Source: Candidatus Marinacidobacterales bacterium (GTDB lineage Bacteria; Acidobacteriota; Vicinamibacteria; Marinacidobacterales; SMYC01). From it: DNA of 64,000 nt. The translations under genes and the position numbers were made by a program. Shown here piece by piece: positions 1 through 64,000 of the stretch; position 1 is the stretch's first letter; every line of letters starts with the position of its first letter. The stretch spans positions 6,400,001 through 6,464,000 of the forward strand of contig OZ250169.1 of assembly GCA_965237955.1 (NCBI GenBank). The letters are read 5' to 3'. The notes under the pieces were generated by a model. The model did not search any database. It worked only from the letters and a program-made list of their open reading frames with translations, and had not been told where the DNA came from.

Positions 1-747
1 GAGCTCGACCTGAAAGCACCGGACCACACCACGCTGTCGCGGCGGAACAAAGACGTCGACGTGCCTTCACCTAGCAGGGTGCTTGATGGCCCGATACATC
101 TGATCGTCGATTCCACTGGACTGAAAATCTCGGGTGCCGGTGAGTGGCACGCCCACAGGCACAAGAGCTCGAAGGCGCGTCGACAATGGCGGAAGCTGCA
201 CGTCGGCGTGGATGACGACGGCTTCATCGTGGCGGCGAAGCTCACGAAGAGCAGCGAGGACGATCCGTCCACTGTCCCGTGTCTGCTCGAACAGGTCGAC
301 TCTCCGATCCGACGTTTCACAGCCGATGGGGCCTACGATACTCGGTCAGTGTACGAGCTGCTCGGTGAGGCCGGCACCGCGGACATCAAGATCGTGATCC
401 CACCTCGACGAGGGGCGGTGCCTTCGGACGGCGCCGAGGGCACGTGGGCGCAGCGGAACGCGACCCTCGAGACGATTCGCAAAGTCGGGCGCCAAGGCTG
501 GCAGCGGGAGTCACGGTATCGACGACAGGGCGCGGTCGAGAATCTTTTCTTCAGGTACAAGCGCACGCTCGGAAACAGCCTTCGTGCGCGAGGCTACGAA
601 TCGCAGAAGCGGGAGGCAGGGATCGGGTGCAATGTATTGAACCGGATGGCTGAGCTGGGCAAGCCTGAATCCCAAGCGATCGTCGGGGGGTAAGTTGGGC
701 CGCCAAAAGGTCCCGTGCGTGTCCCGAACTGATTCATGCACCAACGC
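1..747 (+). mobile_element. IS5-family (IS903-like) element, 3' part; transposase runs in from the window edge and stops at 693
   Basis: DDE motifs IVDSTGLK, WRKLHVGVD, ADGAYD, YRRQGAVEN; terminal sequence gattcatgcaccaacgc at 731-747. Confidence 0.9.
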
Positions 748-843
748 GCCGATATATCCGGGTGGGACGCTGAGCTTCTTAGCCGCGAATTAGCCGCGTC
801 GTGCATGCGCTTTTCGGCGATGAGCCCGCGGTCTCGGGGGAGC

Positions 844-3800
844 TCACTGCTGAGGTTTCTTCCAGTGAGGGAGCCGTCCCGGGGTCCACGGAGCGCCAGC
901 GGCGTCGAGCTTCGCTTCCAGCGTCCGAACGTCTTCCGCGATGAGGCGGCGCAGCTCCTCGAGCACGGGCTCGAACGCGTTGCCCGCGATCCTGAAGGCG
1001 GCCCGGTGCGTTTCGGTGGGGGCGGAAGTCGATCTCCAGTGACCCGAGACGATGCCTTGGACGCGCTCGACGATCGAAGGTGGTGTGGGCTCGCGCAGCG
1101 AGCGGATGGTCTTGTCCCCGTTGAGAGCGACGTCGATTTGGTAGAGACGATCTTCGAGACTCCGCGCTTCATCGAGAAGCGCCGTGTCGGCATCGGTGGA
1201 GAGCAGCAGGGCTTTCTCGATGTGCGCCAGGCGGTTCTCGGTCTCCTCGAGTGCGTGCGCCGCCCCGAGAACGGCGCGCTGGAGCGACGCCGTCTCCCGC
1301 TGAAATTTCACAAGCGCCACCCTGTCCTCGGCCGGGAGGCTGGCGGTACCAAGGGCCTCCGCTTCGAAGCGCCGCGGCTCGCCGAGCGGGATGATCTCCC
1401 CGTCGACGCGCTTCGACAGAGACACCGCGTAGGTTCCCGGCACCACCATGGGGCCCGCCGGGGGAGTCGCGAAGGGATTGTCGCTCTCTGGCTCCTCTAA
1501 GCGCGTGGGAAGCGAATCCGGAAACCGGAAATCCCACGTCACCCTGTGAAACCCTTCCGCCGTGGGGCCGCTCAGCCGGCGAACGACGGTTCCCTCGGCA
1601 TCGCGAACAGTCAGGTAGACGACCGGATCGTCCTCGCGCTCCTCGGCCCTCAGCTCGTCCCACGGAGGATAGCGGATCGTTCCTCCCTCGCCCTCGATGC
1701 GCTTCTCTTCCTCCCGGCGTTTCTTCTTTCGGGTCTGGAGCTCTTCCTTCAGGTAGTACGTAAGCACAGCGCCGACGGGCGGATTCTCCGCGGTGTAGTA
1801 CGAATCTCCCTGAAACGACTTGCCACGGAGGCCCAGCGGGCGCGCTTCCATGAACATCCACGATCGCTTCGGCTGGAAGAGGATGGCTTCCTCCTCGAGT
1901 GCTTCCGCGCTGACTCTACGAAGCGGAGAATAGTCGTCGAGGATATAGAAACCACGACCGAAAGTCCCGAGAACCAGGTCGTTTTCCCGGCGCTGGATGG
2001 TGAGATCGCGGACGGAGATGGTGGGCAGCCCACCCTCGAGTTTCGTCCAGCGACCCCCGCCGTCGACGGTTACGAACACACCGAACTCGGTCCCGGCGAA
2101 CAGGAGGTTCGGGTTCTCGTGGTCTTCGGCGAGGGCGTATACCGGACCATTGGCCGGAAGGTTGCCGGAGATCGACGACCAGCTCGCGCCTCTATCCGTG
2201 CTCCTGAACACGTAAGGCGCGAAGTCTCCCATTTTGTGGTTGTCGAAGCCGGCATAGACGATATTCTCGTCGCGGAGCGAAGCACCGAGGTGGCTCACGT
2301 AGGTTCGCTCGGGAACCTCTGGAGGAAGCTCGGTTCGCGCCCAGTGGCTTCCGGCGTCGTCCGTCACGTGGATGAGCCCGTCGTCCGTCCCCACGTAGAT
2401 CAAGCCCTCCTTCAGCGGCGACTCCGACAGCGAGACGATGTTGCCGTACTTCGACGTGTTGCGGTTCTTCCTCACCGCGTCCACACTCCACACTTTGCCC
2501 ATGACCTCGAGCTGGTTCCGATCGATCGCCGCCGTCAAGTCCGGGCTCACCGCCCGCCAGGAATTCCCCCGGTTGTCGCTGCGGAAGAGCCTGTTGGCAG
2601 CGAAGTACAACCGGGTGTGCGAGTGCGGGCTGATAATGAGGGGGGAGTCCCAGTTCCACTTGAGGCCATCCTCGCCCTCGCCCGGCTGCGGTTGGATGAA
2701 GATGGCTTCGCCGCTCTTGCGGTCGAATCGTACTAGACCGCCATGCTGAGATTGGGCGTACAGGATGTTGGGATCTTCAGGGTCCACCACGGTTTCGAAT
2801 CCGTCGCCGCTCCAGGTCACGAACCAGTCGGAGTTGACGATGCCGTGCGCGGACACCGTTCGCGAGGGTCCACCGAGGCTGAAGTTGTCCTGGGTGCCTC
2901 CGTAGACGTTGTAAAAAGGGAAATCGTTATCGACGCTGACCCGATAGAACTGGGTGAGGGGGAGGTTCGCCTTGAAGTGCCAGCTCGAGCCCCGATCGAA
3001 GCTTTCGTAGACGCCGCCGTCGCAACCGGCGAGGAGGTAATCCGTGTCCTCGGGGTCGATCCAGAGCGCGTGGTTGTCCACATGCTTGAACGTTTCGCCC
3101 ACCCGCGCGAAAGTCTTGCCCCCGTCCTCACTCACCATCATGTAGTTGTCCATGGAGTAGACCCGGTCGGGGTTTTTAGGGTCCGCCACCAGTTCCTGAT
3201 AGTACTGCGGGCTTCCGCTGACATGCGGGTTTCGCTTCTCCCAGTTGGAGCCGGCATCGATCGAACGATAGACGCCGAAGGCGTCGGCTTCGGCTTCGAT
3301 GATCGCGTAGACGACGTCCGGATTGGCAGGCGATTGGGCGAGACCGATCCGTCCCACATCGCCCTTGGGAAGACCACGAGTGAGCTTCTCCCAGTTTTCA
3401 CCGCCATCGGTCGTCTTGTAAAGGGCCGACTCCGGACCTCCGTCGATGAGCGTCCAAACGTGTCGCCGCCTTTGGTAGGACGCGGCAACGAGAACGTCCG
3501 GGTCGCGCGGATCCATGACGAAGTCCGTCACCCCCGTGTTCTCGCTGATCTCGAGCACCAGGGTCCACGTTTCTCCGCCATCCGCAGTCTTGTAGAGCCC
3601 CCGCTCCCCGCCCGCACGCCAGAGCGGCCCCTGGGAGGCCACGTAGACGGTGTCGGAGTCCCGCGGGTCCACCAGAATCTTGGCGATGTGCTCGGAGCTC
3701 TGAAGGCCCATGTTCTTCCAGCTCTTGCCCCCGTCTACGGACTTGTAGACGCCGTCGCCGTAAGAGACGCTCCTCTGGCTGTTGTTCTCACCGGTTCCCA

Positions 3801-4125
3801 CCCACACCACCAACGGGTTGTTCGGATCGATGCGGATGCAGCCGATGGAGAACGAAGACTGGTCGTCGAAGATCGGGGTCCAGGTCGTTCCCGAGTTCTC
3901 CGTTTTCCAGACTCCTCCGGAAGCGGCGGCCACGTAGTAGATCTTGCGGTTGTCGGGATGAACGGCGATGTCGACCACCCGTCCCGACGTGACTGCGGGA
4001 CCGATCGATCGAAAGCGAAGCCCGCTGAAAGTCTCGCTCGTCAGCCGGTCGTCCGATTCCTGAGCCGCGGCGGCGAGGCAAGCGAGCGCCAGGACGAACA
4101 GCGCGAATGAGCTTCGTTTCAACAT
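844..4125 (-). CDS. Secreted VPS10/BNR (Asp-box) repeat beta-propeller glycosyl hydrolase-like protein
   Basis: Signal peptide MLKRSSFALFVLALACLAAAA; RSIGPAVTSGRV motif; many SxDGGxxW Asp-boxes. Confidence 0.85.
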   Translation of the reverse strand: MLKRSSFALFVLALACLAAAAQESDDRLTSETFSGLRFRSIGPAVTSGRVVDIAVHPDNRKIYYVAAASGGVWKTENSGTTWTPIFDDQSSFSIGCIRIDPNNPLVVWVGTGENNSQRSVSYGDGVYKSVDGGKSWKNMGLQSSEHIAKILVDPRDSDTVYVASQGPLWRAGGERGLYKTADGGETWTLVLEISENTGVTDFVMDPRDPDVLVAASYQRRRHVWTLIDGGPESALYKTTDGGENWEKLTRGLPKGDVGRIGLAQSPANPDVVYAIIEAEADAFGVYRSIDAGSNWEKRNPHVSGSPQYYQELVADPKNPDRVYSMDNYMMVSEDGGKTFARVGETFKHVDNHALWIDPEDTDYLLAGCDGGVYESFDRGSSWHFKANLPLTQFYRVSVDNDFPFYNVYGGTQDNFSLGGPSRTVSAHGIVNSDWFVTWSGDGFETVVDPEDPNILYAQSQHGGLVRFDRKSGEAIFIQPQPGEGEDGLKWNWDSPLIISPHSHTRLYFAANRLFRSDNRGNSWRAVSPDLTAAIDRNQLEVMGKVWSVDAVRKNRNTSKYGNIVSLSESPLKEGLIYVGTDDGLIHVTDDAGSHWARTELPPEVPERTYVSHLGASLRDENIVYAGFDNHKMGDFAPYVFRSTDRGASWSSISGNLPANGPVYALAEDHENPNLLFAGTEFGVFVTVDGGGRWTKLEGGLPTISVRDLTIQRRENDLVLGTFGRGFYILDDYSPLRRVSAEALEEEAILFQPKRSWMFMEARPLGLRGKSFQGDSYYTAENPPVGAVLTYYLKEELQTRKKKRREEEKRIEGEGGTIRYPPWDELRAEEREDDPVVYLTVRDAEGTVVRRLSGPTAEGFHRVTWDFRFPDSLPTRLEEPESDNPFATPPAGPMVVPGTYAVSLSKRVDGEIIPLGEPRRFEAEALGTASLPAEDRVALVKFQRETASLQRAVLGAAHALEETENRLAHIEKALLLSTDADTALLDEARSLEDRLYQIDVALNGDKTIRSLREPTPPSIVERVQGIVSGHWRSTSAPTETHRAAFRIAGNAFEPVLEELRRLIAEDVRTLEAKLDAAGAPWTPGRLPHWKKPQQ

Positions 4126-4155
4126 AGGGGAGATTATAGAGGAGTGGCCTTTAGT

Positions 4156-5320
4156 AAGGATAGTCAATTTCAAGTCGCTCCCGCGTGCCTGCGGCGCGAT
4201 TATTCGCCTAAGGATGATCTGTTCAGCCTCGTAGGCGGTGTCGAGGTTAGCAGTCGTCGATGAAGAGGCTGGCGCCGGGGGATGGAGCTTCAGATTGAGT
4301 TATGTGTTGGCGAGAAGACGAACGAGTGGCGCGGCGTGCCGGCGTCGCGGCACAAGGGAGTGGCGAAATCGGCGATTAGTGTTTTGGAGGAGCGCGGGAG
4401 TTGCGGTGTCGCTTATGCAAATGGTCGAGCAATTTTTCGAATGACTTTGTGGTCGGTAATAAAGCCGATCACACGCAGGGTCCCACCGCACTCACATTTC
4501 AAAGGATCGACTCGATAGACCCGTTTGATGAGCCGCGCCCAACTTTTTCTGAGAGCGGCGCGCTTTTTTTGGCGAGAGCTCGGGTTCGGTCTTGGATTTT
4601 GAGCTGTTGTTGTCACCGAGGGATTGAAGGGAAATGCCGTGCTTTTTCTGGAAAACCAGTGTCCTCGAAGCGTAGGCGCCAAAGTAGTGAACGCCATGTT
4701 TTCGAGGCTCTGAATCGTCCGCATTCGGGCTCCTTCGAGGGTATGAGATGTTGCGGGGCCCCTTCGAAGGTCTACCCACCGCAAAAATCTGGGTGAGGAC
4801 TCGGGCGATGAACTCGAAAATGTCGAGGCTCTCGCCTTGGGGATGGGAAAGCAAAGTGTCGTCATGGGAGCCTTTGCTCTCGTAGAACAGAGTCTTGGAA
4901 CCGGGCGTCCAGTGAATGCGTGAGAGGCTGACGGGGCACCGCAATAAGTACCGGCAAAGCCTTTCGAGCCCCTGTGTGTCTTGCGGCCAAACGGTGGGAG
5001 AGGTGTCGACGGAAAAACCGCTATTTCGAAACGAGAGGAGCAAGTTCATGCGTGCGTCGCTCAAGAGGTCTTTACTCTTGAGCAAGCGAAATATTTTGTG
5101 AGCAAACAACTTCTCGGCGACGTTGGTATCGATATAGGGGACAGGCAGCCACTGACCTTTCTCGTCCCAGACCCCGCGAGAGGCGAGGCAATGAGCATGC
5201 GGATGTACGTTTAAAACACTTCCAAATGTTTGCGGTACGGCAACCACCCCGGGACGGGCTTTGTGGTCACCGGTGGCTTCGCTCATCAACTCGTTGATGG
5301 TCTCATAACCAAGGCGAACG
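4156..5320 (-). mobile_element. IS91-family element, 5'-truncated, with frameshifted HUH transposase (copy 1)
   Basis: QTFGSVLNVHPHAHCL HUH motif, HYFGAY, VDPLKCECGG; ori-like end ttgaaattgactatcctt on the minus strand; T7 run near 4565 where copy 2 has T6. Confidence 0.85.
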
Positions 5321-5389
5321 GCTTATGCTTGATCTTGGGAGTTTTCGGGTCTAGCGTAGCTGAACCGTCCGGACAGGGAGGCGAGAACA

Positions 5390-7001
5390 ATGAAAAACAA
5401 GACGTTTTGGATAGGCTTTGTGGTTGTTTACGTGGCGATGCAGGGGAGGTGCCCCCACCATAGTTGAAGGTTCGAGGTGGTGGCGGCTCCTGACACATGG
5501 TTTACCCGACTTTGGCGTGCTTGTCGAGCGCTTGATTCTCAGTGACCTCCGCTAACTTCGCTTCGAGGATCGGTAGCGATTGGTATCCAATGATACGACG
5601 GAAATTTTTCTCCGTGGCGAGCAGAGCCGAAGCGGCCCATCTCAGAACCATCTTGCCATTGCGCCAGCGGGTGACGCGACGGGTACGACCTCGCGCACCG
5701 CTGAAGCACGACTCGATGATGTTCGTCGATCCAAGGCAGCGTTTCAGAGATGCGGGGAGGTCGAGCTCGTTGATGGTGAACATCTCGTCGAGCCCCTCCC
5801 GGATGCTCTCCGCCGCCGAGGGGTAGTCGTCCTCGAGCCACTTCGCCTGTTGCTCCAACCGCGCTTTGCCCTTCTTTGCTGGGAGCTGCCAGGCCGAACG
5901 CAGGCTCGCTTGCACTTGCGGCTTCAGCTCCTGCGGCAGATAACCGAGCACATTGCGCTCCTTGTGCTTCCTGCAACGCTGGACCTTGTTGTGGGTACCG
6001 AACACAGCGTCGACGGCGAGCCGTAGCGCCTTGGAGCCATCGATCACGAACAGCCGACACCGCTCTGGGCTCAGGCCTCGTTCGACCAGGTCCTCCAGCA
6101 GCGCCTTGCACACTATCTGGTTCTCCGATGCTCCATCCCGAAGCCCCAGAACATGCTTGTATCCCTCTGTATCTACGCCGATTGCCGCCAGCGCGTGGTG
6201 CACGCCGAAGCGAATCCCGTCCAGGTACACGACCGCGATCTCCAGCTCGTCCAGCGGACGCTCCATCAGCCCCTGCAACTGCTCCGCGCTTGCTTCCACG
6301 AACTCACGGCTCACCTCGCTCTTGCTAACCCCTACCGTCTCCGCCATCTCGGGAAGAACCGACGCGTACTTGCGCGTCGACACACCCAGCATCAGGATTT
6401 CCCAGATGCGTTGGCTCAGCCGAGACGAGTTGTTCACCGCTTCGTAGGCAGGAATCGCAACCTCCCCTCCCTCTGCCTTTCCCTTACGCCGCAGACGTGG
6501 CCGGCTCACTCTCAACTTCCGCTCCGCAAGGCTTACTACGCCACCCTGCCGGCCGTGCCAGCGAACATCGCTACCCTTCTTCCCCGGGTGTTTCTCCCCA
6601 GCCACACTTTGGGCTGACAGATCCAAGACCGCTTCGATCGTCGCTCGGCCAGCAACGTCGATCACTTCGTCGATCGCTATCTCGGTTCGCTCAATCGCAT
6701 CCAAGAACGGCAACAGAGCTTGCCCCTTCGAGCTCAGTATCTCTCGAAGCTTCTTCCTGTTCTTCGCATCGATGATTTGGTAATTTGACATCGTGGTGGC
6801 TCCTTTCTTTTTCCTTCACAGCCGGATTCTATCGAACCCGGCCTTAGGAGCCGCCACTCCTAACCTTCAACTATCTCAGGGGCATCTCCGGTCCCGGCCG
6901 ACGTGGCAACAATTTGGCTCATCAGCGGCTTGGTTTCGTTTATCGTCGCCGGCGCGCTATTTGCGGCGATTTACAAGCCTGAGACCGCGAGTCAGCAATA
7001 A
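5390..7001 (+). pseudogene. Small membrane protein gene broken by IS256; N-terminus 5390-5444, C-terminus 6890-7001
   Basis: RBS plus MKNKTFWIGFVVVYVAMQ before the IS; hydrophobic PADVATIWLISGLVSFIVAGALFAAIYKP-stop after it; no target duplication, so an adjacent deletion is likely. Confidence 0.55.
5445..6889 (-). mobile_element. IS256-family element; intact transposase 5502-6791
   Basis: YLDG, FVIDGSKAL, QRCRKHKERN, STNIIES motifs; imperfect IRs ggaggtgcccccaccatagttgaagg / ccttcaactatctcaggggcatctcc. Confidence 0.92.
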
Positions 7002-7092
7002 GGGATTATCGGGTAGGCTGTGACCGAACCGAAAAGGCAGTCCGGTCACGGGCGCCCGCACACTTGACTCCTCAAACGAAAGGCGGCGGCAA

Positions 7093-8001
7093 ATGAACTC
7101 CCATACCTTCCTTACAGTCTTCGGAGCGCTGGCGCTCAGCCTCGTCGCCTGTGCCCCGGCCGACGAAGCAACGCCACCTGCGGAAGGTGCGGGCGCAAGC
7201 GGGCTGGAAAGCAGGCTTGGAGAAGGCCTCCTGTTTCACGCGTCCTTCGATCACGGTCCAGACGCGGACTTTGCTCGCGGTGACGACGTGCTCTACACGG
7301 CGCCGTCTTACGATGAGCTTGATCGGGCGAGACCGGGCATCGGCAATCCGGACGTTACGATCACGGCCGGTGCGGGTCGTTTCGGCGATGCGCTTCAGTT
7401 CGCCAGAAAGAACGTCCACGCTATCTTCTATCGCGCCCCGGGAAATACGCCTTACACGACGTCCGAATGGTCCGGAACCGTCTCGTTTTGGCTGAGCCTC
7501 GATCCCGCGGTCGATCTGGAGCCAGGCTTCTGCGATCCCATTCAGCTCACCGACTCGGCCTATAACGACGCCGCGATCTGGGTCGACTTCATCGGCGAGA
7601 ACGCCCGCCAGTTTCGGCTCGGGATCTTCGGTGACTTGAGCGAGTGGAATCCGGACGAACTCTCTCCCAACGACAATCCGTTTTTCACGGATCGTCTGAT
7701 CGCGGTCGACGAACCGCCGTTCGAGAGCGGCCAGTGGACCCACGTAGCCATCACCTTTTCGGGAATCAATACGGCATCGGGCGGAACGGCAAACCTCTAT
7801 CTGAACGGCTCCGCCCGGCCCAAGACCATGGAGGGACTGAACGAGTCCTTCACTTGGGACGCGTCTCGCGGCGAGGTCCGCCTGGGCATCAACTACGTGG
7901 GGCTCTTCGACGAGCTCTCCATCTTCGACCGCTCCTTGAGCGCGGACGAGGTGGGTGAGCTCTATCGGCTGGAGGCGGGCGTTGCTTCACTCCACCCGTA
8001 G
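7093..8001 (+). CDS. LamG/concanavalin-A-like lectin domain lipoprotein
   Basis: Lipobox LVAC; GQWTHVAIT, LYLNG, GLFDELSIFDRSLS motifs. Confidence 0.8.
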   Translation: MNSHTFLTVFGALALSLVACAPADEATPPAEGAGASGLESRLGEGLLFHASFDHGPDADFARGDDVLYTAPSYDELDRARPGIGNPDVTITAGAGRFGDALQFARKNVHAIFYRAPGNTPYTTSEWSGTVSFWLSLDPAVDLEPGFCDPIQLTDSAYNDAAIWVDFIGENARQFRLGIFGDLSEWNPDELSPNDNPFFTDRLIAVDEPPFESGQWTHVAITFSGINTASGGTANLYLNGSARPKTMEGLNESFTWDASRGEVRLGINYVGLFDELSIFDRSLSADEVGELYRLEAGVASLHP

Positions 8002-8026
8002 CTCAGTCGGCCGCAATCAAAGTAGC

Positions 8027-9571
8027 CTACAACGCAGGCTTGCGTTCAATCTTGAAGGTGAAAGCATGCTCGCAAGGTTTTTTGTCCGGGGTTTTGATAG
8101 TAAGGCCGTCTTCAGTCATCGTCCATTCCAGTTCTTCATCAACACCAAGCATCTTTATGGATTCGATCTCTGATTCATGTAGTCTAAATGCTTCGCCAGG
8201 CAGTAATCCAACGCCAGCCAGGAACTTGATTGTAACCTCATCTCCTGGCCAATCGAGACTAATCGCATAGATGACGTTATCCTTAACAGTAAACCTGATA
8301 TCCTGACCTGTATGTGGGACTTTCTTCCTCTTCTGGGTAGTATCCGCAACCTTAGGAGCCCACTTCCAAACAAGATCCGACATAGCTGAAGGACCTTCTC
8401 CATGTCTTATCCAAGCCGTGGTACCGTAAATCGCTTCACCGTTTACCTTCAGCCATTCGCCCATACCCAGCAGACGTTTCCTAGCCTCTTCAGGGATCGT
8501 TCCATCAGGTTTGGGACCAACATTGAGCAAAAGGAACCCATTCATGCTGACTCTATCCACGAGATCATCCACCAACGTATTTACCGATCTGAATTTTGCA
8601 TCCTTAGTGTAAGACCATACGGGTGGGTCATCTACAGAGGGAGCCGACATCCACGTATGATATGTCAGCTGCTTTTTTCCCCCTGAGTTCTCGAGACCAA
8701 CGCCGGGCGGAAAATCATGAACTTTATACGATACTAAGACTTCCTTGCCACGTTCAACGGATTTGTTGTAGTAGTAGGCTAGAAAGTTCTTTTGATAAAC
8801 ATCTTTCCTTATTCCCTCCAGAGGAGAGTCAAACCATATAAAGTCGGGATCATATTTATCGATAACTTCTATTAGTTTTCCGTACCATTCATCTAAGAAC
8901 TCCTTGTTGGGCTCGTCTCCTTTCTCGTGAATCTGGCCGTATAACCCTGAATACTTCGGATCGGAACAGTCAAATCTCTCGTCCCATACCGGAAAGAAAG
9001 TCCAGTTCGTGGAATGGTGGAATGTAGTTACGAACTTCATGTTGCGTTTCTTGATGGCTTTTTCTAACTCCCCGACAACATCTCTTTTCGGCCCCATCTT
9101 CGCAGCATTCCATTCTGAGTACTTGGTATCCCACATTGCGAAGCCATCGTGGTGTTCTGCGACTGGACCAGCGAATTTTGCGCCAGCCTTTTCGAAAAGC
9201 TCTGCCCATTCGTCAGCATCGAACTTCTCCGCCTTAAACATAGGAATAAATTCCTTGTATCCGAATTCCGAGAGAGGACCGTATGTTGCTACGTGGTGTT
9301 TGTGCTGTTCGGAATCTTCACTCGAATAAATAAAATAGGGATACCAGGTGCCATCGGGACCCATGGCAGGTACCGAATAAACTCCCCAATGTGTATAAAT
9401 TCCAAACTTGCCATCTTGTACCCACTGCGGGACTGGATAGCGTTTTAGAGATCTCCAGGTAGGCTTGTAGGATTCCTCGGCCATAGAGCCATTCTTGCAG
9501 CTGGCAAGCGAACCAGCTGTCATTATCACTACCATCGATATCCCGGCCAATAGAATCGACTTTTTAAACAT
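8027..9571 (-). CDS. Alpha-L-fucosidase (GH29), predicted lipoprotein, lower GC than its neighbours
   Basis: KFGIYTHWGVYSVP, AEHHDGFAMW, IWFD, LLLNVGP, NGEAIYGT motifs; RBS aggagg. Confidence 0.93.
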   Translation of the reverse strand: MFKKSILLAGISMVVIMTAGSLASCKNGSMAEESYKPTWRSLKRYPVPQWVQDGKFGIYTHWGVYSVPAMGPDGTWYPYFIYSSEDSEQHKHHVATYGPLSEFGYKEFIPMFKAEKFDADEWAELFEKAGAKFAGPVAEHHDGFAMWDTKYSEWNAAKMGPKRDVVGELEKAIKKRNMKFVTTFHHSTNWTFFPVWDERFDCSDPKYSGLYGQIHEKGDEPNKEFLDEWYGKLIEVIDKYDPDFIWFDSPLEGIRKDVYQKNFLAYYYNKSVERGKEVLVSYKVHDFPPGVGLENSGGKKQLTYHTWMSAPSVDDPPVWSYTKDAKFRSVNTLVDDLVDRVSMNGFLLLNVGPKPDGTIPEEARKRLLGMGEWLKVNGEAIYGTTAWIRHGEGPSAMSDLVWKWAPKVADTTQKRKKVPHTGQDIRFTVKDNVIYAISLDWPGDEVTIKFLAGVGLLPGEAFRLHESEIESIKMLGVDEELEWTMTEDGLTIKTPDKKPCEHAFTFKIERKPAL

Positions 9572-9687
9572 TTCTTCCTCCTATGTGTTTCCGAGCGGTC
9601 GCATTGGCCGCTTTCCTCCACGACGAAGTCTTCGCGATCGCCAGCGAACGCGCCGCGTACTTGACGTCAGAGCGAAAACTCGGGCGA

Positions 9688-12600
9688 CTACTTCGGAACC
9701 ATCACTGGAGCCCCGCCCGCCTCGACAACGGCCGCATTGAACTGCGGCAGTTCCTCGTCGAGAATCCCCCGAAACCGCTCGAGGTACGGGTCGGCCTCTT
9801 TCTTCAGATCCTCGAACCGCTGATAGGAGCCAGCGGTGGGACGTCCATAAGTGCCGTTGACGTGCCCAAAGAGATACGCAAGCTGGTTGTCGAGCTTGGG
9901 CGGGAAGTTGAGCGGGTCATCTCCCGTCTCGTTCTTGACCTGGATCAGATCTTCTTCGATCTCGGTGAGCTGGTCCTGGATCGCTTTGGCCGACGCTTCC
10001 AGCTCTGCTTCGATGCCCGCTTTCTTCGACCGCTTTACGACGTCGTCGAGTTGGACACGAACGTCGCGCAGCGTGCGGATCGCGTCGTGCGTCTCGTTGA
10101 GTTTGTCCCGAACCGCAAGCGTGAGCCGGAAGGCCTCCTCCAGATCCGCCTCGGTGACCTCGGTGAGGCGCGGGTCCTTCAGGACCTCGAGTTCTTCGGT
10201 CTGAACGGTCTCTCCCACGGTAAGACGGACTCGATAACGTCCCGGTTTCGCCCAGAAACCGCCGGTATAGCTAATGGACATATGGGAGTCTTTCAAGAGG
10301 TGCGGTTTCGGGTAGAGCAGGTCCCACACGAAACGATTCAACCCGGCCTTCGGCTCGAGCACACGTTCTTCCGTATCGTCCGGATCCGGCTTCTCGTCGT
10401 CGTCATCGTCCGCCGGCTTGCGAAGAAACCGGCGTACCGTCTCGCCCGCGCGGTCGAGAACCTCGAGGCTGACGTTTGTTCCCGCCTCCGGTGCCTCTTC
10501 CAGGTAGTAGCGAATCAGGGCACCGGCGCCAGGGTTCCACGGCTCATCCTGCCGGTCGAAGTCTCGGAGGCTCACGCGGTACGCGGCCCGCGGAGCGAAC
10601 AGAGCCACCTTTTGATTCGACAGCTCTTCCGAGAGTTGGTGCAGGGGCGTCAGGTCGTCGAGTATCCAGAAGGAACGACCCTGTGTTGCGACGACGAGGT
10701 CCTTCTCGTGCACGCGAAGGTCTGTCACCGGTACATGTGGCAGATTGAGCTGAAGGGACTGCCAGTGCGCGCCGTCATCGAAGGAAACGAACACGCCGAA
10801 CTCGGTTCCTGCGTAGAGCAGCCCCATCCGGTCGGGATCCTCGCGCACCACGCGAACCGGATGATCCCGCGGAATCCCGTTGTCTCCGCTGGTCAGGAGC
10901 GTCCAGCTCTCCCCGTAGTCATCGGTACGAAATACGTAGGGCCGGAAGTCGTCCATCCGGTAGCGAAAAACAGAGGCGAACGCGCGGCCCGGCTGATGGG
11001 TGGAGACCTCGATGAGATTGACGGTGCCGTCCACCGGCATCCCGCCCGGCGTGATGTCCGCCCAGCTCTTTCCGGCATCCATCGAGCGATGGATGCGACC
11101 GTCGTCCGTGCCCGCCCAGAGCATGCCTGGCGAGTGCGGCGATTCCTCGAAGGCGAAAACCGTACCGTAGACCTCGACACCGCTGTGGTCGTGCTGGACC
11201 GGTCCGCCGGGAAACTCCTGCTTCTCGACATCGTTCGAGGTCAGATCGGGACTGATGGTCTCCCAGTTGATGCCGCCGTCCACCGTTCGATGAACGAAGT
11301 TCGACGTGTGGTAGACGATTGCGGGATCGTGGGGGGAAATCAGGATGGGCGCGTTCCACTGGAAACGATAGGCGAGATCCTTCGGAGCCACGCCATCTGC
11401 AAGCTGAGGGTATATAATGACGTTCTGCCGCTCGCCGGTGCTTCGATCGAAACGATCGATCTGGCCGATATAGTTGCCCGCGTAGGTCAGCTCCGGGTTT
11501 CCCGGCGTCACCGCGATGTGACCGCTCTCACCGCCCGCCACCGAGCGCCAGTGCTCGAAGGGCGTGAGCCCACCGTCACTCCACGACGGCACGCTGATGG
11601 TGGAGTTGTCCTGCTGGCCTCCGTAGAGACGGTAGGGAAAAGCCTCGTCCACGATGACGCGATAGAACTCCGCGGTCGGCTGGTTATTGAGGGTCGACCA
11701 GTTCTTTCCACCATCGAGCGTCACCGTCCCACCACCGTCGCTGGCCTCGACCATGATCTTCGGATCGTCGGGGTTGATCCACAGGTCGTGGTTATCGCCG
11801 TGCGGTGTGCGTATTCTCTCGAAGCTCTTGCCGCCGTCGATGGATTTGTAGAACCGGGTGTTCATGACGTACAGGGTGTTCTCGTCCTTTGGATCGGCCT
11901 CGACGTGCGAGTAATACCAGCCGCGAGCGCGTAGGTCGCGGTTGCCGGTAACCCGCGTCCACTTCTCGCCGCCGTTCTCCGTTCGATAAATCCCTCCGGC
12001 GTCATCCTTTGCCGTCACGAGTGCATAGACCCGATCCGGGTTCGCGGGGGAGACGGAAACACCGATGCGCCCCACCTCTCCGTCGGGCAACCCGCCCTCG
12101 AGCTTCTTCCACTCGTCGCCACCGTCGACCGAAAGATAGAGACCACTCTCCTCACTGCCATCGACGAGGGTCCAGGGCTTTCGCTCCACTCGCCACATCG
12201 CCGCGTAGACCTGGCGCGGATTCTTCGGATTCATCGAGAGGTCGACGGCGCCCGTCCGCTCGGAGACAAAAAGGACTTTGTCCCAACTCTCGCCCCCGTC
12301 GCGCGAGCGAAAGACACCGCGCTCCTCGTTCGGCCCGAAGATGTGGCCGGTCGCTGCGACGTAAACGAGGTCGGCATCGGACGGATGGATGCGGATACGA
12401 CCGATCTGCCCCGCTTCGGTGAGACCGATGTGCTCGAAGCTCCGACCCGCATCGGTCGACTTGTAGATACCTTTGCCGACGGAGACGTTCCCGCGCGGAC
12501 AGGCGGAGCCCGTACCGACGTAGACAACGTTCGGATCGGAAGGTGCTACCGCGATGGCGCCGATCGAGCCGACCGCGAAGGTCTCGTCTGAGATGTTCTC

Positions 12601-12876
12601 CCAGCTCTGCCCGGCGTTCTCCGTCTTCCATACCCCGCCACCGCTCGCACCCATGTAGAAGGTAAAGGGGGCGTTGGCTACGCCCGTCACTGTGGTCGAG
12701 CGCCCTCCGCGGGTCGGACCGATCGAACGGTACTTCATTTCCTTGTAAAGGGTCTCGTCGTAGACCACATTCTCGTCGCGCTCGTCGTCCTCGGGGACGG
12801 GGACGGCGGCACGGGCACCGACACCAACCCCGACAAGAAAGAGCGTGATTACGCTCAGTGTAATATGCCTGCTCAC
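9688..12876 (-). CDS. Second secreted VPS10/BNR-repeat glycosyl hydrolase-like protein
   Basis: Signal peptide; YRSIGPTRGGRS motif; repeated Asp-boxes; paralogous to 844-4125. Confidence 0.85.
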   Translation of the reverse strand: MSRHITLSVITLFLVGVGVGARAAVPVPEDDERDENVVYDETLYKEMKYRSIGPTRGGRSTTVTGVANAPFTFYMGASGGGVWKTENAGQSWENISDETFAVGSIGAIAVAPSDPNVVYVGTGSACPRGNVSVGKGIYKSTDAGRSFEHIGLTEAGQIGRIRIHPSDADLVYVAATGHIFGPNEERGVFRSRDGGESWDKVLFVSERTGAVDLSMNPKNPRQVYAAMWRVERKPWTLVDGSEESGLYLSVDGGDEWKKLEGGLPDGEVGRIGVSVSPANPDRVYALVTAKDDAGGIYRTENGGEKWTRVTGNRDLRARGWYYSHVEADPKDENTLYVMNTRFYKSIDGGKSFERIRTPHGDNHDLWINPDDPKIMVEASDGGGTVTLDGGKNWSTLNNQPTAEFYRVIVDEAFPYRLYGGQQDNSTISVPSWSDGGLTPFEHWRSVAGGESGHIAVTPGNPELTYAGNYIGQIDRFDRSTGERQNVIIYPQLADGVAPKDLAYRFQWNAPILISPHDPAIVYHTSNFVHRTVDGGINWETISPDLTSNDVEKQEFPGGPVQHDHSGVEVYGTVFAFEESPHSPGMLWAGTDDGRIHRSMDAGKSWADITPGGMPVDGTVNLIEVSTHQPGRAFASVFRYRMDDFRPYVFRTDDYGESWTLLTSGDNGIPRDHPVRVVREDPDRMGLLYAGTEFGVFVSFDDGAHWQSLQLNLPHVPVTDLRVHEKDLVVATQGRSFWILDDLTPLHQLSEELSNQKVALFAPRAAYRVSLRDFDRQDEPWNPGAGALIRYYLEEAPEAGTNVSLEVLDRAGETVRRFLRKPADDDDDEKPDPDDTEERVLEPKAGLNRFVWDLLYPKPHLLKDSHMSISYTGGFWAKPGRYRVRLTVGETVQTEELEVLKDPRLTEVTEADLEEAFRLTLAVRDKLNETHDAIRTLRDVRVQLDDVVKRSKKAGIEAELEASAKAIQDQLTEIEEDLIQVKNETGDDPLNFPPKLDNQLAYLFGHVNGTYGRPTAGSYQRFEDLKKEADPYLERFRGILDEELPQFNAAVVEAGGAPVMVPK

Positions 12877-13073
12877 GGTCGATCCTCCAATCCAACGAAC
12901 CTTCAGAAATGCGGGCCTATCCTAGCAGAGGACGGGCCGAACTCCTGCCCTAGAGCATCGGCACCTGCAGTCGGATCCGGGTCGCTGGTACGTGCTAAGA
13001 GGTGACACCAGTCCGGTGTTAGGATCGACTTCGTGGACTGGCGCATCTCGCCTCGTCCATCTGGAGTAAAGCG

Positions 13074-13319
13074 ATGTATTGGATGCGACTAGGAGTAGCG
13101 CTCGGCTTGGCAATCCTTACCCCGGCCGTGACCGCCGGGGCCCTCGAAGATGCCGGGAACGGCAACTGGCCCCAGTGGCGCGGGCCTTCGGCTAACGGCG
13201 TGGCGCCCGGCGGTAACCCGCCCGTCGCATGGAGCGAGGAGAGGAACGTTCGCTTCAAGCTGGAGATTCCCGGTCGGGGCTCGAGCACCCCGATCGTGTG
13301 GGAGGACCGGATCTACTTG
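13074..13319 (+). pseudogene. PQQ-binding-like beta-propeller protein truncated by IS91
   Basis: Signal peptide, NWPQWRGP and GSSTPIVWEDRIYL, then the IS91 end. Confidence 0.8.
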
Positions 13320-14009
13320 AAGGATAGTCAATTTCAAGTCGCTCCCGCGTGCCTGCGGCGCGATTATTCGCCTAAGGATGATCTGTTCAGCCTCGTAGGC
13401 GGTGTCGAGGTTAGCAGTCGTCGATGAAGAGGCTGGCGCCGGGGGATGGAGCTTCAGATTGAGTTATGTGTTGGCGAGAAGACGAACGAGTGGCGCGGCG
13501 TGCCGGCGTCGCGGCACAAGGGAGTGGCGAAATCGGCGATTAGTGTTTTGGAGGAGCGCGGGAGTTGCGGTGTCGCTTATGCAAATGGTCGAGCAATTTT
13601 TCGAATGACTTTGTGGTCGGTAATAAAGCCGATCACACGCAGGGTCCCACCGCACTCACATTTCAAAGGATCGACTTGATAGACCCGTTTGATGAGCCGC
13701 GCCCAACTTTTTCTGAGAGCGGCGCGCTTTTTTGGCGAGAGCTCGGGTTCGGTCTTGGATTTTGAGCTGTTGTTGTCACCGAGGGAGTGAAGGGAAATGC
13801 CGTGCTTTTTCTGGAAAACCCGTGTCCTCGAAGCGTAGGCGCCAAAGTAGTGAACGCCATGTTTTCGAGGCTCTGAATCGTCCGCATTCGGGCTCCTTCG
13901 AGGGTATGAGATGTTGCGGGGCCCCTTCGAAGGTCTACCCACCGCAAAAATCTGGGTGAGGACTCGGGCGATGAACTCGAAAATGTCGAGGCTCTCGCCT
14001 TTGGGATGG
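13320..14009 (-). mobile_element. IS91-family remnant (copy 2, ori-proximal ~690 bp)
   Basis: Near-identical to 4156-4845; preceded by cttg. Confidence 0.88.
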
Positions 14010-14039
14010 TCTCCACGAATTTCGAAAACGCCTCTAGGA

Positions 14040-14290
14040 TTCGAGCTTTCGGCTCCGTTCGTGTTTTTGGACAGGACGGGAAGACAAGCTGAACGAGCTC
14101 CGGGACACGTCGCGACGCCGAGCGGCTGAGCTCGGCATGGAAGAGGAGTTCGAGGCGCTCAACACGATGGTCGGTGCGTTGCTGACGTCGCAGCCCGCGA
14201 AGGAGCTCGTCAGCCCCTTGGCCAGAGCTCGCGCCGGCGGCAAGCCGTTCGATCCAGATAGACTCGAGCTGTTCCAAACCCTGATCATGC
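14040..14290 (+). pseudogene. Internal fragment of a Fic-family protein gene
   Basis: LGMEEEFEALNTMVGALL...RARAGGKPFDPDRLELFQTL resembles the middle region of long Fic proteins, recognised from memory. Confidence 0.5.
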
Positions 14291-14389
14291 CGGGATACTG
14301 ACGCCGGCGTGCGAGAAAGATCAAGACTGACCCGCCCGGATGAATGAATAGAAGGGACAAGCACGGTAACCCAACATCCCTCTTTTTAC

Positions 14390-14426
14390 TTGACGTTATT
14401 CTGTACATAATTTAGAATAGAATAAC
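14390..14426 (+). promoter_or_regulatory. Sigma70 promoter with overlapping operator for the toxin-antitoxin operon
   Basis: TTGACG (14390), 17 bp, TAGAAT (14413); inverted repeat gttattct/agaataac; ATG 10 nt after the -10 box with no RBS. Confidence 0.75.
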
Positions 14427-14428
14427 AA

Positions 14429-14710
14429 ATGAGCTTAACCTCGAAAGACATCGTGCCCCTTACCCGTGCCCGGGCGAAGCTGACCGAGCTCGTCGACGAG
14501 GTCCACACCGAAGGCGCGGAAAAGATCATCACCAAGAACGGCGAAAGCTGCGCCGCGCTGATCGACGCCGAGCGCCTCGATCACTATCACCGGCTCGAGA
14601 GGGAGCACATTCATCTCACGTTGCTCGACGAGGTTCTCCGCGGGTTGGATGATCTCGATGAGGGTAGAACCCTGAGCCTCGCGAAGTTGAAATCGAAACA
14701 TGGCCGCTAA
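14429..14710 (+). CDS. Phd/YefM-family antitoxin
   Basis: IVPLTRARAKLTELVDEV...KIITKNGESCAALI. Confidence 0.9.
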   Translation: MSLTSKDIVPLTRARAKLTELVDEVHTEGAEKIITKNGESCAALIDAERLDHYHRLEREHIHLTLLDEVLRGLDDLDEGRTLSLAKLKSKHGR

Positions 14711-15071
14711 GCGGCCGCTGTTCACTGAGAATTTTTCGTCCAACCTCGCCGACATCGAATCTTTTCTGGGCGCCGATGGCGCTGGATACTTCGCGAAGTT
14801 TTTTGATCGCTTCGTAGAGGAGGTCGTTCCGAACGCTTGTCGTTTTCTGCTGTCCGGTCGTTCCTTTCTCGAGCGCTCCATCTACACGACACAAGCGGAA
14901 CAGCTGGCGGAGAGGCTCAAGCGTCGATTGCAGGACGACGATGATATCCGGGAGCTCATCGTCGACGACTTCCTTATTCTGTATCTCGTGCGAGCCGACC
15001 GCATCGTCTTTCTCTCCATCAGGCACCATCGTCAACTGTCCCATGACCTCAAAACGTTGTGGCGTGAGTAA
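14700..15071 (+). CDS. RelE/ParE-superfamily toxin
   Basis: Overlaps the antitoxin; NFSSNLADIESFL...IRELIVDDFLILY...LSIRHHRQ. Confidence 0.8.
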   Translation: MAAKRPLFTENFSSNLADIESFLGADGAGYFAKFFDRFVEEVVPNACRFLLSGRSFLERSIYTTQAEQLAERLKRRLQDDDDIRELIVDDFLILYLVRADRIVFLSIRHHRQLSHDLKTLWRE

Positions 15072-15136
15072 CGACTAGCTTGAAAGAAATAGGCCTGACG
15101 CCTTTTTCGCAACCCGCAAAGCTTCGATCATCCAGA

Positions 15137-15245
15137 TCAGTTTCCCACCGACGCTTGCCAGTTCAGGACGACCGTGACGGGTGTCTTAGCGTCGGCGAGC
15201 GGCATCGCGACCAGGGACCTCTGGCCGTCGCTCGTGGGTTGGTAA
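15137..15245 (-). pseudogene. C-terminal tail of a TolB-like propeller Ser/Thr kinase
   Basis: DGQRSLVAMP...PVTVVLNW is the typical terminus of acidobacterial propeller kinases. Confidence 0.5.
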
Positions 15246-15770
15246 CGGCCGTGTTCGATGACGAAGAAGCCGTACAGCAGCCGGAGCGACGCCGTCGGCA
15301 CCGTGAACAGATCCATCGCGGCGATGTCGTCCTTGTGGTTCCGCAAGAAAGCGAGCCAGCGCTTCACCTGATCGGGCTCGGCAGGGCGGCGCGGCATGTA
15401 TCGCGACACCGTCATCTCTGAGATAAGGAATCCGAGCTTCGTGAGCTCCGCGTGGATACGCGGTGCACCCCGGGCGTCTTGCGCCATCATCCGGACGAGC
15501 CGACGAATCTCGGCGTCGACGCGAGGCCGCCCCGGATGGCGCCGCTGCGAGATCTTCGCCCAGTATCGTCGGAATCGATCCCGATTCCACCGCGCGACCG
15601 TGTCGGCGTTGACGACGAGTAAGCGGCTCGCCCACCCGGGCCACGAGGCTCGAAGCGAAACCCAGAATGCTCGGTCCGTGTCCTCGAGCGGTGGCCGGGG
15701 GCGCTTCTTCTTGAGCGCCGTAACTTGCTGCCGTAAGGCAAGGTTTTCAATGACAAGACCTCGATGACGG
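15246..15770 (-). mobile_element. Fragment of an integrase-core (rve) transposase
   Basis: ENLALRQQ, DRAFWV, GAPRIHAEL, AAMDLFTVPT motifs. Confidence 0.8.
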
Positions 15771-15808
15771 ACGTTGTCTACGACGAGCGATAACTTTCTC
15801 TGCTCTTC

Positions 15809-16901
15809 GTTGCCTTGGTGCACAACTCGCGATCTCGGTCCACAATTGTCCTTTACTCACGGATTCGAGGTTCCCCATGAGCATTTTCAAACGCACTCAG
15901 CGGAAGTATGTGAAGAAGGCCTATCGCGTGAGGAATTGGCGTGAATATGAGGCGGGTCTACGCAACCGTGGGAGCCTGACCGTCTGGATCTCGCTCACCG
16001 CCGGCAAGCTTGTGAACTGGGACGCGCCCCGGCCGAGGAGGAGGAAACCGGGCCGTCAACGCAAGTACTCGAACCACGCCATCGAGACGGCTGTCACCCT
16101 GGGCATGGTGTTTCATCTGTCATCTAGGCAGAGCGAAGGGATTGCTGCGATCGTTGTTCGCTCTGATGAAGCTAGACAATGATGTGCCCGATCACACCAC
16201 GATCTCGAGGCGCAAGGCGAAGCTGGGTAAGGTCCCCTTCTACCAAGACAAGCAGAAGACGCCGTTGCACATCTTGATCGACAGCAGCGGTCTCGCTGTC
16301 CACCGCCGGCCAGCTGCGCAGAGCACCAAAGAGCAGGGACTATCGCAAGCTCCATCTGTGTGTCGACGAGCAGAGTGGCGAAGTCGTCGCCGGCGAGCTG
16401 ACGAGCAAAAGAGCCCGCGATTCATCGCGGGTTGCATCGCTTGTCGGACAGATCGACAGTCCCATCTCATCGGCCAGAGCTGACACCGCATACGACGCCG
16501 GCGGCGTCTATGAGGCAATCGAGAATCACAGCGCTCATTGCTCGCCGAGGGTGCTGATACCGCCGCGCAAGGGCGCCCAGCTCGCATCGGGGCCGGCGAG
16601 CAGCCGACAGCGCAATCGCAACATTGCAGCACAAGCTCGGCTCGGCAAACGAAAGTGGCACACAGAATCGGGCTACAGCAAACGGAGCAAAGTCGAGACA
16701 ACGTTCCATCGCTACAAGGCTATCGTGGGCTCAGCGATGCGAGCGAGAGGGTTGGCGGCACAGAGAGTCGAGGCAAGGATCGGGTGCAAGATTCTCAACA
16801 CGATGACGGCGCTCGGGATGCCTGATAGCGAGATGATCGGATGATGGGAGTCGGGGCCAAGCGAGCTCTCGGCCTCTATCGGAGTTGTGCACCAAGGCAA
16901 C
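15809..16901 (+). mobile_element. IS5-family element with frameshifted transposase (15877-16844)
   Basis: Perfect 20-bp IR gttgccttggtgcacaactc; NWREYEAGLRNRGSLT, PDHTTISRR, GYSKRSKVET. Confidence 0.9.
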
Positions 16902-17830
16902 GGATCGCCGGTTCATGCTTGCCGGTTTCCGGATCGCGCATTCGCTCGCGGGTGTGAAAGTGAATTTTGTAGTTCCCGCTGCGATAGGCCATGACCCGGT
17001 GGTGGTAAAACACGTGCCGGGTTCTCGTGCTCTTGCCGCCAGAAAGCAGCACGCCGGACGCGTCACGTGAGTCGATGGCCTGGCCTTCGGCGACGGTGGC
17101 GCCGGTGAGCGTTGCGACGGTGGCGTAGACGTCCTGATTCACCACGAATTCGCCGCTTACCGCCGGTTTGATCTTTCCGGGCCAGGTGAAGATCGCCGGC
17201 ACGCGCTGGCCGCCCTCCCAGGTGGTGGACTTCTCGCCGCGCAGCGGTGTGGCCACGCCGCCGAACTCCTTGAACATGGTCCACGGGCCGTTGTCGCTGG
17301 TGAAGACGATCAGCGTCTTCTTGCTCAGGCCCGCCTCCTCGACGGCTTTGACGATTTCGCCGACGGACCAATCCAATTCGCCGATCACGTCTCCATAGAC
17401 CCCGTTCTTGCTCTTTCCCTTGAACTCCGCCGAGGCAAAAATCGGCACGTGCGGCATGTTATGCGCGAGGTAGATGAAAAACGGCCCGTCCTTGTGCTTC
17501 TTGATCAGCTTGATCGTTTCTGCCGTGTATCGCCCGATAAACTCGGATTGCGGGCAGGGGCCTTTGCTTTCCCGGTTGATGATCAGCGGGGTCTTCCAGG
17601 CTTCCTCCGGGGCGTCACGGAACGATGCGTAGTTCGACCGCGGCCCGTCCCCGTCGTTGCTGCCCCTAGTGCCGTACCAGGTGTCGAACCCCTGGTCGAG
17701 CGGGTGAGTGCCCTTGCCAATGCCCAGGTGCCATTTGCCGATCAGTGCCGTGGCGTACCCTCGCTTCTTGAGCATCTCGGCAATCGTGATCCGCTCGGCC
17801 AGCTTCCTAGAGTTGCGACCCATGAGGCCG
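16902..17830 (-). pseudogene. Arylsulfatase fragment, truncated at both ends
   Basis: TIAEMLKKRGYATALIGKWHLG, HNMPHVP, FTSDNGP; the CxPxR motif is absent. Confidence 0.85.
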
Positions 17831-17839
17831 GGGCGGTTG

Positions 17840-18590
17840 GGGACGTCGTATAGAAGGTACTGTCCACGCCGCGCAGTCGCGAGTACGGACTAACTACCAG
17901 TGCCACGGTACGGTGCGCATCCACATGGTCGAGTCCATTTTGGGCATCGTCCACCACCACAAAGATGGCCATCTTGCTCCACAGCGAACTGCGCGATGCC
18001 GTCTCCACAATGCGCCCCAGCGCCGGCAGTCGTCGTTGCGCCCCACCGAGGCTGCGGGAGTGTAGTTACCGGGACGCGTCCCCCAACTATGATCGTCGGG
18101 CAGGGCCAGTAGCGGAAAGCGCGGCACGCGTCCCTCCTGCTCAAATTGCTTGAACTCTTGGATCCAGTCTTCCGCGCGCTCCAGATCCGTATAGTCCGAC
18201 CGGCGCACGCGTGTGTAGGTGGGATGGATGTGACCTTCCAGACTCGGAAACCGCGGCCCCGCCTTGCCGTCCCTTTCCTCCACCATTTCCCCGTAACTGC
18301 GATAGCTGATTCCAGATCTGGCACACAGATCCCAGATAAATCCTCCATCGGGCGTGTAAAGATCAGGCCTCCAGTAATTGCTCTTCCCCGCCGCCCGTAT
18401 CCGGCGGGCCAGACCTTCTCAGTGTAATCGGTGGCGTAGGCAGCCGTGGACCAGGAATGCCCATCCACGCTGACCTCGGCGTCGACGTAAAAGTTGTCCA
18501 GCAACACGAACTCCCGGGCCAGGGCGTGATGATTGGGTGTGACTTCTTCTCCAAAAAGGGTCAGGCTGGGATCACCGTTGCCGAGAGAGC
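17840..18590 (-). pseudogene. Fragment of a YncE/phosphoesterase (alkaline phosphatase superfamily) gene, frameshifted
   Basis: TPNHHALAREFVLLDNFYVDAEVSVDGHSW; DDAQNGLDHVDAHRT. Confidence 0.8.
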
Positions 18591-18686
18591 CAGGTCATTG
18601 GGATGGCTCCCCACTTCAATCGTCTTTCTCACCGTCTCGGCGGGCTCCACCGGAGACGTAGAGTCGGTTTTCGGTAGAATCAAAAG

Positions 18687-19008
18687 CTTGATCACCGAGT
18701 TTCAAACCGCCAAAAAGATCCTCGACTGCATCGGCTTGCCACCACAGCCCATTCGCCTCCCCTTTTCAACGACACGGTCTACGTTGCCTTATGAACCGTT
18801 AGCGCTACGCCGGCAAGCCGGGGCAGTGCCGCGAAACGCCACCCGTCTATTTTCCCGACCTCGTACGAGCACGCCTTGGCACCTTTCACTCCGCAGGCCA
18901 TGTCGTCCAGTCCTTTTGAACGGACGAGTCACCCCCTATAACCTTTCCCACACCCCTTGAGCACGACTTCTAGTTCGCCTGGCGGAAAAGTAATGTACTA
19001 TCTTGAAC
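18687..19008 (+). mobile_element. IS91-family 3' remnant
   Basis: ITEFQTAKKILDCIGLP transposase tail; ori-like aatgtactatcttgaac. Confidence 0.6.
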
Positions 19009-19291
19009 ATGGACGACGACGACCGAGCCATCTTCGCAAAGTGGCTGCGAGAGCATCTGAGCTAGGACCGCGGCGAACGAATGCGGTGGTCAGCTCCACG
19101 CCTTTTGGTGTGGGCGTTTTCTCGAATGAGTCATCGGCTGGGCTTTTCCCCCCGTAAGCGACACGGCCAGGCTTGTTTTTAACCCTTTGCGGCACTATGC
19201 TCCCCCTTCCCAGAAAGGGATATATCTCAGGTGCGGGTGCTCGTTTGTCTCGGGCATTTCGCTAAGTAGCGCGAAGCGGGGTTACTGAGGG

Positions 19292-20810
19292 ATGGCGTTC
19301 GCGGTTCTCCTGACCAGCATTGCTTTCATCCTCGTTGCCATCATCGTCCTGAAGCTTCATCCCTTTCTGGCCCTCATCCTGGCGGCCATCCTGGTGGGAC
19401 TTCTGTCCCCGCGGCCCCTCCTGGAAGGCGAAGTGGAGAGTGCCCGGCGGCAGCTCGAGAAGGAGCTTCGCGAAGGGGTCGAAAGCGGGGCTCTTTCTCG
19501 GGGAAAACTTGCGGGAGCGACTCGAAGGGGTCCGCTGGCGCGTCGAGGCCGGCAAACGGGCGCCCAAGCCCATCCAGGCCTTGGAGCTCACCGCTGTCGG
19601 GTTCGGCACCACGGCGGGTAGCATTGGCATCGTCATCCTTCTGGCGGCGATCATCGGCCAGTGCCTCATGGAGAGCGGCGCCGCGGACAAGATCGTGAGG
19701 CGGTTTCTAAGTCTCCTGGGAGAGGAGCGCGCCGGCATCTCCCTCTTGTCGAGCGGGTACCTCCTTTCGATTCCCGTTTTCTTCGATACCGTCTTCTTTC
19801 TGCTGGTACCACTGGCGCGCGCCCTTCGCTTGCGGACCGGCAAGAACTACGTCCTGTACATCTGCTCCATTTGTGCCGGCGCCGCGATAACCCACTCCCT
19901 GGTGCCGCCCACTCCGGGACCCCTGGTCATGGCCGACACCCTGGGGCTCGACCTGGGTTTGGCCATCGCCGGCGGGGCCCTGTTGGGTCTTCTTCCGGCG
20001 CTTTTTGGCCTGGTTCTCTCCGGGCGCGTGAACCGCAAGCTCGAGGTCCCTTTCCGTGACGCGGCAGGGCCGTCTCGAAAAGAGCTCGAAGCCGTCGTCA
20101 GCCGGAAGGAGCAGGAGTTGCCCGGCTTCTTCGTTTCCGCCTTGCCGGTGCTCTTACCGGTGGTGCTGATTACGGGCCACAGCCTTATCGACGCCCTGGC
20201 GAAGGCAAATCTCGCCTTCGCGCCGGCGACGGCCTGGACGGGGTTTTTCGGCAACAAGAACATGGCGCTTCTCCTGGCCTCTTTCATTGCGGCCGCGGTG
20301 CTCGTTCGGGAGAAGCAACTGGGTTTGTCGGAGCTCGGAAGGCGGCTCGAGCCCGCCATTGCGAGCGCCGGCGTGATCATCCTGATCACCAGTGCGGGCG
20401 GTGCTTTCGGCCAGATGCTGTCTCGCATCGGGATCGACGAGACGCTTCGGCAAATGCCGAGCGGGGAAGGAGGCCTCAGCTTCCTCTTTCTCGCCTGGGG
20501 CATGGCGGCGGTCATGAAAATTGCCCAGGGCTCGGGTACAGTATCCATGATCACCACCTCCGCCATCATGGTGGCGATTCTTCCGGACGCTTCGGCTCTT
20601 CCCTACCACCCGATCTACATCTTTGCCGCCATCGGTTTCGGCTCGGGCTTCATCTCCTGGATGAACGACAGCGCCTTCTGGGTGGTGTGCAAGATGAGCG
20701 GCTTTACCGAGGGGGAGACGCTCCGTACTTGGACCTTCGTGGTTGGTGCAATTGGGGTGGTGGGCCTCGTCGAGGTCGTTCTTTTAGCATCGGTGCTTCC
20801 CCTCGTTTGA
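19292..20810 (+). CDS. GntP-family permease with one frameshift near 19495 (pseudogene or sequence error)
   Basis: KLHPFLALILAA N-terminus; SIPVFFDTVF, HSLVPPTPGP, KIAQGSGTV, SWMNDSAFW. Confidence 0.85.
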
Positions 20811-20833
20811 ATAGCCCACAGGAGTCGGCAGAA

Positions 20834-21844
20834 ATGAAAGCCTTCTACGATGAGAACGTAGATCCCAAAGCCTTCGAAGGGGAGACGGTGGCGGTCTTGG
20901 GTTATGGAATTCAGGGGCGGGCGCAGGCCCTCACCCTTCGGAACAGCGGCGTCGAGGTGATGGTGGGGAACCGGGAGGACGCCTACCGGGAGCGCGCCGT
21001 CGAGGACGGTTTCGGGGTCCTCACGGTGGAGGAGGCGAGCCGGCGCAGTAGCATCATCATCGTCTTACTTCCGGACGAGATCCAGCCCGAGGTGTTCGAG
21101 TCCGCCATTCGATCCGGACTGAGCGCCGGCAACGCTCTGGTTTTCGCCCATGGTTTTGCCGTCCACTACGGCCTCATCGAGCCGCCCGAGGACGTGGACG
21201 TCTTGCTCCTCGCCCCCCGAATGCCGGGCTCTTTTCTGCGCGAGCGCTACCTCAAGGGCTGGGGCATTCCGGCCTTCGTGAGCGTCCGGCACGACGCGAG
21301 CGGGCGGGCTTGGCCGAGGCTTCTCGCGCTTGCGGGCGCTCTCGGCGTCACCCGCTGCGCCGCCATCGAGGCGAGCTTCGCGCAAGAGACGGAGCTCGAT
21401 CACTTCTCGGAGCACTTCACCTATCCGTTGATCTTCCGGGCCCTGGAGGTGGTCTTCGAGACGCTGGTCGAGGCCGGCTATCCGCCCGAGCTTGCGCTCA
21501 TGGAGCTCCATGGGTCGGAGGAGCTCGGGCAAGTGCTCGTGGCGGCCGCAAGCGAAGGGCTGTTTCCTATGCTCGATGCGCACGCCTCGCCGGCCTGTCA
21601 GGTAGGGATCGCTCATTATTGGGAGCATGCGCTCGGTCCCACCCGGGAGCTGAAAAGGCGCGCTCGCGAGGTGCTCAAGGGGATCAAGGATGGGAGCTTC
21701 GCCCGGCACTTGGTCCGTGAGGCGAAGAGCTCCTATCCCGAGCTCCGGCGTTGGCGGGGCGCCCGTTCGCTCAATCTCGCGCAGGCCGAGAAGCGCTTGC
21801 GGGAGAAGCTGCGCGGCCAGCCGCAGGCTCATCGGGGGCAATAG
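20834..21844 (+). CDS. ilvC: Ketol-acid reductoisomerase-like protein (class I KARI fold)
   Basis: VAVLGYGIQGRAQALTLRNSG, LLPDEIQ, FAHGF; divergent ETELDHFSEH. Confidence 0.7.
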   Translation: MKAFYDENVDPKAFEGETVAVLGYGIQGRAQALTLRNSGVEVMVGNREDAYRERAVEDGFGVLTVEEASRRSSIIIVLLPDEIQPEVFESAIRSGLSAGNALVFAHGFAVHYGLIEPPEDVDVLLLAPRMPGSFLRERYLKGWGIPAFVSVRHDASGRAWPRLLALAGALGVTRCAAIEASFAQETELDHFSEHFTYPLIFRALEVVFETLVEAGYPPELALMELHGSEELGQVLVAAASEGLFPMLDAHASPACQVGIAHYWEHALGPTRELKRRAREVLKGIKDGSFARHLVREAKSSYPELRRWRGARSLNLAQAEKRLREKLRGQPQAHRGQ

Positions 21845-21872
21845 TGGTGACGCGACCGGTTCTCTGTTCGGT

Positions 21873-23073
21873 GGTGCTTCCGCCATCAACTGTTACTCAG
21901 GCCGCCAGAAGCTCGTCCACGATCGGGGTGGTCGGCAGCCGGCTCGGCACGGCGTACGTGATCGCGCCGATGCTTACTAATAAAGATGGCGGCAGACACA
22001 CGAATACCTTGCGGAAAGTGAGTCGCCGGGTGGCGAGTTCGGCCTGCATCGCCGGAGTCCGGGTCTCACGCCCGAACTTCAGAGCGCCGTGCGGGCGGAC
22101 GAAGTTGTAATGACAACGCAGCAGCTCGAGATGTCTTCGAGCTTCTCCTCCGAGCGAGCATGGGAGAGCGTTCGCCGGGACAGATAGGCCGAGCCCTGTC
22201 GGATGGTCAGATTCATCCGTTCAATGAACGACGTGTTCAATGTCGACGAGTCCTCCGAGTTATTGAGCACTTCTTCGAACCGCCACGACGCTCCCATCAT
22301 CTCTCTTCGTTCGACCTTCACGATACGATCGTTTCTTCGCGTCTTGAGCACCTGGCCGTACAGAGCCGCTGGACCAAAGACGCGACGGACTCCGTGACGC
22401 TCTTCTCATAGAAATCGAATCCGTCGGTGACGATCAAGGGAAGACGCTCGAAATCCATCCGGTTCGCGACGTCGCGCAGTAGAGCGAGCGCGCTTCGTGT
22501 TTCGGTAGCTTCGTCTTCCAGTCACTGTCGATGGCCAGAGCCGCGACCAAACCTCGATCGCGACGAATATCCACGTTGGCCGCGTCTTGCCGCCGGCGAA
22601 GGAGCGAATCTCGTCCGCCTGCAGCTCCTCGACGCCGAATTCGGCAGTCCGTCTCTGGTTGAAGCCACGGCAAACGTCGGCGGCTTTCTCAAGCCATCGA
22701 GCGACGGTGTTCCAGGCAAGCCCTTCGATCCGAGCAATCGCGTAAATGCTGACACCTTCGACTCTGAGAGCGACCACTGCGTCGAAAGTCGCCCTTCGAT
22801 GGAGAGTGTGCCTTTCGTCGAAGAGAACGTCTTTTCGCACTCGACGCACCGGTAGCGACGGCGTTTCCCGGATCTCGTCCGGTAGAATCCGTGCCGAACA
22901 ACGTTCCCGGAGCCGACTTTTTCATGCGGACGACATTCGGGGTTGAGACAGCTCGGACTTTTCACTCGCGTGGGCCTTGTCGACGAAAGAACTACGTCCG
23001 TCGAAATCAGGCGCAAACTCTAGCACGCAGACTGTTTAGGGCCTGCCCACCAACACTTGATTGCGGAAGCACC
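21873..23073 (-). mobile_element. IS1-family element with degraded transposase
   Basis: IR ggtgcttccgc(c/a)atcaa; zinc-finger RYRCVEC, LQADEIRSF, NTSFIERMNLTIRQ. Confidence 0.85.
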
Positions 23074-23262
23074 GATCGTTCCGCGCCCGTGCTGTGTCTG
23101 AATCACAGCCAGCACGCTCCTCTGCGCGTGAATTCCGCTAGCCACGCGTCGGATTCAGCTCAGCTTTGACCAACGACTCATGCGAACCCCCCTCAAGTTG
23201 GAATTCTGCCTCCCCAGGCATGCCGACAGACCTTGATTTTTCCTATCCTTTTTCCTATCCTT
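23074..23262 (+). mobile_element. IS91-like ori tail with a tandemly duplicated terminus
   Basis: ttgatttttcctatcctt tttcctatcctt; resembles the ori ends at 4156 and 13320. Confidence 0.55.
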
Positions 23263-23329
23263 CAAAAAAGGAGATGACGCTAAAGGGAAAGAAAGAATAC
23301 AAAAAGAAGGAAGAACTAAAAAGGAGGAC

Positions 23330-25369
23330 ATGATGAAAAAAATCCATAATTTGAAACTTTTTGGATTGGTGGCCTTCCTGGCTTTTGCTTTGGTTTTTAT
23401 TGGTATAGACGTTATTGAAGGCCAAACCCAAGACCGCCCAGCACTGGAAGATTACAGGATCATGCCAATTTTTCCTGGGCAACCTGTATCGGATCCACAG
23501 ATATCCCCTGACGGTACCAAAGTTCTCTTCACTTACAGGACCGCGAACGTGAAAGAGGACAGATACCACAGCCACATATGGCTCCTCCCCTTGGATGAGA
23601 AAAAGCCGAAACAGTTTACATACGGCAACGGCAACGACAGCCATCCCAGATGGTCCCCAGATGGGAAGACCATCCTTTTCCTCTCCGATCGTTTGAGCGA
23701 GGAGAATAAACCAGGGATGCAGATATTCGTGATCCCTGCCGACGGCGGTGAGGCAAGATGTCTTACCTCTGTAGAGGAAGGCGTTGAGCGCCCCACCTGG
23801 TCCCCCGACGGCAAGACCATACTTTTTCTCTCAAACGTCTTCAAAGGTGAGAGAGCGAAGGGCAGCGACATCATGATCATCAGACGCATGCCTTACAGGA
23901 ATACTAGTGGTGAATATATATATGACAAGTGGACGCATCTCTTCTCAGTCCCGTCCAAAGGCGGTGAGGTAAAGCAGCTGACCGATGGAGAGTTCAACAT
24001 AAATATGGCCGTCTGGTCCCCCGATGGCAGCCGCGCAGTCTTTCTCTCTCGCGGGCGCATCTACACCATCTCCTCAAAAGGAGGAGATCCAGAGCTTCTG
24101 TGGAAGGCTAACGGATCTATAGGAGCTCTAGGATTGTCCCCGGATGGGAAGTACTTCGCTTTCGGTGCGAGTGAAAGGGTTAGAGCGGACCCTGCCCCCC
24201 CCTTCTTTAGAAATTCCGACATTTCCGTCTTACCAGTAGAAGGCGGTGAGCCTGAGAACCTCACGGCTGACTTCGATAGGGATGTCAGCCGGAGTCCGTT
24301 GATTTGGTCTCCTGACTCCAAATACATCTACTTTTGGACTGACGACCACGGGAGCAGACACCTGTACAGGGTTAGCTTGAACAGAGAGGTGGAGAGGGTG
24401 ACCGAGGGAAATATTACCGTAGGGGGCTTAAGCCTGGACAGAACTGGTTCTGTTCTCGTCTTCAACGCTTCGGATGCTATGACCCCGACGGAGCTCTGGA
24501 TAAAGGATGAAAAAGGCACGAGGCGCCTCACGGAGATGAACGAGGGGTTGCTGAGCAAGCTGAGGTTGAGCAAGCCCGAGGAGTTCTGGTTCACCGCCAG
24601 CGACGGCGTCAAAGTCCAGGGATGGATAGTCAAGCCCCATGAATTAAAAGAGAAGGAGAGGTACCCGACGATCTTCTTGCTACACGGTGGGCTATACAGG
24701 GGTTCATACGGATTCCGACCGATGCCGCGCGCGCAGGTATTAGCGGACCACGGCTTCGCTGTGGTGTACATGAACTTTAGGGGCAGTGGCGGGTACGGAG
24801 AAGCCTTCGCAGGCGAGGTCTTATTCTCGCCCTCTGCTGACGGCTCAGGCAACTGGGGTGATCGGGATTACCAGGACATCATGGAAACCGTAGACTATGT
24901 CATCAATACCTATCCCTTCATCGACCCTGAGAGGCTGGGCGTCACGGGCGGCTCATACGGAGGCTTCATGACGAGCTGGATTGTTGGGCAGACGGACCGG
25001 TTCAAGGCGGCCGTTAGCTCGGCAAGTAGGAACAACCACTACAGCAGCATGTTAACTTCTGCTAGTTATGGGACTCGCCCTGAGATCTCTGAGAGGAAGG
25101 CCCCGTGGGATAACCTGCAGCGGCTCATGGAGAAGTCCCCCATCACCTACGTCAAGAACGTGAAGACGCCGCTGTTAATCATCCACTCTGAACTGGACTT
25201 TGTTACTGCGATTGAACAGGCTGAACAGCTCTTCACAGCGCTGTGGAAGCTGAAAAAAGTTGTTGAGTTCATCAGAATCCCCAACGAGCCCCACGGCGTG
25301 AGAGGGCCTAAGCACATAGTGGAGAGGGAACAGCACACAGTCAGATGGTTTGACACATACCTAAGGTAA
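23330..25369 (+). CDS. S9-family (acylaminoacyl/dipeptidyl) peptidase with signal peptide
   Basis: WSPDG (PD40) repeats; catalytic triad GGSYGG, HSELD, NEPH. Confidence 0.93.
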   Translation: MMKKIHNLKLFGLVAFLAFALVFIGIDVIEGQTQDRPALEDYRIMPIFPGQPVSDPQISPDGTKVLFTYRTANVKEDRYHSHIWLLPLDEKKPKQFTYGNGNDSHPRWSPDGKTILFLSDRLSEENKPGMQIFVIPADGGEARCLTSVEEGVERPTWSPDGKTILFLSNVFKGERAKGSDIMIIRRMPYRNTSGEYIYDKWTHLFSVPSKGGEVKQLTDGEFNINMAVWSPDGSRAVFLSRGRIYTISSKGGDPELLWKANGSIGALGLSPDGKYFAFGASERVRADPAPPFFRNSDISVLPVEGGEPENLTADFDRDVSRSPLIWSPDSKYIYFWTDDHGSRHLYRVSLNREVERVTEGNITVGGLSLDRTGSVLVFNASDAMTPTELWIKDEKGTRRLTEMNEGLLSKLRLSKPEEFWFTASDGVKVQGWIVKPHELKEKERYPTIFLLHGGLYRGSYGFRPMPRAQVLADHGFAVVYMNFRGSGGYGEAFAGEVLFSPSADGSGNWGDRDYQDIMETVDYVINTYPFIDPERLGVTGGSYGGFMTSWIVGQTDRFKAAVSSASRNNHYSSMLTSASYGTRPEISERKAPWDNLQRLMEKSPITYVKNVKTPLLIIHSELDFVTAIEQAEQLFTALWKLKKVVEFIRIPNEPHGVRGPKHIVEREQHTVRWFDTYLR

Positions 25370-25445
25370 ACGTGAGATCTTTATATGAGAGATGAAATAA
25401 CTATTTGGGTTCCACATCAATTGTTCACACAACTATCATTAAATG

Positions 25446-25803
25446 GGTGCTTCCGCGATCAAGTGTTGGTGGGCAGGCCCTAAACAGTCTGCGTGCTAGA
25501 GTTTGCACCTGATTTCGACGGACGTAGTCCTTTCGTCGACAAGGCGCACGCGAGTGAAAAGTCTGATCTGTCTCAACCCCGAATGTCGTTCGCATGAAAA
25601 AGTCGGCTCCGGGAACGTCGTTCGGCACGCCCTACTACCGTCTCCAGCATCGAAGGGCTTTCCGCGAGGTATTCGTGTGTCTGCCGCCATCCTTATTAGT
25701 AAGCATCGGCGCGATCACGTACGCCGTGCCGAGCCGGCTGCCGACCACCCCGATCGTGGACGAGCTTCTGGCGGCCTGAGTAACAGTTGATGGCGGAAGC
25801 ACC
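25446..25803 (+). mobile_element. 358-bp internally deleted derivative (MITE) of the IS1-family element at 21873-23073
   Basis: Both ends match that IS; opposite orientation. Confidence 0.88.
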
Positions 25804-26268
25804 TCGAGAAGATGCAGGAAGCGCTGGACGCCATCGGTTTCTCCGCGCCGTCGAGGAGCTAAGACGGTCTTGTGCTGCCGCTTCGGACGGAGCGCGGTCT
25901 CGGATAGAATCAGGGCAGCCCCCCGCCCTGGTCATTGATGAGATTTCCGCAACCGCTCCTTCTCGTTCTCGCCCTCGCGGTGCCCGTCCATGCGGGGCCT
26001 CAAAATGGGCCCATCGACTACGAGACGGCGCGCCTCGAACGGCGACTCATGGCGGTGCGCACGTACGGAGCCATTCTTCTCGACGGGGCGCTCGAGGAGG
26101 GCGATTGGCGCGAGGCCCCGGTAAGCCAAGGACTTCATCCAAAGAGAGCCCCGGGAGGGGGAGCCCGCCACTTTCGATACCGAGGTCCGGGTTCTCTACG
26201 ACGACCAGAACCTGTATATCGGCGTCGAGGCCTACGACAACGAGCCGGACAAGCTCATCATCCGCGAC

Positions 26269-27918
26269 CTGACCGGAAACTACTTTGCAGCAGCCTCGGG
26301 AGTGAGTGTAAAGCCGAGCTTTTCGGCTGCCTTTCGCAAGCCGTTGATGTGGTTTCGGCGAAAGCGCTCCTCGAAGGCAGATGCACCGATGTCTGTGTAT
26401 TCGTGACCATATTTGAGCATGCGGAAGACGAGCTGAGCGAGCTTTCTTGCGGTGGCAAAGATCGCGGTTTTAGCGTCTTTACGTCGGGCGATGCGGCGAT
26501 AGTAAGCACCAAGTGCGGTCTTCGAACGGTTGAGTGACAATGCAGCCATGCGTAAGGCACCGGCGATACGGTTGGAGCCGGTGCCATTGGGGCGTTTGTA
26601 GAGTAGCTTTCCACCCGAGATGGGGCGGCGCGGCGCAAGACGGAGCCACGAGACAAAGTGATTTTCACTGGGGAAGGCAGAGAGGTCGAACCCGACCTCG
26701 GTGAGTAGGATCGCGGCGGTATCGGGGCTGATGCCGTCGATGCGGGTGAGATCGCATCCAGCAAAACGCCACAGTTCGGTTCGCTGTTCCTGCTCGCCGC
26801 GGCGCCGCATGGCGCTTTGCTTGTTCGGGTTCGGATGAGCGGGCACACTGTCGTGTCTGCGCTCGGTCGGCTGAAGCTCGATGACCACTTCACGGATAGA
26901 CGCTGGTCGTAGAGTTCGATTTCGGCTTGTAGCACATCGTAAAGGCGCAGCGCCGATGCGAGATTGAAAAGATGCTCGTCACGCCAAGTGCCGGTGAGAT
27001 GCTCTGCGATTTCGTCTACGCTTTTCTTGCATCGATGATCTCGAAACTCGGCGAGCTTCATCGGGTCACGTTCGCCAGAAACGATGGCACGAACGATGAG
27101 CATTCCGGTCTTACCGGTAATGTCGGTCACCGCACGGTGGACTTGCACGTTCATCTGGTCCAGAGCCTTCTGCATCCATTGGACGGCTTGGCCCCGATGC
27201 TCGATTAGTTCTTGACGCTGCCGGTGCATCGAGCGTAATCGGCAAATCGACTCCCCCGGGCGAAACGAGCCACGCAGAAGTCCGCAGCTGTGTAACGTCT
27301 GCAGCCATTGACAATCTTGCATATCGGTTTTGCGACCCGGAACGTTCTTCAGCTGCCGAGCGTTGACAAGAACGACCTCGATACCACGGGATTCGAGCAA
27401 CTCATAAACCGGAATCCAATAGACGTGGGTGCTTTCCATCGCCACCGACTCCACACCTTGCTCGATAAGCCAATCCGCAAGCTCAACCAGCGCCGGCGTT
27501 GTCGTGGAAAACACCCGCACGTTCGGCCGACCATCAGCTAGCTGCGGACCGCAGACCCAATGCTCTCGACTCCCGAGATCGATGCCCGCTACCATCGGTC
27601 GTATCGACGGCAGGGAATTCCGTGAGAGACGCTTCGCCGCTTTGCTCTTCCTTCGTTTGTTCATTCGCTCACCTCAAGTGTATTTTGTGAGCGAAGGCTC
27701 CGGCCCGAGATGGCGATCGAATGGATTCTGACCGTGGGGAGTGCTTTCGTTGGAAGCCTCGCCAATGATAGGGAGCCGGCTCGGACCCAAGCTGACCCTG
27801 GGGCATCATGCACCAATGACAGTACGGGGCTCGCTGCCGGAGCCTTCACCGACAACCTTTCTACCAGCTTTGGTAGTTTCCTACTTGATAGGCCCGGCCT
27901 CCGGCCGGGGGCGTAGCT
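26269..27918 (-). mobile_element. IS110-family element; recombinase 26280-27664, frameshifted near 26890
   Basis: GIDLGS, AMESTHVYW, PGRKTDMQD, ATARKLA; no IRs; ctgacc at both junctions. Confidence 0.92.
27693..27847 (-). ncRNA. Putative IS110 bridge RNA
   Basis: 12-bp closing stem gaaggctccggc/gccggagccttc; internal 7-mers match the target (27792) and donor (27728) junctions. Confidence 0.65.
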
Positions 27919-29870
27919 GACCCGTGACTACAACACGCGCTCCGTCGATTCCGTCGCCATCATCCTGGACACGTTCCACGATCGCCGCAACAGCTACACG
28001 TTCGAGACGAATCCGATGGGGGCCAAGTACGACAGTCAGTCTTTCAACGAGGGGCAGGAGTCCAACCACAACTGGGACGGCGTGTGGCACGTTGCCACCC
28101 GCATCGTAGAGACGGGCTGGACGGCGGAGATCGCCATCCCGTTCAAGACCCTGAAGTTCAGCGATGCTCGAGTTCAAACCTGGGGCGTCAACTTCATGCG
28201 CCGGAACCGGCGACTGAACGAGGACAGCTTCTGGTCGCCCATTCCAAGGATCCATACCGCAACCCGCGTTTCGCTCGCCGGGACCCTGGAGGAGATGCGG
28301 GACGTGCGTCCCGGATCGAGTTTCAAGCTCACGCCCTACGTGACCAGCGGCGTCACCGAGAACGAGCAAGCGCTCCGGGAAGGGGATTTCGATGCGGGCC
28401 TCGACGCGAAGATCGGAATCGGCACTGGCCTGACGCTGGACCTGACACTCAATACCGATTTCTCCCAGGTGGAGGCCGATGTGCAGCAGGTGAACCTGAC
28501 GCGGTTCAGCCTCTTCTTTCCCGAGAAACGAGATTTCTTCCTCGAGAACTCGGGCATCTTTCGTTTCGGTCCACCGGAGAGCCCGCGACGGAGGGCCTTT
28601 CGGAGCAGTTTCGGCCTGGCGGCTGGAGGAGGTGTGCGTGGTGGTCAGAGCCGGGGCAACGATTTACTCCTGTTCTTCAGCCGGACGATCGGCCTCTCCG
28701 AAGACGGCGAGCCCATCCCGGTACGCGCGGGAGGACGCCTTACCGGCCGCGCGGGATCCTACCAACTCGGGTTTCTCGGGATCCTGACCGGTGAAGAGAT
28801 GGGCATCTCGACGGGTGACAGCTTCAGCGTCGTGCGGGTGAAGCGAAACGTTTTCGCTAACTCCGACATCGGCGTCATGTTCATCAACCGGGAGACGATG
28901 GACTCTTCTCACTACAACCGGAGCATCGGTGTGGATGGCAACTTCCGTCTCAATCCGGCGATGGACGTCAATGCCTACATTGCCAAAACAGCTACGCCCG
29001 AGCTCGAAGGGGACGACCTCGCCGGCCGCATCGCCTACGCCTTCACCTCGAGGTCGCTGAATTTTTCGGCGTCGTACTCGAGTCTCCAGGACAATTTCAA
29101 CCCGGAAGTCGGCTTCGCGCCGCGGCTCGGCGTTCGGCGTGCGAGGGCCAACGTCCGGTACCGCTACCGTCAGCCCTGGTGGCGGGGCATCGTGCGCGAG
29201 ATCGGCCCCAACCTGGATTTCGACCACTTCACCGACCAGCAGGGCAAGGTGGTGAGCCGTTACGTCAACGTCCGCGTCTCGTTTCGGCTGCAAAGTGGTG
29301 GCATCGTCGCTCTCGGTCGACGTGGCAGCCTCGAGCAGCCCACAGATCCTTTCGAGATCCATCCCACGACGACCATCGAGCCCGGCTTCTACACCTTCGG
29401 CGAGAACTTCTTTACCGTCTTCACCGACCCGAGCCAGCTTCTCTCCAGCAACGTCAGCATCTCATCGGGCGACTTCTACTCCGGAAAGAAACAAACGTAC
29501 AGACTCGGCGGGGCGCTCAAGCTCGGCGGCCGGCTGACCGCGGTGGCCGCCTGGTCGTTCAACGACGTCGACGTCGACGAGGGGGCTTTCACGACGCATC
29601 TCGTCACGACCCGCTTCATCTACGCCTTCAGCACGAGGATGTTCCTGAACGGTCTCGTTCAGTACAACAGCGTCACCGAGGAATGGAGCAGTAACATCCG
29701 GTTCAACTTCATCTACCGCCCGCTTTCCGACTTCTTTCTCGTCTACAACGAAAGTCGGGACGATCGCGGTCAGCGCATCGACCGTGCGCTCATTGCCAAG
29801 TTCACCTACCTGTTCGATTTCTGAGCGGAACCCGGGGGCATTAAAGGGTTGATGGTCCGAGGAGCACACG

Positions 29871-30091
29871 ATGGTTCGTAGAGTCTTCTTTTTCGTCGCG
29901 ACGCTTCTTGCGCTCGCCGAGAGCGTTGCACCGGTGTCCGCCACGGGAGCTCGCGTCTGGCGAATCGAGGAAGCCTCCATCAGCGACATCCATGACGCGA
30001 TGAAACGCGGAAGACTCACGGCTCGAGAGCTGGTGCAGATTTACCTCGAGCGGATCGAAGCCTGCGACAAGCAGGGCCCGTCGCTGAATAC
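29871..30091 (+). pseudogene. Amidase N-terminus, truncated
   Basis: IEEASISDIHDAMKRGRLTARELVQIYLERIEACDKQGPSLN. Confidence 0.8.
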
Positions 30092-30493
30092 CCCTCTGGT
30101 CAAAAAACTCATGCGGCGTCTCGCTGACCCTCGTGCTCTGCGAGCCCGTGCAGCGTCGCGATGTTCTGGTGATTGAGCTCTTCCAGAGCTCGTTTGCCAA
30201 GCTGTTTTCCGATCTCGGCCAAGGTCTCCGCTCACCATCGGTCAGGCGCAAACGCCCCTGCAGCTGATCTCGAAGAATACGATTCTCGGTAACGAGGTAT
30301 TCGTTGCGCAGGAGCAGTTCTCGATCGACCGATCCCGTGATGCACGTCAGCATTGTCTTCCAGTCCATTGTGTCTCCCCGAAGAACTGGAGTAAGTACCT
30401 GACCACGGCCTGTGATTCAAACGGTCTAACGAACCTACGCCAAGCCCTCTCAAACTGGCCTGCGGTAGCGCGTTTGAGTTTATCGACCAGACG
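30092..30493 (-). mobile_element. Internally deleted integrase-core-type IS remnant
   Basis: NEYLVTENRILRDQL transposase start; IR-like tctggtcaaaaaactc / gagttatcgaccaga. Confidence 0.6.
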
Positions 30494-30559
30494 ACCAGGT
30501 AGAAGTGACTGGCCCGCTGTGACTTTGAAGGTTCCGATGACAGGATTGCCGAGTCTTCA

Positions 30560-31390
30560 CTATTCCTTCCCGCGTGTGTTCGCTGCGATGGGAAGATCGC
30601 CCAGGATGATCTGCGGTGCGAGGCCGTGCTCTGTGATGATGACCTTTGCATTGTCCTTGAGTGCGTTTTCGGTCACCTCCAACTGTTTCAAGTCCTTTGC
30701 GTTTCCAACAAAGAACTTCGCTGCTGCCTCGTTTACAAGTCTGACAGCCCTTGCCTTTCCTTCTGCGACGCGGATCGCAGCTTCCCTTTGCCCTTCCGCC
30801 AACTGGATTGCGGCGAGCTTGTCCTGTTCCGCTGCCTCGAATCTCCCTGTGGCCATAAGCTTCATCGCACGACGTTCCTGCTCGGCAGTCTTCTCTTTAT
30901 GCATAGCCTCCTTGATGTCCCTGGGCGGATCGATCAAGCGGATTTCCACTTTGCAGACTTTTAGGCCCCAGTCTTCGGTCATCTTGTCGAGAACCATCTG
31001 TAGATTCGAAGATATGCGCTCGCGGGCCGTCAGACTCTCGTCCAGGGTAAGCTCGCCGAACTCTTGCCGAAGGTTGGTCTTGGCGAGCTGAAGAACCGCT
31101 GCCTTCCAGTCATCTATGTGGTAGAAGGTCTTCTGAATCTCTTCAGCCGACAGTCCGGGTCTGACCCAGATGAGTCCATCAACCCGGATCTCAACGTTGT
31201 ATTTTGTGATGACGTGCTGCGGTTCGATGCTCATCGTATGCTCCCGAATATCACGAACTCGAGTAATACTGAGAAGAGGCCACTGCAGATGAAACCCAGG
31301 CTCAGCGAATTTCTCGTACCTTCCCAAATGTTCCACGATTCCTCGTTCGAAAGGCCTGATGGTGTACAGAGGAAAAAAGATGGTTCTCAT
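30560..31390 (-). CDS. SPFH/Band-7 (stomatin/QmcA-like) protein
   Basis: ERGIVEHLGRY, LDESLTARERI, WGLKVCKVEIRLIDPP, AEQERRA. Confidence 0.9.
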   Translation of the reverse strand: MRTIFFPLYTIRPFERGIVEHLGRYEKFAEPGFHLQWPLLSITRVRDIREHTMSIEPQHVITKYNVEIRVDGLIWVRPGLSAEEIQKTFYHIDDWKAAVLQLAKTNLRQEFGELTLDESLTARERISSNLQMVLDKMTEDWGLKVCKVEIRLIDPPRDIKEAMHKEKTAEQERRAMKLMATGRFEAAEQDKLAAIQLAEGQREAAIRVAEGKARAVRLVNEAAAKFFVGNAKDLKQLEVTENALKDNAKVIITEHGLAPQIILGDLPIAANTRGKE

Positions 31391-31878
31391 TTGCGACTCC
31401 TTTCGTTTATCTTCTGGAATTAGGCTGGCCTGATCGCGACTTCCGGCGCCGTCGTCGGGATCGGCTGCACTCCGTCGTTGGCGTCGCCGATCCGGGTGTT
31501 CACAGTGAGTCCTTTAGTGTCCGTCTTATTGCTCTACAGACAGAGACGACAAAAAGTGGAGAACAAACCGCGGCTCGGCCACATATCAGAAACAAGCAGT
31601 GCGTGACTTTATTGGGCGGGCGCCTCGGTTCCGAGCGTGACCGGAATGGTCCGGATAATGGCCCCGGGGAAAGCTCTTATCAGGCAGGCACAGGCTTCGG
31701 GGAACGCGGTAACAGATATTTGATAGCCAACGTCAGGACGATTGCCGCCAGCAGTAGCATGAGCAGGAGCCACAATTCCCTTGGAACGACGGGCTCGTAT
31801 CGCTGCTGGACCAGGATGACGAACTCCGAACCGGCGACCGGGGCGAAACTCGCAACCCAACGGCCGTCGTTTTCTTGT

Positions 31879-33190
<1,312 letters not shown>

Positions 33191-33932
33191 TGTACTGGAT
33201 CCACGTAGTCCCCGGCGAACCCTGATTCGACGGCACTCAGATACTTCTTCGGAAACCATACAGGCTCAATTCCGCGTTCGTACCCCGGATGCAGCAAGAT
33301 GACGAAGTCTGACGCACTCTCGGGGACCTTCCGGGTCTCCCCAGGAACGATGGACGAATCTCTGCGCGCCAGTAGCGCGGTGACAAATCTCGACTCTTCT
33401 ATTTCCGGCAGGCCCATCTTGCGACTCGTGGTGATCGTCGCCACAACGACGCCCACATTGTCTCCGTCGTGCCGCACCCAGGCGGAGATTCCGAACTTGT
33501 ACAGTTCGTCAGCAAGCGATTCGAAAACCTGAGAAATATATGTGCCTGACACACCGCTCAAAATTTTGAGGTAGTTGCGACCACGGAAATCGATGCCTTC
33601 CGTGTCTGGCGACATCTCAGGCCAACGCGCCAGGATTTCCCCGTTACGCTTATCAATAACGAACCAGCTCTCGAATGGAGAAGACGCGTCAAGATCGACA
33701 CGAGTGTTCCCGGTTTCTTCCATGAATGCCTGCAGGGCCGGTCGGTTTCGCTGCACCAGAAGCTCTCCAAGTCGTGGATTCTCGGCAACTCGTGCGACAG
33801 CTTGGCTCAGCTGCTGGAGGCGAATCTCGACGTGTTGGGCCTGTTGCCGAGCCAGCGCGGCCTGTACCCGGCGAGGTTCCTGCAGGCCATCCACCACATC
33901 CAAGGCAACAAACGCCAGCAACGCGACGAGCG

Positions 33933-33965
33933 GGTAGTGGGGTCTTTTCAAAAGACCCCACTACC
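33933..33965. mobile_element. 33-bp palindromic mini-element with 8-bp target duplication
   Basis: gacgagcg [ggtagtggggtctttt c aaaagaccccactacc] gacgagcg. Confidence 0.85.
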
Positions 33966-35151
33966 GACGAGCGCAGCCGCAAGGCCCAGCCCGACAGGAT
34001 TGCGCCGGCTCCAAAGCCGCAGGCGCTCGGCGAGTTTTGGATGTTTGGCTTCAGTAGGCATGTGGGCCAGCCAGCGATCGAGGTCTTTGGCTAGACCTTC
34101 GGCGGAGCGGTAACGGTCCCGGGGGTTCTTCTCGAGGCACTTCAAGGAAATTGCTTCCAGCGTGCGATCGACGCGGGGATTCACCTCCCGCGGTGACCTC
34201 GGCTTCCCCTGCGGATCGCGCACCTGCCGCAATGTTTCTTCAACCGTGTCTCCCCGAAACGGGGCCTCACCCGTCTGCAACGCATACAAGATCGTCCCGA
34301 GCCCATACACGTCACTCAGTGTCGTCACATCTTTTCCATTCGCCTGTTCAGGCGACATGTAGCTGGCGGTTCCGACGATCCTTCCGTACTCGGTCATGTC
34401 GGACCCTGACTCTGCCGACCAATCGCGCTCTAGGTCTGCGACGTCAATCGGCTTCGCAAGCCCGAAATCGCTGACACATGGGCGGTCGGATTTGTGCTCA
34501 TCGGTGTCCAGCAAGATGTTCGATGGCTTCAAATCACGGTGGAGAATTCGCCGCTGGTGGGCGTGATGAACCGCGCGCGACACGTTCACCATCAGCTCCG
34601 CAGCGGATCGTGGGTCTCCAATGAAACGGTATAGATGCTTCTCCAGGCTCCCCCCTGATATGAACTCCATGCTCAAGAAAGGACGCCCCTTGTAATCTTT
34701 GACGTCGAACACCCGCGCAACATGGGGATGTTTCAGCTGTGCCATGCTCTGGGCTTCGAACCGGAAACGTTCCGCCTCTTCAGCCGTGACCATCTCTCGA
34801 GACTTGCTCATCTTCAGAGCGACCCAGGTCTTTAGCTTCTCATCGTAGGCCTTGAGTACGACCGCCTGTCCGCCCTCGCCAAGAGGTGTGATTCTCGTGT
34901 ATCTTTCGAACTCAGGCAAGGAATGACTGACGGAATCGAATCTTCCCCAAAGAAAATCCTCTTTCTCGAAGTGGCTCTGGAGCTCGGCAGCCAGTTCCGA
35001 ATGATCCGCGACGTACCTTTCCCGGAGAAGTCTTAGTTGGACGGCGTCGGCCTGAACAGTCTCGGCTTCCTCCAGGTAGTCGGCCAGCACCATGCTCGCG
35101 CTGTCTGCGCCGGCAAAAGACTCGTTGAGGGGTTTCTTCATGACGAGGAAG

Positions 35152-35721
35152 CTAGCGCAGCGTCTCCAAATTATGACTTAACGTCTCAAGTCCGCGTCTC
35201 AACAATCCTGCGACGCTGGGTTTGGTGCGCTCCATAAACTTGGCCATCTCCGCCAGCGACCACTCCGCAAGATACCGCAGTTCGACGGCCATTCGTTGAT
35301 CTTCAGGCAGGGCGTTCAGGGCTTCGGCGAGAAGCAACTGCCTCTCGTGCCTGGCCAGCTGCTGGCTCGGTGACGTCTGTGCCTGCACCGGCAGCCTAAG
35401 AATTCGTTCCGCGGACTCATCGATCGTTTCCCGATAAGCCTCTTCCAACGCAGCGTCGCGTTTCTTCCTAAAGAAGCGACGCTGTTCGTCAGCAAGTCTG
35501 TTCGCCAGAATCCGTCGCAGCCACGCGGCGAAGTCTTCGGCAGTCTTGCCTCTAAACTGCCCCCGCGCGACGTGAGCCTTTAGCAAAACATCCTGGACCA
35601 AATCCGAAGCATCAACCTTGTTGCGGACCGGCCCGGCCATCGCCAGCTGAACCCGGGCCAGCCCAATCAAATACGGCCGGTACCGCTCCGGACGAAAATC
35701 GGACACGACTTCGCTCGACAT
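35152..35721 (-). CDS. ECF sigma-70 factor, kinase-associated (Planctomycete-type)
   Basis: YRPYLIGLARVQL, DASDLVQDVLLKAH, AWLRRIL, LPEDQRMAVELRY; directly upstream of the kinase. Confidence 0.88.
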   Translation of the reverse strand: MSSEVVSDFRPERYRPYLIGLARVQLAMAGPVRNKVDASDLVQDVLLKAHVARGQFRGKTAEDFAAWLRRILANRLADEQRRFFRKKRDAALEEAYRETIDESAERILRLPVQAQTSPSQQLARHERQLLLAEALNALPEDQRMAVELRYLAEWSLAEMAKFMERTKPSVAGLLRRGLETLSHNLETLR

Positions 35722-35950
35722 CGCAGATAGGCAAGGATATAGCGGAACGAGCCGCTGCCCAAGCGTACTGTGAACGGGATTGCTTTGCGCTCTCCGATGG
35801 CGCCGGCGATCCGGTGTAGCGCTGTGACCCATCGGCGGCTCTTCCATCAGCGCGGGTCGAATCCGGCCTTGCGTTTTCTCATCGATATTGCCCCGTCCGC
35901 GGTTCGAACCTCGCTAGATGTCGTCTTTAGAAGTGAAGACGAATGGAGGC

Positions 35951-36478
35951 CCTATGGAGCCGCAACTCAACATGACTCAAAATCAGAAAGAACTCTACGA
36001 GCGCATTTGCACATTCCGATTCGACGAGGGGGGAACGGCATTCCCGTTTGCCGCGCGTTTGGCGCGGGACAACGGTTGGTCAAGGGGCTACACCGCCCGC
36101 GTCATTACGGAGTACCGGCGGTTTGCATTTTTGGCCGTCGCGGCGGGTCACCCCGTTTCGCCGTCCGATCAGGTCGATCAGGCGTGGCACCTGCACCTGC
36201 TGTACACAAGATCCTATTGGCAGCACTTTTGCGGTGAACTCCTGAACACACTGCTGCATCACGAACCGACACAAGGCGGTTGCCAAGAACGAGACAAGTT
36301 CTACGGGTGGTACGAACGGACATTGGAAAGCTATGGCCGCGTCTTCGGACAGGAACCGCCGGCAGATATCTGGCGGAACGCCGAAGTTCGGTTCGGCGAC
36401 GATATTCACTTCGAAAGAGTAAACACGAAATGCTCTTGGATCATTCCGAAACCATGGGCGAAAGGGGGATCGTCATGA
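35951..36478 (+). CDS. Glycine-rich-domain (GRDP/DUF1399-like) protein
   Basis: FAARLARDNGWS, EYRRFAFL, PSDQVDQAWHLHLLYTRSYW. Confidence 0.8.
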   Translation, partial: PMEPQLNMTQNQKELYERICTFRFDEGGTAFPFAARLARDNGWSRGYTARVITEYRRFAFLAVAAGHPVSPSDQVDQAWHLHLLYTRSYWQHFCGELLNTLLHHEPTQGGCQERDKFYGWYERTLESYGRVFGQEPPADIWRNAEVRFGDDIHFERVNTKCSWIIPKPWAKGGSS

Positions 36479-37332
36479 TGAATCCGATCACAAGTCTGTC
36501 TGGAGGAGAATTCCTTTTTTTCTTCCTGATCATCAGCGCCGCGACACTGGTGGCGTGCCGCTGGTACGTTCTCTCCACGGACCCTACGAATTCGATGACG
36601 GCACGTGAGGTTCCCCGTGAGGTGGACTCTTATGAGCTAGCGTACATGCATGGCGGAGAGAACGAGCTAACACGTGTGATTGTCGTCGCGCTGGCCGAGC
36701 GCGGCTGTCTGCGGATCACGACCGCGAAGAGCCTTTTTTTCACAAATCCCGAGAGAACAATCAAACAAACGGGCCCCTGTCCGGGAGCGGATGTGTTGTC
36801 TGCCATGGAGCACACCGTTTACGACTGGTTCTCTACGGCCCGAACAGCCGAGGAGGTCTTCGGAGGAGACTTGCCAGCGCAGGTGGGCTCGTACTGTCTC
36901 GACTACGAAGAGAAGCTACAACAGGAGCATCTACTGCGTGATGAGTCCTCTGAGGCTGTTGGCTGGAACGCGCGTCTGCTGGGCGGTGCCGCCATCGTGG
37001 GGATTGGGGGCCTCCGGTTACTCGTCGGTCTCGACCGTGGGGAACCGGTAGGTTTTCTTGCCGGCATGCTCCTCGTTAGCGTCGTGATTCTGATGGCTAT
37101 CTGCTCCTCGCAACGGCTTACTGCTCGGGGTAAGGCCTACATCGAGCAGTTGAAGCTGTCACCGGACACTCTCGAGTACTCCACCGGGACCCGTTACGCG
37201 CTCGCCACAGCTCTTCTTGGCGTTTCGGGTCTGGCCGGAACTCCCTACGAAGAATTCGGGGACATGTTCAAGAAAAGTCAGTCTTCGTCCGCAGGCGGTT
37301 GTGGCGGCGGTTGTGGCGGCGGTTGCGGATAG
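36475..37332 (+). CDS. TIGR04222-domain membrane protein
   Basis: GGEFLFFF, YELAYMHGG, RLTARG, C-terminal GGCGGGCGGGCG; ATGA overlap with the upstream gene. Confidence 0.82.
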   Translation: MMNPITSLSGGEFLFFFLIISAATLVACRWYVLSTDPTNSMTAREVPREVDSYELAYMHGGENELTRVIVVALAERGCLRITTAKSLFFTNPERTIKQTGPCPGADVLSAMEHTVYDWFSTARTAEEVFGGDLPAQVGSYCLDYEEKLQQEHLLRDESSEAVGWNARLLGGAAIVGIGGLRLLVGLDRGEPVGFLAGMLLVSVVILMAICSSQRLTARGKAYIEQLKLSPDTLEYSTGTRYALATALLGVSGLAGTPYEEFGDMFKKSQSSSAGGCGGGCGGGCG

Positions 37333-37364
37333 CCATAGAGTTAACCCTACAGGGAGAATCCAAC

Positions 37365-38825
37365 ATGTCGACAAGAGCGAAAAATCTATTGTCTGTTATC
37401 GGACCGGGGATCCTGGTAGCGGCCACGGGCATTGGAGCCGGCGACCTCGCCACCGCCGCCTTCACCGGCAGCATGCTTGGTATGACCGTTCTCTGGGCTG
37501 TAGTGCTCGGGGCCTTTCTGAAGTTTGTTCTCAACGAAGGTCTCACCCGCTGGCAACTGGCGACAGGAGACACGCTTCTGGAAGGCTGTGTCGCACGCTT
37601 CGGCAGCCCGGTGCAATGGATCTTCCTGTCCTATCTGGTCATCTGGAGTTTTCTGGTCGGAGCGGCATTGATGAGCGCCGTGGGCGTCACCTGCCATGCC
37701 ATCTTCCCACTGTTCGGCGAGGCGAACGTGAATGTGAACAAAATCTTCTACGGCGTTCTACATAGCGCCGTCGCCATTGTCCTGGTCAGAGTCGGTGGCT
37801 ATGGCCTATTCGAAAAAGTCATGAGCGCCTGTATCGGCGTCATGTTCGTCGTGGTCGTGCTTACGGCCATCGCGTTGTCGCCGCCCATCGGAAGCGTGGT
37901 AGCGGGGTTGGTGTGGCCGACCATCCCTACGGGAGGGATGGCGTGGACCGTTGCGTTGATGGGTGGTGTCGGCGGGACACTGACCGTCTTGTGCTACGGG
38001 TATTGGATTCGTGAAGAAGGGCGCCAGGGTGTCGAGGACTTGAAAACGTGTCGCATCGACTTGGCGTCGGCATACGTTATGACCGCGATCTTTGGTTTGG
38101 CCATGGTCGTCATTGGCAGCAGGCTGGGATCGACGGCGGCGGGAGGTGCGACGCTGTTCGTTGATGTCGCCCAACAGCTTGACGTCACACTGGGGCCGAT
38201 GGCCAAATGGGCGTTTCTGCTTGGTGCCTGGGGGGCCGTGTTCAGCAGTCTCCTGGGAGTATGGCAGAGCGTACCGTATCTGTTTGCGGACTTCTGGTTC
38301 CTCACAAAGCGCGCTCGCAGCGAGCAACAGACCTATCGAGTGGATACGAAATCACTGCCCTATCAAGCGTACCTGTTTGGCATTGCCCTGGTTCCCATCA
38401 TTGGTCTGGTCGCAGTGGACTTCAAAACGATGCAGCAGACCTATGCTGTCGTCGGAGCGCTATTCATCCCGATGCTGGCGCTTGTCTTGCTTTGGCTCAA
38501 TGGTCGCACGAAATGGGTGGGCGCTCAATGCAAGAACTCATTTTGGACCTCGCTGGTCCTGATCGCCACGCTGCTCTTTTTCATTCTCGCGGGGTCGCTG
38601 GCGATTCGCAGCAAGCTGTTTACCTCGGCGTCGCCGGTCATGGACCGCCCGCAACCGGCCGCCCTGAAACCGGCCCCGTTAACTCCCGGTTGCGAACGCC
38701 CAGCTCTTGTGGACCATCACGCACTACTCTGCGGTTCACAAGAAGGTGAGGCACGTGGAGATTCAGCCCTTCAAGGGTTTTGGTGCATGGCGACGCCGCG
38801 GGGGCAAGGTCACCTTAGCGTATGA
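37365..38825 (+). CDS. Nramp-family (MntH-like) divalent metal transporter; the last ~60 aa may be non-native
   Basis: GPGILVAATGIGAGDL, multiple TM helices, GGVGGT. Confidence 0.82.
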   Translation: MSTRAKNLLSVIGPGILVAATGIGAGDLATAAFTGSMLGMTVLWAVVLGAFLKFVLNEGLTRWQLATGDTLLEGCVARFGSPVQWIFLSYLVIWSFLVGAALMSAVGVTCHAIFPLFGEANVNVNKIFYGVLHSAVAIVLVRVGGYGLFEKVMSACIGVMFVVVVLTAIALSPPIGSVVAGLVWPTIPTGGMAWTVALMGGVGGTLTVLCYGYWIREEGRQGVEDLKTCRIDLASAYVMTAIFGLAMVVIGSRLGSTAAGGATLFVDVAQQLDVTLGPMAKWAFLLGAWGAVFSSLLGVWQSVPYLFADFWFLTKRARSEQQTYRVDTKSLPYQAYLFGIALVPIIGLVAVDFKTMQQTYAVVGALFIPMLALVLLWLNGRTKWVGAQCKNSFWTSLVLIATLLFFILAGSLAIRSKLFTSASPVMDRPQPAALKPAPLTPGCERPALVDHHALLCGSQEGEARGDSALQGFWCMATPRGQGHLSV

Positions 38826-39137
38826 TTGACAGTTCAACCAACCGGAGTCGAAAGCAATCATGCGCTATCCGAAGAGGAGCCAGCACAAGTACACGAAGAA
38901 GCCATACCGCTTGCGGAACTGGCCAGAGTATGAGCAGGCTCTGCGTCGTCGAGGCGACCTGATTCTATGGTTCTCCGAGGAAGCGATCGCGGCGTGGCAT
39001 GCGCCGGCTGAATCGAAGCCAGGCGGCCAGCGGGTCTATTCGGACCTCGCTATCGAGACCGCCTTGACGGTACGCTCCGTCTACCATCTTGCACTGCGTC
39101 AGACGGAGGGTTTCCTCGAGTCTCTATCGGTACGGCT
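38776..39137 (+). mobile_element. IS5-family 5' fragment
   Basis: End ggttttggtgcatg; RNWPEYEQALRRRGDL, LRQTEGF. Confidence 0.8.
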
Positions 39138-39309
39138 CGGCGAGGAACTGGTCGGGAGGCAACAAGACCTCATCCGTGACCGTGGTGAATAACGTTGCTC
39201 GATCGCATTCAGACCATACCAGCCTACGTAGGCGAGCGACTGGACCAGTGATACGATGCGGCTATGCGCTCCATGCTCCGATTTCCAGGCGGGAAGATGC
39301 TCCAAATCC

Positions 39310-39640
39310 CGTAGGATTATGCCGCGTACGAGTAAAAGAAAGTCAACGTTTGGGCAGCAAGTGTCAGCCTACGCGGCATAATCCTGTAGTTCGGCATGAC
39401 GCTGCTACTACAATTTCGTTCGACCGCACGGGCTCTCAAATTCGGACGAGAGACCCGGACGCCGGCGATGCAGGCTGGGCTCGCCCCGCGGCGCTTGAGT
39501 CTCAGGGAGGTATTCGTGCGCACGTCGACATTATTAATGGAGAGCGCCGCGACGGTGTTCGCCAGCGCACCGAGGCGGCCAACCCACACGAGTATTCAAA
39601 TGCCCTTGGCGGCGTAGCAACAATTGATGGCGTAAGCACC
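39310..39640 (+). mobile_element. IS1-family 3' remnant
   Basis: ALKFGRETRTPAMQAGL; end ttgatggcgtaagcacc similar to the end at 21873. Confidence 0.75.
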
Positions 39641-39859
39641 CTGGTGTCTGAGAGAATGGGCCAATGAACAGCAAGTCGCCGAGCTACCACGGCGATCGAT
39701 TTCCACCTGATATCATCAGCCACGCGGTCTGGATCTACCTCCGATTCTGTATGAGCTTTCGAGATGTGGAAGTTCTGCTCGCCCAACGCGGCGTGAGTCG
39801 AACGGAGACGTTACTCCGCTGGCGCCGGCTTGCTCGCGCAACGTCAACTTGGCAGTACC
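39641..39859 (+). mobile_element. IS6-family deleted remnant
   Basis: RFPPDIISHAVWIYLRFCMSFRDVE; end caacttggcagtacc. Confidence 0.75.
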
Positions 39860-39869
39860 GTCTCGACCC

Positions 39870-42438
39870 ATGACCGTATTCGGAAAGGCCGCTGCCTGGG
39901 TACTCGCGGTGGCTGTGTTTCCTAGCTCGGTGGCCGCCCAGGATTGGGTGGAGGTTCGGACGCCGCACTTCGTACTTCTCAGCAATACCGACTCCCGACG
40001 CGCCAGAAATGTCGCCCTCGAGTTCGAGCAAGCGCGAGAGCTGTTCCGAGTCGCCATTTCGTCCGACGTGGATACCGCGCTTCCGGTCGTCATCTTCGCG
40101 GTCCGAAACCGAACTGATTTGCGGGCGCTTCTCCCCGGACTCGAGGGCGAGCTTCCTATCGGCGTGTTTCATCGATCACCCGATCAGCACCGCATTGCGG
40201 TACGGCTGGACGAACCGTCAGAGCAACGCTTTCACACGGTCTACCACGAGTACCACCATCTTCTTTTTCGCTCCGCGGTGACGCGCGCGCCAGTTTGGCT
40301 CACGGAAGGGCTCGCCGAGTTCTGGTCGACGATGGAAACGCGACGTGACGGGAGCGTGGAAATCGGACGTCCCAACCCGCGGCACCTTCGAGCGCTTCGG
40401 CTCGGATCGATGATGCCGCTCGATCGGCTGCTGGAGTTCGACGGCCGAATCCACGAGCAACCAGGCGAGCGCATCGCAATCTTCTATGCCCAGTCTTGGG
40501 CCGTCGTCCACTATCTGATGCTCGGCGAAGGGGCCGGCGGTCGGCGGAAGCTCGATCGCTATATCGGGCTCGTCGAGCGTGGCGGCGATCCGGTGGAGGC
40601 GTTCGTGACTGTTTACGGCTCGGTGCGGGCGGTAGAGCGCAAGCTCGCCGAGCAGGTGGACCGCACGATGTTTCCCGCCATGAGGACGGAAGTTCCTCCT
40701 CCGCCCCCGGCGTCCGAATTCCAAATCCGTGAGCTCTCTGACGCGGAAGCGTACGCCGCCATCGGAACGTTCGTGGCCACTGGGCCTTGGCCTCGAGAAG
40801 CGCGTGGCCACTTGGAACGCGCTCTCGCAGACGATCCTGGCTCGACCGCCGCGATGGAGGGAATGGGATATATGAGCCTCCGCGAGGGGGATCTCGAAGC
40901 GGCCGAGGCGTGGTTCGAAAAAGCCGCGGACTCGGACGAGACGAGCTACGTCGCGCGCTATTACCAAGCGGTGCTAGTTCCCATGGAACAGAAAAAGCTA
41001 GACAACACTGGCCCTTCTGTGATCTGCTAAATGCATGAAACACAAGGGCCGGCGAAAAGGCGAATTGAAGCTGGCGTCTCAAGAAAGCGAAGCGCTGACG
41101 CGACTGGCGCGACGCAGCCGTAGTTCGCCGCACCAAGCCTTCCGAGCGAAGATCGTGCTGGATTGCGCGGCGGGTCTGACGAATATGGAAGTTGCTAGGA
41201 AGATGCACACCATGAGGAGCACGGTGGGCAAGTGGCGAAGACGCTTTGTAGAACAACGAATGGAAGGGTTGTACGACGAACCTCGGCCGGGAGCGGCTCG
41301 CAAAATCGGCGATGACCAGATCGAGGAAGTCGTGACCAAGACGCTGGAGACGACTCCAAAGGGGAGAACCCATTGGAGTACGCGCTCGATGGCCAAGCAT
41401 CTTGGGCTGAGTCATTCGACGATTGGACGTATTTGGCGAACGTTCGGGCTTCAACCGCACCGCTCGGAATCGTTTCGTCTCTCGCAAGACCCACAACTGG
41501 TCGAAAAAGTACGCGACGTTGTTGGCCTGTATATGAACCCACCGGATAACGCGGTCGTCCTGTGCGTCGACGAGAAATCGCAGATTCAAGCGCTCGAGCG
41601 TGCTCAACCTGTCCTGCCCATGAGCTTGGGCCAGCCCGAGCGACAAACCCACGACTACATTCGGCATGGAACGACTGACCTGTTTGCCGCACTCGACGCC
41701 GCAACAGGTGAAGTCTTCGGAAAGTGCTACGCGCGACATCGAGCGCTAGAGTTCGAGAAGTTCCTCGCTGAGATCGAAGCAGCCGTTCCCAGCGAGTTGG
41801 ACATCCACGTCGTGCTCGACAATCTCGCCACGCACAAGACACCGGCGATCAAACGCTGGCTTTCCAAGCGACCTCGGTTCCACTTTCACTTCACACCGAC
41901 ACACGCCTCTTGGCTCAACTTCGCTGAGCGCTTCTTTGGCTTGCTCACCGAACACGCCTTGCGACGAGGCTCGCACACGAGCGTGCCTCAGCTCCGCGTT
42001 GCGATACAAGACTATCTCGATGCTCACAACGAGAACCCAAAGCCGTTCAAGTGGACGAAATCCGCCGACCAAATCCTCGAAACCATCGCTCGGTTCGCCC
42101 AGCGAACGCTCGATACACATGGCAAATCGAATTTGGACAGTAATTAAAGATCCAGGGGACTAGTGAAACAGCGCATGGGACCGGACGACAAGGCTGAGAC
42201 CAGCCTCAGGCGCGCGATCGAGCTGAACCCTAACTTCGCTCCCGCCTTAGTGGTGTTGAGCGCGCACCTCGCCGTCGACGTTGAACGTCTCAACGAAGCG
42301 TTGGCGCTCGCGACGAAAGCGACGGACCTCGCCCCGGACGTGAGTGGCACGTGGCGCAACCTCGCCCATGTCCTCGAGCGCATGGGTCGACCGGACGAGG
42401 CACGCCAAGCCATGGAGAGGGGGAGCGACGGTCGGTGA
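39870..42438 (+). pseudogene. DUF1570-like HExxH/TPR secreted protein split by IS630
   Basis: WVEVRTPHF, HEYHH, PVWLTEGLAE, FYAQSW; TPR tail resumes in frame after 42163. Confidence 0.8.
40974..42163 (+). mobile_element. IS630-family element; intact transposase 41035-42147
   Basis: CTAG at both ends; IR ctagttcccatggaac / gatccaggggactag; [25 protein letters not shown]. Confidence 0.93.
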
Positions 42439-42529
42439 AACTTCTTCACGTCAACGCCCGGCTGGATAGTGGAGGCTCGTCTCGCAGCCCAAACTGATTA
42501 GGTTGAGGCAAGAATGTTGTCTCAAGCGG

Positions 42530-42650
42530 ACAAGGCTCTCATAATTTCAATATTCACCTGGACCGCCAGTGGGCTGCGAAGCACACTCGAGAGCATGGCG
42601 ATTCCCAGTTCTGTAAAGGCGTAGGGGCGGTATCGTCGACCGCCGCGGTT
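42530..42650 (-). pseudogene. ORF6N-domain protein remnant
   Basis: [37 protein letters not shown]. Confidence 0.7.
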
Positions 42651-42806
42651 TCAACGCTCTTCGTGTGCACAATTCACTTCAATTCACTTGCTCCGTCCGC
42701 AAGCTACTCCCCTCGCTCTTCCTGCACCCCGAATGCCATCTTGCTTCACAAAAAGCCGAGGGGAAGGCCGTCACCCGAACACCCTTGGCCCGCCCCGCTT
42801 GCTCCA

Positions 42807-45700
42807 TGCGTATTCCAGCCATCGTGAACGCCGAATCCAGAGCAAGCTGAACAGCGAATCCGGTGAAGCCGAACGCTCATCGAAGCGATGAAGTGTTGGG
42901 TGACCTCCTTCCCACTGATTGAAAACGTGAACCTATCTTACCTGCGTGTTGTGTAGCAAGGGGCGGCAGGTCGGTGCCGGAGGGAGCGGGCGTAAGGAAA
43001 GACGCGAAGCGACCTTCCCGCTCCCGTAGGCAGCGACCTGCCGCGGCCGAACCCCGGGCGATGTGGGGCTGGTTTCGGGGGGTTGCTGGGGTATGGCCTG
43101 GCTCGAGAAGACGCTTCCTGAGGCATTCTCGCGCGTCGTTTTGGCGCCGCATCGTCTGGTACCCCGGGTTTGGCGGTTTCACCCGTTTTTATCGCATCGA
43201 CGCTGTGGTCCCTCGCTCGCTCATGCATCGGCGTTGTCAAATGCCTTTGGCGCAGCCTTGGTCTTTCTCAGAGAAGCTCCTTTGAGAGTGATGCGGTGCG
43301 CGCTGTGGAGAATGCGATCGCAGATAGCGTCTGCCTGGTTTGGGTCGCCAATCGCTTCGTGCCACTGCTTGAGCGGAATCTGGGTCGCGATGAGTGTGGA
43401 GCCACGCTCGGCGCGGTCTTCGATGACCTCCATTAGATCCCGTCTCTCCGATTCTTTCAGCGGGTGAAGCAGCTTGGCGAGTTTCGTCAAAAGCCGGACT
43501 TACTGGCTATCGATGATTGGCGTAGGAACCATCACCACGAGCGACCGCGAGCTCGTGGAGCAAGCGCGGTGCTCGCACGTAGCATCCGGTGAAGCCGCGA
43601 CGACAGGCCCGCTCCACGAAGGCGCAAGCCAAGAACGATTTGCCAATCCCCGTCGGGCCGGTGATGAGCAGGTTATGGCGCTCACCGACAAAGCGGCAGT
43701 TGCCCAGGCTCAAGATCTGTTCGCGGTTTAAGCCTCGAGGCGCTTGGAAGTTCACGTTCTCCAAACATGCCGGATAGCGGAGCTTTGCCGCTCGCAGTCG
43801 TCGAGAAAGCTTACGCTGTTCGCGGGCGGTCCACTCGGCATCGACCAGGAGTCCCACACGTTCCTCGAAGCTCAGCTCCTTGTATTCGCTCGAGCTCAAC
43901 TGGGTTTCGAACGCGGACACCAAGCCGAACAACTTCATGGCGTTCATCTTTTCTATCGTTTCGGGTGTCAGCATCGGGACTCTCCTCCTTCGTAGTGATC
44001 CGCGCCTCGGATGTTCTCGTGCTCCTCTCGCGGTTTCGCTTCGGCGTCCGATTCGAGCACCACACGATCCAGACCAGCCGAGAGAATGTTTTTCACCGTG
44101 CGATAGCTGTAAGAGCTCAAAGCTTCCGCTCGTGCGCAAGCGGCCTCGAGACGCTCACTGCCCCAGCGGCTGCCTAGTCGCATGACTCCCAGGCAAGAGC
44201 GAAATCCCTGCTCCGGGTGAGGCCGACTCTCTAGAATCCCCGCAACCAGCCTTCCCGTGGCGCGACCTGACTGCTCCGCCCAGTGGAGCAGCCGCGACGG
44301 CGTCCACTCCAGGTGCTCCCGATGCGAACGTGGCATATGCTCCGGGTTCGTGGAGTAGTGCCCCTTTCCTTTCTTGCGGGGATGCGACGCGACGCGCTTT
44401 CCCTTGAACAGGACCTCCACCACCGAGGCCGTCACCCGTGCCTCGACTTTCTCGTGAATGAGCTGATAGGGAACGCTGTACAAGTTGTTCTCCACCTCCA
44501 CGTGGTAGTCGATGTTCACTCTGCACCGCTTCCACGTCGATAACTCGTAGCTCTCCTGCGGTAGCGGTTTCAGTACGGGCCGGTCTAGCCTTTCGTACAA
44601 CTCCCGCCGACTCACACCGAGCTTCTGCATCGGACGCGCATTCAGGACCTCTAACTTCTCCCAGATGGCTTCGTTCAGTTCCGCCAGGCTGAAGAACGTG
44701 CGATGACGAAGCACCGCCAGGATCCAGCGCTGCGCCACCTGCACTGCCGACTCCACCTTCGCTTTGTCTTTCGGCTTGAACACCCGAGCCGGGACCACAA
44801 CCGCACCGTAATGCGTCGCCAGCTCTTCGTACGTCCGGTTGATCCCTGGCTCGTAACGGTCCACCAAATCCACGCCGCTCTTCAAGTTGTCCGGAACCCA
44901 GATCTCCGTACTGCCACCGAAGTAATCCGACATCCCCTTATGGGCCTTCGCCCACGATTCCAGCGACTGGTTCAGTGTCGCTTCGACGTAGGTGTAACTG
45001 CTCGCGCCCAACGTCCCGACGAACAGCTCCATTTCGACGAGCTCTCCCGTTTTCGGATCGACGATGTGAGGCTTCTTCCCCGAAAAATCGACGAATGTCT
45101 TCTCGCCTGCTCGATGCCGTTGACGCATCGTCGGGTTCAGCTTCTTCTTCCACTGACCGTACAGCTCGCAATAACGGCTGTAGCCGTACGCTCCCGGCTT
45201 ATTCTCCGCGTACTCCACCCACAGCTGCAGCAACGTCAGCTCTCGGTGACGCCTCAGCTCCTCGTGGATGTGGGCATAGTCCAGACCCGGCCGTGCGCCA
45301 GACGAGCCCGGCGGCGGAAACAGCCCTGCCTCCAGCTCCCCGTCGCTCAGCTCCTCCGGGAGCGGCCAGCTCAGACCACCCTTCTTCGCCTTGGCCAGGT
45401 ACTCACTCACCGTTCCAACCGCCACGCGAAGTGCCTTTGCGATCATGCGGTGAGTAAAACCCAGCTCGTACTTTAACCTTAGAACCTCTCGTATTTTTCT
45501 CATCGATAACCTCTTAGCTGCCATTTCCTAGATCGTCCTCCTTCCGGGTACGACCTAGAGTTGCCTTGAAACGTGCTATCGATGAGCGTTCGCGATGCCG
45601 GAACCGGCGTTCACCTTCCCCGGAATCCGTGTTCACGATGCTTTGGAATGGATGTTCACCTTCGGCTGGAATCTGCGTTCACGATGCCCCGGAATACGCA
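42807..45700 (-). mobile_element. istA: IS21-family element, copy 1: istA 43968-45524 intact, istB 43221-43974 scrambled
   Basis: TG...CA ends; flanks gctcca/actcca; PDNLKS, DKAKVE; Walker A GPTGIGKS. Confidence 0.95.
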
Positions 45701-45813
45701 ACTCCACGCGGCATGAAATTTCCTATCATTCGACCGGCGTAGCATATGATTGCAATTCGAGCCGGAGCTGAGAGCAAGAATGCGCTACCCGAAAAGGAGC
45801 CAGCACAAGTACA

Positions 45814-45930
45814 GGTATTGTCAAGTTGAGAGCTCCCAGGCTCCCAGGGCGATCCGACCGCAAAATTTGGTTGACGGCGTACGCTCTAACTCCACTATAT
45901 TGGGGCCCGATCCGCCAACTTGACAATACC
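45814..45930. mobile_element. 117-bp IS6-type MITE
   Basis: Perfect 15-bp IR ggtattgtcaagttg; abuts a short IS5 start (MRYPKRSQHKY, 45780). Confidence 0.8.
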
Positions 45931-46090
45931 GCTGCATAGGCCGCCCAGACCTGTTCTGGCTCGCCGAATTTCCAAGGGTTAAACCACGCCGTGGCGAAGC
46001 GTGGAAGGGCAGCAGATCCTCTCTTTCTCTCGAGCTCGGTAGCGGTCATGTTCATAAATGACGTCTTGCCACGCCCCAGCGAGCAGGGAT
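45931..46090 (-). pseudogene. KAP-family P-loop NTPase fragment
   Basis: GRGKTSFMNM and WFNPWKF motifs. Confidence 0.6.
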
Positions 46091-46242
46091 CGCGAGAGCC
46101 AACGGAGGTTCCGTGTCTCTGGATCTGAGGAGTCTCCTTTTTTTCGAGCCGGAAAGGTTGGAATTCTACGCCGTGGCGTCGGGGGTTCAAATAGCCCCAG
46201 TGAAAAAAGGGAACAGGTCCTTTTTTGCGAGCAAAAGCGGTC

Positions 46243-46599
46243 TCACGACAGTGGTTGAGCAAATGACAGCTCATGACCATCGGGATCGTGCAGATGGAAG
46301 TATCGTTCGCCCCAGGGCGCATCTCTTGGCTTCTGCGGGTTGAACCCTTTTTCCTCGAGGTAAGCCCACAACTCATCAACATCCTTCACGTGGAATATGA
46401 TCCTTCCCCAGTCCGTAGTATGACTACCCTGCTCTAGGTTGAGGATGGACAGGTTCCCGCCTTTCGTCCGGAGAGAGGAAAAATAGGCATTCTCTCCACC
46501 ATGAAAAATCTCCAGGCCGAGTATCTGGTTATAAAACCGCACAGACCGCGACATATCGCTTACTCGGATGGTAATGGCGGAGATTCTTTGTACCTTCAT
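46243..46599 (-). CDS. VOC/glyoxalase-family protein
   Basis: VSDMSRSVRFY, PWGERYFHLHDPDGHELSF. Confidence 0.9.
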   Translation of the reverse strand: MKVQRISAITIRVSDMSRSVRFYNQILGLEIFHGGENAYFSSLRTKGGNLSILNLEQGSHTTDWGRIIFHVKDVDELWAYLEEKGFNPQKPRDAPWGERYFHLHDPDGHELSFAQPLS

Positions 46600-48272
46600 C
46601 CCTTGTCCCTCCTCCCACGGGGTTCTATGAGTCTCCTGCTCGCGGCCCTGAGATCTTAGCTGAGTTGCAGCGAACTTCGCCGGCTAGATGGTGGATAGGG
46701 TTGAGCCAACGGACTAGCGGCGACCCGATCTCTTCGCCGAACTCGCCATGTCCTGCATGAGCTGAAGGTAATCTTGGCGACACGTACCGCCCAGAGTTCT
46801 CCTGGCCTGCAGCAGTCGGGTCTCCCGGGAGTTGCCGGGCCTATCCTCTGTCGCTCGTCTGGAAGGAAGAGACGACAAACCCAGGCGCTCCCGCCCGACT
46901 GGCTGCGAGCTGTTACCCCAGTGTTACCCCAACGGGCAGGAACCGCCCGGCGAACCCGTCCACGTTGACTCCCACCCTGCCGGGCATAACCTCCTGGGCG
47001 ACCCGGACCATCCGCTCAAGATACTTATCGTCAGTAGTTTGCGGGTCAAATCGGGCCATCGCCGCCGGTAGTTTGGTGGCCCTCGTTCGGCTCCCATCTG
47101 GGGTCCCATCGCCGCGGATGAAGTGATCGATGACGACGCCGTCGGCTACCTGGGCGATCCGCTCGAAGAACCCACGGGGCTCGGAAATCGGAAGAAGCGG
47201 GGACACCGTGATGAGCACGCGGAGCTCAGAAGCCTGCAGGGCGGCCGCGGCCCTCAAACCTTTTCTCCACCGAGCTCGCCGGTGGTGGCAAGCCAGGCAG
47301 GCGATCCCGATCGCTTTCGATGGAAATGTGAAACCGAAGCTCGCACCGCCGAGCCAACTGTAGGTAGAGGTCGCTGTAGGCGTTAACCAGGTGGGTGTGC
47401 GTTTGGACAATGAGGACGTCCGGCGGCGACTCACTCATTGCCTCCAGAAGGCGCCCGGTGATCCCGAAAGTTTTCTCCTGGGGCACGAAGGGATCGGTGG
47501 AGCTCGAGAGGAAGATACTGAAACCGCCACCCCTCTGTGCCAACCTCCTTGAGACACTTCGCCCCTTGAAATTAGTGTAGAGGGCGGAGGAGGATCATGA
47601 ATGACTACGTTGATTGAGAGAATGACCCCGGCGGGATCGGAAGGAGCCCGTAGGGCGACTGCAGATCGCGCCGGCCGCGATGCGGCAGGGGTCCCGGATC
47701 CCGAAGTGAGTGAGCAAGCGAAGCGTCGACGCTTTACCGCAGAGTACAAGCTGCGGATAGTGCGCGAGGCCGATGCTTGCAAGGGTGACGGGGATGTTGC
47801 GGCTCTTCTGCGTCGAGAGGGACTGTACTCGTCGCATCTTTCGAGTTGGCGTCGCCAACGTGACAAGATTGCCAAGGCGGGGTTGACATCGAGGAAGCGA
47901 GGACGGAAGGCGAAGGCAGAGGATCCACGGGTCAAGGAGCTCGAGCGCGAGAACGCGCGATTGAAGCATCGCCTGGCTCGGGTGGAGACGATGCTAGAGA
48001 TCCAAAAAAAAACCTCCGAACTTCTGGGGATCCCCCTGAATCCACCAGACAGCGACGAGAACGATTGATGGTGGCGGCCGAGGAGCTGGCGGGACGAATT
48101 GGACAGACGGCGGAAGCCTGCGAGGCCCTTGGAATAGCTCGCTCCACGTTGTATCGCAGGCGCCAGACGGTGACGTCCAATGCGAAACGCCGGGTAGTGC
48201 ATCAGTTTGATTATTTTAGACCTTGATTTCTGGCCCGCACTCTGGCAGCGTTTGCCACCTGGAGGTGAAAGC

Positions 48273-48509
48273 ATGCCACGAGGACCGCAGAAACAGTGGA
48301 GACCCGCCGGGACCGCCGAGTGTGCCGTCCACGTCATGAGGATCGCGACAGGCGAGCTCGACGAAACGTTTGAGCCGCCCAGCGGGGATGCTGACCCGGA
48401 CGCCAGCGAGCGTGCATCGGTGGCAGCCAAGGCCCGCGCCGCGAGCCTGACGCAGGAGAGGCGCTCCGAGATCGCCAGAAACGCCGCCCGCGCTCGCTGG
48501 AAAGAGTGA
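48273..48509 (+). CDS. Small basic helical protein of the type found beside IS1/IS1595 transposases
   Basis: RBS ggaggtg; AVHVMRIATGE, KARAASLTQERRSEIARNAARARW. Confidence 0.75.
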   Translation: MPRGPQKQWRPAGTAECAVHVMRIATGELDETFEPPSGDADPDASERASVAAKARAASLTQERRSEIARNAARARWKE

Positions 48510-48564
48510 GCCCTTGCGCCAGTGAGCCGTCGCGAGTTAGTATCCAGGAGGGGGTACTCCATGT

Positions 48565-48831
48565 CTACTTCCGAGACTGCTGTTTCAGAAGACGCTCAAT
48601 CCGACTCAGAGCTGCAAGGACAGGATCTGATTGACGAAGCTCTGGTGGAAGTGCGAAATCTGATAAAATATCTCCTGCAAAACGCAGGTACTGCTTCCGA
48701 TCAAAATCGAAGCGATGCGTCCTAGACTCTTCTCTCTCGTTCTCGAGCCTTTGCTCAACAACGATTACGAACTGCTTTGTGTTGTCCGGTCTGTCAACTA
48801 GTGAAGCTTTCTCTACGGTCCATCCTTGCAT
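48565..48831 (-). CDS. Hypothetical passenger protein (88 aa)
   Basis: ORF with RBS-like agagga; no recognised motif. Confidence 0.45.
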   Translation of the reverse strand: MQGWTVEKASLVDRPDNTKQFVIVVEQRLENEREESRTHRFDFDRKQYLRFAGDILSDFALPPELRQSDPVLAALSRIERLLKQQSRK

Positions 48832-48937
48832 GATCCATCCTCTTTTTCTAAGCGAACTTCTTCCTTTTCCTTCTTATCGACGGCCCAAGTGTGGCTACAG
48901 TTTGAGCGCTTCAAAACTGTTCTTGTTGCCGATGGTT

Positions 48938-49240
48938 TCAGCCAAACGTGCGCGACAAATAGATCAAAATGACGGTGGCCCAAGACAACGCTGTTCCTAT
49001 CCATGCCTCCTTGACTTGACGAGCCTTATAACGCTTTACGTAGGTCCGTTCCAGGAGCGCAAGATCAGTGGTGCCAACGCCTTCTTCCGATAGCGACTCC
49101 AACATTGAGTCTGACATCTTGGGAGTTCTGAGATAGACAGCAGGAATCGCGATCGGCCAAACAATCCACGCAAACAATCCCCACGGCCTCGTCCATTCTC
49201 CATCGGCTGCTTTCCTGATCTTCAACAAATTTGCTGTCAT
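48938..49240 (-). CDS. Hypothetical two-TM passenger protein
   Basis: Two hydrophobic segments; start uncertain. Confidence 0.4.
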   Translation of the reverse strand: MTANLLKIRKAADGEWTRPWGLFAWIVWPIAIPAVYLRTPKMSDSMLESLSEEGVGTTDLALLERTYVKRYKARQVKEAWIGTALSWATVILIYLSRTFG

Positions 49241-49532
49241 CGGCGACTACCTTTCTCCGAAGGATGCCCGATGGCCTCTATTGGTCGCCGGGCCAGTCGC
49301 CAAACAAACCGCAGGTTGCTTGCGGGATCCCGCCTATTCCCACCCCTTGGAGGAGGTCTTGTATTCAGCGAGTGCCCCGACGGCAGGTCACCCACGGTTT
49401 GTTTGGCTGGCGGGAGATTACATTAACTTGCGCGCGCGTGTCCAGACAATTTCGTGCTACACTCCAACAACATTTGCGCTAGCAAGTCTCAGGCCGAATC
49501 AGCGACCCATGGTTTCAAGAAAGGGTAGAAAA

Positions 49533-49697
49533 ATGGCAAGAAAATCGCCGTGGCATTCAGCCGACAGTGATGTATATCACGTTTGTAGCAATTGCACGGA
49601 AGGAGACAATATCCAGCCAGAAAACGAGATTTCTGGAAAGGGCGGTAAACGCCTTTGCTTTCGTTGTCAGGAATTAATCGACAGCAACGGCTGCTAG
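49533..49697 (+). CDS. Small Cys/His-rich putative zinc-binding protein (54 aa)
   Basis: VYHVCSNCTEG...RLCFRC. Confidence 0.65.
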   Translation: MARKSPWHSADSDVYHVCSNCTEGDNIQPENEISGKGGKRLCFRCQELIDSNGC

Positions 49698-50027
49698 AAC
49701 TGGCACGCCATCAGTATGCGGGCCCTTTTTGTGGAAGGTCATTTCCCATTCAGGCCCCGTAAGCTCTCCGTCTACTACGGACCAGGTGCGCCGGAGTTTG
49801 GAGATCGGGAGCGGACCAAATGTCATAGCCACCCATACAGCTTTGTATCCTTCTTCATGCCCCCCAGAAAACCGAATCATCGGGACAGGAGAGGCGTGGC
49901 CTTCGCCGCCCTCGCAGGATTCGAATGTCTCGATCCCATGTTGTTGAAGCGTCTTGACAAATTGGGCAATCCCGGGATCGAGTATGCCGTCTCTCATACT
50001 GAGGATACTAGACCGCACAGTCCCCAA
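49674..50027 (-). CDS. Hypothetical passenger protein
   Basis: LDPGIAQFVKTLQQHGIETFESCEGGEGH resembles phage/MGE hypothetical proteins. Confidence 0.6.
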   Translation of the reverse strand: MGTVRSSILSMRDGILDPGIAQFVKTLQQHGIETFESCEGGEGHASPVPMIRFSGGHEEGYKAVWVAMTFGPLPISKLRRTWSVVDGELTGPEWEMTFHKKGPHTDGVPVLAAVAVD

Positions 50028-50151
50028 TAGGAAATGCTACCTTACTAAGTCTTTGTATCGCAAGCGCTTCCAGTTTAATCCCTCTAACCATGGCGGCCAC
50101 ATGGTCGATTGTGTCGGCCGGTTCGGCCTTCGGATTAGCGCGATAAAAGAG

Positions 50152-50180
50152 TTGACATTCATGCTTGCGGAATATATACT
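50152..50180 (+). promoter_or_regulatory. Near-consensus sigma70 promoter of the IS1-family transposase, probably leaderless
   Basis: TTGACA, 17 bp, TATACT; ATG 7 nt downstream. Confidence 0.75.
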
Positions 50181-50187
50181 TTTGATT

Positions 50188-51066
50188 ATGAATAAGATGA
50201 CGGTTCAGAAGCGAGCCACCATCCTCAAAATGTTGATGCACGGATCGTCCATACGGTCGATCGGCGAGATTACGGGCTCGTCCGCCAACACGATATCGAA
50301 ACTGTTGATCGAGGCCGGAAAGGCTTGCGCAGCCTATCACGACGCGACGGTCCGGAACGTGAGCTCGAGACGCGTTCAGGTCGATGAGATCTGGTCGTTC
50401 ACCTACGCGAAAGCGAAAAACGTAGCACGGGCGAAGGCCGCACCCGAGGGCGCGGGCGACACCTGGACGTGGACGGCGCTTGACGCTGACTCCAAGCTGA
50501 TCGTCTCCTGGCTCGTAGGTGGGCGCGATGCCGGTTACGCCGCCGAGTTCATGCAAGACCTGGCCGGTCGCCTGGCCAACCGCGTACAGCTCACCAGCGA
50601 CGGCCACCGGGTGTACCTGAACGCTGTCGAGGATGCGTTCGGTTCGGATATCGATTACGGAATGTTGATCAAAAACTACGGAGACGCGCCGGAAGGTCAG
50701 AGGCGGTACAGCCCGGCCGTCTGCACCGGAGCGACACGGATGCGCGTGAGCGGCGACCCCGACGAGGCCCACATCAGCACCAGCTACGTCGAGCGCCAGA
50801 ACCTCACGATGCGGATGAGCATGCGCCGGTACACGCGGCTGACGAACGCCTTCTCGAAGAAGCTGGCGAATCACGAGCATAACGTCGCGCTCTACACCGT
50901 GTGGTACAACTTCTGCCGTATCCACCGGAGCCTTCGTGTGACGCCAGCGATGGAAGCCGGACTGGCCGACACTCCCTACGATGCTGAGTGGATCGTCGGG
51001 CTGGTGGACGAGGCAGCACCGAAGCCGCGTAAGCCTGGCCCGAAGGGGCCGCGCAGAAGGAAGTAA
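50188..51066 (+). CDS. IS1-family DDE transposase
   Basis: HTH, VQVDEIWSF, QLTSDG, STSYVERQNLTMR, TPAMEAG. Confidence 0.9.
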   Translation: MNKMTVQKRATILKMLMHGSSIRSIGEITGSSANTISKLLIEAGKACAAYHDATVRNVSSRRVQVDEIWSFTYAKAKNVARAKAAPEGAGDTWTWTALDADSKLIVSWLVGGRDAGYAAEFMQDLAGRLANRVQLTSDGHRVYLNAVEDAFGSDIDYGMLIKNYGDAPEGQRRYSPAVCTGATRMRVSGDPDEAHISTSYVERQNLTMRMSMRRYTRLTNAFSKKLANHEHNVALYTVWYNFCRIHRSLRVTPAMEAGLADTPYDAEWIVGLVDEAAPKPRKPGPKGPRRRK

Positions 51067-51100
51067 TCAAACTGATGCACTACCAAACGCCGCCCTCGGT

Positions 51101-54043
51101 TGCGTATTCCGGGGCATCGTGAACGCAGATTCCAGCCGAAGGTGAACATCCATTCCAAAGCATCGTGAACACGGATTCCGGGGATCGTGAACATCGATTC
51201 CGGGGAAGGTGAACACGGATTCCAGGCAACGTGAACGCCGGTTCCGGCATCGCGAACGCTCATCGATAGCACGTTTCAAGGCAACTCTAGGTCGTACCCG
51301 GAAGGAGGACGATCTAGGAAATGGCAGCTAAGAGGTTATCGATGAGAAAAATACGAGAGGTTCTAAGGTTAAAGTACGAGCTGGGTTTTACTCACCGCAT
51401 GATCGCAAAGGCACTTCGCGTGGCGGTTGGAACGGTGAGTGAGTACCTGGCCAAGGCGAAGAAGGGTGGTCTGAGCTGGCCGCTCCCGGAGGAGCTGAGC
51501 GACGGGGAGCTGGAGGCAGGGCTGTTTCCGCCGCCGGGCTCGTCTGGCGCACGGCCGGGTCTGGACTATGCCCACATCCACGAGGAGCTGAGGCGTCACC
51601 GAGAGCTGACGTTGCTGCAGCTGTGGGTGGAGTACGCGGAGAATAAGCCGGGAGCGTACGGCTACAGCCGTTATTGCGAGCTGTACGGTCAGTGGAAGAA
51701 GAAGCTGAACCCGACGATGCGTCAACGGCATCGAGCAGGCGAGAAGACATTCGTCGATTTTTCGGGGAAGAAGCCTCACATCGTCGATCCGAAAACGGGA
51801 GAGCTCGTCGAAATGGAGCTGTTCGTCGGGACGTTGGGCGCGAGCAGTTACACCTACGTCGAAGCGACACTGAACCAGTCGCTGGAATCGTGGGCGAAGG
51901 CCCATAAGGGGATGTCGGATTACTTCGGTGGCAGTACGGAGATCTGGGTTCCGGACAACTTGAAGAGCGGCGTGGATTTGGTGGACCGTTACGAGCCAGG
52001 GATCAACCGGACGTACGAAGAGCTGGCGACGCATTACGGTGCGGTTGTGGTCCCGGCTCGGGTGTTCAAGCCGAAAGACAAAGCGAAGGTGGAGTCGGCA
52101 GTGCAGGTGGCGCAGCGCTGGATCCTGGCGGTGCTTCGTCATCGCACGTTCTTCAGCCTGGCGGAACTGAACGAAGCCATCTGGGAGAAGTTAGAGGTCC
52201 TGAATGCGCGTCCGATGCAGAAGCTCGGTGTGAGTCGGCGGGAGTTGTACGAAAGGCTAGACCGGCCCGTACTGAAACCGCTACCGCAGGAGAGCTACGA
52301 GTTATCGACGTGGAAGCGGTGCAGAGTGAACATCGACTACCACGTGGAGGTGGAGAACAACTTGTACAGCGTTCCCTATCAGCTCATTCACGAGAAAGTC
52401 GAGGCACGGGTGACGGCCTCGGTGGTGGAGGTCCTGTTCAAGGGAAAGCGCGTCGCGTCGCATCCCCGCAAGAAAGGAAAGGGGCACTACTCCACGAACC
52501 CGGAGCATATGCCACGTTCGCATCGGGAGCACCTGGAGTGGACGCCGTCGCGGCTGCTCCACTGGGCGGAGCAGTCAGGTCGCGCCACGGGAAGGCTGGT
52601 TGCGGGGATTCTAGAGAGTCGGCCTCACCCGGAGCAGGGATTTCGCTCTTGCCTGGGAGTCATGCGACTAGGCAGCCGCTGGGGCAGTGAGCGTCTCGAG
52701 GCCGCTTGCGCACGAGCGGAAGCTTTGAGCTCTTACAGCTATCGCACGGTGAAAAACATTCTCTCGGCTGGTCTGGATCGTGTGGTGCTCGAATCGGACG
52801 CCGAAGCGAAACCGCGAGAGGAGCACGAGAACATCCGAGGCGCGGATCACTACGAAGGAGGAGAGTCCCGATGCTGACACCCGAAACGATAGAAAAGATG
52901 AACGCCATGAAGTTGTTCGGCTTGGTGTCCGCGTTCGAAACCCAGTTGAGCTCGAGCGAATACAAGGAGCTGAGCTTCGAGGAACGTGTGGGACTCCTGG
53001 TCGATGCCGAGTGGACCGCCCGCGAACAGCGTAAGCTTTCTCGACGACTGCGAGCGGCAAAGCTCCGCTATCCGGCATGTTTGGAGAACGTGAACTTCCA
53101 AGCGCCTCGAGGCTTAAACCGCGAACAGATCTTGAGCCTGGGCAACTGCCGCTTTGTCGGTGAGCGCCATAACCTGCTCATCACCGGCCCGACGGGGATT
53201 GGCAAATCGTTCTTGGCTTGCGCCTTCGTGGAGCGGGCCTGTCGTCGCGGCTTCACCGGATGCTACGTGCGAGCACCGCGCTTGCTCCACGAGCTCGCGG
53301 TCGCTCGTGGTGATGGTTCCTACGCCCGGCTTTTGACGAAACTCGCCAAGCTGGACTTACTGGCTATCGATGATTGGCTGCTTCACCCGCTGAAAGAATC
53401 GGAGAGACGGGATCTAATGGAGGTCATCGAAGACCGCGCCGAGCGTGGCTCCACACTCATCGCGACCCAGATTCCGCTCAAGCAGTGGCACGAAGCGATT
53501 GGCGACCCAAACCAGGCAGACGCTATCTGCGATCGCATTCTCCACAGCGCGCACCGCATCACTCTCAAAGGAGCTTCTCTGAGAAAGACCAAGGCTGCGC
53601 CAAAGGCATTTGACAACGCCGATGCATGAGCGAGCGAGGGACCACAGCGTCGATGCGATAAAAACGGGTGAAACCGCCAAACCCGGGGTACCAGACGATG
53701 CGGCGCCAAAACGACGCGCGAGAATGCCTCAGGAAGCGTCTTCTCGAGCCAGGCCATACCCCAGCAACCCCCCGAAACCAGCCCCACATCGCCCGGGGTT
53801 CGGCCGCGGCAGGTCGCTGCCTACGGGAGCGGGAAGGTCGCTTCGCGTCTTTCCTTACGCCCGCTCCCTCCGGCACCGACCTGCCGCCCCTTGCTACACA
53901 ACACGCAGGTAAGATAGGTTCACGTTTTCAATCAGTGGGAAGGAGGTCACCCAACACTTCATCGCTTCGATGAGCGTTCGGCTTCACCGGATTCGCTGTT
54001 CAGCTTGCTCTGGATTCGGCGTTCACGATGGCTGGAATACGCA
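51101..54043 (+). mobile_element. istB: IS21-family element, copy 2, intact: istA 51321-52877, istB 52871-53629
   Basis: IstA identical to copy 1; LLAIDDW Walker B; flanks ctcggt/gtcggt. Confidence 0.96.
51119..51250 (+). repeat. IS21 left-end array of six 22-bp transposase-binding repeats
   Basis: gtgaac(a/g)...att cc units at a 22-bp period. Confidence 0.85.
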
Positions 54044-55489
54044 GTCGGTCGCACCGAGCCCTCGATGTGACCGAACGTGAGCTGGTTCTCGGTGCCTTGC
54101 ACTCCGAGCGGTTCGTCGACAAGGCGCCCGCTCAGGTGTGGGCCACGCTCCTGGACGAGGGAATCTACTACTGCTCGATCCGCACGATGTATCGGATTCT
54201 GGCGGAGAACGGAGAGGTCCGAGAGCGCCGGAACCAGCTGCGACATCCGAATTATCAAAAGCCGGAGCTGCTGGCCGAAGCGCCGAACCAGGTTTGGTCG
54301 TGGGATATCACCAAGCTGCGTGGCCCCGTCAAGTGGACCTACTACTACCTCTACGTGATTCTGGACATCTTCTCCCGTTACGTGACCGGGTGGATGTTGG
54401 CTCGACGAGAAAGCGCTGAGCTCGCTCGTCGTCTCATCAGCGAGAGCTGCCGCAAACAGAACATCGAACCAGACCAGCTCACCATCCACGCCGACCGTGG
54501 CAGCTCGATGCGAAGCAAGTCCGTAGCTATGCTCCTGGCTGACCTCGGCGTTACCAAGACCCACTCCAGACCTTACGTCTCGAACGATAACCCCTACTCC
54601 GAGTCCCAGTTCAAGACTCTGAAGTATTGCCCTCAGTTTCCGAGCCGTTTTGGTTCCATCGAAGACGGCCGGCTGTTCTGCGGCGGCTTCCTCGACTACT
54701 ACAATCACGAACGCCGGCACTCGGGAATCGGCCTCATGACACCGGCCGCCGTTCACGATGGTCTCGCGGAACAGCTCACCACTGCCCGGCGCCAAATCCT
54801 CCTCGAAGCTCATCGGGCTCATCCCGAACGCTTCGTTCGCGGAATGCCACAGCCCCCCGTTTTGCCTCCTCAGGCCTGGATCAACCCGCCGCCGGAGAAA
54901 ACGACGCGCCAGGAGGCCGCCGGAGCCACTTTCTCGAGGTGGTCCACACCTGGGGCCCCCGGATTCAGGCCAACGCGACCAGATCTCGCCGCACGCAGAC
55001 GGTGACCGCCCCGGGCCCACGAGTCTTACTGCATTGATTGAGGCTCACTAAATGCAGTCCGCGGGTGTCTCAAAGTTGTTGACACGTTCCGCACGCGCCC
55101 GCCGCGCCCACCGCCGCTCCGTCTGATACTGACTCCGATAGGCCTCGGGCGCGTTCGTCCGGACCTCGAGGAAGCTCCCCCACTCCGCGCCGCGCGTCAA
55201 CCAGTGGTTATGCTGCACATAGCAGCCCACACCGCAGAGCGAGTTTCCGAAAGTGCACCCTCGGTAGGGCTGCATCGAGTGGGACGTGACGGTCTTCAGA
55301 TATCCAGAGGTGCGGGTAAGAATGCTGCGCACTCTGGACTTTGTGATGGTGACGCGCATGCTGAATATGTCCTTTGAGAAATTGTCGCTTGCCCGATCGA
55401 CGAGTGCAATCCCTAGTCGGCGCTCAACGACCGAGCCTGGCTTCCAGCCACGGGAGTATCTTACCGGGGTAGAGGACTCAACCTCTCCG

Positions 55490-55690
55490 TCGGTGAGTGT
55501 CGTTCCCAAAAGTCCTCGAAGCGCCCACTCAGGCGAGAGCATCGAAGTGCGAGAATGGCGTTGGCTCCGGATAGGCTCCAATGCATTCCGGAGCCTTTGA
55601 ACCGGGAGGCGACGACGAGCTTGCCACCGGATTCGACAACGGCAGAAGAGGTGCACAAGTGCTTCGCCTCAAATTCCGGATAGCACAACC
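55490..55690 (-). mobile_element. ISKra4-family transposase C-terminal remnant
   Basis: SSAVVESGGKLVVASRFKGSGMHWSLSGANAILALR. Confidence 0.7.
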
Positions 55691-56061
55691 GATGCCGGTT
55701 GGTGCGGATATAGCCGATGCACTGACGTGCCTCCTCGCAGTGCTCGCGATGGCGACGTAGGGCACGTAGAAGGGCGTCAATGCGTCCGTCATCGAGTTCG
55801 TCACGACGTCGCTTTGCCCAGTTCTTGGCGAGGTCGTTTTGTGCGCCAAAAACCCGTTCCGCGAATGGGGATGGTGTTTCATCGGTGTCTCGATTGGCGG
55901 CCGATTCGATGGCGGCAGAATAACTGATGGAGCCAGGGTCACGGATCGGATGGCCTTCTTCATCGTGAGATTCGGCCTCCAGATGGTGCAGAGTTTGGCC
56001 TCTCGCGTTTTGGCCGAGCCGTCGGGCTGTTTTCCTCGGTTACCGGCCCCCTTGAAGTCCT

Positions 56062-56185
56062 CAACTTGACAATACTAACCGGATGGCTAAGCTGGGCAAG
56101 CCTGAATCCCAAGCGATCGTCGGGGAGTAAGTTGGGCCGCCAAAAGGTTCCGTGCGTGTCCCGAACTGATTCATGCACCAACGCC
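56062..56185 (+). mobile_element. IS6-type end abutting the right end of the IS5 element seen at 641-747
   Basis: caacttgacaatac followed by ~105 bp nearly identical to 641-747. Confidence 0.8.
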
Positions 56186-56305
56186 ACGCCGAGCTGCTGC
56201 AGAAGCGTTCTGAAGCTCCGCCCGGGCGCGATTGCCCCCACGCGTTTGGCTGAGTTAACCTCCTCGTCCCGACAGCGTCGCGCGAACCGAACATAGGAGG
56301 GAGCT

Positions 56306-57094
56306 ATGGAGGGGAGAGCCACCAACTTTCTACAGGTCGTCGAGCGCCAGTGCAGGCGCTGGGAGCTTCAGCAAGCAGAGCGACGCGCGCGGGCACCGGT
56401 GCACTGGCCCGTCATCACCGTCTCGCGGGAGTTCGGAGCCCGGGGAGAGGCCCTGGCACGATTGGTGGCGCTGCGAACCGGCTTTTCCTTCTGGGATGTC
56501 GAGCTCATCCACGCTCTCGCGGCGGAGTCGGGCGCGAGCGAGGCGATCCTGCGATCGCTCGACGAGCATCGTCGGAACGCGCTGGAAGACTCCATCGAAG
56601 GCGCCCTCATGGGCGGCCAGTACATGAACAGCGAGTTCGTTCGAGGCTTGATGAGGCTCATTCACACGATCGCCAGCCACGGGGCAGGCATCATCGTGGG
56701 CCGCGGAGCGCAGTATGTCTTGGCGGCGGAGCCGGCACTACGGGTTCGTGTCGTGTGTCCGCTCGGAGAGCGTATCCGCGGTTACGCCAGCCGCCGTGGT
56801 CTCGATGAGCGTCGCGCCCGCCGGGAAGTGGAGCGCAAAGATCAGGAGCGTCGCTCCTTCGTCCGACAGTATTTCTCCCGCGACGTTGCCGATCCTTCCG
56901 GCTACGACGTCATTGTCAATACCGGGACGCTTGCGCTCAAGCGGGCTCGGGACGTGATCTTGCACGTCTACGAAGCCAAGTTCAATCGCCAGCCGCCGTT
57001 AGCGACCGAGGAGGAGACAGACGGTCTGATCCGCGAGCTACCGCCGGCCGCCCGCAGTTCGCAGGGGCGCACTTCACGCCGCGCGCCACGATGA
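56306..57094 (+). CDS. Cytidylate-kinase-like family protein
   Basis: VITVSREFGARG, IIVGRGAQYVL, YDVIVNT; RBS aggagg. Confidence 0.85.
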   Translation: MEGRATNFLQVVERQCRRWELQQAERRARAPVHWPVITVSREFGARGEALARLVALRTGFSFWDVELIHALAAESGASEAILRSLDEHRRNALEDSIEGALMGGQYMNSEFVRGLMRLIHTIASHGAGIIVGRGAQYVLAAEPALRVRVVCPLGERIRGYASRRGLDERRARREVERKDQERRSFVRQYFSRDVADPSGYDVIVNTGTLALKRARDVILHVYEAKFNRQPPLATEEETDGLIRELPPAARSSQGRTSRRAPR

Positions 57095-57403
57095 CCACAG
57101 CCACTTCCTTTCCACTCCCGCTCATCCAACCCAACCCCTCCAGTCGAATTCAGCGTTGCACATCCCGCCAAAAACCTTCTACCTCTGGAAAAACCCATTC
57201 GCGATCAGATCTGGTCCGCTCTTTATGTACCGCCCGACCCGCCGGAGCCCTACAACCGTTAGCGCAACAGATGCACGAAAATACGACTGGGGCGGACAGC
57301 GGAACGTCCCAGGCCCGGCAGTCTGTCGCGCAAAACAGGACACTGGGCGCACGCGACTCCTAATTACGACGTTTCTGCCTGGTCGCGGGATTGCACACGG
57401 ACA

Positions 57404-57436
57404 CCTGTAGGGGTTCGAATCCCCCCTTCGGCACCA
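57404..57436 (+). tRNA. 3' fragment of tRNA-Leu (att site), not a complete tRNA
   Basis: ggggTTCGAATcccc + cttcggc + ACCA; no gccgaag 5' strand upstream. Confidence 0.7.
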
Positions 57437-57599
57437 ACAACACCTAAGTCCTTTCAGTTATCGGACTTAGCTTTCTCTCCAATCACCGTCTCCAGCATGT
57501 CTCCAAAACCAGAGACCTTTTTTCCAACAATGATAGTTGTGTGAACAGTGATGTGGAACCTAAATAGTTACTTCATCTCTGAGATAAAGATCTTCACGT

Positions 57600-59621
57600 T
57601 TACCTTACGTATCTGTCAAACCATCTGAGCATGTGTTGGAGCCTCTCCACCCTGTGTTTGGGCCTCCCAATTCTGGAGAGGTCATGGTTCTCATTAGGGA
57701 ATCTGACGAACTCGACGACCTTCTTCTGCCTCTTCAGTGTTACGAAGAGCTTTTCAGCCTTCGCAACTGGGCTAATAAAATCCAGGTCTGCATGGATGTG
57801 CAAGAGCGGCGTATTCATGTTCTCGACCTCCGGGAGACCTTCCCAAACTCCCCTCAACGAGATAGCTGCCTTGAACCGGTCCGAATGCCCGATGACCCAG
57901 TTCGTCATGAAGCCGCCAAAGGAACCTCCAGTAACGCCCATCCTCTCGACATCGGCGAAAGGATAATTCTCTGCGACAAAGTCTACCGACTCGATGATGT
58001 CCTGGAAATCTCGTTCACCATGGCGACCTGAGGTATTAGAGAAGGCGGCACCGTACCCAGTGCTCCCACGGGGGTTCGTGTAGAAGACCACGTAACCATG
58101 GTCAGCAAGCACTTGGAACTCGTGCTCTGTTGCCGCAAACATGAATCCATAGGAAGTAAAACCTGGCCCCCCATGTATCTCGAGTATCGTCCGGTACTTC
58201 TTGCCTTCCTCGAAGCCCCGGGGCTTGATGATCCATCCTTGGACTTTGGCGCCATCGCTGGCGGTGAACCAGAACTCCTCCGGTTTGTTCACCCTCAGCG
58301 TGCTCAGCAACTCCTTGTGCAAATACGTGAGGCGCCTCGTGCCCTTCTCGTCCTTTATCCAAAGCTCAAAGGGTGTCACAAGGTCGGAGGAGGTGAAGAC
58401 CATCTTGGAACCAGTCCTGTCTAGGCTGAAGCCGAAACGACCAACGTTCGCCTTCTCCGCGGTCATATGCTCGACCTCTCCGTCCAAGCTGACCCTCAAG
58501 ATGCGTTTGGCGCCAAGATCGTCGATCTTGAAGTAGACATGCTTGGAGTCAGGAGACCAAATTCGTTCATATAGCTGGCGGTGCCAGGCCTCCGACCTAT
58601 CAAGGTTGGCCGTAAGGTTCTTGGGCTCCCCACCCTCAACCGGAAGGACCCAGACATCCCTATTTCTATGAGAAGGTAGTCTAGGCTTTTCTATCGCGCG
58701 TCCAGAGAATGCGAGGTATTTACCATCGGGAGACCAACCCAAGGCCATAGGTCCGCTCACTCTGGCATTCTCCCATAGGAGGTCTGGATCTCCTCCTTTT
58801 GAGGGAACGGTATAGAGGTGATTGAGTCCGGAGAGGTCCGCAGGATCCTCTAGGTTGGAGATGAAGCCCACGCGATCGCCGTCGGGGGACCAGACGGGTG
58901 AGTCCACATCGAATTCTCCATCCGTCAGTTGCCTTATCTCCCCCCCACTCGAGGGGACGGAAAAGATGTGCCTCCTTCTTCCCCGTACGTAGCCACCAGT
59001 ATAGATCTTGTAATTGATGCGCCGGATGATATCGACATCGCTCCCATCTGCACTCTCGTTCTGGGGTACTGGGGAAGAGAAGAGAATGGTCTTTCCATCA
59101 GGGGACCAGGATGGTTGCTGGACGCCTTCCTCCAGAGCAGTAATACTCCTTGCCTCGCCCCCGTCAGCTGGCATCACAAAGATCTGATACGAACCTTCCG
59201 AAACAGTGCCGGCTCCGACTGTATTCGTCTTTCCATCCAATCGACTGGAGAGAAACAGAATGGACTTGCCATCTGGGGACCACCTTGGATGGATGTCGTC
59301 ACCTTGGCCATAAGTGAACTGCTTCGGTGTTCCCTCATCCAGGGCGATTGACCAGATATGGGTGTCATATCTGTCTTCCGCCATATTTGTGGTCGCGTAG
59401 GTGAAGAGCACCCGGGTTCCATCGGGAGATATCTGCGGATCGGACACAGGATATCGATGGAAAATAGGCATAATCTCGAAATCTTCCAATTTTTTCCGTT
59501 CCAACCCATCGCTTGTTGTTCTTACTTGGCCTTCAATAAAGTCAGAACCAATAAAAACCAAAGCAAAAGCCAGGAAGGCCACCAATCCGGAAAGTTTCAA
59601 ATTGTGGATTCTTTTCATCAT
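57600..59621 (-). CDS. S9-family peptidase, paralog of 23330-25369
   Basis: WSPDG repeats; HGGP, GGSFGG, HADLD, NENH. Confidence 0.92.
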   Translation of the reverse strand: MMKRIHNLKLSGLVAFLAFALVFIGSDFIEGQVRTTSDGLERKKLEDFEIMPIFHRYPVSDPQISPDGTRVLFTYATTNMAEDRYDTHIWSIALDEGTPKQFTYGQGDDIHPRWSPDGKSILFLSSRLDGKTNTVGAGTVSEGSYQIFVMPADGGEARSITALEEGVQQPSWSPDGKTILFSSPVPQNESADGSDVDIIRRINYKIYTGGYVRGRRRHIFSVPSSGGEIRQLTDGEFDVDSPVWSPDGDRVGFISNLEDPADLSGLNHLYTVPSKGGDPDLLWENARVSGPMALGWSPDGKYLAFSGRAIEKPRLPSHRNRDVWVLPVEGGEPKNLTANLDRSEAWHRQLYERIWSPDSKHVYFKIDDLGAKRILRVSLDGEVEHMTAEKANVGRFGFSLDRTGSKMVFTSSDLVTPFELWIKDEKGTRRLTYLHKELLSTLRVNKPEEFWFTASDGAKVQGWIIKPRGFEEGKKYRTILEIHGGPGFTSYGFMFAATEHEFQVLADHGYVVFYTNPRGSTGYGAAFSNTSGRHGERDFQDIIESVDFVAENYPFADVERMGVTGGSFGGFMTNWVIGHSDRFKAAISLRGVWEGLPEVENMNTPLLHIHADLDFISPVAKAEKLFVTLKRQKKVVEFVRFPNENHDLSRIGRPKHRVERLQHMLRWFDRYVR

Positions 59622-59715
59622 GTCGTCCTTTTTTAGTTCTTCCTTCTTCTTGTATTCTCCAATATTTCCCATATCACGTTACAAAAGAGAATATTGGGCA
59701 TCATCTTGATTTAAT

Positions 59716-59870
59716 AAGGATAGGAGATTTTCCAAGCCTGCCCCGGTCGTTGCACTCCGCATTTCTCCAGCTTGAACGAGGTGACGTCGCCTCATGCGGT
59801 AGCGGTGACATTAGCAAAGGGTCGGGAGCAAGACAAGGCGGTGAGGGCGGAGGGTTTTCCTGGGGAAGAC
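59716..59870 (-). mobile_element. IS91-like ori tail remnant
   Basis: ttggaaaatctcctatcctt on the minus strand. Confidence 0.5.
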
Positions 59871-60225
59871 ACAGGTATGGCGTGTGTTGGCGAAGAAACG
59901 GCACAGAATTGAAGGGTGAGAAGTCGTTTTTTCCGGTAAGCCCGGGCTCTCGAAGAATAGGTGTCGAAAAAACTTGATGTTTTGTACAAGATCCATACAA
60001 TTTTCTTGCGTGGTTTGGAGTGTATCTACCAACGAAAAGTGAGAAGTCAAGTGTGACTGTCTCTTGCTCCAGAATATTTGCCCAAACGACACGAGGAAAA
60101 GCGCGTGTTAAGGAAATTGATGGTCCCGGAAATCGGGAGCCTCTTATGAATAGTAAGTATGGTATATCGTGTAAAAACAGCATCACTCTAAAATCTGGTC
60201 AAGATATGAAAAAAAGGCAGAGAAA

Positions 60226-61647
60226 ATGAAAAAACTTTTGTTCATGCTGGCGATTTGTTCATTGGCGCTCATTCCGTCAACGTTTCTTGCATTTCCAACC
60301 GTTTTCCCGACGGGAACGACGATCTACAAACCTGATAAAGCCTGGAACGGCTACAACATCTTTCCCGCCAAAGGAATTGGACCTGTCCTAATTGATATGA
60401 ACGGCAATGTGGTCAAGCAGTGGGTAGACCCCTCATATGCCAGTATGTCCAAGCTTCTTCCGGGTGGATATGTAATGCGCCCTATAGGCGGAAGAGCAAG
60501 AGTAAAAGACCATCCAGATGCTAACGATCTGGTGCAACTTGACTGGGATGGAAACATTGTATGGAAGTTCGAAAAAGCCGGTCAACATCATGATTACCAG
60601 CGAGAGGGTAATCCGGTGGGGTACTACGTTCCCGGTATGGACCCCTTGGTCGATAAGGGAAAGACCCTGATCCTTTCCAAAAAGCTTCTGAAGAATCCCA
60701 AAATAACCGACAAGCTTCTATATGAGGACTACATCTTTGAGGTGACCTGGGACGGAAAGATCGTCTGGGAATGGTTATGGCATGAGCATTTTGATGAACT
60801 CGGGTTCAACGAGGCAGCCAAGAATACCATTTACCGTAATCCGAATTACGAGCCTATAAGTATAGAAGGAGTAGAGGCTGCCAGCTGGTTGCATATCAAC
60901 AGTTTGTCGTATGTTGGACCCAATAGGTGGTACGACGCGGGTGACGAGCGCTTCCATCCTGACAACGTGATCTGGGATGCCCGCCAGGCTAACATCCTGG
61001 GAATAACCGACAGGAAGACCGGTGAGATTGTCTGGAAGGTGGGACCGGACTATACCGCTACACCGGCACTCCGCAAGTTGGATCAGATCGTGGGCCCGCA
61101 TCATTGCCATATGATCCCCAAGGGACTTCCTGGCGCAGGGAACATCCTGGTCTTTGACAATGGTGGAAGAGCTGGATACGGTCCCCCTAATCCTGGTAGT
61201 GCCACCGGGAGCGGAAATGCTCGGCGGGATTATTCCCGAGTATTAGAGTTCAATCCGGTGACGCTGGAGTTGGTTTGGGAATATACAGCCGACAAGGTTG
61301 GTTATAGGCGTGAGAAGTTTTTCAGCTTCAATGTAAGCTCAGCCCAGCGTCTTCCCAACGGGAACACCTTAATCACGGAAGGTGCTCAGGGGCGCTTTTT
61401 CGAGGTGACCTCCGAATTAGAGATCGTCTGGGAATACGTTAACCCATTTTTCCACGGAGTCTTGTGTCGCACCTGCGGGAATCCCTATGACTGGATTGAA
61501 ACAACGGGCGAGACAGAGGAGCGTAGGAATACTGCTTATCGCGCTTACCGGGTTCCCTATGACTGGGTTCCACAACTAGAAAGGCCTGTGGAAAAAGCTG
61601 TGATCCCTCCTCCCAATTCAAAGTTCAGAATCGAACCTCAACAATAG
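60226..61647 (+). CDS. Arylsulfotransferase (ASST) family secreted protein
   Basis: PTVFPTGTTIY, QHHD, WLHINS, LVFDNGG, SAQRLPNGNTLITEG. Confidence 0.88.
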   Translation: MKKLLFMLAICSLALIPSTFLAFPTVFPTGTTIYKPDKAWNGYNIFPAKGIGPVLIDMNGNVVKQWVDPSYASMSKLLPGGYVMRPIGGRARVKDHPDANDLVQLDWDGNIVWKFEKAGQHHDYQREGNPVGYYVPGMDPLVDKGKTLILSKKLLKNPKITDKLLYEDYIFEVTWDGKIVWEWLWHEHFDELGFNEAAKNTIYRNPNYEPISIEGVEAASWLHINSLSYVGPNRWYDAGDERFHPDNVIWDARQANILGITDRKTGEIVWKVGPDYTATPALRKLDQIVGPHHCHMIPKGLPGAGNILVFDNGGRAGYGPPNPGSATGSGNARRDYSRVLEFNPVTLELVWEYTADKVGYRREKFFSFNVSSAQRLPNGNTLITEGAQGRFFEVTSELEIVWEYVNPFFHGVLCRTCGNPYDWIETTGETEERRNTAYRAYRVPYDWVPQLERPVEKAVIPPPNSKFRIEPQQ

Positions 61648-61659
61648 GCCCATTGCTCA

Positions 61660-61686
61660 GGGCGGGGAACAATTCCCCGCCCATTT
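61660..61686 (+). terminator. Probable intrinsic terminator
   Basis: gggcggggaa-caa-ttccccgccc then attt, 12 nt after the stop. Confidence 0.6.
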
Positions 61687-61738
61687 CTAGTGAGACTTGA
61701 AAAGTGGCTACCAGTCAACAACCACCCCTAAGAGGATC

Positions 61739-63052
<1,314 letters not shown>

Positions 63053-63111
63053 ATGGCTTGAATCGGACCCTAAAAGGGTCTTAAATCTCATACAGAAATC
63101 TTTATTCACCG

Positions 63112-63836
63112 GTAGAGTAAGCGGGGGAAGCTAAGCTTCGCCCCACCTCTCGTCGCACCGGACGTGCAGATGTCCCGCATCCGGCGCTCCCAACAGCCTT
63201 GTGTCGTAAGCATGCACAAAGAGCCTCGCGACTCGCCAGTCACAGGTAGACTAACCCACGATCGGCGAGATGACGGTAGAACGTCACCCCTGCCGGAGGG
63301 CGGTAGCGTCGCTGGCTCCGTCGTCGTAGATGGACGACAAGACGGTTACGGACGTACCAGTTCAGCCGTCGAAAGTATCGGCGAGGGTGGCCATAGTCGA
63401 AGTAGTTCGCCCAGCCTTTGAGGTGCCGGTTCAGCTGCTGGATCAGCGCTGGAATAGGCTTAAAGCACTGCCCACTGGCCGTCATCTCTATCAGCTTGGC
63501 GCGTTCACGTGCCATAGCTTTCTTCGAGGGCCCAACGTGTAAGTACCGATGAGCCCGACCGTGCAGGTCGGCTTGGTACTGCAACGTGAACCCCAGAAAG
63601 TCCAGGCTCTCCCCCTTCGCCAAGTTCACCACTCGAGTCTTCTCCCGATTGATGCTCAGGCCCATCCGCCCTTCGAGGAATCCCTCCACGAACCGCCGGA
63701 GCTTCGGCCCTTGATAGCGGGCTAGGATAACGAGTCGAGTCACGCGGCGGAGTCCCTGAGTCACAAATCAATGCCTTAGAGGCTGCCGGGTTGGCATCCC
63801 CCTTGCTGTATGTCCGGCTGGAAGCGGAGGTCGGGG
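63112..63836 (-). mobile_element. Group II intron (class C), 3' part: maturase tail plus domains V and VI, interrupted by IS21
   Basis: LDFLG, GWANYF; domain V gagcgccggatgcgg...cacgtccggtgc with CGC triad; ends ttactctac. Confidence 0.88.
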
Positions 63837-64000
63837 TGCGTATTCCGGGGCATCGTGAACGCAGATTCCAGCCGAAGGTGAACATCCATTCCAAAGCATC
63901 GTGAACACGGATTCCGGGGATCGTGAACATCGATTCCGGGGAAGGTGAACACGGATTCCAGGCAACGTGAACGCCGGTTCCGGCATCGCGAACGCTCATC
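63837..64000 (+). mobile_element. IS21-family element, copy 3, left end; runs off the window
   Basis: Identical to 51101-51264. Confidence 0.95.

Follow-up and report, generated by a model that had tools for sequence, protein, structure and literature searches.

Chimeric S9 peptidase genes with a shared low-GC leader, repeatedly joined to IS91-family ori ends in a Marinacidobacterales genome

The stretch of Candidatus Marinacidobacterales DNA analysed here (the window; 64,000 nucleotides of the 8.13-Mb chromosome of genome G000) contains two intact S9 peptidase genes, copy 1 (type A; 23330-25369, forward strand) and copy 2 (type B; 57600-59621, reverse strand), whose products both match Peptidase_S9 and PD40 in a Pfam scan and are 54% identical in amino acid sequence. 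Both have the features of S9C peptidases, an N-terminal propeller and a Peptidase_S9 domain with Ser-Asp-His motifs, and they are predicted to be periplasmic or extracellular peptide trimmers of differing specificity; as for substrate class, the best NCBIfam equivalogs for the S9 proteins lie far below cut-off.

Upstream of copy 1 is an IS91-family 3′ (oriIS) end of subfamily a (23087-23262, +), which terminates in a 12-nt tandem repeat, has lost its transposase gene, and is 86-91% identical to ends found at other genomic loci, 229-292 nt behind PF04986 remnants. Comparison with paralogs delimits an AT-rich 5′ UTR with a ribosome-binding site that is shared with them (23263-23329, +). The grafted leader that follows (23330-23443, +), recognized by its matches to a leader family and by its GC content (0.34, versus 0.54 in the body), comprises a predicted signal peptide (residues 1-31, delimited by eye) and a linker ending in QDRPA; its junction with the body is that of paralog D, and the linker is that of an HExxH protein, E. 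The type A body (23444-25369, +) resembles S9C acylaminoacyl/dipeptidyl-peptidases, has the catalytic motifs of Ser542, Asp623, and His655, and carries a first propeller block converted from paralog C. An AT-rich 3′ trailer, probably donor flank (25370-25444, +), is 90-96% identical among four paralogs and has no stable fold, the predicted foldings being weak and inconsistent. To the left lies an ISL3-like insertion sequence (21873-23073, -) with inverted repeats, many genomic copies, and a weak, below-cut-off match to HTH_Tnp_ISL3; an internally deleted, inverted copy of the same element (25445-25803, +) cuts the trailer, and copy 1 is thus flanked on both sides by inverted ISL3-like ends.

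Copy 2 is preceded by an IS91-family 3′ end of a different subfamily, b (59716-59971, -; identified by sequence comparison), with a short C-terminal transposase remnant (about 59843-59971). Its 5′ UTR (59622-59715, -) is a long variant homologous to the UTR of a low-GC contig (L024); in both (window 59650-59700; contig 2290-2350) inspection by eye reveals an inverted repeat of 9 bp, its arms about 22 nt apart, possibly an operator or hairpin. Comparison of junctions indicates that the grafted leader (59499-59621, -) is joined so as to keep an archaeal-type start region, as in paralog C. The type B body (57600-59498, -) has the catalytic motifs. A segment of about 30 residues that follows the nucleophile strand in A, C, and leaderless homologs is absent from it and from type D (G000:C1:7307588), so that specificity or oligomer state may differ. 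The trailer (57529-57599, -) is shared with that of copy 1. Beyond it is an att-like remnant private to copy 2 (57405-57523, +), in which genome comparison recognizes a 3′ part of tRNA-Leu(GAG) and, after it, an arm resembling those that follow other tRNAs of the genome.

The window is dense in insertion sequences. Identical inverted IS21-type copies occupy 43519-45636 and 51209-53326, and two IS3-type ALIL frameshift pseudoknots and a group II intron 3′ domain were seen at 32207-32320, 62066-62182, and 63112-63189. A low-GC arylsulfotransferase gene with a signal-like N-terminus (60226-61647, +) diverges from copy 2 across the IS91 remnant.

A preliminary description of this DNA had reported conserved flanks and leaders around diverged bodies, and our measurements bear this out. 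The leader arms (23318-23425 and 59526-59633) are 92% identical across 108 nt of UTR and signal region, and the trailers agree in 62 of 69 alignment columns, giving 90-92% for leader and trailer compared with 66% nucleotide identity for the body. Where the encoded residue is unchanged, the codon is the same at 25 of 26 positions in the signal region and at 52% of 334 in the body. The ordinary duplication that the description had set against its own reading does not fit, since identity is not uniform and the leader also heads unrelated proteins. In its fullest form, one acquired gene would have duplicated and its bodies diverged rapidly; this agrees with the position of all leader-bearing S9 proteins within one supported clade of 15 rows in the careful tree, three of them leaderless. 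Conservation of synonymous sites and non-coding flanks at the ends is, however, much higher than that of the body, and a control family shows the opposite pattern: four foreign fucosidases are 61-67% identical at the N-terminus and mostly 76-97% in the body, with no shared flanks, so duplication does not normally produce the S9 pattern in this genome. We regard duplication alone as very improbable. The control genes are dispersed low-GC alpha-L-fucosidase paralogs (window 8027-9571, -; G000:C1 5464926, 5609797, and 8056548), the last of which has an IS91 ori end (subfamily e) 75 nt ahead of it.

When leader and trailer were searched against G000 by BLAST, four intact S9 genes were found, A (copy 1), B (copy 2), C, and D, with bodies 55-71% identical in amino acid sequence. 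The leader also heads E, a 459-aa HExxH protein with an unrelated body, no trailer, and no Pfam family above cut-off. The genome therefore holds at least five intact leader genes, not the two first described, and the leader heads other S9 variants (C and D) as well as an unrelated protein. One broken A-like copy also carries the leader (G000:C1:3218224-3220556; L050); an IS21-like element splits the leader, and another insertion sequence cuts the body after about 60 codons. Two orphan trailer remnants (G000:C1:5354467, -, and 7794690, +; L047 and L048) are reversed and directly upstream of foreign-looking genes, named by eye as a GH32-like lipoprotein and an S10-like carboxypeptidase; they may be what is left of S9 copies since deleted, now serving as promoter regions. 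A fifth archaeal-type S9 gene (G000:C1:3014813-3016855, +), about 41% identical to A and B, has a different signal peptide, which suggests a second, independent gain of export, its nearest match (P0120) being leaderless.

Leader DNA was detected in two of 60 relatives and in two of 54 other genomes of the order, the carriers (G009 and G013) both belonging to one other genus. (Genes are labelled below by type and genome, e.g., A0 in G000, A9 in G009, and A13 in G013.) Both carry A, B, C, and E, and G013 also D, with S9 proteins 92-97% and S9 genes 94-98% identical to those of G000 and with flanks unlike those in G000. The corresponding figure for recA is 79% at the nucleotide level, which indicates that the gene set was recently shared between the genera or taken from one donor. 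Under a near-identical leader, the three genomes hold only five body types, the same ones each time (D was not found in G009), and 20-25 near-identical sequences per type form the clusters on record; this is recent transfer of a fixed enzyme set, not of variable cassettes. A search of 185,579 genomes with a leader pattern returned 12 loci, eight of them real and four due to chance, and a metagenome collection yielded one. Short pieces of type B occur among the contigs of an RNA-library run (X20), although contigs cannot show transcription.

The S9 bodies are likely to be archaeal in origin. Of 120 database matches one was dropped as short, leaving 119 over 600 aa, and in 110 of these the leader is absent and the protein begins where the body begins; all nine taxon-named matches among the 120 are from Bathyarchaeia. 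Bodies have a GC content of 0.54-0.56 (GC3 0.63-0.70), compared with 0.33-0.41 in the leaders, and AGR codons make up 0.55-0.68 of their arginine codons versus 0.11 in host ORFs. Type C retains a Met at the leader-body junction, the old start position. Export of the S9 enzymes is predicted from the leader.

In body-only trees the leaderless protein P0023 groups with B inside B+D, and P0010 groups with A+C. Monophyly of the 12 leader-bearing rows among 26 was rejected (AU p=3.8e-55, LG+G4), and a FastTree analysis of 131 rows likewise does not unite the leader-bearing bodies in one clade. No taxon name is attached to P0010, P0013, or P0023, the leaderless proteins nested among them. Leader presence requires three changes on the body tree, which one gain and two losses would fit equally well, and recombination distorts such trees. 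Independent of any tree, the junction types (A and D versus B and C) cut across the body clades (A+C versus B+D), and recombination is therefore required. Within a 381-nt propeller block, A0 differs from C0 at four sites and from its own ortholog at 15, implying recent gene conversion between A and C.

The leader itself defines a family of signal peptides without annotation, heading about eight unrelated bodies. A 62-residue query revealed a third body (P0198), and a library of 1.84 billion sequences gave 21 matches, 19 with leader-type N-termini; two repetitive proteins were left out. The bodies of 21 leader proteins fall into nine BLAST components (E<1e-3), one of them a 41-aa fragment, though some might be united by remote homology. 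In the scanned proteins the leader is not covered by any Pfam or NCBIfam model, and the ESM Atlas gave no usable match for P0261. With P0260 as a single query, no leader was found in 400 other genomes of the phylum (E<=1e-6); a profile of the leader alignment detected it in one of these 400. Within the order of that genome, which belongs to another class of the phylum, 16 of 201 genomes proved to have it, including 15 of 69 in one family (f83). Genome size and GC content suggest that this order belongs to Aminicenantia. Leader genes of the order have a GC content of 0.35-0.47 and encode small secreted-type hypothetical and FG-GAP proteins; in the f83 genomes (L077-L094) the leader heads secreted-type proteins of 260-350 aa and of FG-GAP type, as many as three in a genome. 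The leader is thus likely native to low-GC genomes of this other class and was borrowed by the S9 genes. A close S9 body was not found in 96 f83 genomes (best identity 39%), nor was a donor genome found with both leader and close S9 body.

A donor-like state is seen in contig L024 (SDBT01142456.1; GC 0.37). Its E gene matches copy 1 at all but one of the first 69 nt, and the UTR there is longer and lacks an IS end. Protein E may be the source of the leader or another recipient; the signal of its relative P0127 is similar but diverged. Leader differences per 69 nt average 5.4 between paralogs of the same genome, 4.9 between orthologs, and 5.7 in cross comparisons, and are star-like around one sequence, from which it follows that the leader spread once, at about the time the orthologs split.

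At its widest, the preliminary description envisaged a mobile secretion frame carrying variable bodies. One part of this survives, as the comparisons support the leader as a portable, predicted secretion module; a single mobile frame does not, because the same body types recur across two genera and the trailer is absent from E and nearly gone in G009 and G013. An active cassette system, in which a fixed frame of ori end, leader, and trailer swaps bodies by way of circles, would account for young ends on old middles, for unrelated bodies under one leader, and for an association with ori ends far above chance. Against it, only the five shared body types are seen, none of the six S9 copies in G009 and G013 keeps more than about 10 nt of the trailer, and the star-like leader differences argue against ongoing homogenization. 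No linked recombinase was found (the 45 window ORFs scanned include no integrase), and no trailer-to-leader circle junction occurs among the joints listed (15 of 25 and two of two, in contigs only); the joint at 23251-23321 is the junction of paralog C. Such a system is not supported, and we consider it highly improbable.

The predicted folds of the trailer are weak, differ in five copies, and have no Rfam match, and no plasmid match was found. Among 301 genomes of the class it was seen, beyond its own genome, only in G013 (25 nt) and in an unrelated flank in G017. An identification as an IS1380-type end was rejected, as the genome's one full PF13701 element has no matching terminal repeat. 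The tRNA-Leu site of the preliminary description is real as a 3′ piece: of its 33 positions (57405-57437, +), 31 are those of the tRNA-Leu(GAG) encoded in this genome. There is no whole tRNA in the window. Lying about 90 nt past the trailer of copy 2, with no counterpart behind the other three S9 trailers, it falls outside the shared frame.

Alternatively, leader and trailer could both derive from one repeated spacer of a head-to-tail S9 array in the donor, homogenized by unequal crossing-over before the genes left singly. The two ends are about equally young, as this would require, and a 10-nt word is common to the UTR and the extended trailer (p=0.049, resampling). However, there are no tandem S9 pairs in the three genomes, where close pairs are divergent, and the leader of the HExxH gene is not accompanied by a trailer; an array origin seems improbable.

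The elements upstream can be assigned to the IS91 family because their ends occur behind the 3′ ends of Y2 HUH transposase genes. The end at copy 1 (at 23250/23262, 67-79 nt before the ATG) recurs 229-292 nt behind C-terminal Y2_Tnp (PF04986) remnants at two other loci, and the subfamily at copy 2 (ending at 59716, 94 nt before the ATG) recurs 213 nt behind one such remnant; the claim that each gene starts within 100 bp of an IS91-type end thus holds. The genome has 14 PF04986 matches. For each of subfamilies a, b, d, and e, a transposase tail lies 204-292 nt ahead of one of the copies; g, which is 80% like d, has no direct transposase link. At the window loci there is no complete IS91 element (terIS with intact tnpA), only remnants of 170-260 nt, and no common 4-mer follows the listed ends, by eye, as a fixed target tetranucleotide beside oriIS. 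Several ori ends carry tandem duplications of the terminus (6-13 nt; window 23239-23262; G000:C1 1543589, 4013175, 4530082, 3231280, and 3248314).

IS91 3′ sequence lies directly upstream of, and always facing, nine of the 14 intact leader genes (A0, B0, C0, E0, D13, B13, B9, where it is truncated, E13, and A9, where a transposase tail is fused to the UTR), representing about seven independent junctions. Five ori subfamilies with little in common beyond the terminus are involved, at offsets of about 13 to 109 nt before the ATG; as subfamilies and offsets differ and L024 has no such end, the ori end is not the fixed part of a frame it was first taken to be. In G000 an ori end precedes four of five leader genes and two of 24 other foreign-type genes (Fisher p=0.003; one of the two is truncated), and in G013 two of only four ori motifs precede leader genes. 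The 8.1 Mb of G000 contain 48 IS91 end candidates; for 45 of them (three being doubtful), a rough gene caller showed no significant genome-wide bias to gene starts, with 15 head and 10 tail placements against a null of 874:761.

The same chimeras could have arisen with no role for IS91 in transfer, IS ends having been inserted later in the UTR and kept as promoters. The same spot in the UTR is taken by IS110 ends in A13 and D0 and by an ISL3-like end in C9 and C13, and E9 has none; as four to five of the 14 copies have such ends or nothing, any IS end may do. Furthermore, IS91 5′ (ter-side) sequence is absent within 3 kb downstream of all 14 genes and of an orphan trailer, and ISCR1 ori regions have proven outward promoters, according to the available part of PMC6218425. 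Yet IS91 ends are few (the 48 candidates of G000, the four motifs of G013) and other insertion sequences far commoner, and still nine of 14 positions are IS91. The IS110 end at D0 (family assigned by eye) sits inside an 8-nt ori-like remnant, suggesting that an ori end was there earlier, and no sigma-70 consensus promoter was found on the gene strand in either window ori region or near the L024 UTR. Later insertion alone is, in our judgement, rather unlikely.

The reading we prefer, and whose chances we rate as about evenly balanced, is that chimeric genes composed of a low-GC acidobacterial leader and an archaeal S9 body were joined separately to IS91 ori ends in ISCR1-like capture and expression. 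The UTR, ribosome-binding site, signal peptide, and linker of a native secreted protein of the donor would have been fused in frame to an archaeal-type S9 ORF; the chimeric structure is evident in the genes, and a low-GC donor is the probable place of this first event. Recombination among paralogs swapped leaders and body blocks, giving two junction types across two body clades and young ends on old middles. The genes, shared across genera, would then have entered Marinacidobacterales-type chromosomes singly by a route we can only suggest: an IS91 transposase may have joined its own ori end to incoming donor DNA within the AT-rich UTR, the insertion sequence providing an outward promoter as well as homology through which to integrate. 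At the far end, trimming would have stopped at differing places within the trailer, with decay of the transposase coming later. A broader proposal, that IS91 ori ends are general capture anchors for foreign DNA in these acidobacteria and, with the leader, a retrofit route, free of any dedicated recombinase, by which cytoplasmic archaeal enzymes have repeatedly become expressed and exported in bacteria, is tentative and to us somewhat doubtful.

What the genomes display is leader grafting combined with an ISCR1-like ori association, in the form of chimerism, paralog recombination, cross-genus sharing, and repeated ori junctions. Near-identical DNA here catches two steps that are usually erased, the gain of export by an acquired cytoplasmic enzyme and its gain of a chromosomal place and expression. 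A signal-peptide family that had no annotation is defined, and the ISCR1-like association on the ori side is extended from resistance genes to catabolic genes of uncultured marine-type acidobacteria, raising the claim that IS91 transposases join foreign DNA to their ori ends. Taken singly, all the ingredients are known, and this is therefore not a new class of system; no description of the leader or of its combination with IS91 was found in the openly accessible literature searched.

Conserved leader families such as the YSIRK and KxYKxGKxW types occur on varied proteins. The present leader is likewise one recognizable signal-peptide family on unrelated bodies, but none of the Pfam and NCBIfam models scanned represents it, and it spreads here at DNA near-identity that includes the UTR. 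In contrast to integron-like cassettes, no structured end site was found for the genes, and no integrase among the 45 window ORFs scanned. The enzymes share the propeller, the alpha/beta hydrolase fold, and the Ser-Asp-His motifs of S9C peptidases (PDB 8wt1, 5yzm, and 4hxe; Bathyarchaeia S9), whereas their close S9C relatives are leaderless, and types B and D lack the 30 or so residues noted above. Gain of signal peptides by insertion of a whole leader is described for 34 events in Enterobacterales, with no transposable elements near such N-termini as far as the available part of that report goes (PMC5952966); acquisition of a whole leader is common to both, but unlike the cases given there, one leader is reused here on unrelated, cross-domain bodies with IS91 ends adjoining.

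Remnants of Y2 HUH transposases with ori ends downstream of tnpA are shared with IS91, IS801, and IS1294. In the one-ended transposition of these elements, as set out in the accessible portion of bioRxiv 10.1101/2025.01.24.634351, cargo lies beyond a missed terIS and a fixed tetranucleotide target lies next to ori; in contrast, the genes here are on the ori side, and no consensus follows ori by eye. For ISCR1, the available part of PMC6218425 reports a gene behind oriIS in 84% of 1127 sequences and ori-borne promoters that raise expression 13-15 fold, and a circle-plus-recombination model is cited in PMC7707992, so far as that text was available. Unlike ISCR1, five ori subfamilies converge here on one UTR, the transposases are gone, the cargo is catabolic, there is no integron 3′-CS, neither a duplicated segment nor another IS91 copy follows within 3 kb of the gene, and no promoter consensus was found; as in ISCR1, foreign genes lie directly behind an IS91-family ori end, pointing away from it, at variable distance.
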